Assembly: GCA_944350365.1 (NCBI GenBank)
Contig: CALVOU010000001.1
Location: 14,814-78,813 of the forward strand
Length of the DNA: 64,000 bases
Origin: an uncultured Bacilli bacterium
Lineage (GTDB): Bacteria > Bacillota_I > Bacilli_A > RF39 > UBA660
Reading direction: 5' to 3'
The notes below the pieces were generated by a model, which saw only the letters and a list, made by a program, of their open reading frames with translations, was not told the DNA's origin and searched no databases. Positions 1-64,000 of this stretch are shown in pieces. Numbering within the stretch: position 1 is the first letter of the stretch; each line of letters begins with the position of its first letter. The translations under genes and the position numbers were made by a program.

Positions 1-113
1 TCTTTCGCCTTCGATCAATTGTGTAGAAAACTGTGCACTAGGAAAAATCCAGCTACAAAGCGCAACAACGAATATTGTAATCAACACAACCTTGAAACTA
101 TTATGCTTTTTCA
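1..113 (-). CDS. Partial CDS: N-terminus of a secreted or lipoprotein-like protein. It reads MKKHNSFKVVLITIFVVALCSWIFPSAQ... and the gene continues past the window start.
   Basis: An ATG at 113-111 on the minus strand is preceded by a GGGAGGG RBS. The open frame runs to position 1. A hydrophobic signal-peptide-like segment follows the N-terminus. It is not in the ORF track because it is truncated and under 60 aa. Confidence 0.35.
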
Positions 114-189
114 TATTAACCCTCCCTATTTCATTATACATAATTTGGCACAAAATACAATCATTTTCCCTCAAAAAACTGGTGTTTTC

Positions 190-227
190 TTACAAAAAAA
201 GAAGATGTTGGTCTCTTCAACATCTAT
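190..227 (-). terminator. Rho-independent terminator downstream of lysS
   Basis: On the minus strand, immediately after the lysS stop, a hairpin AGATGTTG-AAGAGACC-CAACATCT is followed by TCTTTTTTTG. Confidence 0.5.
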
Positions 228-1709
228 TTAATCCTTATCTTCATCCAAAGGTCTCATTAATGGGAACATGACAACATCACGGATATTATCAGCCCCAGCT
301 AATAGTTGAACGACACGGTCAACGCCCATACCCCAACCAGAAATTGGTGGCATACCATATTCCATGGCACGAATATAATCGTAATCCATTGGCATAGCTT
401 CCGTATCTCCTGCCGCTTTTAAAGCAGCTTGTTCTAATAATCGTTTTTCTTGCTCAACTGGATCAACTAACTCTGAATATCCATTAACGATCTCTGCTCC
501 ATTAATGACCAATTGGAAACGATCACTAATCTCTTTTCGTTCATCATTACTTCTAGCAAGTGGAGACAAACTTGTTGGATGCTCAGTCAAATAGACTGGC
601 TCAATCATAAATGGACGAGCAACCTTTTTATATAATACATCGACTAAATTACCAAACCCTAAATTTTCTAGAGGCGTCTCGCTCTCTAATTCAATTTTCT
701 TTTCTAAAATTTTCGCTAATAACTTTTCTTTTGTATTATCTATTTCAATATCAATATCAGCATGTTTAAGAATTAACTCGCGGAAAGTTACTCTAGGCCA
801 ATCTCCACTAAAATCAATTTCTCTATCCCCAAAAGGAATAGTCAAAGTACCAAACAATTTCTGGATAATCGTCTGTAACATGTTTTGAATCAACTTCATA
901 TTATCTTCATAATTAAAATAAGCTTGATACCCTTCTACCATCGTAAAGTCCTGTAAATGGGTAGCATCCATTCCCTCATTACGGAAACAACGAGCTACTT
1001 CATATACTTTAGGAATTCCACCAACTACTGCTCTTTTTAAATATGTTTCTGGTGCGATTCTTAAGTAAACATCCATATCTAAAGCATTATGATGAGAAAT
1101 AAATGGTTTAGCGGTCGCCCCACTTGCCTTATTATTTAAAATAGGAGTTTCAATTTCATAATACCCTAAATCGTCTAAGTAATGACGAAGTTCACGAATA
1201 AAACGAATGCGAAGTAAAAAACGATCACGAGTATCCTGATTCATAATTAAATCAACATAACGTTGACGATAACACGCTTCTTGATCCGTTAAACCATGAA
1301 ATTTTTCTGGTAAAGGGCGCAAAGCTTTACCTAGAAATTGAAAAGTATGAACTCGTAGGGTTTTTTCTCCCGTATGGGTCGTAAAAATCTCACCTTCGGC
1401 ACCAATAAAATCTCCAAGATCAATATTACTCTTAAAGAATTCATAAGCTCCTTCACCTACTAAATCGATTTTAATAGAAAGCTGTAAGTCCCCTTCGATA
1501 TCTCGTAATTTAATAAAACTCATCTTACCCATTTTACGTAAGAATACAATACGTCCTGCTACTCGAACTTGGTTAGTACCATCTTCTAAATGAGATGCTT
1601 CTTTTAACGAATGAGTAACCACATAACGCTCTGGATAAGGGTTACAATACTCACGAATACTGTCTAACTTACCACGGCGTACTAATTCCTGTTCTGAAAA
1701 TTCTCTCAT
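228..1709 (-). CDS. lysS: Lysyl-tRNA synthetase, class II
   Basis: 493 aa. It has an N-terminal OB anticodon-binding domain and a class II core with motifs such as FRNEGxDxTH and GGxGxGxDR-like (GMGVDRVVQLL). It is adjacent to dusB as in Bacillus. Confidence 0.9.
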   Translation of the reverse strand: MREFSEQELVRRGKLDSIREYCNPYPERYVVTHSLKEASHLEDGTNQVRVAGRIVFLRKMGKMSFIKLRDIEGDLQLSIKIDLVGEGAYEFFKSNIDLGDFIGAEGEIFTTHTGEKTLRVHTFQFLGKALRPLPEKFHGLTDQEACYRQRYVDLIMNQDTRDRFLLRIRFIRELRHYLDDLGYYEIETPILNNKASGATAKPFISHHNALDMDVYLRIAPETYLKRAVVGGIPKVYEVARCFRNEGMDATHLQDFTMVEGYQAYFNYEDNMKLIQNMLQTIIQKLFGTLTIPFGDREIDFSGDWPRVTFRELILKHADIDIEIDNTKEKLLAKILEKKIELESETPLENLGFGNLVDVLYKKVARPFMIEPVYLTEHPTSLSPLARSNDERKEISDRFQLVINGAEIVNGYSELVDPVEQEKRLLEQAALKAAGDTEAMPMDYDYIRAMEYGMPPISGWGMGVDRVVQLLAGADNIRDVVMFPLMRPLDEDKD

Positions 1710-1720
1710 AAATATTCCTC

Positions 1721-2452
1721 CTAATCAACCATTACTACTCTAGTTGCAGCCATTTTATCATGAAGTCCACGACCACTAGCTGAATAAATTACCATAAAGG
1801 CAGATACAATAATTAACAGTGTTTGAATACCTTCAATAATAAACTTTCCATAATAATATACTTCTCTATTCATAAACAAAACCATACCAATGAGCAATAT
1901 ATTACATACTAACGAATTAACTAACAAAGATCTAAGAACATATTGGTTCATCGATACTTTTTCTTCCCCAGTTATGGAAACTACTCGAACGCCCATCAAC
2001 TTTTTACCAAGAGTCTGTCCATTATTATAAAACTGGAAGACAACAAAGTAAAGAATAAATACTAAAACCCCAACAACTGATGTCATAACATTACTATAAT
2101 CTAAGTCATGGACTACATCTACAGACTGATTAATATATTCATCTGCCGAAGTTTTTCCCTCTAAATAATTTATCTGAATTTGTTCATATTCTTCTAAATA
2201 AGCAGAATAATTCTCATTAGTTGGTAAGAACATTAAAATAAAACTTAACAACAAAGTAACTATCGCAAAATCAATAATATAAGCCATCAGTCTAGGGAAA
2301 AAATAGGCCTTACGATATTCTTTTTTTTCTGAGTCTTTAACTTTAGAAACTTTTATTTTCTCTTCTTTTGACGTAGTATTATCTACTTTTTTCTTAGTAA
2401 CTTTTTTTTCTTTAAGTACTTCTCCTTCTACAGTTTCTTTTTTCTTTGGCAT
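1721..2452 (-). CDS. RDD-family membrane protein with a Lys/Glu-rich N-terminal tail
   Basis: 243 aa. A charged low-complexity N-terminus is followed by a YFFPRLMAYIIDFAIV RDD-like motif and several TM helices. Confidence 0.45.
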   Translation of the reverse strand: MPKKKETVEGEVLKEKKVTKKKVDNTTSKEEKIKVSKVKDSEKKEYRKAYFFPRLMAYIIDFAIVTLLLSFILMFLPTNENYSAYLEEYEQIQINYLEGKTSADEYINQSVDVVHDLDYSNVMTSVVGVLVFILYFVVFQFYNNGQTLGKKLMGVRVVSITGEEKVSMNQYVLRSLLVNSLVCNILLIGMVLFMNREVYYYGKFIIEGIQTLLIIVSAFMVIYSASGRGLHDKMAATRVVMVD

Positions 2453-3439
2453 TTAATCCACGCTTCTTTCTATATATTTTTTATAATCATTTAATATGTT
2501 AATTATATCAGAAATATGGTGGCAGAGAAATATTTTATTCTTAATTTCATTAGAATTTTTAAGTCCTTTCAAATACCAAGCAACATGATTTCTAATTTCT
2601 AAAACCGCCAATTTTTCATTCTTTAATTCGTATAAATTTTCTAAATGGTGTAAACACATATCAATACGCATAAGTGGGGTCGGAGGTGGAATTATTTTTC
2701 CTTCTTCCAAATAAGCATTGATTTCTTTAATTAACCACGGATTACCTAATACCCCACGACCAATCATGATTGCATCACAACCAGTCTTATCGAGCATTCT
2801 TTTCGCGCTATAAATATCGGTAATATCGCCATTTCCAATAACCGGAATGGAAACGGCTTCTTTCACTTGTTTAATGATTTGCCAATCGGCTTTACCACTA
2901 TATCCTTGACTTCTAGTTCTAGGATGAACACAAATCGCACTAGCTCCTGCTTCTTCGCAAATTTTCGCTACTTCTACCGCATTAATATGTTCGTGATCCC
3001 AACCACTTCTAATTTTCACAGTGACTGGTACTTGAACGGCTTGAACTACAGCACTAACAATCTCTCTAATCTTCTCGGGATTCTTTAAAAGCGCACTTCC
3101 TGCTTGAGCCCGAACTGCCACTTTAGGAACCGGACACCCCATATTAATATCGATAATATCTGGATGCATATTTTGTTCAATAAACTGAGCAGCAACAACA
3201 AAAGAGTCCTTATCACTCCCAAAGATTTGTTGAACAATAGGTCGCTCTTCTTCTTCCATGTAAAGCATATCTACTGTTTTTTGATTTTTATAAAAAAGAG
3301 CTTTGTCTGAAACCATCTCCGCATAGATCAAACCGCATCCCATTTCTTTAATAATCTTTCGAAAACTAGAGTTCCCAATTCCAGCCATAGGGGCCAAAAC
3401 CGTTTGATGTTTAATTTCTACATTTCCAATTTTCCACAT
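2453..3439 (-). CDS. dusB: tRNA-dihydrouridine synthase B
   Basis: 328 aa. It has a TIM-barrel Dus family fold with the catalytic Cys motif (MGCPVPKV) and the FMN-binding pattern. It sits next to lysS as in the B. subtilis yacF-lysS arrangement. Confidence 0.85.
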   Translation of the reverse strand: MWKIGNVEIKHQTVLAPMAGIGNSSFRKIIKEMGCGLIYAEMVSDKALFYKNQKTVDMLYMEEEERPIVQQIFGSDKDSFVVAAQFIEQNMHPDIIDINMGCPVPKVAVRAQAGSALLKNPEKIREIVSAVVQAVQVPVTVKIRSGWDHEHINAVEVAKICEEAGASAICVHPRTRSQGYSGKADWQIIKQVKEAVSIPVIGNGDITDIYSAKRMLDKTGCDAIMIGRGVLGNPWLIKEINAYLEEGKIIPPPTPLMRIDMCLHHLENLYELKNEKLAVLEIRNHVAWYLKGLKNSNEIKNKIFLCHHISDIINILNDYKKYIERSVD

Positions 3440-3499
3440 ACTTATCCCTCAAATTCATAATAATAGATAATACCACAAAAAAAAGAAAAAGAAAATGTT

Positions 3500-4996
3500 T
3501 TACCGCTTCTTAAAAATAATATAACGACGCAAATTTTCTTTTTTCATACTGTGACTAGTTTTAGATTCAAGTCCTGAAAAGAAGACTTCATAATCAGAAT
3601 CATGTAACAATAATTGATATAAATAATCATCTTCTGTAACTAATAAATGAGTAAACTGATACTTTTCTAAAAAATCACGATAATCTAAAGCATGATTTTG
3701 TAGATAGAACATCTCGTCTAAAATATCCGCTTGTTGATTATTTTCTTTAATAAACACTTCAGCTCGACTATCTATATAAACCGCTAAATCTTTATATTCT
3801 GCATAACTACATTCTCCATAAGCACAATATAATCGCACCTGATCAGGATCTTCATTTTTTAATAAATAATCAATTCCTTCTTGATTAGCACTATTCATAA
3901 AAATCCCATCAGACGATAAAATTAAAGTGAAAGGAATTATTCCTAAAAAAATAGTAGCTACAACTAAAGGAATACATTGTCGAAGAGAAAAAGGTAAATC
4001 ACGTACTCGATAAAAATGAGAACGGAAATAATAAGCTAATGGATAAATAGCAGCAATTAAGAAAAAAGCCAAACCACGCCAAGAAGAAATCGCCAAATAA
4101 GTCGTACCAATCAATAATAGAAAATGACGAAGTTGGAGTTTGCCAGAAGTAAAAATAAAATAGCCAAGCCATACAAGAAATAAACAGAAATAAGAAACTA
4201 TTCCCGCAAGGGTATGAATATCTGGAATTCGCATTTCAGTAACTACATGATAAAGACTACTATTACTAATAGAACGAAATAAATAGAATAAAGAATCTAT
4301 TCCATAGGGATTAAGAAAAGCAACCAAAATCATAAAAAGAAAGGCAATGAATAATGGTTTCTTTGGTTTAGACTCAGAAGAAATTCTACCAATAGAAATA
4401 GAAAAAGTATTAAGAAAAAAAGGTAACCAAAAACAAAATAACATTGGCCATAAAGAGGCATGTAGTTGAATCATCAACCAAGATAAAAGTGGAAGAAAAT
4501 ACAAAATTTTAGTATTTTTCTTCTTTATATAATGTTCTAAAACATATAATTCAGTCAGTAAAATAGCGAAGGAAAAAATTTGTGGCCTTGGCGATAAGAA
4601 AAAGAAAGCAAGAATGGAAACAATTACACAAGTAAATAAAATGGATAAATTTCTTTTTTTATCGGTCACTAACATCAATAACTGATAGGTAATAAAAACA
4701 AGATAGACATTTACTAAAAGAGTAAGAAAATAAATCCCAATTTTACCCCCATAATCATAAACAAAAAAGAATAAAACATCGACTAGCCATTGTTGAACAA
4801 CCAGAGTTAAATTTTCATGAAAGGTTAAAAAATCAACATGAGGAAACCCGTTTGTAATAATTTCTTCTCCAGTACGTATCAAAAACCATATATCATTACC
4901 AAAACAAGTAGCAGATAAAATACCAACTAAAATAGGAATTAGTAAAAAGGAAAAGGCTTCCCATTTAGCCGGATGATAAGAACAAAATCGCTTCAT
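3500..4996 (-). CDS. Polytopic integral membrane protein of unknown function
   Basis: 498 aa with at least 10 predicted TM helices and a C-terminal soluble domain. No recognisable catalytic motif. Confidence 0.45.
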   Translation of the reverse strand: MKRFCSYHPAKWEAFSFLLIPILVGILSATCFGNDIWFLIRTGEEIITNGFPHVDFLTFHENLTLVVQQWLVDVLFFFVYDYGGKIGIYFLTLLVNVYLVFITYQLLMLVTDKKRNLSILFTCVIVSILAFFFLSPRPQIFSFAILLTELYVLEHYIKKKNTKILYFLPLLSWLMIQLHASLWPMLFCFWLPFFLNTFSISIGRISSESKPKKPLFIAFLFMILVAFLNPYGIDSLFYLFRSISNSSLYHVVTEMRIPDIHTLAGIVSYFCLFLVWLGYFIFTSGKLQLRHFLLLIGTTYLAISSWRGLAFFLIAAIYPLAYYFRSHFYRVRDLPFSLRQCIPLVVATIFLGIIPFTLILSSDGIFMNSANQEGIDYLLKNEDPDQVRLYCAYGECSYAEYKDLAVYIDSRAEVFIKENNQQADILDEMFYLQNHALDYRDFLEKYQFTHLLVTEDDYLYQLLLHDSDYEVFFSGLESKTSHSMKKENLRRYIIFKKR

Positions 4997-5155
4997 ATTA
5001 ACACCAATTAAAGTATAACACCACTTAATAAAAACACCAAGTTTTTCTATTGCTAATTAGTTATAAGTTCTATTCTTAAATTTATTGTTCTAATCTCAAT
5101 TTCAATAACTAAAAAAAATAATACAAATAACGAAAATTCTTATACAAAAAAGAAA

Positions 5156-7186
5156 CTATTCCTTAGAATCAGTTTCTTTTTTTTCATCAGCATTATCATC
5201 AACATCTTCAAGTGCTTTTTCAAGCTCTTCTTTATTCATTTTTGTATATCCTTTAATGCCTTTTTCTTTAGCTAAATTTTTAAGTTCAGAAAACGTCATA
5301 TCATCATCGGTTTTCTCTTCTGTCTTCTCTTCAGGCATGCGCCCAGTTTCAACTAAAGAATCAATCTGTTCTTTAGTTAATGTTTCGTACTCTAATAAAG
5401 AGTCAGCAAGTAATTTTACCAAGTCACGATTCTCAAGTAAAATTTTCTTTGCCTCTTGATAACATTCATCGATAATCTTACGAACTTCTTTATCGATCTC
5501 ATGAGCAATTTCGTTCGAGAAATTACGTGTCTTATTATAATCACGACCAAGGAAAACTCCGCCTTCTTGTTGTTCCAACTGAACAGGACCTAAATCACTC
5601 ATTCCATACTCGGTTACCATAGCACGAGCAATCTTCGTCGCTTTTTCAAAATCGTTATGCGCTCCTGTAGTAACTTCATGAAATTGAATTTCTTCAGAAA
5701 CACGGCCACCTAACAAACCTGTTATACGTTGTAATAATTCCGTTTTTGTAGATAAATAAGTCTCTTCGCTTGGCATCATCAAGGTATAACCGCCTGCTTG
5801 CCCACGAGGAATAATCGTAATTTTTTGAACATCATCTGCGTTTGGTAATTTAATACCTAAAACAGCATGACCGGCCTCATGATAAGCAACCACTTCTTTT
5901 TCATGATCGTTATATTTACGACTAAGTTTAGCAGGTCCACCAATAACACGATCCGTTGCTTCATCAATCTCGCTCATTGTAATGGCATCTTTATTTCGTC
6001 TAACTGCAAGTAATGCCGCTTCGTTCAATAAGTTTTCAAGAGCAGCACCACTAAATCCTGGAGTACGTTTAGCTAAAAACTCTAAACGAACAGATGGATC
6101 TAAAATCTTATCTTTAGCATGAACTTTTAAGATTTCTTCACGTTCTCTAACATCTGGTAAATCAACGGTAACTTGACGATCAAATCTACCAGGACGAAGT
6201 AAAGCAGGATCCAAAACGTCGGCACGGTTAGTGGCAGCAATGATAATAATTCCCTCATTAGCACCAAAGCCATCCATCTCTGTAAGTAATTGGTTAAGGG
6301 TTTGTTCACGTTCATCATGCCCGCCACCTAAACCAGTACCACGTTGACGACCAACTGCATCGATCTCATCGATAAAAATCAAACAAGGAGCTGAATGCTT
6401 TGCCTGTTTAAACATATCACGTACACGACTGGCACCTACACCAACAAACAACTCTACGAAATCAGAGCCACTAATATAATAGAATGGAACATTAGCTTCT
6501 CCAGCCACTGCCTTAGCAAGTAAAGTTTTACCGGTACCTGGAGGGCCAACCAATAAAACACCTTTAGGAATTCTAGCTCCCAATTTTTGAAATTTCTTTG
6601 GATTTTTCAAGAAGTCAATCAATTCAGAAACTTCTTCTTTTTCTTCTTTTAATCCCGCTACATCCTTAAAAGTAACCTTGTTGGTATCATTACTTAAACG
6701 AGCACGACTCTTGCCGAAATCCATCGACTTATTAGCTCCACCCATCTGTCTAGTGAATAAAAAGATAGCTACACCGACAAGTAAAACGAGTGGTAACACA
6801 TTAACCAAAATCAACAATAACGTACTAGACTCTGGATCTGGATTCGTCACTAATTCAAAATCTGCTTTTTCCTCAGAAGTAAAAATAGTCCTAATAATTT
6901 GATCACTCAAAGGAACCCGAATAAAGAAAGATTCATTTTCTTCATAATCTTTAGCCTTACCAGTAATTTCATAGACAACCGCTCTTTGTTTGGGAGTAAT
7001 AGATAGTTCAGTTACTTTTTCTTCTTCTAACAAAGAAACAAATTCATCGTACGTCAAAACATTTACTTTTTGATTAAGTACATTAAATAAATAATAAACA
7101 CTAAATACGATCAAAACTAAAAATAAATAAGGTAATAGACCTCTTCTGATACTGTTTTTATTCATTATTATTTCTCTCTCCTTCAA
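5156..7186 (-). CDS. ftsH: ATP-dependent zinc metalloprotease FtsH
   Basis: 676 aa. It has N-terminal TM helices, an AAA module with Walker A (GPPGTGKT) and SRH, and the zinc-binding HEAGH motif. An acidic C-terminal tail follows. Confidence 0.95.
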
Positions 7187-8523
7187 TAATATTTAATTAT
7201 TATATCATAACTTTCGTTTTTTTGTTTATTTATTTTACTTTTCTTAATACCAGGCACCCATACAATTTTACCAGTCGCATCGGCGACAACAGGCCATAAT
7301 TCACGTTCTTCCATCGGTACTTTAGAATTAATAAAAATATCTTTTAATTTCTTAGTACCAGATAATCCTTTTACTGCCATTTTATCCCCATATCTTCTCG
7401 TTCTAACATAAAGAGGTAACACAACATCACAACTGTTTAAACGACAAACATCATTCCCATTTTCAGGAATATCATGACGCATAACTTCTAAATGCTTGCC
7501 ATTAGGAAGAACCGCATAATCAATTAATTCCATTTCATAATGATTAATTTCTTCTCCATCCAAAACTACTTTTACTTGGTTGTACACTTTTACTATTTTA
7601 ATATGATTAGGCAACATAATATAAGCATTTTTCTTATGAGAAAAAATTAGTTGATTAAACAATTGAATATGTCTATCATTGACAGAATTTATATCATCCT
7701 GGTAAACTTCCTCTAAAATACGATAAAGTACTCTCGATTGTAGAAGAAAATCTAAAGTTAAAAAAACAGGTATATCTAAGTATCCATCATGATAAACAGA
7801 AGTAAATACTCTATCCACTTGTCTATCGATAAAATCTGCATACTCCTCTAACATTAAACTAAATTTTAAAAACTTCTCATTCACATTAGGATTTTCCTGT
7901 TTTAAAAATGGTAATACATACTTACGATAACGATTTCTTGTATATTTATCTTTATGATTAGAAGAATCAATAACATAAGGAATCCCCATCTTCACATCAT
8001 AATCTAAAAGTTCCTGTTTAGAAACCGAAATAAGCGGACGAACAAGGAAATAAGAACCTTTATCTACCTCACGTTTAAATCCTGCATAACCACGCAAAGT
8101 AGACCCCCGTACAAGTCTCATTAAAATGGTTTCCATTAAATCATCACCATGATGAGCAGTCATCAAATAGTTTGCCTGATATTTGGTTACTATTTCTTCG
8201 AAATAGCGATAGCGAATATTTCTTGCTTCATTATGAAAATTATCATCGCTATAATGTTCAATCTTCATGGATTCGAACAAAACCCCGTGTTCGTTACACC
8301 AATTCTCTAAAAAAACTTTCTCTTTCTCACTCTCTTTACGCACATTGTGGTTAACATGACAACAAATCAAAGAAAAAGACTTTTTCTTAGCCAAAGTAAC
8401 CAAAATATAAAGTAGTGCCATAGAATCAGGTCCTCCTGATACCCCAACGACTACAGTACTAGAAGGATCTAATAGAGTTGTCAAATAATCATATACTTTT
8501 TCCACACTATTCACCCATTTCAC
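7183..8523 (-). CDS. tilS: tRNA(Ile)-lysidine synthetase
   Basis: 446 aa. The N-terminal PP-loop SGGPDS motif (VGVSGGPDSMAL) is present. Its end overlaps the ftsH start by 4 nt. Unlike Bacillus, no hprT lies between tilS and ftsH. Confidence 0.85.
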   Translation of the reverse strand: MKWVNSVEKVYDYLTTLLDPSSTVVVGVSGGPDSMALLYILVTLAKKKSFSLICCHVNHNVRKESEKEKVFLENWCNEHGVLFESMKIEHYSDDNFHNEARNIRYRYFEEIVTKYQANYLMTAHHGDDLMETILMRLVRGSTLRGYAGFKREVDKGSYFLVRPLISVSKQELLDYDVKMGIPYVIDSSNHKDKYTRNRYRKYVLPFLKQENPNVNEKFLKFSLMLEEYADFIDRQVDRVFTSVYHDGYLDIPVFLTLDFLLQSRVLYRILEEVYQDDINSVNDRHIQLFNQLIFSHKKNAYIMLPNHIKIVKVYNQVKVVLDGEEINHYEMELIDYAVLPNGKHLEVMRHDIPENGNDVCRLNSCDVVLPLYVRTRRYGDKMAVKGLSGTKKLKDIFINSKVPMEERELWPVVADATGKIVWVPGIKKSKINKQKNESYDIIIKYY

Positions 8524-8574
8524 TACAAATAGTATTGTACCATACTTATCAATAAAAACAAAAGAAAAAGAAGA

Positions 8575-8877
8575 TTATTCTTCATCTTCTTCTGGCAATC
8601 TTAGAATAATCTCCCCATCTTTAGAATACATATACTTCTCCCGTGCATAACGAGCAATATAATCTGGATCTTCTAATTTTTCAACATCCACTTTTAATTC
8701 TGCTTCCTTTTCTCGTAAAGTGAGCATCTTTTCTTCTAAGATACCCTTTTCTTGATACTTTTCGAATATTTGAACCCAATAGTTACCAACAGCAGTAAAT
8801 ATAGCGACGATCGCTACCGCACAGATAGGCACGAAAAGACAAACACGTGCACGGGACTTTGTTTTTTTCTTTCTCAT
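8575..8877 (-). CDS. divIC: Septum formation initiator, DivIC/FtsB family
   Basis: 100 aa. A single N-terminal TM segment is followed by a coiled-coil (LREKEAELKVDVEKLE). Its position after yabP-yabQ matches the Bacillus yabQ-divIC arrangement. Confidence 0.55.
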   Translation of the reverse strand: MRKKKTKSRARVCLFVPICAVAIVAIFTAVGNYWVQIFEKYQEKGILEEKMLTLREKEAELKVDVEKLEDPDYIARYAREKYMYSKDGEIILRLPEEDEE

Positions 8878-8981
8878 ACCTATGCAAACCTCCCTATTCT
8901 TCTTATTATTATAAGTAGAAATAAAAGAAATGACAACCGTTTAAAAATAGAAAGTTTTGTCACTTGACAAAGAAATGTAAA

Positions 8982-9257
8982 CTAATGATAACGAACTTTT
9001 TGACTAAATAAATTACCAACTAAATAACCAATTAAAGTCATCATTAAAAAATAAATGTGAATACGAGCAGAATTAATCGCAAACATCATCACAAAATATA
9101 ATAAACAAAAAAATAATACAAAAAGAAAAGTAAAAATATAACGAAAAATTCCCTTAGAAAGAAACAACCACTTATAACACCAATTAACCAAATAAGATAA
9201 TAAAAAGCCAAATACAAAAGAAGCAACAAGGCTTTGAATCTGTAGCTCTAATATCAT
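8982..9257 (-). CDS. yabQ: Spore cortex biosynthesis membrane protein, YabQ-like
   Basis: 91 aa small polytopic membrane protein. Its start overlaps the yabP stop, the conserved yabP-yabQ arrangement. Confidence 0.4.
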   Translation of the reverse strand: MILELQIQSLVASFVFGFLLSYLVNWCYKWLFLSKGIFRYIFTFLFVLFFCLLYFVMMFAINSARIHIYFLMMTLIGYLVGNLFSQKVRYH

Positions 9258-9547
9258 TATTTGAACAACCTACTAATAATATTCGATTCCTTTTCTTTTT
9301 TTGTCGCATCATCAACATAGGCAAAAGACTTTAAAAATCCTTTAATCGATACATTTCCTTGTAAAGTATCTAATTTTAACAACTCTAAATCGTCCCCTTT
9401 TAATACTAAAAATCCCATTACTGTCTCCATTAAAAATTCTTCGTTATCGAAACTCTCAATCTTTTTTACCCCAGTTACTAAAATATTCTTTCTTTCTACA
9501 ATATTAACACTATGATTATAATTTGTAATATTAGTATCCTTGTCCAT
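9257..9547 (-). CDS. yabP: Sporulation protein YabP
   Basis: 96 aa. The YabP family signature is visible (NIVERKNILVTGVKKIESFDNEEF...LKGDDLEL). Confidence 0.65.
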   Translation of the reverse strand: MDKDTNITNYNHSVNIVERKNILVTGVKKIESFDNEEFLMETVMGFLVLKGDDLELLKLDTLQGNVSIKGFLKSFAYVDDATKKEKESNIISRLFK

Positions 9548-9664
9548 ATATATTCCTCCTAGTTAAAAATATGAAATACAAAAAAAAATATACCAAAAGA
9601 AAAGAAGACACTTAGTACCTCTATTTTAAAACTGATAATTATAACAAAATTTTACCAGAACAAA

Positions 9665-9811
9665 ATGAAAAATAAATTTTTCATGTCCCAGTCGTTGCCT
9701 CCTGGGTTTTCTGCTTCATCGATAAAGTTACCTTTATTCTCCACAGACTTAACATCCGATAGTCGCTACCGTAGTTTTTTGTTCTTACTTTTATCTGTAT
9801 TTTTTTCTCGA
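9665..9811 (-). ncRNA. Candidate omega-RNA (reRNA) guide scaffold of TnpB
   Basis: This segment is immediately 3' of tnpB on the same strand. It is GC-richer than the flanks and has stem-loops (for example CCCAGgaggcaacgaCTGGG). This is the position where TnpB omega-RNAs are encoded. The call rests on inference only. Confidence 0.3.
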
Positions 9812-10948
9812 CTATATTAGCTCTTTTACATATTTCTTTATTCCCTCAAATAATATATTTTGACTAGCATTGATATCTCTATCATGGTAACTTCCACATT
9901 CTGGACATATCCAGTTTCTAACTGATAATTCTTTTACTTTCTCATTTTTATATCCACATTTACTACATTCCTGACTACTTGGATAATAGGTATCTATCTG
10001 TATATATCGTTTTCCATAATACTTAGCTTTATATTCTAATACACGACATATCTCAGATAAACAAACATCAGTTAGAGATTTAGAGAACTTCTTTTCTTCA
10101 ATCATCTCTTTTACCTTTAATGTTTCACTTACCACAATATCATTTTCTAATACTAGTTTTTTTGTTATTTGATGAATAAAGTGTTTTCTCGCATTCTTTA
10201 ACTTCTGAAATAGAACGGCTAACTTTCTCTTCGTTTTATAATAATTATTACTTCCTTTTTCTCGCCTAGCTAATTCCCTTTGTTTCCTTTTGATTCTTTT
10301 TTCATATTTCTCAATAATTTTCTCATTCTTTATCTTTTCTCCATCACTTGTAATTACAACATCTTTTATCCCTAAATCTATTCCTACTATTCTTTTTGGA
10401 ATAATCTTTGCCACAAGATGATTCACTTCTACTAATACACTAACATAGTATTTACCACTTGAATACTCACTAATAGTTGCGTTGATAATTCTTCCAGGTA
10501 AAGATTCTAAATTTCTATATCCTCTAATCTTTACTTCTTTTAATTTAGGAAGAGTAATTACTTTTCTTTTTAAATCTACTTTAATATTCTCATATTTTCT
10601 TTCTTTATAAGTACTCGTAATATAATTCGTTCGATAACTTCTTTTTGAACTATATTTTCCTTTAAACTTAGGATAATTGTTTTGATGTTTGATAAATCGT
10701 TTAAATGCGTCCTCTAAATCAAATAAACTACATCTCAAACTACAAGAATCTACTTCTTTCAAGAATGGATATTCTGAATATAAATTAGGCAAATCTTTAA
10801 TCATATCAAAACAAGTTAAATGTTCTTTCTTTCTTTTTTCAAGATAATGATTATAAACAAATCTTGTGCAACCAAACGTTTTTTGAATCATAATGATTTG
10901 ACTATCATTTGGATAAAGACGAAACTGATAACTTTTATACATATTCAT
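9812..10948 (-). CDS. tnpB: TnpB (OrfB) RNA-guided endonuclease / IS605-family accessory protein
   Basis: 378 aa. It has the N-terminal YQFRLYP..Q motif, RuvC-I (VGIDLGIKD), a zinc finger (CSKCG...CPECG) and RuvC-III (HDRDINASQNI). Confidence 0.85.
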   Translation of the reverse strand: MNMYKSYQFRLYPNDSQIIMIQKTFGCTRFVYNHYLEKRKKEHLTCFDMIKDLPNLYSEYPFLKEVDSCSLRCSLFDLEDAFKRFIKHQNNYPKFKGKYSSKRSYRTNYITSTYKERKYENIKVDLKRKVITLPKLKEVKIRGYRNLESLPGRIINATISEYSSGKYYVSVLVEVNHLVAKIIPKRIVGIDLGIKDVVITSDGEKIKNEKIIEKYEKRIKRKQRELARREKGSNNYYKTKRKLAVLFQKLKNARKHFIHQITKKLVLENDIVVSETLKVKEMIEEKKFSKSLTDVCLSEICRVLEYKAKYYGKRYIQIDTYYPSSQECSKCGYKNEKVKELSVRNWICPECGSYHDRDINASQNILFEGIKKYVKELI

Positions 10949-11075
10949 GATGTCATTCCCCCTTTGGTGTTAATAGTTAACAAGACTATACCAAACAAAT
11001 GTATGCAAATCAAGTAAATTACAAAATTTTCTATTTTTTATTTTATTCTTCTATACCAAGCAAATTCCTAGTATA

Positions 11076-11100
11076 TAAAAAAAGCCCATAGGGCTTTAAA
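11076..11100 (-). terminator. Rho-independent terminator of spoVG
   Basis: On the minus strand a hairpin AAAGCCCTATGGGCTTT is followed by a T-run. It lies directly after the spoVG stop. Confidence 0.5.
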
Positions 11101-11107
11101 ACACATT

Positions 11108-11386
11108 TTATTCTTCGCTTGCAACAGGATCTTCTGCTTCTTCGTAAGCTTTAAGAATTGCCTCTTCAAACATAGAACGTACCTCTGGATTGATTGGATG
11201 AGCGATGTCACGGTACCCTCCATTTGGAGTTTTTTTACTAGGCATAGCGATAAATAATCCTTTTTCACCTTCGATGATACGAATATCATGTACAGCGAAA
11301 CTATCGTCTAGCAATACTGATGCGATACCTTTCATCCTAGAGCCTTCTTTTTCAATCTTACGAACATTTACAGATGTAATCTTCAT
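11108..11386 (-). CDS. spoVG: Septation/sporulation regulator SpoVG
   Basis: 92 aa. It is near-canonical SpoVG ([12 protein letters not shown]...[30 protein letters not shown]...). Confidence 0.9.
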
Positions 11387-11489
11387 ATGTTATCCTCCTT
11401 CTAAAGCATCTAACTTTATATTACCATCATATAATAAAAATAACAAAAATGCAAGAAAAAGAAAGAGGAAAAGACTATTTTTTCGACAT

Positions 11490-12224
11490 TTAAGAATAAA
11501 AATAATTTCCAGAATATGGTAATTCTTGGTAAAATTGATTTAACATTTCCATATCGATAAATTCTGGATCAAATAACTGAATATTACAAAAGGAATATAG
11601 AAGCTGTATCGAAGAATCGTTCAAGGCGAATTTTCGTTTAAAAAAGTGATATAATTGTTCAATTTTTCTATCATTATAATTAGAATTAGGATCTCTAATA
11701 CGCTTAGATAATAAAATAGGTATCCACCAATCATAATCTTCCTTACTAACATGAAGCAGATGTTTCCCATAAGTCAAATATTCTAATGAACTAAGATATA
11801 AATAACGATTAGATTCCGATAACGAAATCGCATTTTCTAACCGACACCCTACCGCAAATATTCTAGCGATAATAAATGACTTTTGGAAAACATTTTGATC
11901 AGTTGTCTCTAAACATAATATTGCCTGTTCTATACTATAAAAATTATGGTAAAAAGCGTGATGATATAGACGATTAGAACCTTCACGATGTGTCTTTTCT
12001 AATATAGAATTAGCTTCTTGAATAATCGCATGAGCATTATCCAACTTTAAAGCAAGCTCCTCGTCATTTGATAAAACCGCTACTTCCCTCATCTTCTGAT
12101 ACAAGATAAGTAATTCATCATACAACGATATCGAATGGACAGTAGAGTTCTGTAGCCAATCGATAAAACCTTGATATACTTCAGTAACTGTCATTATCCT
12201 CACCTCAAGATAACCGTACCACAT
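11490..12224 (-). CDS. Hypothetical protein. The likely true start is at MTVTEVY, around 12194.
   Basis: 244 aa ORF between veg and spoVG. No recognisable motifs. Confidence 0.35.
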   Translation of the reverse strand: MWYGYLEVRIMTVTEVYQGFIDWLQNSTVHSISLYDELLILYQKMREVAVLSNDEELALKLDNAHAIIQEANSILEKTHREGSNRLYHHAFYHNFYSIEQAILCLETTDQNVFQKSFIIARIFAVGCRLENAISLSESNRYLYLSSLEYLTYGKHLLHVSKEDYDWWIPILLSKRIRDPNSNYNDRKIEQLYHFFKRKFALNDSSIQLLYSFCNIQLFDPEFIDMEMLNQFYQELPYSGNYFYS

Positions 12225-12252
12225 CCATCAAGGAGAATGCCACAAAAAACGT

Positions 12253-12468
12253 TCAACTTAATACGACCAATTTTTTAATTAACATATCACTATAACTAAA
12301 TGATTTTATCCTCTGATTATCCTGTAAACGAATAATAAAAACCGCATCATAAGTATTAATAATTGTTCCTTCAAATTCTTCTATTTGATTACGACTACCA
12401 TTAAAACGAAATTTTAAATTTTTCCCTTTATAAGAATTCACTTTATCTCTTACTTTTTCTATCGTCAT
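12253..12468 (-). CDS. veg: Veg (biofilm/sporulation-associated small protein)
   Basis: It aligns with B. subtilis Veg (LKFRFNGSRNQIEEFEGTIINTYDAVFIIRL...FSYSDML). The likely start is MTIEKV at 12468. That ATG overlaps the yabG TGA stop as ATGA. Confidence 0.75.
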   Translation of the reverse strand: MTIEKVRDKVNSYKGKNLKFRFNGSRNQIEEFEGTIINTYDAVFIIRLQDNQRIKSFSYSDMLIKKLVVLS

Positions 12469-13304
12469 CTCGGATACCCCACAAACATACATCCTTTTGT
12501 GGCAACCCCACCGATACCTTCTGAACCATATTTAGTTTTTTCTAAAAGATGAATTAAATCCACCGTTTTATTTCGATCAAACAAAGCAATACCAGATGCG
12601 ATAATAGCAGGATCTAAAGCATGAATATTAATTCTTTTTGGACTAGACGCAAAAGTAGCCCCTGATTTAATTAATTCTTCATAATTACTCTGACAAGCAC
12701 CCGCTATAATAATCAATTTATCTTGATCTTTTTCGTACTTTCTAGCCATCTTAACTGCTTCGATAAAACTCGCCGTATTTTTATAACTAGTTAACTCTTT
12801 AATCGAACCCTTTCTCTTATAATAAGCATCATGCCCAGTTATTACCAAAATATCTGGATTTAGTTTCGTTAAATAACTGATAATTTCTGATTGAATATCC
12901 GCTTCCTGTAAACACACACCATACGCCATAATATTTAATTTCTTATATAAATTCATACAACGTCTTAAATAATCTTCATCACCATCTATATGTAGTACTT
13001 TACCAGGTAGATAGAAATATTCACTTCTATCTAGTTTAATTCCTTTATCTACCCGCTCAAAAATTAAATCATCATCTTCTATTTTTTGATTCTCCACCTT
13101 GTTTAAATCCTCAAGCTCACTATCTGCGTATAATCTCAAGTTAATTCCCTTCAAGTAAGCAGTATTTCCCACAATATCGATAATCTTAAAAAACATATCA
13201 TTCTGATAAGACTCTCTAGTCACAATATCTCCTATATGAAAAAGCATATTCTTCACCCATAAAATTATATGTAAAATAGGAAATAAATTATGCGTATTAT
13301 TCAA
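12465..13304 (-). CDS. yabG: Sporulation-specific protease YabG (peptidase U57)
   Basis: 279 aa. It shows the YabG family pattern (ITGHDAY...IIAGACQSNYEEL...) and is adjacent to veg as in Bacillus. Confidence 0.75.
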   Translation of the reverse strand: MNNTHNLFPILHIILWVKNMLFHIGDIVTRESYQNDMFFKIIDIVGNTAYLKGINLRLYADSELEDLNKVENQKIEDDDLIFERVDKGIKLDRSEYFYLPGKVLHIDGDEDYLRRCMNLYKKLNIMAYGVCLQEADIQSEIISYLTKLNPDILVITGHDAYYKRKGSIKELTSYKNTASFIEAVKMARKYEKDQDKLIIIAGACQSNYEELIKSGATFASSPKRINIHALDPAIIASGIALFDRNKTVDLIHLLEKTKYGSEGIGGVATKGCMFVGYPR

Positions 13305-13324
13305 AGAAAAAGATTAATCAATAA

Positions 13325-13829
13325 CTAAGAAATAGAAGAATACGTATACTCCCCACACATCAAGTAATGATTCTTTATATGATAAACGCATGTAGATACC
13401 TGATAATCACCTAATTCAGTAGGTAAAGTATTGTATAGATTCTCTTTATCAAAATAAGTTAAACAATAAGTATCTTCTGATAAACTTAGTTCACTAGCTA
13501 AAGGAATAGGAAGTGAATCTCTCATAGAAAAAGAGTAATCCCTACTTAATATCCAATTTTTATTTTGAATTAACTGTTGTTCAAATTCTTTAGTTTGTTT
13601 ATCATCTTTAAATTTGGCAACATAAATACCCCCATCTTTTGTATCAACCGTATCAAAAGGTAGCTGACGATATTTTCCAGAGGAAGGGATATCTATCCCT
13701 ATAATATCCCGAAAATGAGCGATATCTTGATAGGTAGCTTTACAGTTTAAATGAAAATCTAAAGATAAACGTCCAAAAAGTAAAAATAATATAATGAAAA
13801 TACACCCAACAACGATATTTTTCTGACAT
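13325..13829 (-). pseudogene. Exported or lipoprotein-like protein gene interrupted by a +1 frameshift in an A5 tract near its 5' end
   Basis: An ATG at 13829 with an RBS gives MSEK and then runs into an early stop. The -1 frame is open for about 165 codons down to 13325. It encodes a signal peptide (NIVVGCIFIILFLLFG) and includes the listed 66-aa ORF. The frames switch at the AAAAA run at 13818-13822. Confidence 0.3.
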
Positions 13830-14283
13830 TTTATTCCTTATTTTTTATATTTAATTCCTAAAATAAAAGATAAAAGAGGAACAGGTAAAAATAAGTAAAA
13901 ATACCAATAGTATTCCGGCGCCATAAAAAAGGAAATTCCCATAATATTAGGAACAGCTACCATAAATACAAAAACAATAATGTAAAAACAAATAACACAA
14001 TCATCCTAATCCGAATTTTATCTTTTCTATCTTTTATCCCCCTTTTTCTTGATATCTGTTCAGTTACTGCCGTTTCTTCTGATTCTAATATAGCTTCTTT
14101 TTTCATAGTAAACTCCTCGATCATATAAGAATATTTTGTAAGTCAAAACACTAGTTGTTCGATGTAAGATTTATTTTTAAGTTTCTTTTTCATATAATAT
14201 TTTCTATGTCTTTTCTATATTTAAACATTTAAAAACTATTTAAAGTTATCTTGTCTGTCTGGTAATAAAACTTTTTTATATTA

Positions 14284-14538
14284 TTACTTAAAGCACATTC
14301 CGAACGACTGTATGCATTTTTTGATCTCCTTCACTTTGCCTATAGCAAATATTAGTAAAAAAACATCAGAATAACTAACAATTGTATCAGAATAGGGAAA
14401 AAAAAGAAGAAAGTATATTACTAAAATGTAATATGATCCTATCACTAATACTTTGCCGATATCATTAACTAATTTTTTTAACCATGCCATTATACTTCTC
14501 CCCAAAAAATAATTTAATTGATATATTAATATAGTCAA
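14284..14538 (-). CDS. Small membrane protein with 2 TM helices. The likely start is at MAWLKK.
   Basis: 84 aa ORF with two hydrophobic helices. No homology recognised. Confidence 0.25.
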   Translation of the reverse strand: MTILIYQLNYFLGRSIMAWLKKLVNDIGKVLVIGSYYILVIYFLLFFPYSDTIVSYSDVFLLIFAIGKVKEIKKCIQSFGMCFK

Positions 14539-15111
14539 ACTATCTTGAACGATAATATAATTCTAATATTCTGACAGTTTTTCTAGCAGAAACAAAAAAC
14601 AAATCATCATATAACTATATTTTAGTTTTCTCTTTAAATTTTCTAAATAATTTATTTTTTCTTTCTGAATCTCATAGTCTTTTATACTTCCTACAAATAA
14701 ACCAAGTTTTTTCTTAAGTACCTTTAAAAAGATAAGAATTTTTTAATAAGTTTGTCTTTATTACATTTTTTTCCATTTTTTAAATATAATAGTTTTCTTT
14801 TTTCTAATGTAAATCCAATCTTAACATCTATAGTTATCAATACTGATAATGTAAGACAAACAAATTCATCAAGCTCTTTCATAGTATATTTCTTTAAAAA
14901 GTTGAATAACAAACAATAGTGAAAACAATGTAATAATCAACAAATATATCATAAGTATCTTTATTTTATATTTCTTAAAAGTAAAACCAATTATTCTATT
15001 CCTGCTATAACATACTATTATCTATTTACTTCATCATATTATATTCTTTATAAAAATTCAATAATTTTATCTAGCAAATAAAAAATTAGGAATTATTTTA
15101 CATAATAATCC

Positions 15112-15927
15112 CTATATTCTAGCTAACGCATTACTCAACTCTACAAAAATCTCTAAAGGAAGAGCTTCAGCACGTACAGATAAATCTAAAGAATGACGAG
15201 AAAGTACCTGTTCAATAATAGATAAATCATATTTTTTTAAATTATTTTTTAATGTTTTTCTCTTATATTGAAAAGCATCACGTACTAGTTGAAAGAAAAG
15301 TTCTTGATCTTTAAGAGGTAACAGTTCTTCTTTCTTCGTAAACGATAAAATTACACTATCAACATTAGGTTTAGGAACAAAACAGTTCCTACTAACATCA
15401 AAAAGTTTCTTTAAATAAAAATAATAATTAAAAAATACTGTAATTGAACTATAATCACGATTTCCAGGTTCTGCACTGAATCTTATTCCGACCTCTTTTT
15501 GTACCATAACGACAATTTTATCGACTGAAATATGCTCTTCAATCAACTTTAATAAAATAGGCGTCGTAATATAATAAGGAAGATTAGCAATCACATAAAG
15601 ATGAGAAAAAGAATATTGTTTCAAGTCTTCTTTCACATTTCGAGTTAAAAAATCCCCATAAATAATATCAATATTAGAGTAATCCTTTAAGTTATCAGCC
15701 AAAATAGTAGATAAAGAATCATCAATCTCATAAGCCAGTACTTGTTTACAACAAGGAGCTAATTCCTTCGTCAGTGCCCCTGCACCAGGTCCTATTTCTA
15801 TAACTAAAGTATCTTCAGGAATCTCACTATAAGCAACAATTTTTTTAGGAATAGAATCATCTTTTAAAAAATTTTGCCCATATTTTTTCTTAAATTGGAT
15901 CTCCTTCATCTTTTCACTCCTCATCAA
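15112..15927 (-). CDS. rsmA: 16S rRNA (adenine1518/1519-N6)-dimethyltransferase
   Basis: 271 aa. It has a SAM-binding motif (VIEIGPGAGALT) and the KsgA family fold. Its position relative to tatD/metS matches Bacillus. Confidence 0.85.
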   Translation of the reverse strand: MMRSEKMKEIQFKKKYGQNFLKDDSIPKKIVAYSEIPEDTLVIEIGPGAGALTKELAPCCKQVLAYEIDDSLSTILADNLKDYSNIDIIYGDFLTRNVKEDLKQYSFSHLYVIANLPYYITTPILLKLIEEHISVDKIVVMVQKEVGIRFSAEPGNRDYSSITVFFNYYFYLKKLFDVSRNCFVPKPNVDSVILSFTKKEELLPLKDQELFFQLVRDAFQYKRKTLKNNLKKYDLSIIEQVLSRHSLDLSVRAEALPLEIFVELSNALARI

Positions 15928-15972
15928 AAGTATTCAATATTATATCACAAATCACTTATCAAAAAAGAGAAA

Positions 15973-16593
15973 TTAAATTATATTTTCTTTCTCCTCATTC
16001 TTATCATCTTCATTATCTGACTTAGCTTTAGAATTCTTAATTAAACCAACCAATTTTCCGATATCATAAATAATCACACCAACACAAGGTAAAACAACGA
16101 TCAGCAACCAACCAAGCTTACTAGTAATAAAATTACGCACATACCCAATCATAGGAATACGAAATAGAACTTTACCGATTACTTCATCTTCCATAATCAA
16201 TGCATTATCTTCAGTATTATTATTATCACCTTTAGTACGATAACCAATTTTACCGTCTTCCGTTTCAACAATTCCCACTACACGATGAGTAATTGGTGTC
16301 CCATGCGTATCAATATCCTTTGATAGAAAAGTAATTACATCATACATTTCAATCTTTTCAGTCGGAACACGCATAGTTACAACTGCATCGTAAACATTGA
16401 TATTCGGTACCATACTAGGGCTAATAATAACATAAACTCCAAATAAAGGAGAGCGGTCCTCATGATTTTTCATTCCAATCATCTGATCAATAACGTAGGC
16501 ACCAAAAAAAACAGTAATGATTAAAACAATAATCAAAAGTGAATACAAAAGTACAGTAGATAAAAAATGTAAGACCTTACGAACCGTATCCAT
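15973..16593 (-). CDS. Signal peptidase I (S26, SipW/ER-type)
   Basis: 206 aa. It has an N-terminal TM helix, the catalytic Ser motif ISPSMVP, and a second TM near the C-terminus. Confidence 0.6.
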   Translation of the reverse strand: MDTVRKVLHFLSTVLLYSLLIIVLIITVFFGAYVIDQMIGMKNHEDRSPLFGVYVIISPSMVPNINVYDAVVTMRVPTEKIEMYDVITFLSKDIDTHGTPITHRVVGIVETEDGKIGYRTKGDNNNTEDNALIMEDEVIGKVLFRIPMIGYVRNFITSKLGWLLIVVLPCVGVIIYDIGKLVGLIKNSKAKSDNEDDKNEEKENII

Positions 16594-16710
16594 ATAATCA
16601 CCGCGCCATTCTAATATACTTTAATCATACCACAGGAAAACTAGACAAACAATAAAAATGGTATAATCTTTTTAATCCTTGACAAAGAAAAAGAAGTAGC
16701 TTTCTACTCC

Positions 16711-17298
16711 TTACCAACCCCAACGTAAAATTTCATATTGAACATTCTTTTGTCTACCTACTACATTAGGATCGTCAGTTTCCGCAATAAGAAAATCCAT
16801 AATATTTCCTTTGATTGCGCCACCTCTATCTAATACTATTCCTATAATAGGTTCAGTTGAAAAACTAACATTACTAAACCTTACAATACTACCACATGGA
16901 ATAGCCATATCAGCAGCTAAAATACGAACAGTACCATAAGTAACATCTTCAAAATAAATATTATTATTTCGTACATCTTGACGTGGTGGGCAACCAACTT
17001 TTCCTGAACAACCTACACAGTTAGCTTGGTAAGCAGTCATTTCTCCAACAAAAGAAATAGGATTAGTAGGACCATATTGAACTGCTTCGCTCATATTAGA
17101 AACAGGAATAACTTCTAATTGATTATTTCGATTATCGTATTTACTAACAATGTGAATTGCTTCAATTGAACGAACACCATTAATATTATTGACAAAATTA
17201 TTCGTTTTATGATTACCACTCGCAACAACAATTAACAAAAGCAAAAAGAATAAAACGAAAAACGCCCGATTTAAAATTACTTTATAAAATTTTTTCAT
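16711..17298 (-). CDS. Secreted 3D-domain protein (YabE / cell-wall-binding 3D family)
   Basis: 195 aa. It has a signal peptide and a C-terminal 3D domain with conserved Asp residues (ILAADMAI...GIVLDRGGAIKGNIMDF). Confidence 0.5.
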   Translation of the reverse strand: MKKFYKVILNRAFFVLFFLLLLIVVASGNHKTNNFVNNINGVRSIEAIHIVSKYDNRNNQLEVIPVSNMSEAVQYGPTNPISFVGEMTAYQANCVGCSGKVGCPPRQDVRNNNIYFEDVTYGTVRILAADMAIPCGSIVRFSNVSFSTEPIIGIVLDRGGAIKGNIMDFLIAETDDPNVVGRQKNVQYEILRWGW

Positions 17299-17350
17299 AA
17301 CCCACCTATTACGCTTTCGACTTTTCTATTCTGCTTTTACTATAACACAA

Positions 17351-18109
17351 TTAAATAGGTAAGTCAAATACCCTTTTCGCATTATCTGTCGTTATTTTTT
17401 CAACTTCTGAAAGAGAAATTCCCTTAATCTGAGCAATTTTTTCCGCAATTAAAGGAATATACTTTGATTCATTCATCTCTCCTCGATGAGGTTCCGGTGT
17501 AAGATAAGGACTATCTGTTTCTAAAACAATACTAGAAAGGGGAAGTTTTTCAACGACTTGATATAACTTACTATTCTTAAAAGTAAGTACACCGCCAATT
17601 CCTAGCACAAAACCAAGTTCAATAAAAGCACGAGCCATCTCATAACTACCACTAAAACAATGAATTACCCCTTTTACTTTACCTTTATACTGAGACAAAA
17701 TATCATAAAGGTCTTGAATCGCATCACGACAGTGAATGACAACAGGCATTTGATGTTTAACCGCCAAGTCTAATTGTTTTTGAAACAAATCACGTTGTTT
17801 CTCTTTATTATCCTTCCGCCAATAATAATCCAGTCCTATTTCTCCAATCGCAACAATCCTAGAAGAAGAAACAAGCACCTCATCTAAACAATGTAAATCT
17901 TTATCTGTAATGTTATCTGCATCTTCTGGATGAAAGCCAAGAGATACAAATACATCTGGATACTTATCTAAAAACTTTATTCCTGCCTGGTAACAATCTT
18001 GATTACAAAAAGAAAAAATAAGACCTTTAACATTAGCTGAATAGGCATTTTTTATATATACATCGCCTGATACAGACGAATCAATATGACAATGTGTATC
18101 AATAAACAT
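17351..18109 (-). CDS. tatD: TatD-family metal-dependent DNase/hydrolase
   Basis: 252 aa. It has the N-terminal HCH motif (FIDTHCHID) and the conserved His/Asp/Glu pattern. It is adjacent to metS as in Bacillus. Confidence 0.85.
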   Translation of the reverse strand: MFIDTHCHIDSSVSGDVYIKNAYSANVKGLIFSFCNQDCYQAGIKFLDKYPDVFVSLGFHPEDADNITDKDLHCLDEVLVSSSRIVAIGEIGLDYYWRKDNKEKQRDLFQKQLDLAVKHQMPVVIHCRDAIQDLYDILSQYKGKVKGVIHCFSGSYEMARAFIELGFVLGIGGVLTFKNSKLYQVVEKLPLSSIVLETDSPYLTPEPHRGEMNESKYIPLIAEKIAQIKGISLSEVEKITTDNAKRVFDLPI

Positions 18110-18169
18110 TTTCTCACCTCTTAGCTACTATTCTATCATAGAAAAAAATCCTACAAAATAGGATTTTTA

Positions 18170-19720
18170 TTAAGAATTACTAGACTGTCCAAGTTCTTGT
18201 AACTTCTTTTCTTTATCGATTCTTAAAAATAATGGTTCTGGTTTAGAAACCGTATAAACTAAATCAGCAACAAATTTTCTAGAATCACACGTTGTATTTA
18301 ATTGTTTTTGAATATTTAATGCCGTATCTGGTAAGAATGGCGCTAAGAATAAACTAGAAACACGAATTGATTCTAATAAATGATATAAAACCGTAGCTAA
18401 TCGAGTCTTTTTCGTTTCATCTTTGGCTAAAGTCCAAGGTAAGGTCTCATCAATATATTTATTACTACGACGAAGTAAATTAAATATTTCATCAAGAGCT
18501 GACCCAATCTCTAACTTCGCCATCTTTTCTTCTACTCTGTCTTCTAATTGATCAATCATCGTTAATAGTTCCTGATCAATTTCTTCGGTAACTTGTTGAT
18601 TACTTACTTTTCCATCAAAATATTTCTGTACCATTGAAATTGTTCGATTAACCAAATTACCTAAGATATTCGCCAAATCACTATTTGTTCTTTCAATCAA
18701 TAAATCATAAGTAAATACACCATCACTACTAAAAGGAATCTCATGTAGTAGATAATAACGAACAGCATCTACACCAAAATGCTCAACTAAATCATCGGCA
18801 TAGACAACATTTCCTTTTGATTTACTCATCTTTCCGTCTCCCACAATTAACCATGGATGACCAAATACTTGTTTAGGAAGTGGTAAATCTAAACTCATCA
18901 AAAAGCAAGGCCAATAAATCGTATGAAAACGAATAATATCTTTACCAATCAAATGTAAGTCAGCTGGCCAATATTTATTGAATTCCTCTGTACTTCCATC
19001 AGGGTCATAGCCAATATTCGTAATATAATTCGTAAGTGCATCTAACCATACATAAACAACATGTTTAGGGTCAAAATCTACTGGAATTCCCCAATCAAAA
19101 GAAGTTCTAGATACACATAAGTCCTGTAAACCTGGCTTCAAAAAGTTATTCAACATCTCATTTTTTCTAGCCTCTGGTTGAATAAAGTCAGGATGAGTTT
19201 CAATATACTCAATTAGACGATCCTGGTATTTAGAAAGTCTAAAGAAATAAGCTTCCTCGCTTTTCCTATTTACCTCTCTACCACAATCAGGACATTTTCC
19301 ATCTACTAATTGACTTTCCGTAAAGAAAGACTCACAAGGTGTACAATACCATCCTTCGTATTTTCCAAGATAAATATCTCCTTGATCCGTCATTTTCTTA
19401 AATATCTTTTGAACGATTCTTTCATGATGTGGATCCGTAGTTCGTACAAAACGATCATAACTAGTATTCATAACATCCCAGATTCGTTTGATTTCTGTTG
19501 CCACTTCATCAACGAACTGTTTCGGCGTAGTACCAGCTAATTCTGCTTTCTGTTGAATTTTCTCCCCATGTTCATCAGTACCAGTTTGAAAGTAAACTTC
19601 ACACCCTTTAAATCTTTTATAGCGCGCAATCGCATCAGCTAAAACAATCTCATAAGTATTTCCAATATGAGGTTTCCCAGAAGTATACGCAATTGCGGTC
19701 GAAATATAATATTTTTCCAT
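18170..19720 (-). CDS. metS: Methionyl-tRNA synthetase, short form without the C-terminal EMAP domain
   Basis: HIGN (HIGH) and KMSKS motifs are present, plus a CxxC...CxxC zinc knuckle. The likely start is MEKYYIST at 19720. The listed ORF begins earlier at 19759. Confidence 0.9.
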   Translation of the reverse strand: MEKYYISTAIAYTSGKPHIGNTYEIVLADAIARYKRFKGCEVYFQTGTDEHGEKIQQKAELAGTTPKQFVDEVATEIKRIWDVMNTSYDRFVRTTDPHHERIVQKIFKKMTDQGDIYLGKYEGWYCTPCESFFTESQLVDGKCPDCGREVNRKSEEAYFFRLSKYQDRLIEYIETHPDFIQPEARKNEMLNNFLKPGLQDLCVSRTSFDWGIPVDFDPKHVVYVWLDALTNYITNIGYDPDGSTEEFNKYWPADLHLIGKDIIRFHTIYWPCFLMSLDLPLPKQVFGHPWLIVGDGKMSKSKGNVVYADDLVEHFGVDAVRYYLLHEIPFSSDGVFTYDLLIERTNSDLANILGNLVNRTISMVQKYFDGKVSNQQVTEEIDQELLTMIDQLEDRVEEKMAKLEIGSALDEIFNLLRRSNKYIDETLPWTLAKDETKKTRLATVLYHLLESIRVSSLFLAPFLPDTALNIQKQLNTTCDSRKFVADLVYTVSKPEPLFLRIDKEKKLQELGQSSNS

Positions 19721-19724
19721 TTTT

Positions 19725-20213
19725 TTACCCTTCTTTCCTATCGGTAGAGCCAAAACCATTCACTCTTTCCCGAGTAATTTCTTCTTCATCATCTACCGTT
19801 AAATATTTAATAAACATCATTTGACAGATTTTATCCCCTCGATGTACTACATAGCCAGTATCTCCACAGTTCTGTAAACATATCCATATATGCCCTTCAT
19901 TCTCTATATTATTATAATAATCAGAATCAATGACACCAACTTGATTACACATTCGCACCATCGATTTAATTCCCTGACTACTGCGAATCATCAACAATAA
20001 TACTTCATCAAGATTCATACAGACCTTAATACCTAACGGAATTTTCTTCACTTCTCCTGGAGCTAAAACAAAATCGATTATTGATTCTCCGTCATAACCA
20101 GCACTTCTTTTGGTCGCTCTTTGTGGTAAAGAGTACTCTTGATATAAAGAAACATCATCACTAATATCTCGTTTAAATTGTTCAAAACTAATCTTTTCAA
20201 AAAATCGCGCCAT
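19725..20213 (-). CDS. dut: dUTP diphosphatase (dUTPase)
   Basis: 162 aa. All five dUTPase motifs are recognisable: AGYD, RSS, GVIDSDY, GDKICQ and RERVNGFGST. Confidence 0.85.
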   Translation of the reverse strand: MARFFEKISFEQFKRDISDDVSLYQEYSLPQRATKRSAGYDGESIIDFVLAPGEVKKIPLGIKVCMNLDEVLLLMIRSSQGIKSMVRMCNQVGVIDSDYYNNIENEGHIWICLQNCGDTGYVVHRGDKICQMMFIKYLTVDDEEEITRERVNGFGSTDRKEG

Positions 20214-20480
20214 TACTCAACACCACCTCATAAAAAAACGACTTTCTCGCCTATAAGGACGAAAAAATCGCGGTACCACCTTACTTTATGAATAAATATC
20301 CATACTCTCAACTTCTTAACGCGAATAACGGATAAACCTACCTATCGATCTATCAGTTCCAGAACCATCTATCATACTTCCTTTATATCCCATTTCACCA
20401 ACCGAGACTCTCTTCTCATAAAATCCATATGACTCTTTCTTTCAAAACTTTTATATCTAGAGATTATATCATAAAGATTT

Positions 20481-21029
20481 CTACTCTTCAATATTTTTTG
20501 TCAAAAATGCATTAAACATCTTTACTGTCAACATTTCTTGTTCCGATAACGGATTATCATCAAATAAAATTACAGAACCTAAAACATCACTATCCACAAT
20601 AACTGGACTAATCATATAATAGCCATTCTCTTCCACTTCATCGACAAAAGAAAACGAAGACTCCTGATTCTCTAAATAATCCATACGATCCATACACTTA
20701 TCTTGAATCAAAGAAGTAATCTCCTTATTTAAATAACGTTTTTCTAACTCCTTAGAACAAGCAATTACCTTATCATGATCAGTAATTAATAACTTCTTCT
20801 TTAATAAACGATCACTAATTCCCACTAATTTAATTGCCATATCACTAAATTCATTAATTAAAGAAAATTTCTTTAAAATAATTTCACTACCACTAATATA
20901 GAACTCTAACGTATCTCCTTCCCTAATCTTCAAATTCTTTCTTATTTCTTTAGGAATAACAATACGTCCTAAATCATCAATCCTACGAATAACACCAGTA
21001 GATTTCATATATAACCTTCTTTCTATCAT
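20481..21029 (-). CDS. spoVT: Stage V sporulation protein T (AbrB-family regulator with a GAF-like C-terminal domain)
   Basis: 182 aa. It has the N-terminal AbrB/MazE swapped-hairpin motif (VIRRIDDLGRIVIPKEIRKNLKIREGD). Size and architecture match SpoVT. Confidence 0.75.
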   Translation of the reverse strand: MIERRLYMKSTGVIRRIDDLGRIVIPKEIRKNLKIREGDTLEFYISGSEIILKKFSLINEFSDMAIKLVGISDRLLKKKLLITDHDKVIACSKELEKRYLNKEITSLIQDKCMDRMDYLENQESSFSFVDEVEENGYYMISPVIVDSDVLGSVILFDDNPLSEQEMLTVKMFNAFLTKNIEE

Positions 21030-21074
21030 TAGTCTTACTAAGATTAAAAAAGATTATACAAAAATAAATAAAAT

Positions 21075-21707
21075 TTATAATTTTTCTTCAGTCTTGGCAC
21101 AAATCTCTTGATAACGTAAATAACCTTCTTTGGCTTTATTAATTAAATTATTATCACGAAGCATAATTTCCATATGAAGTTTGGTTTCTAATTTACCATA
21201 AAGACGATTTTGTAAATAGTCTTGAATACGTTTCAGTGTAATTTCTTGCTTTTCAGGTACTATATTTTTTTTCACATTACGTTCAAATAAACGCATAGCC
21301 TCTTCTCTGACTGAGCGAAATGCTTTCTCTATAAATGGATCTTTTAACTGTTTCGTTGTCTCTAACACAAAATCATAATATTCTCTCATCATATCTTCAG
21401 TAAACTCTAAATGACTAATTTTTTCTTCTAAAGAAAGTTTTTTCTTCTCTAATTGAACTTCTATTTCACGATAACTATCCATCTTCATTTGATTAATGGT
21501 ATCGGTAACAAAACGATAACGTCCCGTATATTCTCCATCTTCATAAATAGATCGAATATTTTTTATTCCAACATCAAATTCATGATTAAAAATATTAATT
21601 ATCGTTTCTAAAAGAGAAGTAATATTCTTTTCAATATCATATTTTAAACTATTAATGAGGATGTTTCGATTTTTTTCTTTAAACATATTTAAAATATCAT
21701 GATCCAT
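21075..21707 (-). CDS. Hypothetical coiled-coil protein
   Basis: 210 aa with a charged helical composition. It is lineage-specific between spoVT and mfd. Confidence 0.35.
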   Translation of the reverse strand: MDHDILNMFKEKNRNILINSLKYDIEKNITSLLETIINIFNHEFDVGIKNIRSIYEDGEYTGRYRFVTDTINQMKMDSYREIEVQLEKKKLSLEEKISHLEFTEDMMREYYDFVLETTKQLKDPFIEKAFRSVREEAMRLFERNVKKNIVPEKQEITLKRIQDYLQNRLYGKLETKLHMEIMLRDNNLINKAKEGYLRYQEICAKTEEKL

Positions 21708-21795
21708 TTTTCTTCACCCTTATTGTATTCATCATAACAGGTTCTAAAAAAATAGTCAATTCATGACAAAAGAAAAATCGAACAAAAAAATACCC

Positions 21796-22203
21796 TTATA
21801 CTAAAGGATATTTGTTTGCATACATATATAAGCGTTTCTTTTTTTGATAATCGCAAGCTGAATTTTCTGGTAAATGATACATAGAAGCAAAAGTCATCGG
21901 ATAAGCAAGTAAATCCTCGTCTACTAAAGTATCAAAAATAGTTGGATCGATATATATACTAGAAACCATATTAGCTCTAGTTAAATCTTCTTGATTTCTA
22001 AAATGAACTACTTGTTCAGTATCTTTTAATTGTAATAAACAATCTGGTTGTAGAAATATTTTCTTAACATCTAAATGAAGAGATTCAGAATATAAGTAAA
22101 ATTCATCGTTCTCTTGATCTTTCTTTAATTCAAAAATATAAGGAACCATATTAAAATCAAATAAAATCAACAGCGAAGTATCTTTTAAACTATTATTTAA
22201 CAA
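21796..22203 (-). CDS. Hypothetical protein with a TTG start
   Basis: 135 aa. An AAGGAG RBS lies 8 nt upstream of the TTG. No recognised homology. Confidence 0.35.
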   Translation of the reverse strand: MLNNSLKDTSLLILFDFNMVPYIFELKKDQENDEFYLYSESLHLDVKKIFLQPDCLLQLKDTEQVVHFRNQEDLTRANMVSSIYIDPTIFDTLVDEDLLAYPMTFASMYHLPENSACDYQKKKRLYMYANKYPLV

Positions 22204-22414
22204 TGTACTTCTCCTTTCTTTATTATTTTGTGGCTTCCTGCAAATAAAAACACAGAAACCACCGCTAGTGACTCCGTGTTATAAACGTGTAGGTTTCCCC
22301 TGTGCAGCTTTTCATACTTTCCATACTTTTTTCTGAATATGCACACTCACTTGGTAATTAATAATACTACCACAAAGAATCAATTATGTCAACTACCATC
22401 TTAGAAGAAGACAC

Positions 22415-25400
22415 CTACACCATTTTTTTCAATAAATCAATTAAATAATAGATATAATGTTTCTCTAGTTTAATAATATCTAAAATAACAATTAAATGAC
22501 CAGATAATAATTTGAATCGGAACATTGGACTAATCTTGAAACTCTCACGAAAGAGCTTTTCACCGTCAATTTTCTTCGTCATCTCAGCGCTAAATACCAA
22601 TTCAATAGAGTTCCGTGTCTTATTTACTTTCTCTATTTCTAATTTTTTAGCTAATTTTTCAAACCATTCTTCATACATGTAAATTAATACATCTTCATTT
22701 ACTTTACCAAAACGGTCTTCAAGTTCAGTCTTAATTTCTTCTAACTTTTCATAAGAATCTATCTGATTAATCTTACGATGGATTTCAATTTTCAAATTAT
22801 CATCATCCGTATACTGATCAGAAATATGAGTAGAAACATCTAATAATGGTTTATCATTCTTCTCACTAGAAGAATCCTCATCAGCCTCTTCTTCTACTAC
22901 ATTTCCTTTTAAGCGAGCTACCTCTTCATTTAAAATTTTCAAATAAAGATCAATACCTACACTATCAATAAAGCCAGCCTGTTCACTACCTAGAATATCT
23001 CCAGCTCCTCGGATAGAAAGATCTCTCGTTGCGATTGAAAAACCACTACCTAATTCCGTGAAGTCTTGAATAGCATGTAACCTTTTAACCGCAGATTCAG
23101 TTAAAACTTTACTAGGTTGATACATAAGATAAGCATAAGCTATTTTATTACTTCTACCAACTCTACCTCTAATCTGATACAATTGGCTAAGTCCAAATCG
23201 ATCAGCATCTAAAATGATTAGAGTATTGACATTAGGAATATCAATTCCCGTTTCAATAATTGTGGTGCATAAAAGAATATCATACTCTTGGTTAATAAAA
23301 TCAAGCATTCTAGACTCCAACTCTTCTTTAGAAAGTTGGCCATGAGCACAAACAATTCGTGCTTCAGGAACTAGTTTTTGAATTTCATAAGCCTTTTCTT
23401 CGATGGATTCTACGCGATTATAAAGAAGAAAAATCTGACCATCACGAGATAATTCTTTATAAATCGCATCCTGAATAATCTGCTTACTCTCTTCAATCAC
23501 ATAAGTTTGAATAGGATAGCGGTCAACAGGAGGAGTTTCAATCAAAGAAAGACTTCTAATCCCTATCATCGACATTTGTAATGTTCTAGGAATAGGTGTT
23601 GCAGTAAGCGTTAATACATCAATATTACTTTTATATTCCTTTATTTTTTCCTTATGAGTAACCCCAAAACGTTGTTCCTCATCAATAATCAATAAACCTA
23701 AATCTTTAGGTTGAATATCATGACTAAGTAATCGATGAGTACCAAATACAACATCTATCGTACCATTTTTTAACCCAGCTAATATTTCACTTCTCTCTTT
23801 AGTCGTCGTAAAACGATTAAGTAAAGCAATATTAACTGGAAAACCATGAAATCTTTTTAATGCATTCTGATATTGTTGATTAGAAAGAATCGTTGTCGGG
23901 CAAAGATATAAAACTTGTTTTGAATCCATTACTGCTTTAAAAATAGCACGAAAAGCCACTTCTGTTTTTCCATATCCAACATCTCCACATAGCAAACGGT
24001 CCATTGGATGATTAGATTCCATATCCTGTTTGATCTGTTCTATAGCGAGTAACTGATCCTTAGTTTCTACATATTCAAAAGCTTCTTCAAATTTTACTTG
24101 TAGATCAGTATCGGGATGAAAAGCATATCCTTGCTTCATTTCCCGAAGAGCATATAACTTAATTAATTGATCTGCGATATCATGAACTTTATTTCTAACT
24201 CGATTTTTAATTCGATTCCAATCTGAACCGCCTAATTTATTAACCTTAGGAGCAACGCCTTCTTTTCCAGAATACTTACTAATCAAGTCAATTTTCTCAA
24301 CTGGAATATAAAGCTTATCACTACCGGCATATAATACCTCAATATAATCTTTCATTAAATCGCCCATTTTTAAGGTACGAATCCCATGATAAATACCAAT
24401 ACCATGCGTATGATGAACGACATAATCACCAATCGATAACTTATTAATATCTTTAATCTTAGAGGCATACTTGAAATGTGTCTTATATTTTTTCTTTGAA
24501 GTGGTAGCTATAAATAAATCTTGATCAGATAAGACAACATAACTAGCGTAAGTAAACCCTTTACCAATCGTTTTAACAATAATATTAACCTTATCTGGAA
24601 AAATATTCTCTTCATCTGTTAGCACATAAGGAACAGTCAACTCTTTAACAAAGTTTTTAATTTGAAAATCTTTTAAACAAAGAACAACAGTTTTATTCAA
24701 ATACAACTGTTCTTTAAGAAAAGCATTGATTGCCTCAATATTTTCACGGAAAGGAGTCACTTCTTTACTATCAAAATAATGAATCTTAATCGAATGATCC
24801 TCTAAAAGATTATCGACTGTTAGATAATGAATCAAATGTTTAGGCGCTAGGGAATCAAGAGAAAACATATATTCATCATGAAAAGATTGATCTTTTTCTG
24901 TTCGGTATTGAAAACACTCTCTTTCAATCATCTCATAACTTTTTCTAAGTTGTGGATAATCCTTATAAATAGTAATCGGTTGATGAAGATAAGAAAGAAT
25001 AGAAACTACTTTACTTGAATACTGTTTTAAATACTTCTGTTTAAAGATAGTATCTTCAGAATAAGATTCTAATAAAAAATCCGTATAAGGATAAAGCTGA
25101 CAAGAAGAGATGGATTCAATCGACTTTTGAGTTTCTTCATCAAAGTAACGAATAGAATCAATCATATCACCAAAGAATTCTAAACGAATAGGATGATTCT
25201 CTCCCAAAGGAAAAACATCGATAACAAAACCACGAACAGCAAATTCCCCAGTTCTAGTTACAATTGACTCACGATGATATCCCATATTGGCTAATCGACT
25301 AGCTAACTCACGAGGTTCAATCTCTAAATTTGGTTTTAAAGATAAAATATGTGACTGATAAACTTCTACAGTTGGTAAATAGCGTAGATATCCCATTAAA

Positions 25401-25735
25401 TTGGTAACAACAACACTTGGTTTAGCGTCTTCAAGTAAACTATTTATTGTCTCTAATCTAGTAACCATCAAATCAGGACTAACAGCAATAGCCTCACTCG
25501 TTAAGAAATCATCCATTGGGAAAAGAAAAGTTCGCTCATAATAATTACTAATTACATTATACAATTGATTAGCCTCATACAAAGAGGAAGCAACTACTAA
25601 AATAGAATTTTCTTTTTTCTGATAAATCAAATCATTAACATAAACACCAAAAAGCTCATCTGTTAATCCAGATAAGCCAATCCGATCGATCTCTGACAAA
25701 TTGATGATAGAATCAAAAAAGCGCAAAGTAATCAC
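22415..25735 (-). CDS. mfd: Transcription-repair coupling factor
   Basis: 1106 aa. It has a UvrB-homology N-terminus, an RNAP-interacting domain, a superfamily-2 helicase core with GYGKT Walker A and DEEQRFG, and the TRG motif. It is adjacent to pth as in Bacillus. Confidence 0.95.
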   Translation of the reverse strand: MITLRFFDSIINLSEIDRIGLSGLTDELFGVYVNDLIYQKKENSILVVASSLYEANQLYNVISNYYERTFLFPMDDFLTSEAIAVSPDLMVTRLETINSLLEDAKPSVVVTNLMGYLRYLPTVEVYQSHILSLKPNLEIEPRELASRLANMGYHRESIVTRTGEFAVRGFVIDVFPLGENHPIRLEFFGDMIDSIRYFDEETQKSIESISSCQLYPYTDFLLESYSEDTIFKQKYLKQYSSKVVSILSYLHQPITIYKDYPQLRKSYEMIERECFQYRTEKDQSFHDEYMFSLDSLAPKHLIHYLTVDNLLEDHSIKIHYFDSKEVTPFRENIEAINAFLKEQLYLNKTVVLCLKDFQIKNFVKELTVPYVLTDEENIFPDKVNIIVKTIGKGFTYASYVVLSDQDLFIATTSKKKYKTHFKYASKIKDINKLSIGDYVVHHTHGIGIYHGIRTLKMGDLMKDYIEVLYAGSDKLYIPVEKIDLISKYSGKEGVAPKVNKLGGSDWNRIKNRVRNKVHDIADQLIKLYALREMKQGYAFHPDTDLQVKFEEAFEYVETKDQLLAIEQIKQDMESNHPMDRLLCGDVGYGKTEVAFRAIFKAVMDSKQVLYLCPTTILSNQQYQNALKRFHGFPVNIALLNRFTTTKERSEILAGLKNGTIDVVFGTHRLLSHDIQPKDLGLLIIDEEQRFGVTHKEKIKEYKSNIDVLTLTATPIPRTLQMSMIGIRSLSLIETPPVDRYPIQTYVIEESKQIIQDAIYKELSRDGQIFLLYNRVESIEEKAYEIQKLVPEARIVCAHGQLSKEELESRMLDFINQEYDILLCTTIIETGIDIPNVNTLIILDADRFGLSQLYQIRGRVGRSNKIAYAYLMYQPSKVLTESAVKRLHAIQDFTELGSGFSIATRDLSIRGAGDILGSEQAGFIDSVGIDLYLKILNEEVARLKGNVVEEEADEDSSSEKNDKPLLDVSTHISDQYTDDDNLKIEIHRKINQIDSYEKLEEIKTELEDRFGKVNEDVLIYMYEEWFEKLAKKLEIEKVNKTRNSIELVFSAEMTKKIDGEKLFRESFKISPMFRFKLLSGHLIVILDIIKLEKHYIYYLIDLLKKMV

Positions 25736-26305
25736 CTATTTCTTATTTTTCACATTATATTTAGACATTAACGAATCAAATGGTAAAACAAAGTAATCAT
25801 CTAAAACCAACATAACAGTATCAATCACGGATTCCAAAGTCTGATTATCTTCCTTTGATAATCGTCCTAAAACATAGTCTTTAGTATCTATAGATTTATC
25901 ATTAGAAATACCAATTTTAATTCGTTTGTATTCTTGCGTTTTTAAATGTAACTCAATATTTTTTAAACCATTATGACCAGCTGATGAACCTTTTTTCTTA
26001 ATTCGAAAATTCCCTAGTGGTAAATCTAAATCATCATGAATAATTAAAATATCGTCGATAGAAATATCAAAAAAATCCACGTAACGTCGAATAACTTCTC
26101 CACTTAAATTAATATAAGATTGAGGTTTCAGTAAAATTACTTTCTCCCCATGAATAAAACATTCACCATATAAACCAGAAAATTTCGATTTACTAACGGA
26201 ACAACCAACCTTTTTTGCGAAAGTATCTAAAGTCATAAATCCAACATTATGACGAGTATGTTCATACTCTTTACCAGGATTACCTAATCCAACAATTAGT
26301 TTCAT
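25736..26305 (-). CDS. pth: Peptidyl-tRNA hydrolase
   Basis: 189 aa with the N-terminal GLGNPG motif and a catalytic His (HNVGF). Confidence 0.9.
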   Translation of the reverse strand: MKLIVGLGNPGKEYEHTRHNVGFMTLDTFAKKVGCSVSKSKFSGLYGECFIHGEKVILLKPQSYINLSGEVIRRYVDFFDISIDDILIIHDDLDLPLGNFRIKKKGSSAGHNGLKNIELHLKTQEYKRIKIGISNDKSIDTKDYVLGRLSKEDNQTLESVIDTVMLVLDDYFVLPFDSLMSKYNVKNKK

Positions 26306-26354
26306 CTTGAATCACCCCTACCTACTTCTTTTTTCGTAAAAACAAGCAAAAATT

Positions 26355-26368
26355 ATTTCCCGGGAAAT
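26355..26368. promoter_or_regulatory. Isolated Noc-binding-site palindrome ATTTCCCGGGAAAT, about 50 bp upstream of the pth start
   Basis: A perfect 14-bp NBS consensus, extended to an 18-bp palindrome TTATTTCCCGGGAAATAA. It sits in the rsmI-pth intergenic region. Confidence 0.5.
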
Positions 26369-26385
26369 AATTTTCAAACATAAAT

Positions 26386-27228
26386 CTACTTTTGAATATG
26401 ATATTCTCGGTAAACAACAGATTTAGGTAAATCACGTTCAAGTGCAACTTTTTTTATTGCTTCTTTCTCTGTAAGTCCATCTTCTATATATAGATTCACA
26501 TGTTCTAATATAGATAACATCGAAAAATCCTCTTGTTCATGATTACCGTCTACCACTAGAACCATCTCACCTTTTAAATCAGAAACAATAGTTGAAACTT
26601 CTGTAATCGAACCACGAATAATCTCTTCATATTTTTTACTAATCTCACGACACAAAGCCACTTTTCTATCTCCTAATATTTCAAGTAAAGACTGAAGAGT
26701 ATCTTCTATCCGATGAGGAGATTCATAAAAAATCATCGTACAAGGATAACTCTTTAAAGCATTTAATTCTTGATCTCTTTTTCCTTTTTTACTATTTAAA
26801 AAGCCATAAAATAAGAACGGAGCCGGAGATAATCCAGACATCGTAAGAGCTGGAACAAAAGCCGTCGCACCAGGCAAACTAACAACAGGAAAATCCGATT
26901 CAATCACATAACGACTAACACGATAACCAGGATCACTAATAATAGGAGTTCCCCTATCAGTAACTAAGCCAATTACCGCCTTATCTTTTAGACGTTCTAC
27001 CACCATCTGTTTCACTTGTTCTTCATTATGATCATCACAGTGAATTAGTTTTTTCTTTATATGTAAATAATTTAATAACTCCCTAGTTACTCTAGTATCT
27101 TCACAAAGAATGAAATCAACTTGTTCTAATAAGTGAACTGCTCGTAAAGTAATATCTTCCATATTTCCAATTGGAGTAGGAATTAAATACAAAATAGATT
27201 CTTCTTGAGCATAACTTTTCTGTCTCAT
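26386..27228 (-). CDS. rsmI: 16S rRNA (cytidine1402-2'-O)-methyltransferase
   Basis: 280 aa tetrapyrrole-methylase-fold protein with the N-terminal LYLIPTPIGN motif. Confidence 0.85.
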   Translation of the reverse strand: MRQKSYAQEESILYLIPTPIGNMEDITLRAVHLLEQVDFILCEDTRVTRELLNYLHIKKKLIHCDDHNEEQVKQMVVERLKDKAVIGLVTDRGTPIISDPGYRVSRYVIESDFPVVSLPGATAFVPALTMSGLSPAPFLFYGFLNSKKGKRDQELNALKSYPCTMIFYESPHRIEDTLQSLLEILGDRKVALCREISKKYEEIIRGSITEVSTIVSDLKGEMVLVVDGNHEQEDFSMLSILEHVNLYIEDGLTEKEAIKKVALERDLPKSVVYREYHIQK

Positions 27229-27238
27229 TATATTCCTC

Positions 27239-27568
27239 TTATTTTAGGCATTTTAATTCCTTAACTAACCCACGTTTACGAGCATAAGGATATAAATTAA
27301 AATCAAATAAATGAGAATTTTTTCTTTGTTCGCTAGTTAAATTACCATGATAAGCATTTCGTAATTGTTTAAGATATTCATCATGTAGGCCATCATATAC
27401 AATATGATGCTCAGATGGTAATGTCTTTTTTAAATGGTACAGAACTGACACAGTATCCTTAGAACTTAATCCAAAAAAAGCTTCTGTCACTTGTACTTTA
27501 CCAGCCATACATGGAAAAGCATACTCCCTAATTAATTGTTTTTCTTCATTTCGATTCATTATTTTCAC
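27239..27568 (-). CDS. Hypothetical protein. It occupies the yazA position but has no GIY-YIG motif.
   Basis: 109 aa ORF between yabB-like and rsmI. No recognised motifs. Confidence 0.3.
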   Translation of the reverse strand: MKIMNRNEEKQLIREYAFPCMAGKVQVTEAFFGLSSKDTVSVLYHLKKTLPSEHHIVYDGLHDEYLKQLRNAYHGNLTSEQRKNSHLFDFNLYPYARKRGLVKELKCLK

Positions 27569-28289
27569 TCTCCTTAAACATATTTAATACTTCATCAGTA
27601 TAACTTCCATCTGAATGATGTACATATAATGGCGGTAATATTTTTAATCCTGTTCTTCCATTTTTACGAAACTCAATTAATACCAAATTAGAATCCGTAT
27701 TTTCTTTTGGATAGACCAAACGAAGTCTCTTAACTTCTAAATGATACTGATTAGCTAAATGAATAATTTCGATTAAACGATCAGTTCTGTGAACCATTCC
27801 TAGTACACCCTGATTCTTTAAAAGATAAAAACATAAAGAAAAAATATCTTCCAACGTAATACACTTTTCATGACGAGCAATTACTTTATGTTCATCATCA
27901 TTCAAATGACTACTTTCCTGATACTTAAAATATGGTGGATTACAAGTAATGACATCAAAAGTATCAGGACCATAGATTTCTCTTAATTTTTTCATGTCTA
28001 AATGAAGTAACTCTATTCTATCACGTAAATGATTATAATCAATATTTTTCTTCGCTAATTGATATAAATCTTCTTGAATTTCAACCGCAACAATTTTAGC
28101 CTTTGTTTTTAAAGATAGAATCATCGGAATAGGCGCATTACCTGTCCCTAAATCTAAAACTCGTTCGATATTATGATTCAAAGTAACAAAATTAGGTAAC
28201 AATACAGAATCTAAGGAAAAGGAAAACCAATCCGTATTTTGAAAAATTTTTAAATTCTGAAATCCAACTAAGTCGTGTAATACTTCCAT
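27546..28289 (-). CDS. tRNA (adenine37-N6)-methyltransferase-like, YabB/TrmN6 family
   Basis: 247 aa. It has SAM motif I (LDLGTGNA) and the N6-adenine MTase NPPY motif (TCNPPYF). Confidence 0.6.
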   Translation of the reverse strand: MEVLHDLVGFQNLKIFQNTDWFSFSLDSVLLPNFVTLNHNIERVLDLGTGNAPIPMILSLKTKAKIVAVEIQEDLYQLAKKNIDYNHLRDRIELLHLDMKKLREIYGPDTFDVITCNPPYFKYQESSHLNDDEHKVIARHEKCITLEDIFSLCFYLLKNQGVLGMVHRTDRLIEIIHLANQYHLEVKRLRLVYPKENTDSNLVLIEFRKNGRTGLKILPPLYVHHSDGSYTDEVLNMFKESENNESK

Positions 28290-28290
28290 G

Positions 28291-29085
28291 TTATTTTACC
28301 TCTACCTCTACTTGACTATGATTCTTTTGTTCAACAGTAATCGTCCGTTTCCAAACATTAACGCCAACAACTTTACCTTTTACTTCTTCATTTTCGTAGG
28401 ATTCACCAATTTTAGGCAATCCTTCTTTCATTTCTGAATAAAGTTGATCTTCATAATTTAAACAACACATCAACCGGCCACAAACTCCATTTATTTTACT
28501 AGGATTTAGGGCTAACATCTGATTTTTCGCCATATTAATTGATACACTGTTAAAATCTGTTAGAAAAGTACTACAACACAAAAAGCGCCCACAAGGTCCT
28601 AAACCACCAATTTCTTTAGCCTTATCACGAACGCCAATTTGTCTTAATTCAATTCTAGTTTTATAAATTTGGGCTAACTTCTTAGCTAATTCACGAAAAT
28701 CAACACGATCATCAGCCAAAAAGTTAAATAATAATTGATTCCGATCAAATGTAAAATTAGCATCAATTATGCGCATCGGTAATTGAAGACGACTAACTAA
28801 TCTCTTGGCGTCCTCTAAAGCCTTCTCAGCATCTTTAATATTCTTGGCATGCTTCTTCTTGTCTTCTTCCGTTGCTATTCTAAGGATTTTTTTCAAAGAA
28901 AACCCTAGATCCTGTTCTTCAACTTCCCTAAAATACGAAATCATCCCATATTGTAAGCCCTTCTCAGTCTCGACAATTACCTCATCTCCAACTAAAGGCT
29001 CAATATCTTCAACTAAAAATAAATAAACTTTACTATTCTTTTTAAAAGATACACCTGCTACTTTATACATGACTATATTCACCAC
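28291..29085 (-). CDS. ricT: PSP1-domain protein RicT/YaaT
   Basis: 264 aa. It has the N-terminal YaaT pattern and a Cys-rich PSP1 C-terminal domain (GPCGRFLCC...GVCGRLMCC). It sits between holB and yabB as in Bacillus. Confidence 0.7.
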   Translation of the reverse strand: MVNIVMYKVAGVSFKKNSKVYLFLVEDIEPLVGDEVIVETEKGLQYGMISYFREVEEQDLGFSLKKILRIATEEDKKKHAKNIKDAEKALEDAKRLVSRLQLPMRIIDANFTFDRNQLLFNFLADDRVDFRELAKKLAQIYKTRIELRQIGVRDKAKEIGGLGPCGRFLCCSTFLTDFNSVSINMAKNQMLALNPSKINGVCGRLMCCLNYEDQLYSEMKEGLPKIGESYENEEVKGKVVGVNVWKRTITVEQKNHSQVEVEVK

Positions 29086-29950
29086 CAGAAAAATCTATAA
29101 TAAACGAATCAAGCATCAGAGAAACATTTAAATTAAACGTTAACTTTTGAATATAAGAATGAATCACTTCTAGCTTTCGTAAACAATCTTTAGTCGTATT
29201 ATACTTTAATACTTGATCTACTAACTTAGAAAAAGGACTAGAAAAATCGGTTAATACACTTTTTCTTAATGCCTGCTCATAAATTACCGCCAATTGCTCA
29301 AAAATAGCACTCCATTCATCTTTTGACCAATATTCATTAGCAAGAAGACTAGGAATAAAAGCAATTGCTGCCTCTTTCTTTGTTTCAATTACGTTGATAA
29401 ACTCAGAAAGAAAATCTTCATTTTCCATATTTACAGGAACAAGTTGTTCTCCTGATAAAGAAAGTAACTGACAACGACTTTGCAATGTTTCTAGAACCTG
29501 ATAACGGTTACGACAAACTAAAATTCCAATTAATTGATTATCTGGTTCCTCTAAAAATTTTAGTAAGGCATTAGCCGCCTGTTTATTCAGCTTGTCCGCT
29601 TCTTTAATTATATATATTCTAACATTATTTTCTAATGATGTCGTCATAAATTTATCCTTAATCTCTTGAACTTGCTCTTTCTTTATCCAAGAGCCATCAG
29701 GAGAAATAACCATAATATCACTATTCGTAGATAAATCGATTAAATGACAGCGGTTACAATCTCCACAATTTGAGGAATTAGTATAATGGTAAGGACAATA
29801 CAAAAATTTAGCAAAAGCTAAAACAAGATTATCGGAATCCAAATAATCTTTTGTTTCAATTAAATAGGCATGACTAAATTTCTGATGAAGACCAAACTGA
29901 ATAACTTCATGATAAAAATTTTCTTGAGAAAGTTTAAAATCTTCTAACAT
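29063..29950 (-). CDS. holB: DNA polymerase III delta-prime subunit
   Basis: 295 aa. It has an AAA+-like fold, a Cys cluster (CGDCNRCHLID) and a conserved position downstream of recR/bofA. The sequence itself is divergent. Confidence 0.6.
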   Translation of the reverse strand: MLEDFKLSQENFYHEVIQFGLHQKFSHAYLIETKDYLDSDNLVLAFAKFLYCPYHYTNSSNCGDCNRCHLIDLSTNSDIMVISPDGSWIKKEQVQEIKDKFMTTSLENNVRIYIIKEADKLNKQAANALLKFLEEPDNQLIGILVCRNRYQVLETLQSRCQLLSLSGEQLVPVNMENEDFLSEFINVIETKKEAAIAFIPSLLANEYWSKDEWSAIFEQLAVIYEQALRKSVLTDFSSPFSKLVDQVLKYNTTKDCLRKLEVIHSYIQKLTFNLNVSLMLDSFIIDFSGGEYSHV

Positions 29951-29963
29951 AAGTCCCCTCCTC

Positions 29964-30149
29964 TCAATAAACTAATACAAATAATAAAACTAAAGAAAAA
30001 AGAGCAGGAAAGCCAAGAAAAGAAACTAAAGAAATCGTAATTACATTAATAGGAATAATAATGTTAAAATCACTCGCTATCATATTAAAACCATATAAAA
30101 TAAAGAAACTAAAGATTACCTTACGCAATAAAGATAATAATTTTTTCAT
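29964..30149 (-). CDS. bofA: BofA-like inhibitor of pro-sigma-K processing
   Basis: 61 aa, 2-TM protein. Its C-terminal half aligns with B. subtilis BofA (NM..S...I.IPINV.T...S..LG.P). It sits between recR and holB as in Bacillus. Confidence 0.5.
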   Translation of the reverse strand: MKKLLSLLRKVIFSFFILYGFNMIASDFNIIIPINVITISLVSFLGFPALFSLVLLFVLVY

Positions 30150-30188
30150 ATTCTATCACCTAATAAAAATTATGGTGCTAGAAAAAAT

Positions 30189-30785
30189 TTATTCTACATT
30201 TTTACGATCTCTAAGTGCCCTCTCTAAGGTCATAGCATCTATATATTCCATGTCTGCCCCAATTGGAACTCCACTAGCAATTTTTGATATTCTAATATCT
30301 AAATCACCCAATATTCTCTTAATATATAAAGCCGTAGTTTCCCCCTCTATACTCGGACGAAATGCCAAAATAATTTCTTTTGGTTGAACTTCTCTAACCC
30401 TGTCGACTAATTTCTCTAATTCTATATCTTCTGGGTTAATTCCCATAGCGGGAGAAATTAAACCTTTTAATACGTGATATTTACCTTTAAATAATCCTAA
30501 ACTTTCAAATAGAAAAACAGAACGTGGATCTTCTACTACACATAATATCGTATTATCACGCAGTTCATTCGAACATATGTTACATACTTCGGAATCTGTA
30601 AATGAATTACAAATTGAACAAAGATGAATATTTTTTTTCACATTTTCAATACTAGAAGACAATAATTCAACTCGTTCATCTGACATATTCATAACAGAAA
30701 AAGCCATTCTCTCGGCTGTTTTCCTACCAATTCCCGGAAAGAATTGTAAAGATTCGATCAGATTTTCTAAATCCGCAGGATACAT
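30189..30785 (-). CDS. recR: Recombination protein RecR
   Basis: 198 aa with the HhH motif (FPGIGRKTAERMAF), a C4 zinc finger and a Toprim domain. Confidence 0.9.
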   Translation of the reverse strand: MYPADLENLIESLQFFPGIGRKTAERMAFSVMNMSDERVELLSSSIENVKKNIHLCSICNSFTDSEVCNICSNELRDNTILCVVEDPRSVFLFESLGLFKGKYHVLKGLISPAMGINPEDIELEKLVDRVREVQPKEIILAFRPSIEGETTALYIKRILGDLDIRISKIASGVPIGADMEYIDAMTLERALRDRKNVE

Positions 30786-30787
30786 GA

Positions 30788-31090
30788 CTAAAATACACCC
30801 GGTAATGCGTTAGCATAACGTCCAAGTTTCTGTTCCATCATCTTATCTACTTTTTTAAATGCATCGTTAATTGCGATCATCACCATATCAGCAAGCATCT
30901 CTTTATCAATATCAGATAACTCTTCTTCAATAGTAATCTTTATAATTTCTTTTGTTCCTTTTACCTCTACTTTAACAAAAGAACTTTCACCAGTAAAAGT
31001 AGTTTTATCTACCTCATCCTTTGCTTTCATCATATCTTTTTGCATTGCTTGTGCTTGTTTCATAATTGCTTGTAAATTCATATAACTCAT
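30788..31090 (-). CDS. ebfC: Nucleoid-associated protein YbaB/EbfC
   Basis: 100 aa. It has the YbaB family pattern and lies between dnaX and recR. Confidence 0.85.
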   Translation of the reverse strand: MSYMNLQAIMKQAQAMQKDMMKAKDEVDKTTFTGESSFVKVEVKGTKEIIKITIEEELSDIDKEMLADMVMIAINDAFKKVDKMMEQKLGRYANALPGVF

Positions 31091-31095
31091 CCTTT

Positions 31096-32865
31096 CTAAT
31101 CTATACTCACCATATTTTCGCCAAACAACTTAATGGCTTCTTCTACACTACTTGCATTCTCAACGGTATTATCTATTATTGGAGAATGTTGAGATAGCTG
31201 TTCATTTAATAAGGGTACTTCTTGATACTGATAAGAAATCCCATTATTCTTTTTATCAATATATTCTTTCTTTTCTTTTTCCCAATCGGCACTCGTGAGT
31301 AGAGCAACTCGAATTTTATGCCCAAAAATAATTTCAAATAACTCCTCAATCTTTGGTAATAATCGATAACCTCGATTAACCATTGATTCATAATCAAAAG
31401 TAATAATAATAGAATCTGAACTAGCCGCTCTTACTGTACCATCAAAAATATAACAGGCAACTGCACCATAATGATTATCTAAAGCATAATCATTTAGTTT
31501 ACTCCAATTATTCTTGAGGTCAAGAAGTTCACGTTTACTAGCTCCCGCAAAACAATTATTAATAATAATCGTATTAATTTTAAGGTACTCTGTAATATCG
31601 TTACTTACTCTATCAATATTGTCCACTTTATGTTCTTGAGTAGTAAAACTATGAACAGGCTCTTGCTCAACCTTATCTAATTCAATCGCTTTCTTTTGTT
31701 TAATAGAACGATCAAGTAATTCGTTAGAATCTTTATCACTAGACATTATAGCTCTAACTTCTTTTCTTTCATCAACTATTTTTTTACCTTCATTCTTAAC
31801 GACTTCTGAAATAGAAGCAGAACGAGAACCATGATGATAGATAAAAGAAAGAATTTTCATCTCAAAAATCGTCTTCATATTACTAGATTGTTTTACTTCA
31901 TTTAATGTTTCATTCAATGATTCTGCAAAATCAAGTAAAAAGTCAATATCAAATTCTATTTCTTTTGATGAATAATAGTCGACAACTAAGTCTCTACATA
32001 AAGTAAGTAAATCTTGATTAAAGATAACTAAATCTTTACCCGCATCGTATATAGTATCAATAAATGAAATAATCTCAGAAATGTTTTGTTCGAAAATCAT
32101 AGATATAAACTTTTTCTTCTCACTTTTAGAAACGATTCCATTTAACATTTCAAAATCAGTCAAGGAAACTTTAGAATCTGAAGAATAAGAAATTGCTTTA
32201 TCTAACATTCCAATAGCATCTCTCATACCACCATCAACAAGTTCCGCAATCCGCTTTAAAACCTCATCGTCAACTTGCACATTTTCCTGATCAGCAATAT
32301 ATCGAAGTCTTGAACTAATCTCTTTCTCTGTCAATCTCTGAAATTCAAAACATTGACATCTAGAAATTACTGTAGTAGGAACTTTATGCAAATCAGTAGT
32401 AGCAAGAATGAAAATAATATGCTCAGGAGGTTCTTCTAACGTTTTTAACAACGCATTAAAAGCCCCAATCGATAACATATGCACCTCATCTATAATATAG
32501 ACTTTATACTTTAACTCCGAAGGAACCAAATTTATCTTATTTTTTATCTCACGGATCTCATCTACCCCATTATTAGAAGCAGCATCAATTTCAATGATAT
32601 CTGAACACTCATTATTAATAATGGAAAGACAATTCTTACAAGTACCACATGCTTCCCCATTTACTGGGTTTAAACAATTAACATCCTTGGCAAAAATTTT
32701 TGCCATCGTCGTCTTCCCAGTACCACGTGGACCGGAGAAAAGATAAGCATGATTAATTTTATTATACTGAATGGCATTACGGACAATTTTTACAACTGAA
32801 CTTTGTCCAACAACATCTTCTAATTTAGAAGGTCTATATTTTCTATATAATGCTTGATACGACAT
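31096..32865 (-). CDS. dnaX: DNA polymerase III subunits gamma/tau
   Basis: 589 aa. It has an AAA+ Walker A (GPRGTGKTT), a zinc module (CGTCKNC) and the SRC sensor. Confidence 0.9.
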   Translation of the reverse strand: MSYQALYRKYRPSKLEDVVGQSSVVKIVRNAIQYNKINHAYLFSGPRGTGKTTMAKIFAKDVNCLNPVNGEACGTCKNCLSIINNECSDIIEIDAASNNGVDEIREIKNKINLVPSELKYKVYIIDEVHMLSIGAFNALLKTLEEPPEHIIFILATTDLHKVPTTVISRCQCFEFQRLTEKEISSRLRYIADQENVQVDDEVLKRIAELVDGGMRDAIGMLDKAISYSSDSKVSLTDFEMLNGIVSKSEKKKFISMIFEQNISEIISFIDTIYDAGKDLVIFNQDLLTLCRDLVVDYYSSKEIEFDIDFLLDFAESLNETLNEVKQSSNMKTIFEMKILSFIYHHGSRSASISEVVKNEGKKIVDERKEVRAIMSSDKDSNELLDRSIKQKKAIELDKVEQEPVHSFTTQEHKVDNIDRVSNDITEYLKINTIIINNCFAGASKRELLDLKNNWSKLNDYALDNHYGAVACYIFDGTVRAASSDSIIITFDYESMVNRGYRLLPKIEELFEIIFGHKIRVALLTSADWEKEKKEYIDKKNNGISYQYQEVPLLNEQLSQHSPIIDNTVENASSVEEAIKLFGENMVSID

Positions 32866-32921
32866 AACTCACCTCCTATAACCACTTTAATTATACCATA
32901 AAATAAGTTAGAAAGATGTAA

Positions 32922-33368
32922 TTAAGAACGTTTTTCACGAAAAAAATCTTTTACTAAATTCGAAGTTTCTTCCTCTAGAATACCACCAATAAGTTCAACT
33001 GTATTTCCATACGACCGCGTCGAAAATATTTTTTCAACTAATTCAACATCATTTGTATTAGCAACTGTTCCATAAACGACTTTTGCTATTCTAGATTGGG
33101 CAATAGCACTAGCACACATTGGACATGGCATCATAGTTACATACAAAATACAATCAATTAACCGCCAATTTTCTAATTTTTCAGAAGCTTCCATAATACA
33201 ACCTATCTCAGCATGAAAAATTGCACAATTTTTTGAATCTTTCTGATTATGTGAAGAAGCGATCACTTGATTATTCTTAACTAAAACCGCTCCTACCGGA
33301 ACTTCACCATTTTGATAAGCTATTTTGGCTTCTTCTAAAGCTAAACCCATAAATTCTATATCATTCAT
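32922..33368 (-). CDS. tadA: tRNA-specific adenosine deaminase
   Basis: The CDA motifs HAEIGCI and PCPMCASA are present. The start is set at MNDIEFMG (33368) with a GGGAGAA RBS. The listed 175-aa ORF begins earlier at 33449, and that N-terminal extension overlaps the ffs RNA gene. Confidence 0.85.
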   Translation of the reverse strand: MNDIEFMGLALEEAKIAYQNGEVPVGAVLVKNNQVIASSHNQKDSKNCAIFHAEIGCIMEASEKLENWRLIDCILYVTMMPCPMCASAIAQSRIAKVVYGTVANTNDVELVEKIFSTRSYGNTVELIGGILEEETSNLVKDFFREKRS

Positions 33369-33384
33369 ATATATTCTCCCAAAA

Positions 33385-33465
33385 AAAAGTGCACATAAAT
33401 ATGAAATGTTAAGGCTGCTATCTTCCGATCCTGACCTGGTTCCACCCATATTTATTGCACATCAA
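33385..33465 (-). ncRNA. ffs: Signal recognition particle RNA (small 4.5S-type SRP RNA)
   Basis: The minus strand reads ...GGGUGGAACCAGGUCAGGAUCGGAAGAUAGCAGCC... This matches the universally conserved SRP RNA domain IV (ACCAGGUCAGG..GGAAG..AGCAGCC). Closing helix: GUGCAAUAAAUAUG pairs with CAUAUUUAUGUGCAC. A U-tract follows. Confidence 0.7.
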
Positions 33466-33479
33466 TATTCTAATATATT

Positions 33480-33532
33480 TTATCCACAATTTCAACAAAA
33501 ATGCAAAATTTTCTATTATTTTTTTATCCACA
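33480..33532 (+). promoter_or_regulatory. Two perfect DnaA boxes (TTATCCACA at 33480-33488 and 33524-33532) between ffs and the parS array
   Basis: Exact 9-mer consensus, same orientation. Further boxes lie at 34130-34138 (TTATCCACC, one mismatch) and 35275-35283 (perfect). Confidence 0.5.
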
Positions 33533-33543
33533 ATTAAATTTAA

Positions 33544-33559
33544 TGTTTCACGTGAAACA
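33544..33559. promoter_or_regulatory. parS site 1 (TGTTTCACGTGAAACA)
   Basis: Exact 16-bp parS consensus palindrome. Confidence 0.8.
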
Positions 33560-33662
33560 TCGAACAGAAATTTTATGCTAAAACACTACTTTTAAATGTT
33601 AAAAATAATAATATATTTGTCACTCTACATAAAATTACAACTAAAAGTTAATTAGCCGACAA

Positions 33663-33678
33663 TGTTTCACGTGAAACA
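33663..33678. promoter_or_regulatory. parS site 2, paired with NBS at 33692-33705
   Basis: Exact parS. It is followed by TGTGTATAA and then the perfect NBS ATTTCCCGGGAAAT. Confidence 0.8.
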
Positions 33679-33928
33679 TTGTGTATAAATTATTTCCCGG
33701 GAAATAATTTTTTATTCATTTCGACAAAATGGCAAGAATTAATATATATCAAAAAAAAATATCTTAGATCTTAGTATCGATTATATTCTTTAAATAACAA
33801 TACAATGGCTTTTCCCAAAAAAAAATAATAATTACCCGCTAAATAAACAATAACTATGTCTTAATGTACTCCCTTTCACAGAGAAACTTCAGAAAATTCA
33901 ATAGAGAAAGAGAGAACTAAAAAATCAA

Positions 33929-33944
33929 TGTTTCACGTGAAACA
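33929..33944. promoter_or_regulatory. parS site 3, paired with a variant NBS ATTTCCCAGGAAAT at 33958-33971
   Basis: Exact parS. The adjacent NBS has one mismatch. Confidence 0.75.
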
Positions 33945-34192
33945 TTGTGCATATTTTATTTCCCAGGAAATAATTTTTCGACTAATTTAACAAACAACAA
34001 TATAAAATCCTCATGCGTTAAATTAATTTAAAACTAAATACATGACTTTGGCACACATACAACCAAACATTTTTATAAAAAAGCATCGACAACTACTTAA
34101 TCAATCAATATCAAAGGAATTATCCACCGTATAAAATTATTAACGGGTACAATAAATAAACTTACACATATAATATAAAGTTAACAATTCAA

Positions 34193-34208
34193 TGTTCCAC
34201 GTGAAACA
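34193..34208. promoter_or_regulatory. parS site 4 (TGTTCCACGTGAAACA, the B. subtilis-type variant), with no adjacent NBS
   Basis: A 15/16 match to the palindrome. It is identical to the classic B. subtilis parS. Confidence 0.75.
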
Positions 34209-34362
34209 TTGAGGAAAAAACATTTCAAAAAAAGCAGCAAATATAGGCTAATAATATGATATTTCTTAAAAAAAATCATAATCCTATAAAACATACATCT
34301 ATAAATCGTTTAAATGACACTCTCGTTAAGAATTTTACAAATAAATAAAACTATTTGATGAA

Positions 34363-34378
34363 TGTTTCACGTGAAACA
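34363..34378. promoter_or_regulatory. parS site 5, paired with NBS at 34392-34405
   Basis: Exact parS plus a perfect NBS. This is the duplicate of the site 2 unit. Confidence 0.8.
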
Positions 34379-34609
34379 TTGTGTATAAATTATTTCCCGG
34401 GAAATAATTTTTTATTCGTTTCAACAAAATGGCAAGAATTACATCTTAGAACATAGTAACGATTATATTCCTTAAATAACATTATAATAGTTTTTCGCAA
34501 AAAAAATAATAATTACCTGCCAAATAAACAATAACTACATCTCAATGTACTCCCTTTCACAAAGAAATTTTAGAAAATTCAATAGAAAAAGAGAAAACTA
34601 ATAGATCAA

Positions 34610-34625
34610 TGTTTCACGTGAAACA
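34610..34625. promoter_or_regulatory. parS site 6, paired with NBS at 34638-34651
   Basis: Exact parS plus a perfect NBS. Confidence 0.8.
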
Positions 34626-34893
34626 TTGTGTATATTTATTTCCCGGGAAATAATTTTAAAGCATTTTATTTTTACTAATAATAACTTCCTTATCTGAGCA
34701 TAACTAAAAAACATATTACCGTTTTAAGAAAAAATATTTATTTACAACAAACACAATATAAATTTTTATTTGAAATTTCCTACAATAAAAATATTTTCTT
34801 AATATGATCTTATCTTCTATGCAAAAGCTAAATCCTACTGATAAAGCTTTCAAGATTATAATTTAATCTTCTATTAGAACTTTCACTATCTAA

Positions 34894-34909
34894 TGTTTCA
34901 CGTGAAACA
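34894..34909. promoter_or_regulatory. parS site 7, paired with NBS at 34923-34936
   Basis: Exact parS plus a perfect NBS. Confidence 0.8.
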
Positions 34910-35153
34910 TTGTGCATAAATTATTTCCCGGGAAATAATTTCCTAACTACTATAAGTACAAAAAATTTTAATAATAATTCATCACCATATCCAATATAGA
35001 CCAACTCAAATAAATTATAACGGATAATTTCAATTTAAAATAAATAAGAAAATTCTATAAATAAAATAATAGAACGAGCATTAATAATTAAAAATCCAAA
35101 ACTTCTAACAATAATAATCATAATCTATATTCTATATAAAGAATAATTAACAA

Positions 35154-35169
35154 TGTTTCACGTGAAACA
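35154..35169. promoter_or_regulatory. parS site 8, with no adjacent NBS
   Basis: Exact parS. Confidence 0.8.
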
Positions 35170-35333
35170 TTGTGTATAAAATATATATTTAAGAAATAAA
35201 TCTTTATTCATAATTTTAGATTCCTATAAAATCGATAAGTAATTACTATACTAAATACACAATGCTAATTTATTTTATCCACAAAGCGGTGGAATCAATA
35301 TGGCACAAAAAAACATAGACCTTAAAAGATCTA

Positions 35334-35349
35334 TGTTTCACGTGAAACA
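35334..35349. promoter_or_regulatory. parS site 9, lying 9 bp downstream of the gyrA stop
   Basis: Exact parS. It lies between the gyrA stop codon and the putative gyrA terminator hairpin at 35305-35332. Confidence 0.8.
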
Positions 35350-35357
35350 TGCGAATT

Positions 35358-37802
35358 CTATTCCACTGTTTCCTCTTCTGCTTCATCCGTTTCTGAAGTA
35401 CTATCAATTACAGATACAGTAGCAACACGTTGATCATCCTTCAAATGGATTAATCTCACCCCTTGCGTAGCTCGTTTAAGTGTAGAAATCTGATCCATTG
35501 GCATTCTCATGATTATACCATTATCAGTAATAATAATTAAATCATCAGCATCTGTAACAGCTTTCAATGAAACCATACTTCCATTCTTTTCTGTAATATG
35601 TAGCGCCATAACTCCCTTACTACCACGGTGAGTTAATCGATACTCATCAACTTCAGTTTTCTTACCATAACCATTAACAGTAACAACTAAAATTTTCTGA
35701 GAGTTATCCACAACTTCGCCACCAACGGTTATCGCACCATCTAATTCCATTCCTTTAACACCAGAAGCAGTTCTTCCCATTACACGAATTTCTTTTTCAC
35801 TAAATCTAACCATACGTCCGTTCGATGCGCCTATCAATACTTCATTCTCACCTGTCGTTTTACGAACAGAAATTAATTCGTCATCTTCTTTTAACGTTAT
35901 AGCCAACTTACCACTTGATCTAATATTATCAAATTCAGATAAATTCGTCCGTTTTACTAATCCATTCTTAGTAATAAATAACAAATAATTGAACGAATGT
36001 TCGCTAGCTTCTAGAGTAACAACAGAACTTATATATTCTTCTTTCTCAAGAGGAAGTAAATTAATGATAGGTAGTCCCTTACTCTGACGACTGTATTCAG
36101 GAATTTCATACCCTTTCATCCGATATACCTTACCCTTATTCGTAAAGAATAAAATATAATCATGAGTACTCATATTAAGCATTTTCTCCACAAAATCCTC
36201 TTCGTTAGTCGTCATACCTTTTATACCTACACCACCACGATTTTGTGTACGATAAGCATCAACAGGCATACGTTTAATGTACCCTTTATTCGTTAGTGTG
36301 ATCAAAGTCTGTTCTACTGGAATTAAAGACTCATCTTCGATATATTCAATAGCTGTCATATCAATTGTTGTTCTACGTTCATCACCATATTTATCTTTAA
36401 TTTCTAATAATTCATTTTTAATAACTTCCAAAATCTTTTCATCACTACTCAAAATTAACCTTAGCTCCCCTATTAACTTCAATAAATCGGCTAATTCATT
36501 TTCTATTTTCTCGCGCTCTAATCCAGTTAATCTTCTTAACTTCATCTCTAGAATCGCATTAGCTTGAACCTCAGATAAGCCAAATTTCGACATTAAACCA
36601 GATCGAGCCTCGTCATCAGAATTAGCTGCTTTGATTAATTGAATAATTTCATCAATATTATCAAGAGCTATCTTTAATCCCTCTAAAATATGAACACGTT
36701 TTTCAGCATTCTCCAAATCAAAACGAGTTCTACGAATAATTACTTCACGTTGGAAATCAATATATTTTGCGATAATATCCTTTAATCCTAATGTTTTAGG
36801 AACACCTTGATCAAGCATAAGGAAAATAATACCGTAACTAACCTGAAGACTTGTATGCTTATATAATTTATTCAAAACAACCTGAGCATTAGCATCTTTC
36901 TTCAACGTAATCGTAATCTTAATTCCATCTTTTAAATCAGAATGGTAGTCTGAAATTCCTTCAATTGTCTTGTTATGAACAAGCTCAGCAACCTTGTTTT
37001 TTAAATCCAAAGTATTAATTCCATAAGGTACTTCTTCAATAATAATATATTGTTTACCATTCTTTTCCTCAATATGAGCCTTACTACGTATAGTAATAGA
37101 CCCCCTACCTGTTTCATAAGCTTTTCTAATACCACTATTTCCTAAAATAGTAGCACCAGTAGGAAAATCAGGTCCTTTTACATACTGCATTAACTCATTT
37201 AACTCAATATCCGGGTTATCAATATAAGCCACACAACCATCAATAACTTCACCCAAATTATGAGGTGGGATGTTTGTAGCCATACCAACGGCAATACCTG
37301 TAGTACCATTTACTAAAATATTCGGGAATCTAGAAGGTAAAACAACTGGCTCCTTTGTAGATTCATCGAAGTTTGGAATAAAATCAACAGTATTTTTATT
37401 AATATTTCTAAGTAATTCCAAAGAAATCTTCGAAAGTCTAGATTCCGTATATCGCATGGCAGCTGCGCCATAACCTTCAATATTTCCAAAGTTACCATGA
37501 CCATCTATCAACATGTAGCGATAAGAAAAATCTTGAGCCATTCTTACCATTGCTTCATAAATAGAAGAATCTCCATGAGGGTGATAATTACCCATAACCT
37601 CACCGACAGTTTTCGCACTTTTTTTATGAGGCTTATCAGGAGTATAACCAGACTCATACATAGAATATAAAATTCGACGATGAACAGGTTTTAATCCATC
37701 ACGAAGATCAGGAATAGCACGAGCAGTTATAACACTCATCGAATAATCCAAAAAGGAATCTTGTACTTCTTTTACAATATTATTGTGTTCTAATCTATCC
37801 AT
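35358..37802 (-). CDS. gyrA: DNA gyrase subunit A
   Basis: 814 aa. It has an active-site Tyr region, a QRDR-like segment ([17 protein letters not shown]), C-terminal beta-pinwheel repeats and an acidic tail. Confidence 0.95.
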
Positions 37803-37814
37803 TTAATAAACCTC

Positions 37815-40869
<3,055 letters not shown>

Positions 40870-40984
40870 AAATTACACCCTAAAATCATCGATAATCACC
40901 TTTTTTCAAAACTAGTACTCCCATACTTGCACATATATTATACCACGAGTAATCGGCTAAAACTACAAAAAAAAGGAAAAAGCC

Positions 40985-41437
40985 TTAACTTTTTTCCACT
41001 TTTCTGGAGTCTAATAGACACTGTAGACGACTCGCTCTTAAAATCTGATTTTCTAACGAAAGTTTAGAAACAGGAATAACAAGTTCTTTGCCATTTTTAA
41101 AAATAACTTTTGTTCCCTTAGAATCCCCAAGTATTCGATCAATAGAATGTAACGAAAGCCAAATACAATCATATGAACTAGGCGATGTAGTTGGAAAAAA
41201 GATAATCCCTCTTGTTTCTTCAACAATAATGGGTAACTTATAATTAAAACCTAACATCTTTTTGCTTCCTTCTGCTCGTCCTTGATAACTACTTCCAAAA
41301 TAACAACAACTATAATCCATCACTTCATAGGCATTTTCTTCTAGAATACTATCTGTTTGATACTCCATAATTTTCGTTTTATTTGGCTCTATCCCAATAA
41401 CTGCCATTGTTTCATTATTTACCTCATATTTATTCAT
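40985..41437 (-). CDS. comK: ComK-family competence transcription factor homolog (short form)
   Basis: 150 aa. It aligns with B. subtilis ComK (YEVNNETMAVIGIEP..., SCCYFGSSYQGRAEGSKK, IIFFPTTSPSSYDCIWLSLHSI). It sits between dnaN and recF where Bacillus has yaaA. Confidence 0.6.
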   Translation of the reverse strand: MNKYEVNNETMAVIGIEPNKTKIMEYQTDSILEENAYEVMDYSCCYFGSSYQGRAEGSKKMLGFNYKLPIIVEETRGIIFFPTTSPSSYDCIWLSLHSIDRILGDSKGTKVIFKNGKELVIPVSKLSLENQILRASRLQCLLDSRKVEKS

Positions 41438-41551
41438 ATAATATTCCCCCTATACTTGTCCATAAATAGACGAATGTCCCCTACTCTAACAGCTTTGATG
41501 GGCGAAAAAAGTCGAAAAAAAAGAAAATAGTTAAAAAAACTAATTTTCTTT

Positions 41552-42673
41552 TTAATAAGTACGAATTGGTAATACTAATTGTACTAATCCTTCATCTTTT
41601 TGAGATTTTAAAATAATTGGTTTAATTTCTCCTACAAAAGAAATTTCTACTTCCTCATCCTCAAATGATTTTAAAGCATCCATCATATATTTTGCCACAA
41701 AAGAAATTTTCAAATTTTCTTCATTATTTTTCTCAATAAGCATTTTCTCTTCTACTCTACCAATCTCAGCACTACTACTTTTAACCAAAAGCTTATTTCC
41801 ATCAATTTCGAATGTAACAATATTTTTTTCTTTATCACTAGTCAAAATACTAGCACGATCGATAACATTATATAATTCGTTTATCTTAGTTTTTATAGAT
41901 AATAAGAATTCATCAGGTAGTAAATTAGCTGTATTAGGATAAGTACCACTAATTAAACGAGACTGAAATAATAAATTCTGATATTGAATCAAAACTTTGT
42001 TACTAAATACATGTAATTCAATATTATCATCACTATCATCCATAATTTTAATGAATTCTAATAGATTTTTACTAGGAATTACAATATTGTAGTTTTCTTC
42101 AACTACTTCATTTAACGGGATTACTTTTCTCGCTAATCGGTAAGAATCCGTGGAATTACATTCTAGTAAATTTCCAATAATTTTAAAGTTAATACCTGTT
42201 AAAATTGGTCTAGATTCATCATTACTAGAAGCGAATGATGTTTGATTAATTATACTAGCAAATACTCTAGAAGAAATAAGAATTGGATTCTTACTCTTTT
42301 CTAAGTTTATATTAGGATATTCATTTTTACTAATACCATTTAAATTAAATTCGCTATTTTCAGTATAAATAATAATCTTTAATTCATCCAATACTTCTAT
42401 ATTAATATATTCATCAGGTAATTTTCTAACAATATCCAATATATATTTACCTTGAATAATAATACTTCCTGTAGATTCAATTAACATATCATCGTTTTTC
42501 TCTAGAAATACTTGAATAGTAATATCATTATCACTAGCTGTTAATGTTAATCCTTTGTCTTCTAACTCAAATTTTATTCCTGCTAAAACAGGAACCAAAT
42601 TCTTTGTGGATATCGCTTTAGACACTTTACTTAGTCCATCTAATAATAGTTCTTTTTTGATTTTTAATTTCAT
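41552..42673 (-). CDS. dnaN: DNA polymerase III beta sliding clamp
   Basis: 373 aa with a three-domain clamp pattern. It is immediately downstream of dnaA. Confidence 0.9.
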   Translation of the reverse strand: MKLKIKKELLLDGLSKVSKAISTKNLVPVLAGIKFELEDKGLTLTASDNDITIQVFLEKNDDMLIESTGSIIIQGKYILDIVRKLPDEYINIEVLDELKIIIYTENSEFNLNGISKNEYPNINLEKSKNPILISSRVFASIINQTSFASSNDESRPILTGINFKIIGNLLECNSTDSYRLARKVIPLNEVVEENYNIVIPSKNLLEFIKIMDDSDDNIELHVFSNKVLIQYQNLLFQSRLISGTYPNTANLLPDEFLLSIKTKINELYNVIDRASILTSDKEKNIVTFEIDGNKLLVKSSSAEIGRVEEKMLIEKNNEENLKISFVAKYMMDALKSFEDEEVEISFVGEIKPIILKSQKDEGLVQLVLPIRTY

Positions 42674-42814
42674 GTATATTCCTTCTTTCTTATATAATTA
42701 TTATTATTATTACTGTGGAAATTGTGGATAACTTGTTTTTTTCTATATTATATCATGTTTTTTTTATTTTTCCACCTGTGGATAATCATGTTGATAAAAA
42801 ATAGTTTTCAACAG
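42674..42814. promoter_or_regulatory. oriC segment in the dnaA-dnaN intergenic region (DnaA boxes plus AT-rich unwinding region)
   Basis: TGTGGATAA (the reverse complement of TTATCCACA) is perfect at 42724-42732 and 42777-42785. A variant lies at 42714-42722. Very AT-rich runs (TATATAATTATTATTATTATTAC, TTTTTTTTATTTTTCC) are present. Confidence 0.6.
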
Positions 42815-44188
42815 TTATACGATTTCTTTCTTCAATTTTTCGATAATATTCGCAAGCTCTTGGTTAGTTTGCATCTCCTTCTCTACTTTTTCGACAGAAT
42901 GCATTACTGTGGAATGATCTTTTCCACCAAATTCTATACCAATCTTAGGAAAAGATTCGTTGGTGAGTTTTCTACAGAGATACATCGCAACTTGTCGTGG
43001 AAATGCTAGATTTGCACTTCTCTTTTTACTTTTCATGTCGTCGACCGATATCTGGAAGTGTTCTGCAACAATTCTTTGAATCCGATTGATATTATTTTTC
43101 TCACTATATCCTTTATTTACATAGTCTTTTAATACCTCTATTGCTAGATCTAAGGTAATGTCAGCTCCTCCCATAATCGTAGAATAAGCAAGTAGTCTGG
43201 TAATAGACCCCTCTAGATGTCTAACGTCACTACCCACATTAGAAGCTATATAGTCTATTACATCATCTGGAATATTCTTATCGATAGAGTCCCCAATGAT
43301 TTTCTTTTTTATTATTGCTACCCTAAGTTCAAAGTCTGGTGGATAAATATCTGCTGTTAAGCCCCAACAAAACCTAGTTCTAAGTCTATCTTCTAATAAT
43401 TTTAAATCATCCGGAGATCGATCTGAGGAAATAATAATCTGTTTATTTTCATTATATAAGGTAGTAAAAGTGTGGAAAAATTCATTTTGTGTTTGCGTAG
43501 CTCCCTGAAAAAACTGAATATCATCGATAATTAGTACATCAATATTTCTATATTTATCTTTAAAATAACTGACATAATCGAAGTTTTGCCCAAATTCATC
43601 TTTCTTATTAATCCCTAAAAAATCATTAATAAATTGATCACTTGGTACATATAATACTTTTTTATTAGAATGTTGCTCGATATAATTGCCAATAGCATGC
43701 ATCAGATGGGTTTTCCCTAACCCACTATTTCCGTAGATAAATAAAGGATTATATATATTCCCAGGATTCTCTGCGACATCCATTGCCGCTGCTTGTGCGA
43801 ACTTATTACTATTTCCCACAATAAAATTGTCGAATGTATAATTAGGATTTAAATTAGACTGGTGTCGTCTTTCTGGCTTCTCTCCAAGAGTTACTTCCCT
43901 ATTTTCTATTGGTTTTTGTTCTGGAGGTTTTCCTTCTTCTAGTTCTTCTTTTAGATAAAACTGAATATCTACATTATCTCCAATAATTTCACTCAATGTA
44001 TTTACAATCAAGTCGTAGTATTTAGTTGCTAGATGCCTTTTAAACATCCCCATCGGCACAATGATTTTAGCTACTCCATCTTTATATTCATATAGCTCAG
44101 TATCTTTAAACCAAGTATTATAAGAAAGAGGAGTCATTTCGTTTTGAATACTATTTAAAAAGTTTGACCAAATCATTTTAACATTCAT
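42815..44188 (-). CDS. dnaA: Chromosomal replication initiator DnaA
   Basis: It has an AAA+ Walker A (GNSGLGKTHL), a DnaA-box-binding C-terminal domain and a GGAGGAG RBS. The likely start is MNVKMIWSNF at 44188. The listed ORF extends to 44281 across the DnaA-box region. Confidence 0.95.
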   Translation of the reverse strand: MNVKMIWSNFLNSIQNEMTPLSYNTWFKDTELYEYKDGVAKIIVPMGMFKRHLATKYYDLIVNTLSEIIGDNVDIQFYLKEELEEGKPPEQKPIENREVTLGEKPERRHQSNLNPNYTFDNFIVGNSNKFAQAAAMDVAENPGNIYNPLFIYGNSGLGKTHLMHAIGNYIEQHSNKKVLYVPSDQFINDFLGINKKDEFGQNFDYVSYFKDKYRNIDVLIIDDIQFFQGATQTQNEFFHTFTTLYNENKQIIISSDRSPDDLKLLEDRLRTRFCWGLTADIYPPDFELRVAIIKKKIIGDSIDKNIPDDVIDYIASNVGSDVRHLEGSITRLLAYSTIMGGADITLDLAIEVLKDYVNKGYSEKNNINRIQRIVAEHFQISVDDMKSKKRSANLAFPRQVAMYLCRKLTNESFPKIGIEFGGKDHSTVMHSVEKVEKEMQTNQELANIIEKLKKEIV

Positions 44189-44229
44189 ACTACTCCTCCT
44201 ACTTCTAACAAATTGCAAGAAATATTGTA

Positions 44230-44430
44230 ACGTAAAACTGTGGAAAAATAAACTACCAATTTTAAAAAAATTTAAATCCACAGCTAATCCACAAGTAATT
44301 CACAGATTTATCCACAATATTTTCTTAGAAAATAAAAAAGGAATCGCGATTTATCCACAATTTAGAAAAAACACAATTCACATAGTGGAAAAAGTTATCA
44401 ACACCCTGTGGAAACTGTGGAAAAATGGAA
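44230..44430. promoter_or_regulatory. oriC DnaA-box cluster upstream of dnaA
   Basis: Perfect boxes lie at 44308-44316 and 44351-44359. Several 1-2 mismatch boxes are present in both orientations (44239, 44276, 44286, 44385, 44407, 44416). Confidence 0.7.
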
Positions 44431-44454
44431 AAACAAATTAATTTTAGATATCGG

Positions 44455-44483
44455 TTGACAAACTAGGTTAATTTTATTATACT
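44455..44483 (+). promoter_or_regulatory. Sigma-A-type promoter of rpmH
   Basis: TTGACA (44455-44460), a 17-bp spacer, then TATACT (44478-44483). A GGAGGTGG RBS lies before the rpmH ATG. Confidence 0.45.
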
Positions 44484-44513
44484 AATGTAGATTTTATGTC
44501 TGGAGGTGGAATT

Positions 44514-44636
44514 ATGAAGAGAACTTATCAACCTAATAATAGAAAAATGAAAAAGAAACATGGATTTTTTGCTCGTGTGAAATCTAAAGTTTTAAATAAT
44601 CGTAGAGCGAAAGGTCGTAAAAGATTATCAAAGTAA
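44514..44636 (+). CDS. rpmH: 50S ribosomal protein L34
   Basis: 40 aa: [40 protein letters not shown]. It is not in the ORF track because it is under 60 aa. Its position between dnaA and rnpA is canonical. Confidence 0.9.
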
Positions 44637-44638
44637 AT

Positions 44639-44662
44639 GCCACTGCTTACAGTGGTTTTTTG
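44639..44662 (+). terminator. Rho-independent terminator after rpmH
   Basis: A CCACTG-cttaca-CAGTGG hairpin is followed by TTTTTTG. Confidence 0.5.
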
Positions 44663-44694
44663 TTCTTATTCTTATATAGTGAGTAGGGTTAAAA

Positions 44695-45033
44695 ATGAAA
44701 AAATACGAAGTTGTAAAAGAAAATAGAGATTTTCAAAAAATAATCGAGCAGGGGAACTGTCAGAAAAATCGTCACTTAATCATATATTATATAGAAAATT
44801 CTGTTGAAAATAACCGCTTTGGCATCTCGGTGGGAAAAAAGATCGGTAACGCAGTAACCAGGAATAAATGGAAGAGAAGATTAAGAAGTATTATTGATAA
44901 ATATAAAAAACTATACCAAAATCATCGAGATTATATTATAATATTAAGAAAGAACTGTCATAACTTAGATTTTCAAGAATTAGAAGATAGTTTCTTGCAA
45001 TTATTTGAAAAAGTAAATAAAGAACCCAGATAA
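44695..45033 (+). CDS. rnpA: RNase P protein component
   Basis: 112 aa basic protein with the RNR-motif region (FGISVGKKIGNAVTRNKWKRRLR). Confidence 0.85.
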   Translation: MKKYEVVKENRDFQKIIEQGNCQKNRHLIIYYIENSVENNRFGISVGKKIGNAVTRNKWKRRLRSIIDKYKKLYQNHRDYIIILRKNCHNLDFQELEDSFLQLFEKVNKEPR

Positions 45034-45036
45034 GGA

Positions 45037-45963
45037 GTGTCTATGAAATATAAAAATAAATTAATCATCTTACTTGTAGCTGTTCTTTTGTTTACAGGAT
45101 GTACAACTACTTTGAAAACAGAAGATAAAAAAGTAGTAAAGAATCCTGAAACTGGTCAAAGTTTAACGGCAAACATATTATGTAAACCAAGTAATGAAGA
45201 AACAATAAAAGCTTATGAAGAGAACGGTGTAGATCTTGCAGCATTACCAAAATGTACAGAATTTAGTGTGACGAGTGGGGGATACGAGGGTTTATGGACA
45301 TCATTATTTGTAAAACCACTAGCATTTATTATCCTGTTCATTATGAAGTTTGTAAAAAGTGCGGGACTTGCTTTGATTTTAACTAGCTTAGCTTTGAGAT
45401 TGATTCTATATCCTGTTACGAAAAAAACAGCTATGCAATCAGAACTAATCAAAAAAGCGAAACCGGATCTTGATCGTTTAGAAAAAAAATATAAAGATAA
45501 AACAGATCAGGACTCTCTGATGAGAAAGAGTCAAGAGATGACAATGATCTATAAAAAATATAATATTAATCCAATTTCTGGATGCCTATATTCTTTTATT
45601 CAACTTCCATTGTTCATCGCCTTCTTAGAAGCAATAAATCGTGTGCCAGCTTTATTTGAAGAGACTTTCTTAACTCTACAATTAGGAACAACACCATCAG
45701 TTGGATTGTTTACGAATGGGAATATTGCTTATATAATCTTAATTATTCTTGTAGGAGTAACTACTTATTTCTCCTTTAACTTAAATAAAACAACCGCTCA
45801 AACACAAGATGATCCAATGAAAAATATGACTAATATTATGACAGGTATGATCGTCGTAATGGCATTCTTTATGCCAGCAGCCCTATGTGTCTACTGGATT
45901 ACGACAAATGCCTTTACTATAGCGCAGAATTTAATTGTAAAAAGGAGTAAAGAAGTATGCTAG
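45037..45963 (+). CDS. yidC: Membrane protein insertase YidC/SpoIIIJ/OxaA (lipoprotein type)
   Basis: 308 aa. It has a lipobox (LFTGCTT) and a 5-TM YidC core. It follows rnpA. Confidence 0.85.
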   Translation: MSMKYKNKLIILLVAVLLFTGCTTTLKTEDKKVVKNPETGQSLTANILCKPSNEETIKAYEENGVDLAALPKCTEFSVTSGGYEGLWTSLFVKPLAFIILFIMKFVKSAGLALILTSLALRLILYPVTKKTAMQSELIKKAKPDLDRLEKKYKDKTDQDSLMRKSQEMTMIYKKYNINPISGCLYSFIQLPLFIAFLEAINRVPALFEETFLTLQLGTTPSVGLFTNGNIAYIILIILVGVTTYFSFNLNKTTAQTQDDPMKNMTNIMTGMIVVMAFFMPAALCVYWITTNAFTIAQNLIVKRSKEVC

Positions 45964-46577
45964 AAATGATCGTAAAAAGTAAATATACTGGAAAAACCAA
46001 GGAAGAGGCTATTAATCAAGCTAAGTTGTCTCTTCAGGAAACAGAAAATAATCTTTATATTCGAGAACTAGAAACAAAAACGGGGCTTTTTGGAAAAAAA
46101 GTAGAAATAGAAGTCATTTGTCGTGATGATTTAATCACATATGTAAAAAATTTCTTAAAACAATTAATCGAGAATATAGGATTAAGTGCTAATCTCGAAG
46201 TAAAAAAAAGAGAGGATACAGTATTATTTACGATTTACTCCGATCATAATTCGATTCTAATAGGAAAAAATGGTAGAACGTTAGACGCAATAACCACAAT
46301 TACTAAACAAATGATTCAAAACCTACTCAATCGTCCATTCCATTTTACGATTGATATTGGGGAATATAAAAAACAACATGAAGAACGCCTAATTCGTTTA
46401 GCAAAAAGAATAGCCAAAGAGGTAGCTTCGTCCAAAATCGAAGCCAAATTAGATCCAATGAACTCTTATGAACGAAGAATTATTCATACTACCTTAGCGG
46501 AAGATAATAGGGTGAGAACAGAAAGTGAAGGGGAAGAACCTAATCGTTATGTTGTCATCAAACCTAAAGAAGACTAA
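45957..46577 (+). CDS. jag: Jag/KhpB RNA-binding protein (KH plus R3H)
   Basis: 206 aa. It has a C-terminal R3H motif (YERRIIHTTLA) and overlaps the yidC stop. Confidence 0.8.
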   Translation: MLEMIVKSKYTGKTKEEAINQAKLSLQETENNLYIRELETKTGLFGKKVEIEVICRDDLITYVKNFLKQLIENIGLSANLEVKKREDTVLFTIYSDHNSILIGKNGRTLDAITTITKQMIQNLLNRPFHFTIDIGEYKKQHEERLIRLAKRIAKEVASSKIEAKLDPMNSYERRIIHTTLAEDNRVRTESEGEEPNRYVVIKPKED

Positions 46578-46651
46578 ACTAGTTTAGACTAGTTTTTTCA
46601 TTTGAAAAAATGTATGCAAAAATCATAAATTAGTTTTTAATAGCCCAAATT

Positions 46652-46665
46652 ATTACCTGGGAAAT
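46652..46665. promoter_or_regulatory. Degenerate NBS-like palindrome ATTACCTGGGAAAT upstream of mnmE
   Basis: A 12/14 match to ATTTCCCGGGAAAT in the jag-mnmE intergenic region. Confidence 0.25.
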
Positions 46666-46765
46666 AATTTCTATCTCAAAATTAGGAATTTTAATTAGGA
46701 AATAAGGGGTAAAATTTCTGTGATATAATAGATACACAAGAAACGAAAGAAAAGAGGAGTAGAAT

Positions 46766-48121
46766 ATGAATGATACGATAGCTGCTATTTCCACCGCTCA
46801 AGGAGTAGGGGCAATATCGATTATTAGAGTAAGTGGATCAGACGCTTTTTCGATAGTCAATAAAGTGTTTACCGGAAAAGATTTGACTAATGTACCTAGT
46901 CATACTATTCACTATGGAAAAATCGTTGATCAAACCGAAGTGATCGATGAAGTATTAGTTAGCGTAATGAAGGCACCCAAAACGTTTACTCGTGAAGATA
47001 TTGTCGAAATTAACTGTCACGGTGGGATAGCTTCTACTAATAAAGTACTAGAGTTAATATTAAGAAACGGGGCAAGATTGGCAGAAGCGGGAGAATTTAC
47101 TAAACGTGCCTTTCTAAATGGAAGAATTGATTTAACTGAAGCAGAATCCATTATGGATTTAATCTCATCCAAAACGGAAGCGAGTCGAAAAGTAGCAATT
47201 AAAGGTCTAACTGGACATATTAGCCATTTAATTCGCTCTTTAAGGCAGGAAATATTAGAACTGTTAGCTTCTATTGAAGTGAACATTGATTATCCTGAAT
47301 ATGAAGATGCAGTTGAGATGACGAATGATAAAGTAGCTCCAGCTATCCAATCAATCAAAACTAAGTTACACCATATCATTGAAGAATCGGAGAATGGCAG
47401 AATTTTAACTAGCGGAATAAAAACAGTAATTATTGGAAAACCTAATGTCGGAAAAAGTAGTATTCTAAATCGACTATTAGATGAAGATAAAGCTATAGTT
47501 ACCGCAATTGAAGGAACTACTAGAGATACTGTAGAAGGACAAATTACGATTAAAGGGGTAGCCTTAAATTTAATCGATACAGCGGGTATTCATGAAACCG
47601 AAGATTTAGTAGAAAAAATTGGCGTAGATAAAAGCTTACGATTAATCGAAGAAGCTGATTTAGTGATATTAGTGCTTAATCAAAATGAAAAATTAAGTGC
47701 TGAAGATAGGAAAATATTATCTGTTTGTCAAAACAAGAAGACAATTGTAGTATTGAATAAAAGTGATTTAGAAAAAAGAATCGAAGAGGAAGAAATTCCC
47801 TATTCAGAAATCATTCATACGAATACACTTGATGAAAATGGAGTTGAACCATTAAAAGAAAAGATTAGCGAACTTTTTCATCTTGAACAACTCCAAAGTC
47901 AAGATGATTCTTATTTAAGTAATATTCGACAAATTTCTCTTACCAAAGAAGCACTTTCGATTTTAGAAGAAGTTACAGTCGGGGTTCAACAAGAAGTACC
48001 CGTTGATATGATCGAAATCGATATCAAACGCGCATGGGAAAAATTAGGCGAAATTATCGGAGAGACGTATACCGAAGAATTAATTGATCAGTTATTTAGT
48101 CAATTTTGCTTAGGAAAATAG
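46766..48121 (+). CDS. mnmE: tRNA modification GTPase MnmE
   Basis: 451 aa. It has a G-domain (GKPNVGKSS) and ends with the C-terminal CxGK-type motif (CLGK). Confidence 0.9.
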   Translation: MNDTIAAISTAQGVGAISIIRVSGSDAFSIVNKVFTGKDLTNVPSHTIHYGKIVDQTEVIDEVLVSVMKAPKTFTREDIVEINCHGGIASTNKVLELILRNGARLAEAGEFTKRAFLNGRIDLTEAESIMDLISSKTEASRKVAIKGLTGHISHLIRSLRQEILELLASIEVNIDYPEYEDAVEMTNDKVAPAIQSIKTKLHHIIEESENGRILTSGIKTVIIGKPNVGKSSILNRLLDEDKAIVTAIEGTTRDTVEGQITIKGVALNLIDTAGIHETEDLVEKIGVDKSLRLIEEADLVILVLNQNEKLSAEDRKILSVCQNKKTIVVLNKSDLEKRIEEEEIPYSEIIHTNTLDENGVEPLKEKISELFHLEQLQSQDDSYLSNIRQISLTKEALSILEEVTVGVQQEVPVDMIEIDIKRAWEKLGEIIGETYTEELIDQLFSQFCLGK

Positions 48122-48181
48122 AAATATTCATAGCAAAAATTGATTTCATATAACATTTTTTCTTATTTAAACGCAGAAATT

Positions 48182-48195
48182 ATTTCCCGGGAAAT
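48182..48195. promoter_or_regulatory. Isolated perfect NBS palindrome ATTTCCCGGGAAAT in the mnmG promoter region
   Basis: It lies about 30-45 bp upstream of TATAAT-like elements (48213-48230) that precede mnmG. Confidence 0.5.
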
Positions 48196-48250
48196 AATTT
48201 TCTTCTTTCTATAATAAAAATATAGTATAATATGAAACGGTAAAAAGGAA

Positions 48251-50119
48251 GTGATTTTGGTGAACTACGAAATTATTGTCGTTGGTGGTGGACATGCTGG
48301 ATGTGAAGCAGCCTTGGCTTCGGCACGTCTTGGTCATGAAACCTTGCTAATCACCGGAAATAAAAAAAATATAGCGGACATGCCTTGTAATCCATCAATT
48401 GGAGGACCAGCTAAAGGAATTATTGTAAGAGAAATTGATGCTTTAGGTGGCGAAATGGCCAATACAATTGATCATTCTTGCTTACAAGTTAAAATGTTAA
48501 ATACGAAAAAAGGCCCAGCTGTTAGAGCTTTAAGAGCCCAAGCAGATAAAATAACATATCCTAAAGTAATGTTAGCTACTCTAGAAAATCAAGAAAATTT
48601 AACAATCTTAGAGGCTATGGTAGAAGATTTAATGGTTGAAGAAGAAAAAATAAGAGGGGTAATTCTTTCAAATGGTGAAAAGATTGCCTCCCAAGCAGTT
48701 ATTTTAACAACCGGTACCTATCTAAAAGCAACGGTTCTAAGAGGCTCGTCAAAAACGACAAGTGGTCCTCATGGGGAAAAACCATCTCAGCATTTAAGTG
48801 ATAATTTAAAAAAAATAGGTTTTACAATTCAACGGTTAAAAACAGGAACACCTCCTAGAATCGAGAAAAGTACAATTGATTATTCAAAGGCTAGCCTAGA
48901 ACCAGGCGACAATATTGGTTATACCTTTTCTTTTGATAATGAGCCATTATACAAAGTAGATGACCAAATTCCTTGTCATTTGATTTATACAACCCCAGAA
49001 ACCCATAAAATTATTTTAGATAACTTAGAAAAATCTAGTATGTATGGGGGATATGTAGAAGGAATTGGTCCAAGATACTGTCCGTCTATCGAAGATAAAA
49101 TTGTTCGTTTTAAAGATAAAGAACGCCATCAATTATTCTTAGAACCAGAAAGTATTTACTACGACGATATTTATATTCAAGGTTTTTCGACAAGTATGCC
49201 TGAAGATATCCAAGAACAAATGGTACATAGCTTACCAGGCATGGAACATGCGAAAATATTAAAATATGCTTATGCTATTGAATATGATGCGATTGACCCT
49301 CTTCAATTGAAGCAATCTCTAGAAACTAAGTTAATTGATAATTTATATACTGCCGGTCAGATTAATGGAACAAGTGGTTATGAAGAAGCGGCAGGCCAAG
49401 GTTTAATGGCAGGAATTAATGCTTCCTTAAAACTAGAAGGAAGGGAACCTTTAATTCTAAAAAGAAATGAAGCTTATATTGGCGTTCTAATCGATGATTT
49501 AGTAACCAAAGGGACAAAAGAACCATACCGTATGTTAACGTCTCGTGCCGAATATCGATTACTTCTACGTCATGATAATGCTGATTTAAGACTTCGTGAT
49601 TATGGAAGAGAAGTTGGTTTAATTACCGATGAAAAATATAAAAAGTTTGTGGCTAAAAAAGAAGCTATCCAACAACTAAAATCAACGCTTCAACAAATCA
49701 AATTAACACCAACTGAAGAAGTAAATCGCGAGCTTATCGCTTTAAATTCTGCGCCATTATCTGACGGAATTACTTTATATGATTTACTAAAAAGAACAGA
49801 AATTACCCTCGATAAACTCCAAAAGTATCTTCCAGAATCCTATTCGAAAGAAGTAGAAGAGCAGGTAGAAATACAAATAAAATATGAGGGATATATAAAA
49901 AAGGCCAATCGTGAAGCAGAAAAAATGTTAGATTTAGAGAAGTTAAAAATACCAGAAGATATCGATTATCAACAAGTACATAACTTAGCTAGCGAAGCCT
50001 TACAAAAATTATCAGCTGTTCGTCCTTCAACAATTGCTCAAGCATCACGAATCAGTGGGGTAAATCCGGCCGATATCTCAATTTTAATGATCTATTTAAA
50101 AAAGGAACATAAGTTATGA
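48251..50119 (+). CDS. mnmG: tRNA uridine 5-carboxymethylaminomethyl modification enzyme MnmG
   Basis: It has an FAD-binding [10 protein letters not shown] motif. The real start is probably the GTG at 48260 (AGGAAG RBS). Confidence 0.9.
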
Positions 50120-50802
50120 ATATAGAAGTATTTAAAGAAGAAGTAAAAAAGCTAGGAATTTCTTTGACTCATGATCAACTGGATCAGTTAGCATTATTTT
50201 ATCAATTACTATTATCATGGAATGAAAAGATGAATTTAACGAGAATAACTAACCAAGAAGAAGTATATCTCAAGCATTTTTATGACAGTTTAACCATATA
50301 TAAAGAAGTAAAATTAGAAACCGTTGATACATTATGTGATATAGGAAGTGGAGCTGGATTTCCTGGGATTGTCTTAAAAATCGCATTTCCTAATCTTAAT
50401 ATCACTCTAATTGATTCTCTTCAAAAGAGAGTGAATTACTTGAATGAAATAATTAACGAACTAAAACTATCTAATATTAGAGCAATTCATACGAGAGCTG
50501 AAGATTATGCACGAGTAAACAGGGAAAAATATCAGATTGTTACCGCAAGAGCAGTGGCTAACTTAAAAGTATTATCTGAATTATGTCTTCCTCTTGTCAA
50601 AGAAAATGGCTATTTTATTGCAATGAAGGGAAATATCGACGAAGAATTAGCTGAAGCAAGAGCGATGATTGGTACATTAGGTGGAAAAATTGAAGATATT
50701 TATGAGTTCAATTTACCAATAGAAGAAAGCCATCGTACATTGATAAAAATAAAAAAGGAAAAGAAAACAGATAAGATGTATCCTAGAAAAAAAATAAAAT
50801 AG
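50116..50802 (+). CDS. rsmG: 16S rRNA (guanine527-N7)-methyltransferase
   Basis: 228 aa with a SAM motif ([11 protein letters not shown]). It overlaps the mnmG stop (ATGA). Confidence 0.85.
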
Positions 50803-50820
50803 GGGAGTAAAAGAAATAAA

Positions 50821-52260
50821 ATGTTAAAGTATTATAAAAATGTCGTAAAATACAATGAAGATGTTTGTTATGGCGTTGGAATCATAACCGGTTGGAAATC
50901 TACCGATATGATTTTGGATAGTTTAAGTGAAGAAGTAAAGCGCAAAATAGTAACTTGTGGGAACTTATATACAAAAAACGGAATCAATTATATTATTGCC
51001 AATTTATTTTTAAATCCCCAGATTACAGAATTAATCGTTTTAGAAGATTCTTCTTTACAAAATGAAATGGCGGAAGGAATAACTGCTCTTTTAGAATTCT
51101 TAACCACTAACGAATTAACATTTGAATCAAAATTTCAATTCACTGAAGAAAATTTAACGCAATTTACGAAATATTTTAAAGATCATATTAGAGTAGTAAA
51201 AAGGCAAGATCTAGAGCAACAACTTAAACAAATTGATATTCCAGAAAAAGATTGGTGTAAAATTACCGAAATAAAAGAAAATCCATTAGAACTCCAGCAT
51301 CAGATTCCAAGTGAAAAGGTAGGCTTTACGGTAAGAGCCAATACCGCTTATGAAGCATGGAATCGAGCGTTAAAATTAATCCATACTTATGGCTATTTAA
51401 AACCATCTGATTATGATGAGAATCAATTAGAATTAATCAACTTATCGATTATTGTTAGAAACGAGGATTTAGCTAACCCCAGTATGGCCGGAGTAATTGA
51501 TATCACTCGGGAAGAATTAGAAGAATATGAGAAAAATATTCTTTCTAAAGAAAGACCAGACGGAGTAAAGTATACATATGGAAGTCGTTATCGAGATCAA
51601 AATGGGAAAGACCAATTTCAATATATGGTAGATACCTTAAAAGATAAGCCATTTTCTAGAAGGGCGGTTGCTACTCTTTGGGTTCCTACTATCGACATCG
51701 AGGAAGACGAAGTTCCCTGCCTTGACTTATATCAAGCGATTATTGAAGGAGAATATCTCCATCTTCTTACTTATATTCGAGCAAACGATGTCTATAATGG
51801 TTGGCCGAGAAATATCTATGGCATTTTAAAAATTCAAGAAGAATTATGCCAACGTCTTGGCTATCAAAAAGGATACGTAAATACCATTGCCGGAAGTGCT
51901 CATGTTTATGGGAGAAATTTTGATGATTTAGAAAAAAAATTCAATGAGAAAGAGGTATCCTTTTGTGACGAAGACGAAAGAGGATATTTTACGGTAACGA
52001 TAGAAAACAACCTAATTCAAGTTACTTTCTATAGTATAACAGGACAAGAACTCCGCAGATTTACAGGCACGAGTGCTACAGAATTAAGAAATAAATGTAC
52101 TCTTTATATAAGTAACATCGATCATGCTTTCTATTTAGGACAAGAGTTAATGAAAGCTGAGTTGGCACTTAAAAATCAACTATTCTATGTACAAGATCAA
52201 TCATTAGATTTAAAATCAAAACAGAAAACATTAAGTAATCCACTAAAATTTAATGATTAA
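50821..52260 (+). CDS. Thymidylate-synthase-fold protein with a roughly 160-aa N-terminal extension
   Basis: Residues from about 165 to 430 align with the ThyA core. The Cys-loop is PCLDLYQ (PCH in canonical ThyA). IRANDVYNGWPRNIYG matches QRSCDVFLGLPFNIAS, with Arg, Asp and Asn conserved. GSAHVYG matches GDTHLY. Confidence 0.55.
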   Translation: MLKYYKNVVKYNEDVCYGVGIITGWKSTDMILDSLSEEVKRKIVTCGNLYTKNGINYIIANLFLNPQITELIVLEDSSLQNEMAEGITALLEFLTTNELTFESKFQFTEENLTQFTKYFKDHIRVVKRQDLEQQLKQIDIPEKDWCKITEIKENPLELQHQIPSEKVGFTVRANTAYEAWNRALKLIHTYGYLKPSDYDENQLELINLSIIVRNEDLANPSMAGVIDITREELEEYEKNILSKERPDGVKYTYGSRYRDQNGKDQFQYMVDTLKDKPFSRRAVATLWVPTIDIEEDEVPCLDLYQAIIEGEYLHLLTYIRANDVYNGWPRNIYGILKIQEELCQRLGYQKGYVNTIAGSAHVYGRNFDDLEKKFNEKEVSFCDEDERGYFTVTIENNLIQVTFYSITGQELRRFTGTSATELRNKCTLYISNIDHAFYLGQELMKAELALKNQLFYVQDQSLDLKSKQKTLSNPLKFND

Positions 52261-52368
52261 ATTACCTAGTAGTCAAAGGAAAATTTGCCTTTATTCTTGT
52301 TTAGTTAAAAAAATATGGTATAATGAATATGATGAAGAATAATACAAGAATGAAAAGAGGGTTAATTT

Positions 52369-53502
52369 ATGGATAGAGAAGTAGTGGATTTATATTTGGA
52401 TGACATTATCCCTAACCGTTTTCAACCACGTGAAGTATTTAATGAACAAGCTTTGCGAGAATTAGCTGACTCTATTAGAGCACATGGAGTAATACAGCCA
52501 ATTATCGTTAGAAAAATAGGAGATAAATACGAAATTATTGCCGGAGAAAGAAGATATAAAGCATCTGCGATGGCTGGTCTAACTAAAATTCCGGCAATTA
52601 TTAGAAATTTAGATGATAAAGAGACTTCAAAGGTGGCACTACTCGAAAACTTACAAAGAAAGGATTTAACACCGATCGAAGAAGCTAGAACGTATCAAAA
52701 AATACTAGAACTTGATTCGATGACACAAGAAGAGCTCGGACGTACTATGGGAAAATCCCAAGCGGCAATTGCCAATAAGATGCGTTTATTATCTTTACCT
52801 GATGAAGTTCAAGAAGCACTACTTCATGATCAAATATCAGAAAGACATGCTAGGAGTTTATTGAATCTAGATTCAAGAGAAGATCAAATAAATATGCTTC
52901 ATGCTATCATTGAAAAAAGAATGACGGTTAGAGAATTAGATAATGAAATTAGAAAATTAAAAGGCATTGAAGAACCAACTTCAAGCGAGGGTAATTTAGA
53001 AAGTACTGATCAAGGAGGAACTTCCATTTCCACTACTCCAGAACCAATTGAGATTCCAAGTCCAGTTACTCCTTCTAATCCAATGACAAGTACTAATCCT
53101 AATATTTCACGACCTCCGATAGATTTACTTGCTTCATCTAATCAAACAAGTTCTAAAGTAGAAGTATCTTCACCAAATTCAACTGTAGTTAGCACTCCTA
53201 AACCAGTTGTTAGAAATATTCTTACTCTATCAGATGACGATGAAGAAGATTTTACTCAGTTAACTCCAGAGCAAGTTTCATCAACTCTAGCTAATACTGA
53301 AGAGGGAGAACCCGAGGTAAAATACAATGATCCAGTCGAAGAATTATTAGATGATGAAGAATTATACTCATTGAAAGATGCCGTAAAAGAGTTAAGAAGA
53401 ACGGTAACTAATCTCGAAAATAGGGGCTTTGTTATTAAAGTCGAAGAATTAGATTTCGAAAATACTTACCAAGTAGTAGTAAAAATCAATAAAGATATTT
53501 AA
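52369..53502 (+). CDS. noc: Noc-like ParB paralog (nucleoid occlusion protein-like)
   Basis: It has the ParB N-domain (IQPIIVRK...IAGERRYKA) and the Noc-type recognition helix GKSQAAIANKMRLL (Noc GKGQSTIANKLRLL). A 120-aa Ser/Thr/Pro-rich linker precedes the C-terminal domain. There is no N-terminal amphipathic helix. Confidence 0.65.
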   Translation: MDREVVDLYLDDIIPNRFQPREVFNEQALRELADSIRAHGVIQPIIVRKIGDKYEIIAGERRYKASAMAGLTKIPAIIRNLDDKETSKVALLENLQRKDLTPIEEARTYQKILELDSMTQEELGRTMGKSQAAIANKMRLLSLPDEVQEALLHDQISERHARSLLNLDSREDQINMLHAIIEKRMTVRELDNEIRKLKGIEEPTSSEGNLESTDQGGTSISTTPEPIEIPSPVTPSNPMTSTNPNISRPPIDLLASSNQTSSKVEVSSPNSTVVSTPKPVVRNILTLSDDDEEDFTQLTPEQVSSTLANTEEGEPEVKYNDPVEELLDDEELYSLKDAVKELRRTVTNLENRGFVIKVEELDFENTYQVVVKINKDI

Positions 53503-53598
53503 AAGTAGAGAGTTCTACTTTTTTTTAACAAGAGGTTTCCTAATTTAACGTTTTCTGTTAAAATAGAATAGTATAAAAACAAAAAAGGTGGTAAGAGC

Positions 53599-54402
53599 AT
53601 GGGAAAGATAATATCATTAGTAAATCAAAAAGGTGGAGTAGGAAAAACGACAACGAGTATCAATCTTTCTGCATCTTTAGCTTACTTAGGAAAAAGAGTA
53701 TTATTAATTGATTTAGATCCCCAAGGAAATGCGACAACAGGTGTCGGAATTAATAAAGGAGATATCAGTAAAAGTGTTCACGATGTAATAACAGAGAAAT
53801 GTAATGTAATAGAGGCAATTATTAAAACAAAATATAAAAATCTTTATCTTTTGCCAGCAACAATTAATTTAGCAGGTATCGATATTGAACTTATGGAAAA
53901 GAGCAAGACAGATCAAAATTTCTCCAAAAACATTCAATTAAAGAAAGCGTTGGATCCGATTAGAGATTCTTTTGACTACATCATCATTGACTGTCCACCT
54001 TCTTTAGGGTTAATTACAACCAACGCATTAACAGCATCTAATTCTGTAATCATTCCTGTTCAATGTGAATTCTTCGCCCTCGAGGGAATTACTCAACTTC
54101 TTAATACAATTATGTTAGCGCAAAAAAATTTAAATCCTAATCTAGATATTGAGGGCGTTCTGCTGACCATGCTTGATTCACGAGCAATTCTTTGTCTAGA
54201 AGTGGTAGAAGATATTAGAAGATTTTTCAAAGAACGGGTATATAATACAATTATCCCAAGACTCGTTAGAATCGCGGAAGCTCCATCACATGGCACACCG
54301 ATCATCGCCTATGATTCCAAACATCGTGGATCGATTGCTTATTTAAATTTAGCAAAGGAAGTGATTGAAAGAAATGGAAACGCAAACACAAGCACAAAGT
54401 AG
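53599..54402 (+). CDS. soj: ParA-type chromosome partitioning ATPase Soj
   Basis: 267 aa with a deviant Walker A (KGGVGKTTT). Confidence 0.9.
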   Translation: MGKIISLVNQKGGVGKTTTSINLSASLAYLGKRVLLIDLDPQGNATTGVGINKGDISKSVHDVITEKCNVIEAIIKTKYKNLYLLPATINLAGIDIELMEKSKTDQNFSKNIQLKKALDPIRDSFDYIIIDCPPSLGLITTNALTASNSVIIPVQCEFFALEGITQLLNTIMLAQKNLNPNLDIEGVLLTMLDSRAILCLEVVEDIRRFFKERVYNTIIPRLVRIAEAPSHGTPIIAYDSKHRGSIAYLNLAKEVIERNGNANTSTK

Positions 54403-55279
54403 AAGAAAAGCTCTAGGAAGAGGCTTAGAAGAATTATTTAATAATGAACCAATGAACTATGAAACGATAGAAGAAAAAATTATTACGTCAACTCCAAAAG
54501 AAGAAATTGTAGAATTAAATTTATCTGAGTTACGTAGTAATCCTTATCAGCCACGGAAAAATTTTGACGAAAAGGCACTTCAAGAATTGGCTAATTCTAT
54601 TAAAGAATATGGGGTTTTTCAACCAATTATTGCCAAAAAAAGCATCAAAGGTTACGAGATTATCGCTGGAGAAAGAAGAGTAAAAGCATCTATTTTAGCC
54701 GGAAGAGAAACCATACCAGCTATTCTTCGTGACTTCAGTGATCAGGAAATGATGGAGATTGCGCTTTTAGAAAATCTTCAACGGGAAAATTTAAATGCCT
54801 TAGAAGAAGCCCTTGCTTATAAAAAATTGATAGAAGAGTTATCTTTAACGCAAGAAGCATTAGCTGAAAGAATTGGGAAAAGCCGGAGTCATATTACCAA
54901 TATGTTAGGTCTTTTGACTTTACCAGAAGAAGTCAAAGATTTAATCATGGAAAATAAATTGACAATGGGCCATGCTCGAGCACTAAGTAAATTAGAAAAT
55001 CCGAATAAAATCAAAGATCTTGCTCAAAAAGTTGTGATGGAAAATTTAAGTGTTCGTCAAGTAGAAAATTTAGCTTTTGAACCAACTGCTGAAAAAAAAC
55101 ATAAGACTAAGAAAGCACCCAATTCCCTAGAATATCGAAATATAGAAGAAAACTTATCTGAAAAATTAGGAACTAAAGTAAAAATTAATCATAATAAACT
55201 AGAAATTTCTTTCGTCAATCGTAATGATCTAAACCGTCTATTAGAAATAATAGGCATCGAACAAGAAAATGACATCTGA
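54365..55279 (+). CDS. spo0J: Chromosome partitioning protein Spo0J/ParB
   Basis: It has the N-terminal Soj-interacting peptide (KALGRGLEELF) and a ParB box (IIAGERRVKAS). The recognition helix GKSRSHITNMLGLL is Spo0J-type (GKSRSHVTN). Confidence 0.85.
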   Translation: MKEMETQTQAQSRRKALGRGLEELFNNEPMNYETIEEKIITSTPKEEIVELNLSELRSNPYQPRKNFDEKALQELANSIKEYGVFQPIIAKKSIKGYEIIAGERRVKASILAGRETIPAILRDFSDQEMMEIALLENLQRENLNALEEALAYKKLIEELSLTQEALAERIGKSRSHITNMLGLLTLPEEVKDLIMENKLTMGHARALSKLENPNKIKDLAQKVVMENLSVRQVENLAFEPTAEKKHKTKKAPNSLEYRNIEENLSEKLGTKVKINHNKLEISFVNRNDLNRLLEIIGIEQENDI

Positions 55280-55294
55280 TGAGGAAGTGAAGAA

Positions 55295-56104
55295 ATGTTA
55301 GAGAAAATAATGATACCAGAAGTTTATTTACCAATCATCTATATTTGCTTTGCTATTCTTTTAAATGGTATTTGTAAAAGGGTAATTGGAACCATTATTA
55401 AGAGTAAACAAAAAAGTTTAAATAAAAATAGCTATAATTATAAGAAAATGGAAACTTTTCGAGTATTAATGAATAATATTATCAAATATGTAATTATTTT
55501 ATTCTTAGTTTTAGCCATATTAACTGTTTATGGAGTAAATGTAACTTCTATTTTAGCTGGATTAGGAATTGCCGGTGTAGTTGCTAGTTTAGCTCTTCAA
55601 GACTTAGCAAAAGATATCATCGCTGGAATGGGAATTATCCTAGAAAATCAATATGCGATGGGGGATACTATCTCTATTAATGGATTTAAGGGTGAAGTTG
55701 TTTTCTTAGGATTAAAAACCACTAGAATTAGAAGTTGGGAAGGTGAGGTAAAAATTCTTGCTAACCGCAATATCACTGAAGTAATCAATTATAGTATTTC
55801 TAGTTCTCTTGCGATTGTCGATATTAGCGTAAACTATAATGAAGACTTAGATAAAGTGGAACGAGTTTTAAATGAACTAGCTAGCGATTTAACGAAAAAA
55901 TTACCGAAATTAAAAGGTGAAGTAGAAGTACTAGGAATAGAAAAATTCTCTGATTCTGCCCTGGTTTATCGTTTAACGGTCCCAACAGTAAGTATGGAAC
56001 AATATGGAATAGCCCGTCAGATAAGAAAAGAAATTATTCTCTGCTTCAAAAAGAATAATATTAATATTCCATATAATCAAATCGAGGTGCATCATGGAAA
56101 ATAA
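55295..56104 (+). CDS. Small-conductance mechanosensitive channel (MscS family)
   Basis: 269 aa. It has 2-3 TM helices followed by the MscS beta-domain pattern (IAGMGIILENQYAMGDTISINGFKGEVVFLGLKTTRIR). Confidence 0.65.
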   Translation: MLEKIMIPEVYLPIIYICFAILLNGICKRVIGTIIKSKQKSLNKNSYNYKKMETFRVLMNNIIKYVIILFLVLAILTVYGVNVTSILAGLGIAGVVASLALQDLAKDIIAGMGIILENQYAMGDTISINGFKGEVVFLGLKTTRIRSWEGEVKILANRNITEVINYSISSSLAIVDISVNYNEDLDKVERVLNELASDLTKKLPKLKGEVEVLGIEKFSDSALVYRLTVPTVSMEQYGIARQIRKEIILCFKKNNINIPYNQIEVHHGK

Positions 56105-56294
56105 ACAATATGGTTTGAATAGTAAAGTAGTAATGAAAAAACAACATCCCTGTGGCAGTAACGAATGGGAAATTATAAGACTAGGTGCTGATATCAAGAT
56201 TAAGTGTTGTAATTGTGGGAGAACAATTATGTTGCCTAGAGTAGAATTCAATAAAAAATTAAAAAAAGTGCTTGCTAACGAGGAGTGTAAATGA
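56094..56294 (+). CDS. DUF951-family small zinc-ribbon protein
   Basis: 66 aa with PCGSNEWEIIRLGADIKIKCCNCGR. Confidence 0.45.
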   Translation: MENKQYGLNSKVVMKKQHPCGSNEWEIIRLGADIKIKCCNCGRTIMLPRVEFNKKLKKVLANEECK

Positions 56295-57886
56295 TGAAAA
56301 ATAAGAAAAAATTAAAACTGAAACGATACCATTTTCACCCAGTTACGACTTTCATTTTATTGACAGTAGCTGTCATTGTATTAAGTGGGATATTTTCTGT
56401 TTTAGAAATACAAGCCACCTATAGTAATTTAAATTTAACGACTTACGAACTTGAAAATACTTTAGTAACAGTAAATAATTTATTTAATTATGATGGATTA
56501 AAATATGTAATTAGTAATGCTGCAAGAAACTTTATTAGTTTTACGACTTTAAGTACTTTGTTGATTTCTCTAATTGGTTTATCTGTTGCCCAAGCAACTG
56601 GATTCTTAGATACATTTATCAAACGTGTATTAGTAAAAATAGATAACAAAAAAATCACTTTTATATTGATTTTTATCTCTATTATTTCTAGTTTAATTAA
56701 TGAAATTGGTTACGTTATTTTAATTCCATTATCAGCAATTATTTTCTTAAAAAATAAACGAAACCCTTTAGCAGGAATTATCACAGCTTTCTGTGGTGTA
56801 GCTTTTGGGTATGGTGTTACTTTGTTTGTTGGATCGATGGAAGTAAATCTCAATCCGATTACTGAAGCCGCAGCTAGAATGATTGATCCTAATTATCATG
56901 TTGCTTTGAGTTCAAATTTAATCATCATCATATTATCCTCAGTAATCTTATCGGTTGTGGGAACGATTATTATCGAAAAATTAGTCATTCCTAAACTAGG
57001 AAAATATAAAGATCCAAACGAAGTAACTGTAGAATTAGAAGTGATAGAAGATGTCGAAGAAGCAGAACAACGTAAGTTAGAAGAAGAGTCACGTGAAAAG
57101 AAAGGGTTAAATAATGCTTTTTTTGCCACTATTTTCTTTCTAATTTTCTTCGTTTATTCACTTCTACCAAATTTACCTTTTTCAGGAATGTTACTAGATA
57201 TGGAAGAAACAACCTATCTAGGTCAAGTATTTGGTAGTAATTCCTATTTCCAAGATGGCTTTACTTTCTTAATTGCTTTATATTTCTTGGTTGTTGGAAT
57301 TGCCTATGGAATTGGCGCTAAAACAATAAAAAACGACAAACAATTAATTACTGATTCTGGAAAATATATTGCCGATATTGGTAGCTTAGTCATCTTAATT
57401 TTCTTTGCTTCTCAGTTCATTGCCGTATTTAAAGAAACGAATATTGGAACGGTAATTACTGCCTGGGGAGCCAATATCATCAACAGTTTAAACTTTACAG
57501 GAATACCATTAATTATATTAGTCGTTCTTGTAATAGCCATCGTGAATCTTTTTACGACAACACCAATTGCTAAATGGACAATATTAGCTCCGGTTGTCGT
57601 TCCAAAATTGATGCAAGCTAATATTACTCCAGAGTTCGCTCAATTTATGTTGCGTGCCGCTGATTCAATGACAAAAGGTATTACCCCGTTACTTGCTTAC
57701 TTTGTTATTTTCGTTGGTTATCTAAATATGTATAATCCAAATAAAAAGAAACCAATTACCATATCTCATGCTTTAAAATTAGTAACACCTTTTTGCTTAA
57801 TCATCAGTTTGGCATGGCTTGCTATTATCTTATTATGGTATATATCTGGTCTTCCAATTGGTCCGGATGTCTATCCAACTTTATAA
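56291..57886 (+). CDS. AbgT-family (MtrF-like) transporter
   Basis: 531 aa polytopic membrane protein. Its N-terminal topology and motifs resemble AbgT/MtrF. Confidence 0.4.
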   Translation: MMKNKKKLKLKRYHFHPVTTFILLTVAVIVLSGIFSVLEIQATYSNLNLTTYELENTLVTVNNLFNYDGLKYVISNAARNFISFTTLSTLLISLIGLSVAQATGFLDTFIKRVLVKIDNKKITFILIFISIISSLINEIGYVILIPLSAIIFLKNKRNPLAGIITAFCGVAFGYGVTLFVGSMEVNLNPITEAAARMIDPNYHVALSSNLIIIILSSVILSVVGTIIIEKLVIPKLGKYKDPNEVTVELEVIEDVEEAEQRKLEEESREKKGLNNAFFATIFFLIFFVYSLLPNLPFSGMLLDMEETTYLGQVFGSNSYFQDGFTFLIALYFLVVGIAYGIGAKTIKNDKQLITDSGKYIADIGSLVILIFFASQFIAVFKETNIGTVITAWGANIINSLNFTGIPLIILVVLVIAIVNLFTTTPIAKWTILAPVVVPKLMQANITPEFAQFMLRAADSMTKGITPLLAYFVIFVGYLNMYNPNKKKPITISHALKLVTPFCLIISLAWLAIILLWYISGLPIGPDVYPTL

Positions 57887-57888
57887 AC

Positions 57889-57925
57889 AACTTAACCTCT
57901 GTTAAAGTTGTTTTCTTTTTATTCC
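57889..57925 (+). terminator. Rho-independent terminator
   Basis: AACAACTT-aacctctgtta-AAGTTGTT followed by TTCTTTTT. Confidence 0.5.
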
Positions 57926-57964
57926 AAGTTATGTTATACTAATACTGGAAATGAGGTAATGTTT

Positions 57965-59065
57965 ATGGGTTTAACAGCAGGAATAGTAGGTCTTCCCAAC
58001 GTTGGAAAGAGTACTTTATTCAATGCAATTACTAAAAATAGTATTTTAGCAGCAAATTATCCATTTGCAACCATCGATCCTAATGTCGGTGTAGTTACTG
58101 TACCTGATGAAAGGTTAGACAAATTAAATGAAATGTATGAGCCAAAACAAAAGATCCCAACCGCTTTTGAATTTACGGACATAGCTGGTTTAGTAAAGGG
58201 AGCAAGTCAAGGAGAAGGTTTAGGGAACAAATTTCTATCTCATATTCGTGAAACTGATGCAATTGTTGAAGTCGTCAGATGCTTTGAAAATAAAGATATC
58301 ATTCATGTCGAAGGAACAATTGATCCGATTCGAGATATTGAAATTATCAGTTTAGAATTAATTCTAGCGGATCTAGAAAGTATTGGCAATCGTATAGAAA
58401 AAATGGGAAAGAAAGCGAGAACTTCTAAAGTAAAAGAAGACTTGATAGAACTAGAAGCTTTAGAAAAAGCCAAAAAAGCCTTAGAAGAAAATCATCCATT
58501 ACGAATGGTTGACTTTACTACTGAAGAAAAGAAAGCACTAAAATCCTATAATTTCTTAACGATGAAACCAATTATCTATTTAGCAAACATCGATGAAGAA
58601 GAATTAACCGAAGTAGATAATCCATACGTAAAAAAAGTAGAGGAGTATGCTAGTCGTGAAAATTCCAAAGTCATTAAAGTTTGTGCTAAAATAGAAGAAG
58701 AGTTAAGTCAACTAGATGAATCCGATAAAAAGGAAATGCTTCAAGCTTTAGGAATTCCGATGAGTGGTTTGGATCAATTAATAAAGGCAACTTATGATCT
58801 ATTAGGACTCGCCACTTATTTTACCGTCGGTAAAGACGAAGTGAGAGCTTGGACATTTAGAAAAGGAATGAACGCTAAAGAATGTGCCGGAATTATCCAT
58901 ACTGATTTTGAAAAAGGATTCATTCGTGCTGAGGTAATTTCTTATACCGATTTAATTGAACTTGGAAGTGAACAGAAAGTAAAAGAAGCCGGAAAAGCTA
59001 GACTAGAAGGTAAAGATTATTTAATGCAAGATGGCGATATTTGTCATTTTAGATTCAATGTATAG
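57965..59065 (+). CDS. ychF: Ribosome-binding ATPase YchF
   Basis: G1 motif GIVGLPNVGKST and a TGS C-terminal domain. The start is set at MGLTAGIVG (57965) with a GAGGT RBS. The listed ORF begins at 57908. Confidence 0.9.
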   Translation: MGLTAGIVGLPNVGKSTLFNAITKNSILAANYPFATIDPNVGVVTVPDERLDKLNEMYEPKQKIPTAFEFTDIAGLVKGASQGEGLGNKFLSHIRETDAIVEVVRCFENKDIIHVEGTIDPIRDIEIISLELILADLESIGNRIEKMGKKARTSKVKEDLIELEALEKAKKALEENHPLRMVDFTTEEKKALKSYNFLTMKPIIYLANIDEEELTEVDNPYVKKVEEYASRENSKVIKVCAKIEEELSQLDESDKKEMLQALGIPMSGLDQLIKATYDLLGLATYFTVGKDEVRAWTFRKGMNAKECAGIIHTDFEKGFIRAEVISYTDLIELGSEQKVKEAGKARLEGKDYLMQDGDICHFRFNV

Positions 59066-59070
59066 GAATA

Positions 59071-59529
59071 ATGATGAGTAAAATTGATGATGATGCTTTA
59101 AAACTAATTAATGAAGATAGAAAAAAGTACAGTTATGAATCCATGTATAGTAGAAGGAAAACTGAAAATAGCCCATTCATTTATATTTTTCTTCTCCTTC
59201 TTCTTGGGCTTGGAGTATACACCCTCGTTCAAACAATTCTTGGTGACCATGAATCTCCTAGCGAAGAGTTAAGTGATCAAGAAATACTTAGCGCAACTAC
59301 AGAATATTTAAAGGATAAGACGATTTATATTGAAGTCGTCTGTGATCACATTGAACAACAAACTTGTACAGAGGATAGTTGTAATTCTAAAAAATATCTA
59401 GTAACTTGTCATACTCAAGATATTGAATTTAATATAACAGCAGAACTAATTAATCAAAGTTCAAATCCTAATAACGAATTTAATTTTACTGTATTAACAG
59501 ATACCATTCATAGTTATAGTAATAAATAA
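59071..59529 (+). CDS. Hypothetical single-pass membrane protein with a Cys-containing ectodomain
   Basis: 152 aa. One TM helix (FIYIFLLLLLGLGVYTLV) and 5 Cys in the C-terminal part. Confidence 0.35.
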   Translation: MMSKIDDDALKLINEDRKKYSYESMYSRRKTENSPFIYIFLLLLLGLGVYTLVQTILGDHESPSEELSDQEILSATTEYLKDKTIYIEVVCDHIEQQTCTEDSCNSKKYLVTCHTQDIEFNITAELINQSSNPNNEFNFTVLTDTIHSYSNK

Positions 59530-59575
59530 TATGATAAAAAAAACATAAAATAAAAATAAGAAAGAAGGTTTTAAA

Positions 59576-60217
59576 TTGAATAATAACATATTTCCTAAAG
59601 TATTCATGTGGATGTTTATAGGATTATTAGTAACATTCTTAACCGGTATTTATACCTCGACTAATGTTGATGCACTCGAAGTTATTTTTAACAAAAGTGG
59701 CTATTGGATTTTATTGATTATCGAGCTTGGTTTAGCGATTTTCCTATCGGCTAGAATTCATAAAATGAGCCCCACAACCGCAAAGATTTGTTATCTATTA
59801 TATACATTCTTTACTGGTCTAACATTTTCCTCTATTTTTATCGTTTACAAAATAGAATCGATTATGTTAATCTTCTTAGTTACCGCAATCCTATTCTTAA
59901 TTTTTGCGATTATCGGCAAAACAACTAAAGTAGATTTAACCAAAATCAGTACCATATTATTGATGGCACTACTCGGTGTAATCATATGTACAATTATTAA
60001 TATTTTCTTACAAAATAGCACTTTTGATATGATTCTATCAGGAATTAGTGTCTTAATCTTCCTAGGCTTTATCGCTTACGATATTCAAAAGATTAAACGA
60101 TTAGAAGGTTGGATAAATCAAGATAATTTGGCGGTAATCGGTGCCTTTGAATTATACTTAGATTTCATTAATATCTTCCTTGATTTATTAAATCTCTTTG
60201 GTAATAGTAAAGATTAA
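59576..60217 (+). CDS. BAX inhibitor-1/YccA (TMBIM) family membrane protein
   Basis: 213 aa, 7 TM helices, with a C-terminal charged motif (KIKRLEGW...YLDFINIFL). Confidence 0.5.
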   Translation: MNNNIFPKVFMWMFIGLLVTFLTGIYTSTNVDALEVIFNKSGYWILLIIELGLAIFLSARIHKMSPTTAKICYLLYTFFTGLTFSSIFIVYKIESIMLIFLVTAILFLIFAIIGKTTKVDLTKISTILLMALLGVIICTIINIFLQNSTFDMILSGISVLIFLGFIAYDIQKIKRLEGWINQDNLAVIGAFELYLDFINIFLDLLNLFGNSKD

Positions 60218-60345
60218 TCGAAATAAAATTTAGTCTAAATCAAAAAAAGCATTTACAAAAGTGCTTTTTTTTGGTATATTACTACCGAGTATTTAATACT
60301 CCTTGCCAATTGATTGGCCTTAAGTCCAGAAGGAGGTGTAACGAA

Positions 60346-60636
60346 ATGAAAAAATATGAGATTATGTTTATTGTAAAGCCTGATTTAGAGGAAGAAAACA
60401 TCAAGAAAGTAGCTAATTCCATGAAAGAAACTTTAGAAACAAACGGAGCTAAAGTATTAGAAGTAAAAGAAATGGGACAAAGAGAGCTAGCTTATGAAAT
60501 AAAAAAATATAAGACAGGTTATTACTTCTTATTTGTGATCGAAACAGAGAATGCAAGCGCAACAAAAGAATTTGATCGTTTGGCTCTAATCAACGAAAAT
60601 ATTATTCGTCATTTAATCGTTAGAGTAGAAGACTAA
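60346..60636 (+). CDS. rpsF: 30S ribosomal protein S6
   Basis: MKKYEIMFIVKPDLEEE... The RBS is AGGAGGTG. The listed ORF begins earlier at 60271. Confidence 0.9.
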   Translation: MKKYEIMFIVKPDLEEENIKKVANSMKETLETNGAKVLEVKEMGQRELAYEIKKYKTGYYFLFVIETENASATKEFDRLALINENIIRHLIVRVED

Positions 60637-60648
60637 GAGAGGTATAAA

Positions 60649-61137
60649 ATGAATAAAGTTTTTTTAATCGGAAGATTAACTAAAGATCCAGAATTACGTT
60701 ATACAAGTACGAATACTGCAGCTGCTTCCTTTACGATTGCTGTAAATAGAAATTTTACGAATCAAAATGGGGAACGCGAAGCAGACTTTATTAACATTGT
60801 TGTATGGCGTAAGCAAGCAGAAAACGTAAAACAATACTTAACCAAGGGAAGTCAAGTAGCAATCGATGGAAGAATCCAAACAAGAAGTTATGATGCTCAA
60901 GATGGCAGTAAACGTTATGTAACAGAAGTTGTTGCTGATAACGTTCAATTTTTAGATAGTAGATCATCTTCATCAACTGCTCAAGCACCTATGTCATCTA
61001 CTAATAATAATCCATCTCCATACGATTTTGCATCTCCTGCCGTAACTCCATCAGCGAATACGACAGATGTTTCTTCAGATCCTTTTGCGGATTTTGGTTC
61101 TAGTATTGAAATTAGTGATGATGAATTACCATTCTAA
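60649..61137 (+). CDS. ssb: Single-stranded DNA-binding protein
   Basis: OB fold with a C-terminal acidic tip DDELPF. Confidence 0.9.
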   Translation: MNKVFLIGRLTKDPELRYTSTNTAAASFTIAVNRNFTNQNGEREADFINIVVWRKQAENVKQYLTKGSQVAIDGRIQTRSYDAQDGSKRYVTEVVADNVQFLDSRSSSSTAQAPMSSTNNNPSPYDFASPAVTPSANTTDVSSDPFADFGSSIEISDDELPF

Positions 61138-61152
61138 AGAAGGAGGGAAAGT

Positions 61153-61368
61153 ATGGCAGAATTTTATAGAAAAAAGAAAAAAGTATGTTACATGTGTACA
61201 GGTAAAAATGTTGACTATAAAGATGTAGATACTTTAAAAAGATATATTAATGATCGTGGTAAAATCTTACCAAGAAGAATTACAGGAAATTGTGCTAAAC
61301 ATCAAAGATACATCGCAGAACAAATTAAACGTGCACGTGCAATTGCCCTATTACCATATACAAAATAA
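61153..61368 (+). CDS. rpsR: 30S ribosomal protein S18
   Basis: 71 aa in the canonical rpsF-ssb-rpsR operon. Confidence 0.9.
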
Positions 61369-61468
61369 AAAAGGCTACCAACTACTTCGTTGATAGTCTT
61401 TTTCACTAAAATAGACAACAGGTTAAAAATTGTAGTATAATAAAATTGGGGTTTTCTAAGGAGGCAGG

Positions 61469-62434
61469 ATGAATATATTAAACTATGCCAGAGAAATAAA
61501 AAGAAAGATTAAGACCCATCAGACGATTTTTATCGTTGGTCATCAGAATTTAGACTTAGATGCCATTGGAAGTGCTTTAGGCCTACATTATATTATCCAA
61601 AAATATCGAAAAGAATCTTATATTGTTATCGATGATCAAGTCCATGAATTAGGTGTTGAAAAAATAATTAGTGAACAACCTAAAGAAATATTTATCTCTA
61701 GTCAAGATATTGAAGAAAAGAAAACCAAGAAAAATTTGTTAATCATTGTCGATACGAATAAGATTAATTTATTATCTAATCCTAAAATATTAGATGATTT
61801 TGAAGATATTATTGTAATTGACCACCATCAAACGAATGAATATACGATTAATCGTGGCTTATTGATCGTCGATAAAGAATCATCCTCGACCTGCGAGATG
61901 ATCACGCAAATACTTAGTCATTACCGAATAAAAGTTCCACCAGAAATAGCGACAATTATTTTATCTGGAATCGTATTAGATACGAATAATTTTGTTCTAA
62001 AAACGCAAGCAAAAACATACTTTACGGCCTATTATTTAGCTTCTTTTGGTGCCGATCCGAAAAAAGTTCAATATTATTTAAAACAAAATATCAAAGAGTA
62101 TATTGCTAGACAAAAAGTAATTACTAATATTGAAATAGTTAAAGAAAAATATGCAGTCGCAACCGGAGTAGAGAAAATTAAATATAAGCGTGAGGAACTT
62201 GCTAAAATCGCATCAACACTCATTCAATTTAACGATATTGAAGCAAGTTTTGTAATCGGATGGAATCAAGACAATAAAATAGGAATAAGTGCTCGTAGTG
62301 AAGGAAGATTGAATGTGGGAAAAGTGATGGAAAAACTAGGTGGTGGTGGTGATGATCACGATGCCGCAACCCAAATAGAAGAAGATTCACTTCAAACTGT
62401 AAAAGACAAATTATTAGCCATCTTAAATAAGTAG
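61469..62434 (+). CDS. nrnA: DHH/DHHA1 phosphoesterase (NrnA-like nanoRNase / pAp phosphatase)
   Basis: 321 aa with DHH motifs (HQNLDLDAIGS, DTN, IDHH) and a GGGH-type DHHA1 motif (GGGGDDHDAA). Confidence 0.6.
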   Translation: MNILNYAREIKRKIKTHQTIFIVGHQNLDLDAIGSALGLHYIIQKYRKESYIVIDDQVHELGVEKIISEQPKEIFISSQDIEEKKTKKNLLIIVDTNKINLLSNPKILDDFEDIIVIDHHQTNEYTINRGLLIVDKESSSTCEMITQILSHYRIKVPPEIATIILSGIVLDTNNFVLKTQAKTYFTAYYLASFGADPKKVQYYLKQNIKEYIARQKVITNIEIVKEKYAVATGVEKIKYKREELAKIASTLIQFNDIEASFVIGWNQDNKIGISARSEGRLNVGKVMEKLGGGGDDHDAATQIEEDSLQTVKDKLLAILNK

Positions 62435-62447
62435 GGGGAGATAATCT

Positions 62448-62888
62448 ATGAAAGTTATATTTGTTAAAGATTTAAAAAAGCAAGCCAAAAAAGGCGATAT
62501 CAAAGAAGTAAAAGATGGGTATGCAAAAAACTATTTAATCAAAAATGGTTATGCTATCCAAATGACAGAAAAAAACTTAGAAGTCTACGAAGAAGAAAAA
62601 CAAAAACACCAACAAGAACAAGACACTAAACGTCAAGAAGCGCTAAAACAAAAAGAAGAATTGGAAAAATTAACCTTATTATTTAAAGTTAAAACTGGAG
62701 AACAAGATAAAGTCTTCGGCAGTGTAAGTCCTAAACAAATCAAAGACGAATTACATAAAAAAGGGTACAAAATCGAAAAAAGACAGATTGAACTAATCAG
62801 TAATTTAACTACTTTAGGATATCATCAAGTAAAGATCAATCTCTTTAAAGAAGTTGTTGCCACAATAAAAGTACAATTAGTCAAATAA
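62448..62888 (+). CDS. rplI: 50S ribosomal protein L9
   Basis: 146 aa. MKVIFVKDLKK... Confidence 0.9.
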   Translation: MKVIFVKDLKKQAKKGDIKEVKDGYAKNYLIKNGYAIQMTEKNLEVYEEEKQKHQQEQDTKRQEALKQKEELEKLTLLFKVKTGEQDKVFGSVSPKQIKDELHKKGYKIEKRQIELISNLTTLGYHQVKINLFKEVVATIKVQLVK

Positions 62889-62906
62889 CACCCGGAGGTG
62901 AAGAAT

Positions 62907-64000
62907 ATGGCAACTAAAACTATACCTAATGATCTGGTTGCGGAACAGTCTGTTTTAGGAGCAATGTTTTTATCGAAGTTAGCAATAGAAAAAGCAACAG
63001 AGAAACTAACCAAAAGAAGTTTTTATAGTGAAAAAAATGGTATTATTTTTTCTGTTCTTGCCGACTTATATGATAAAAAAGTGCCTATTGATTTAACGAC
63101 AGTAACCGCAGAATTAAATCAAACGAGTAAATTAAATGAAGTTGGTGGCGTTGAATATTTAACAGAGATTATTGATACCGTGCCAACCGCAGCGAATATT
63201 GATTACTATATTAAAATTGTCGAAGATAACGCGATGCTTAGAGATGTTATTGATACTTCGACAGAAATAGCTACTCTTGCTTACGAACATGAAGGCGAAG
63301 TGACAGAAGTATTAGATCAAGTAGAGCGTAAAATTGTTGGTATCATTAAAAACAGACGTAGTAGTGAATTTAGAAAAATTCAAGAAGTACTAAATGATGT
63401 GCAATCAAATTTAGAGAAGTTAGCTCAATCTAAAGGAGAAATAACTGGTATCCCAACAGGATGGTATGAACTAGATAAATTAACCTCAGGTCTTCAAGAA
63501 AACCAATTAATTATTCTAGCTGCTCGTCCTGCGATGGGAAAAACGGCTTTTGCCCTAAATCTAGCCACTAATGTTGCTATCAATACCGATAAAAGCGTTG
63601 CTATTTTTTCATTAGAAATGGGTGCAGAACAGTTAGCCAGTCGTATTATCTCCTCTTTAGGACAAATAGAAGGACAAAAACTAACGAATGGTAATTTATT
63701 AAATAATGATTGGAAGCGAATTACTGAAGCAAAAAGTCAGCTAGCTGGTGCCAAACTTTATATCTCTGATGATGCTGGAGTTACTGTCGGAGAACTAAAA
63801 ACAAAGTGTCGTCGTCTAGCGACAAGTGAAGATGGTCTAGATCTAGTCATTATCGATCACTTACAGCTTCTAACGATGGGCGGAAACTATGGAAACAATC
63901 GTCAGGCAGAAATTACCGATATTTCTAGAAGTTTGAAGAAAATGGCTATGGAACTAAATATCCCAGTCATTGCGCTAGCTCAGCTATCCCGTGGTGTAGA
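62907..64000 (+). CDS. dnaB: Replicative DNA helicase (DnaB family; dnaC in Bacillus nomenclature), partial at the window end
   Basis: It has the N-terminal AEQSVLGAMF motif and Walker A (AARPAMGKTAF). It runs off the window end. Confidence 0.85.
   Translation, partial: MATKTIPNDLVAEQSVLGAMFLSKLAIEKATEKLTKRSFYSEKNGIIFSVLADLYDKKVPIDLTTVTAELNQTSKLNEVGGVEYLTEIIDTVPTAANIDYYIKIVEDNAMLRDVIDTSTEIATLAYEHEGEVTEVLDQVERKIVGIIKNRRSSEFRKIQEVLNDVQSNLEKLAQSKGEITGIPTGWYELDKLTSGLQENQLIILAARPAMGKTAFALNLATNVAINTDKSVAIFSLEMGAEQLASRIISSLGQIEGQKLTNGNLLNNDWKRITEAKSQLAGAKLYISDDAGVTVGELKTKCRRLATSEDGLDLVIIDHLQLLTMGGNYGNNRQAEITDISRSLKKMAMELNIPVIALAQLSRGV

Follow-up and report, generated by a model that had tools for sequence, protein, structure and literature searches.

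The noc-like gene in the 64-kb stretch of DNA around oriC analyzed here (hereafter the window) most likely encodes an NBS-loading CTP clamp that would co-assemble with ParB around the origin and would not bind the membrane directly. We give this reading, deduced from sequence, a probability of about 55%. The membrane-targeting helix is considered the core of Noc function. In classical Noc systems, NBS sites are spread along the chromosome arms but missing around the terminus, DNA is recruited to the membrane, and division is inhibited over the nucleoid. The odds slightly favor the present protein being a Noc-lineage ParB-family clamp that keeps the NBS code and belongs to a large, apparently undescribed subfamily. 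The gene and its neighbors are located as follows:

52356..52368, + strand: ribosome-binding site AGAGGG (52356-52361) and in-frame TAA (52363-52365), from sequence and upstream translation
52369..53502, + strand: noc-like gene, 377 aa plus stop codon, from ORF listing, TIGR04285 and PDB matches
53599..54402, + strand: soj (parA), from ORF listing and profile match
54365..55279, + strand: spo0J (canonical ParB), from ORF listing, profiles and PDB match

The noc-like ORF opens with an ATG start codon, and the AGAGGG ribosome-binding site lies 8 nt 5' of it. With rsmG, noc-like, soj and spo0J in this order, the locus shows the noc synteny and bears out the initial annotation, which had placed the gene in the noc position upstream of soj-spo0J. 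An extra thymidylate-synthase-like gene is inserted at this locus in the query species and its closest relatives. Between positions 52200 and 53650, promoter-like matches did not exceed the shuffled expectation and no terminator passed the filter. Visual inspection alone suggested a promoter-like element, TTGTTT...TGGTATAAT, and a weak hairpin (AGTAGA/TCTACT) with a T-run after it.

Sequence comparisons placed the protein closer to Noc than to ParB. The NCBIfam Noc profile TIGR04285 gave 287 bits for the noc-like protein versus 236 bits for its Spo0J paralog. Against solved structures, Noc entries scored 218, 218 and 190 bits, the best being 7ng0 and 7nfu (218 bits), while ParBs reached at most 186 bits. 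The curated TIGR04285 cut-off of 315 bits was missed by the whole protein (287 bits) and by a version with the linker removed (295 bits). Since profile position 1 falls at query residue 4, in the core domain, this sub-threshold score reflects divergence and not the missing anchor. The linker-deleted protein aligned with the profile end to end (positions 1-255 of 255).

The downstream Spo0J has the ParB-type helix GKSRSHITNMLGLL, a ParB C-terminal domain, the ParB residues R and G at specificity positions 173 and 201, and an N-terminus reading ALGRGLEELF, which contains the ParA-binding motif LGRGLEELF. Among PDB entries it is closest to B. subtilis Spo0J 6sdk (224 bits, versus 156-160 bits for Noc entries), in agreement with its earlier identification as a Spo0J with a ParB-type helix. 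Chromosomal ParB/Spo0J and the noc-like protein share the same fold and CTP motifs, are encoded by neighboring genes, and the noc-like loading sites adjoin parS. However, at the positions of the ParB R and G the noc-like protein has Q and R; its C-terminal domain appears Noc-type and is unmatched by Pfam ParB_C, and no ParA-activating peptide LG[KR]G[LIF] was found in it. Its first 198 residues are organized in two domains:

52369..52656, + strand: ParB N-terminal CTP-binding domain, residues 1-96 (Pfam PF02195, residues 5-96)
52657..52962, + strand: helix-turn-helix (HTH) DNA-binding domain, residues 97-198 (Pfam PF17762)
52759-52761, 52777-52779, 52792-52794 and 52843-52845, + strand: specificity codons Q131, K137, S142 and R159, from alignment

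The Pfam ParB_N domain (PF02195) was matched with an E-value of 2e-34 and begins at its core, without the membrane-targeting alpha1 and the autoinhibitory alpha2 helices of Noc. The CTP motifs QPR, GERR and ENLQR are present, and residues Q19, R21, G59-E60-R61-R62, E93, N94 and R97 are kept in 150-151 of 151 family representatives. R62 and N94 are the equivalents of R89 and N121 of B. subtilis Noc, both required for CTP binding (PMC8429893).

The HTH domain was modeled by AlphaFold2 with a pLDDT of 81-95 and contains the helix GKSQAAIANKMRLL. Three of the four Noc/ParB specificity positions defined by Jalal et al. 2020 (PMC7383237) hold the Noc-type residue: Q131, K137 and R159 correspond to Q173, K179 and R201. 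At the remaining position, 184, the protein has S142 where Noc has lysine. The earlier claim of a Noc-type recognition helix is supported, as the alignment gave Noc-type and not ParB-type residues and as Q173, R201 and a single permissive lysine, at either 179 or 184, suffice for NBS specificity (PMC7383237). Across the 151 representatives, Q was found in 151, K in 149 and R in 150, and position 184 was N, S, T or A. Because lysine never occurs at this last position, affinity or specificity may differ from that of B. subtilis Noc. From this homology, we infer that the protein would bind NBS and form CTP-dependent clamps.

The in-frame TAA at 52363-52365, two codons before the ATG, leaves no possibility of an N-terminal extension. 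The counterparts of query residues 3-4 are residue 28 in B. subtilis Noc (7ol9) and residue 27 in G. thermoleovorans Noc (7nfu), so that about 24-25 N-terminal residues are missing. These two chains open with MKHSFSRFFG and MKHPFSRLFS, respectively; the first 11 residues of the noc-like protein are acidic, with a net charge of -3. The initial annotation was therefore right that the protein starts directly at the ParB N-domain and that an N-terminal amphipathic peptide is absent, and the upstream in-frame start that could have supplied one is excluded.

An anchor located elsewhere was also sought. For a separately encoded or frameshifted anchor, all three frames of the 108-bp upstream region contained nothing resembling an amphipathic peptide. 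Neither a peptide of the M[KR]x[STP]Fx[KR] type nor a third ParB-family gene was found anywhere in the 64-kb window. For a cryptic amphipathic helix, a hydrophobic-moment scan returned high-moment windows only inside the folded DNA-binding and C-terminal helices; the one linker candidate, at residues 278-288, is not conserved. Since at most 8 residues follow the C-terminal domain in the wider family, there is no C-terminal amphipathic helix either.

A membrane-targeting helix was predicted in all Noc homologues examined by Adams et al. 2015 (PMC4331003). The engineered truncation NocNdelta10 binds CTP and NBS and still clamps, but shows no liposome binding or nucleoid occlusion (PMC4331003, PMC8429893). 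The noc-like protein appears as a natural equivalent of an N-terminal deletion of about 25 residues, its residue 5 falling opposite residue 4 in the alignment to the Ndelta26 crystal construct 7ng0. By analogy with these B. subtilis truncations, it would not bind the membrane. NocNdelta10 and NocNdelta26 are loss-of-function forms for nucleoid occlusion (PMC4331003, PMC8429893), whereas the natural form is constrained in hundreds of species and carries an extra linker.

The short N-terminus is confirmed as neither a local oddity nor a mis-called start. An upstream in-frame start, likewise excluded here, was excluded in 70 of 70 related genome loci, where only 7-37 open codons precede the LYLDDIIPN motif. 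All of the best 150 cluster representatives (50% identity) start 0-16 residues before the aligned core. The combination of a short N-terminus with an acidic linker of 75-536 aa was observed in all of these 150 representatives and in about 500 loci from species-representative genomes, mostly MAGs of uncultured gut Bacilli or “Tenericutes”. What had been described as a trait of this gene is indeed one, but it is not a trait of this gene alone, being common to a very large, apparently undescribed subfamily. The full-text literature searched, which covers part of the journals, contained no account of a Noc lacking the anchor or of parS and NBS sites arranged in pairs.

The remainder of the protein comprises two segments:

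52963..53370, + strand: disordered linker, residues 199-334, S/T/P/N-rich over 199-290 and then acidic over 291-334, from composition and AlphaFold2
53371..53499, + strand: probable Noc-type C-terminal domain, presumably for dimerisation, residues 335-377, from AlphaFold2 and TIGR04285

The S/T/P/N content reaches 54% in residues 199-290 versus 15% in residues 1-198, and residues 291-335 carry a net charge of -15. No secondary structure was predicted by AlphaFold2 for residues 199-334; pLDDT fell below 50 at residues 206-223, 244-247 and 252-320, and its averages over 10-residue blocks were 35-54 across residues 201 to 330. The N-domain was modeled at low confidence (pLDDT 33-59), and the model is therefore silent on clamp closure. 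Mean identity among 74 relatives is 16% in the linker versus 90% in residues 1-198, where it ranges from 84 to 100%, indicating strong constraint on this part of the protein. The spacer before the C-terminal domain is S/T/P/N-rich as first described, but its limits of about 195-320 were slightly short at the C-terminal side and are re-set here to 199-334. The description was also incomplete, as the linker is strongly acidic while the canonical Noc linker is basic. Net charge is -8 to -24 across 75 aligned sequences (query included) and always negative in wider-family linkers, compared with +4 to +5 for the 18-aa linker of canonical Noc.

The C-terminal domain was predicted as a helix (335-351) followed by a hairpin (356-373), with a pLDDT of 80-91. 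On its own it matched TIGR04285 weakly (positions 215-255, E = 0.025, 13.9 bits), and the motif ..EE(M/L)DFE..YQ..IKI.K is conserved in the family. Noc from B. subtilis, G. thermoleovorans and S. aureus (7ol9, 7nfu, 7ng0, 6y93) and the noc-like protein have in common the ParB-type CTP-binding N-domain, the HTH with Q173, K179 and R201, the rsmG/soj-spo0J position and, probably, the C-terminal domain. They differ in the N-terminal residues (about 25, forming alpha1 and alpha2, are missing here), in residue 184 (K in Noc; S, N, T or A in the subfamily) and in the linker, which in the subfamily is a long, acidic, disordered spacer. The query genome also contains the identical 16-bp NBS, TATTTCCCGGGAAATA, and a site scan of the window located the following elements, none with an assigned strand:

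26354..26369: perfect NBS, intergenic
33544..35349: non-coding array of 9 parS (8 perfect) and 5 NBS, from site scan and gene map
46651..46666: NBS-like site with 2 mismatches, intergenic between jag and mnmE
48181..48196: perfect NBS TATTTCCCGGGAAATA, intergenic, 55 bp upstream of mnmG

With as many as 3 mismatches allowed, 8 NBS-like sites were found versus 0.5 expected, and 6 of these are perfect 16-mers; the counts cover the 64 kb around oriC, and a genome-wide scatter such as that of B. subtilis would favor classical occlusion. Unlike the scattered sites of classical Noc, those of the window are intergenic without exception, flank oriC and, in the array, are paired with parS. Five of the eight lie in the parS array, as anticipated by the claim that NBS are concentrated there. 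The array occupies the stretch that separates gyrA from the SRP RNA/tadA genes, some 9 kb from oriC, and its NBS (at 33691, 33957, 34391, 34637 and 34922) each stand 11-12 bp from a parS. The isolated NBS sites, found on both sides of oriC, are all 50-100 bp upstream of gene starts (mnmE, mnmG and an ORF starting at 26305). Perfect DnaA boxes flank the array at 33480, 33524 and 35275, and the window contains 9 DnaA boxes versus 0.73 expected.

This arrangement was also found in other genomes. At least one perfect NBS 16-mer is present in 42 of 80 related loci, nearly always upstream of mnmG or mnmE, and the jag-mnmE site is a perfect NBS in the close relatives L001-L004 and several others. The parS-NBS composite was detected in at least 120 metagenome contigs, 116 of them in a gyrA-tadA-dnaX context, with GyrA identities from 47 to 99%. 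Contig overlaps link the array to an anchor-less Noc in UMGS484 (57% identity to the query) and in Clostridium sp. CAG:710 (49% identity), and the pairing and the noc-like protein thus co-occur in three divergent species. The order of parS and NBS with respect to gyrA and oriC obeyed no directional rule (149 versus 86). As the NBS side of parS varies across species, a simple directional roadblock model does not follow.

We propose that dimers of the noc-like protein would nucleate at the NBS flanking oriC and at those alternating with parS in the gyrA-tadA array, bind CTP, close into clamps and slide onto neighboring DNA, while ParB would load in the same way at the adjoining parS sites, so that a mixture of ParB and noc-like clamps would cover the centromere near the origin. 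The noc-like clamps would have no known route to the membrane and, lacking the LG(K/R)GL peptide, could not activate Soj. The acidic disordered spacer may serve either as a large charged brush or as a module that binds partners, and may thereby adjust how the origin/partition complex is compacted, spread or positioned. Joint assembly with ParB and this linker function are inferences. The suggestion made in the initial annotation, a partition-complex component with membrane tethering unlikely, fits both the conserved parS-NBS pairing and the truncation data (PMC4331003, PMC8429893). In a more specific and more tentative form of the proposal, which we hold at clearly less than even odds, a large lineage of uncultured gut Bacilli would possess a two-clamp centromere in which conserved arrays of paired parS/NBS adjoining gyrA load ParB and an anchor-less, acidic-linker Noc into a mixed origin complex, for chromosome organization or segregation and not for membrane-tethered occlusion.

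It is unlikely, in our estimate, that the protein still serves as a nucleoid-occlusion factor, tethered by a partner bound to its linker or C-terminal domain or by a cryptic membrane segment in the linker. In favor of this, the protein retains the NBS code and the CTP motifs, its gene keeps the noc synteny, and S. aureus Noc exerts its effect chiefly over the region near the origin (PMC5540599). Moreover, about one third of the wider-family linkers carry ordered short conserved motifs resembling partner-binding sites (FINYGE, D[IL]xx[IL][KR]xx[ST]xDI, [IL]AD[LM]DSLL and F[KR]F[IVF]), which are far more common than in shuffled linkers. However, these motifs are absent from the noc-like protein and its 117 closest relatives, and no conserved candidate partner gene was found adjoining the noc-like gene. 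As for a membrane segment, every member has a net-negative linker, which disfavors binding to anionic membranes, and the one moderately amphipathic, positively charged stretch of the linker, KPVVRNILTLS (278-288), is unconserved and runs directly into DDDEEDF. Least probable by far is that the protein acts as a second parS-binding ParB, that its short N-terminus stems from faulty annotation or assembly, or that the gene is decaying. The missed Noc HMM cut-off and the label of close relatives (“ParB/RepB/Spo0J family partition protein” in public annotation) speak for a second ParB, but Q131 and R159 are the NBS-switching residues in place of the ParB R and G, and the ParA-binding peptide is absent. 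The upstream stop and the short N-terminus recur in independent assemblies over about 500 loci, and residues 1-198 are too conserved for a gene in decay. The NBS residues, the recurrent stop and the strong constraint largely exclude these three variants.

A mainly regulatory role, in replication initiation as for S. aureus Noc or in a KorB-like silencing of oriC-flanking promoters, appears slightly less probable than occlusion through another tether, and would be compatible with an NBS-loading clamp. S. aureus Noc restrains DnaA-dependent initiation (PMC5540599), and the flanking and overrepresented DnaA boxes, as well as the isolated NBS upstream of mnmE, mnmG and the ORF at 26305, point in this direction. 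In a compact genome, however, any intergenic site is near a promoter, and the tight pairing of each array NBS with one parS, about one or two turns of the helix away, argues for ParB and not for DnaA or RNA polymerase. KorB of RK2 provides a precedent for a ParB-family CTP clamp re-used outside ParA-driven partition, in long-range silencing, but it works with its partner KorA on a plasmid, whereas no partner of the noc-like protein is known. The scores against KorB (53 bits for chain 8qa8 and a sub-threshold 17 bits for Pfam KorB) indicate that the two proteins are not specifically related. RicO of S. aureus, as predicted for the noc-like protein, is a site-specific DNA binder whose sites are concentrated around the origin, and it contributes to origin organization (bioRxiv 10.64898/2026.03.06.710092). 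RicO belongs to an unrelated family and anchors origins to the membrane through a C-terminal amphipathic helix, which the noc-like protein does not have.

For annotation, members of this family are currently labelled as generic ParB. A conserved natural family that has the NBS code and the CTP switch, has no anchor and has parS-paired NBS sites would represent a second, unexplored mode of the Noc clamp. It offers a natural system to study what a Noc clamp does without the membrane and how two ParB-family clamps share one stretch of DNA, as well as a test case for the effect of a long acidic disordered spacer on clamp behavior. The family also bears on the evolution of noc from parB: should the short form prove ancestral, Noc would have acquired membrane binding later, in Bacillales. 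This form is typical of a broad group of uncultured gut bacteria, in which Noc may have another function.

The window is taken up by the region around the replication origin of a low-GC Bacillota, and the noc-like gene belongs to it; the order is recR, ybaB, dnaX, tadA, SRP RNA, a 1.9-kb non-coding array, gyrA, gyrB, recF, dnaN, dnaA, and then rnpA, yidC, jag, mnmE, mnmG, rsmG, a thymidylate-synthase-like gene, the noc-like gene, soj and spo0J. Gene orientation switches at dnaA.

Features of the origin region (window positions)
20252-20454, minus strand: T-box leader (98 bits, above the gathering score)
32922-33449, minus strand: tadA (deaminase), longest ORF; Pfam match begins at residue 28
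33380-33466, minus strand: SRP RNA gene, overlapping the longest tadA ORF over its first 70 nt
33480-33488, 33524-33532 and 35275-35283: DnaA boxes at the array, perfect matches
33544-35349, no strand: non-coding parS/NBS array (1.9 kb, nine parS), between tadA/SRP RNA and gyrA
42723, 42777, 44308 and 44351: further DnaA boxes, perfect matches
50821-52260, plus strand: 479-aa protein with a thymidylate-synthase-like domain and a C-terminal DUF4346 pterin-binding domain; also weak MtrA-like matches
52369-53502, plus strand: noc-like gene, ORF of 377 aa

Translation of tadA probably begins further downstream, because the Pfam match begins only at residue 28. The longest spo0J ORF has a TTG start and shares 38 nt with the end of soj (54365-54402); an alternative ATG start lies three codons downstream (MKEM...). 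The thymidylate-synthase-like/DUF4346 gene is inserted between rsmG and the noc-like gene, an insertion that, judging from NBS-to-noc spacing, is confined to the closest relatives (L001-L004). A protein identical to the query is recorded without a name in NCBI and ENA assemblies, and a 94%-identical one, from the chicken-gut MAG "Candidatus Scybalousia intestinigallinarum" (Bacilli incertae sedis), is annotated solely as a ParB/RepB/Spo0J family protein.

By lineage the protein is Noc-like, as first proposed: among solved-structure matches, G. thermoleovorans Noc scored 218 bits, B. subtilis Noc 190 bits and the best ParB 186 bits, whereas the downstream paralog showed the reverse pattern (B. 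subtilis Spo0J 224 bits versus 156-160 bits for the Nocs). The NCBIfam Noc model gave 287 bits for the query versus 236 for the paralog, the two being 44% identical over the core. With its linker deleted, the query aligned with the whole Noc profile (positions 1-255 of 255) at 295 bits, still below the curated Noc cut-off of 315 bits. Four positions separate Noc (Q173, K179, K184, R201) from ParB (R, T, A, G); Q173 reads adenine 1, R201 reads cytosine 6, and one of the two lysines suffices to permit binding (Jalal et al. 2020, PMC7383237). The query has Q131, K137, S142 and R159 there, Noc-type at three of the four, with lysine at the 179 position and serine at the 184 position. Among 151 family representatives, Q, K and R were found in 151, 149 and 150 members at positions 173, 179 and 201, lysine was absent at position 184 (N, S, T or A), and the CTP-binding residues, including the R89 and N121 equivalents, were invariant. 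In the 221-aa fragment P0215, a ParB-type N-terminus, RRALGRGLEELF (ParA-binding motif), is joined to a core that shares 75% identity with the query and has the Noc-type Q, K and R; this may be an assembly chimera or a genuine intermediate.

An N-terminal amphipathic helix was predicted in every Noc homologue examined by Adams et al. (2015, PMC4331003). The NocNdelta10 variant loses membrane binding and function and keeps CTP binding and NBS-dependent clamping (PMC4331003, PMC8429893). Characterised Nocs, with N-termini MKHSFSRFFGLGEKEQ (B. subtilis) and MKHPFSRLFSFGEKEQ (G. thermoleovorans), have helices alpha1 and alpha2 there. Query residues 3-4 align with residues 27-28 of both, and the protein therefore lacks the membrane-targeting alpha1 as well as the conserved alpha2. 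Residues 1-11 are acidic (net charge -3). The suspected lack of an anchor was borne out, with no in-frame start upstream: an in-frame TAA stands two codons ahead of the ATG. The ribosome-binding site is AGAGGG. Across 70 related genome loci, the stretch open upstream of the LYLDDIIPN motif is only 7-37 codons long, and in all of the 150 best 50%-identity cluster representatives the protein begins 0-16 residues ahead of the aligned core. The short N-terminus is not a mis-called start. At the other end, the protein extends no more than 8 residues beyond the C-terminal domain in the wider family. A genome scan confirmed at least 496 loci in species-representative genomes, and almost all of the listed loci come from MAGs of uncultured gut "Bacilli" or "Tenericutes", Clostridium sp. 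CAG:710 and Ca. Faecenecus among them.

The long low-complexity linker is real: residues 199-290 are 54% S/T/P/N and residues 291-335 carry a net charge of -15. AlphaFold2 predicted residues 199-334 to lack secondary structure (low pLDDT), followed by a confident helix-plus-hairpin C-terminal domain. Mean identity to the query among 74 relatives was 90% for residues 1-198, 16% for the linker and 59% for the C-terminal domain, and in the wider family the linker spans 75 to 536 aa and is negatively charged in every member. Length, disorder and negative charge are therefore conserved, rather than sequence. The canonical Noc linker (QRKPKPRRKAFSRD) is, in contrast, short and basic (+4 to +5). About one third of more distant members (P0125-P0191) carry ordered short motifs, FINYGE, D[IL]xx[IL][KR]xx[ST]xDI, [IL]AD[LM]DSLL and F[KR]F[IVF], far more often than expected from shuffling; these possible partner-binding sites are absent from the query's subclade.

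The window holds six exact B. subtilis-type NBS 16-mers and two near-matches (0.5 expected at up to three mismatches), all eight intergenic. Their concentration in the parS array was confirmed, five sitting 11-12 bp from a parS. At least one perfect NBS occurs in 42 of 80 related loci, nearly always at two syntenic positions, upstream of mnmG or of mnmE. A search for parS followed by an NBS after 6-20 bp found the composite in at least 120 metagenome contigs (L081-L200), many with 3-9 pairs; 116 of the 120 listed have the gyrA-tadA-dnaX context, with GyrA identity of 47 to 99%. Gap lengths among the contigs listed peak at 9-13 bp and 19-21 bp. A fixed NBS side relative to gyrA was rejected (149 versus 86 among the contigs listed). 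Arrays overlapping genomes at 95-99% nucleotide identity led to anchor-less Nocs at 57% (UMGS484) and 49% (CAG:710) identity; across a deep clade, parS-NBS pairing and the anchor-less Noc therefore go together.

Perfect DnaA boxes (TTATCCACA) flank both dnaA and the parS/NBS array (nine in the window versus 0.73 expected), and the array might also serve as a cluster of DnaA boxes. Control of replication or transcription at oriC by the noc-like protein is an improbable account of its role. Slightly less so, though still doubtful, is a membrane tether supplied in trans. That the protein is just another ParB, or artefactual, is largely excluded. On the most economical reading, to which as a whole we give a probability of about 0.55, the protein would be an NBS-specific CTP clamp, loaded around the origin beside ParB, whose contribution comes from an acidic disordered spacer, not a membrane helix.

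Since the membrane anchor is a defining feature of Noc and was looked for and found missing, the protein is not filed as a Noc in the strict sense. The anchor was either lost or never gained in its family. No earlier description of an anchor-less Noc or of paired parS-NBS was found in full-text literature searches covering part of the journals. The noc-like protein is assigned to a distinct, Noc-derived subfamily that is apparently undescribed.
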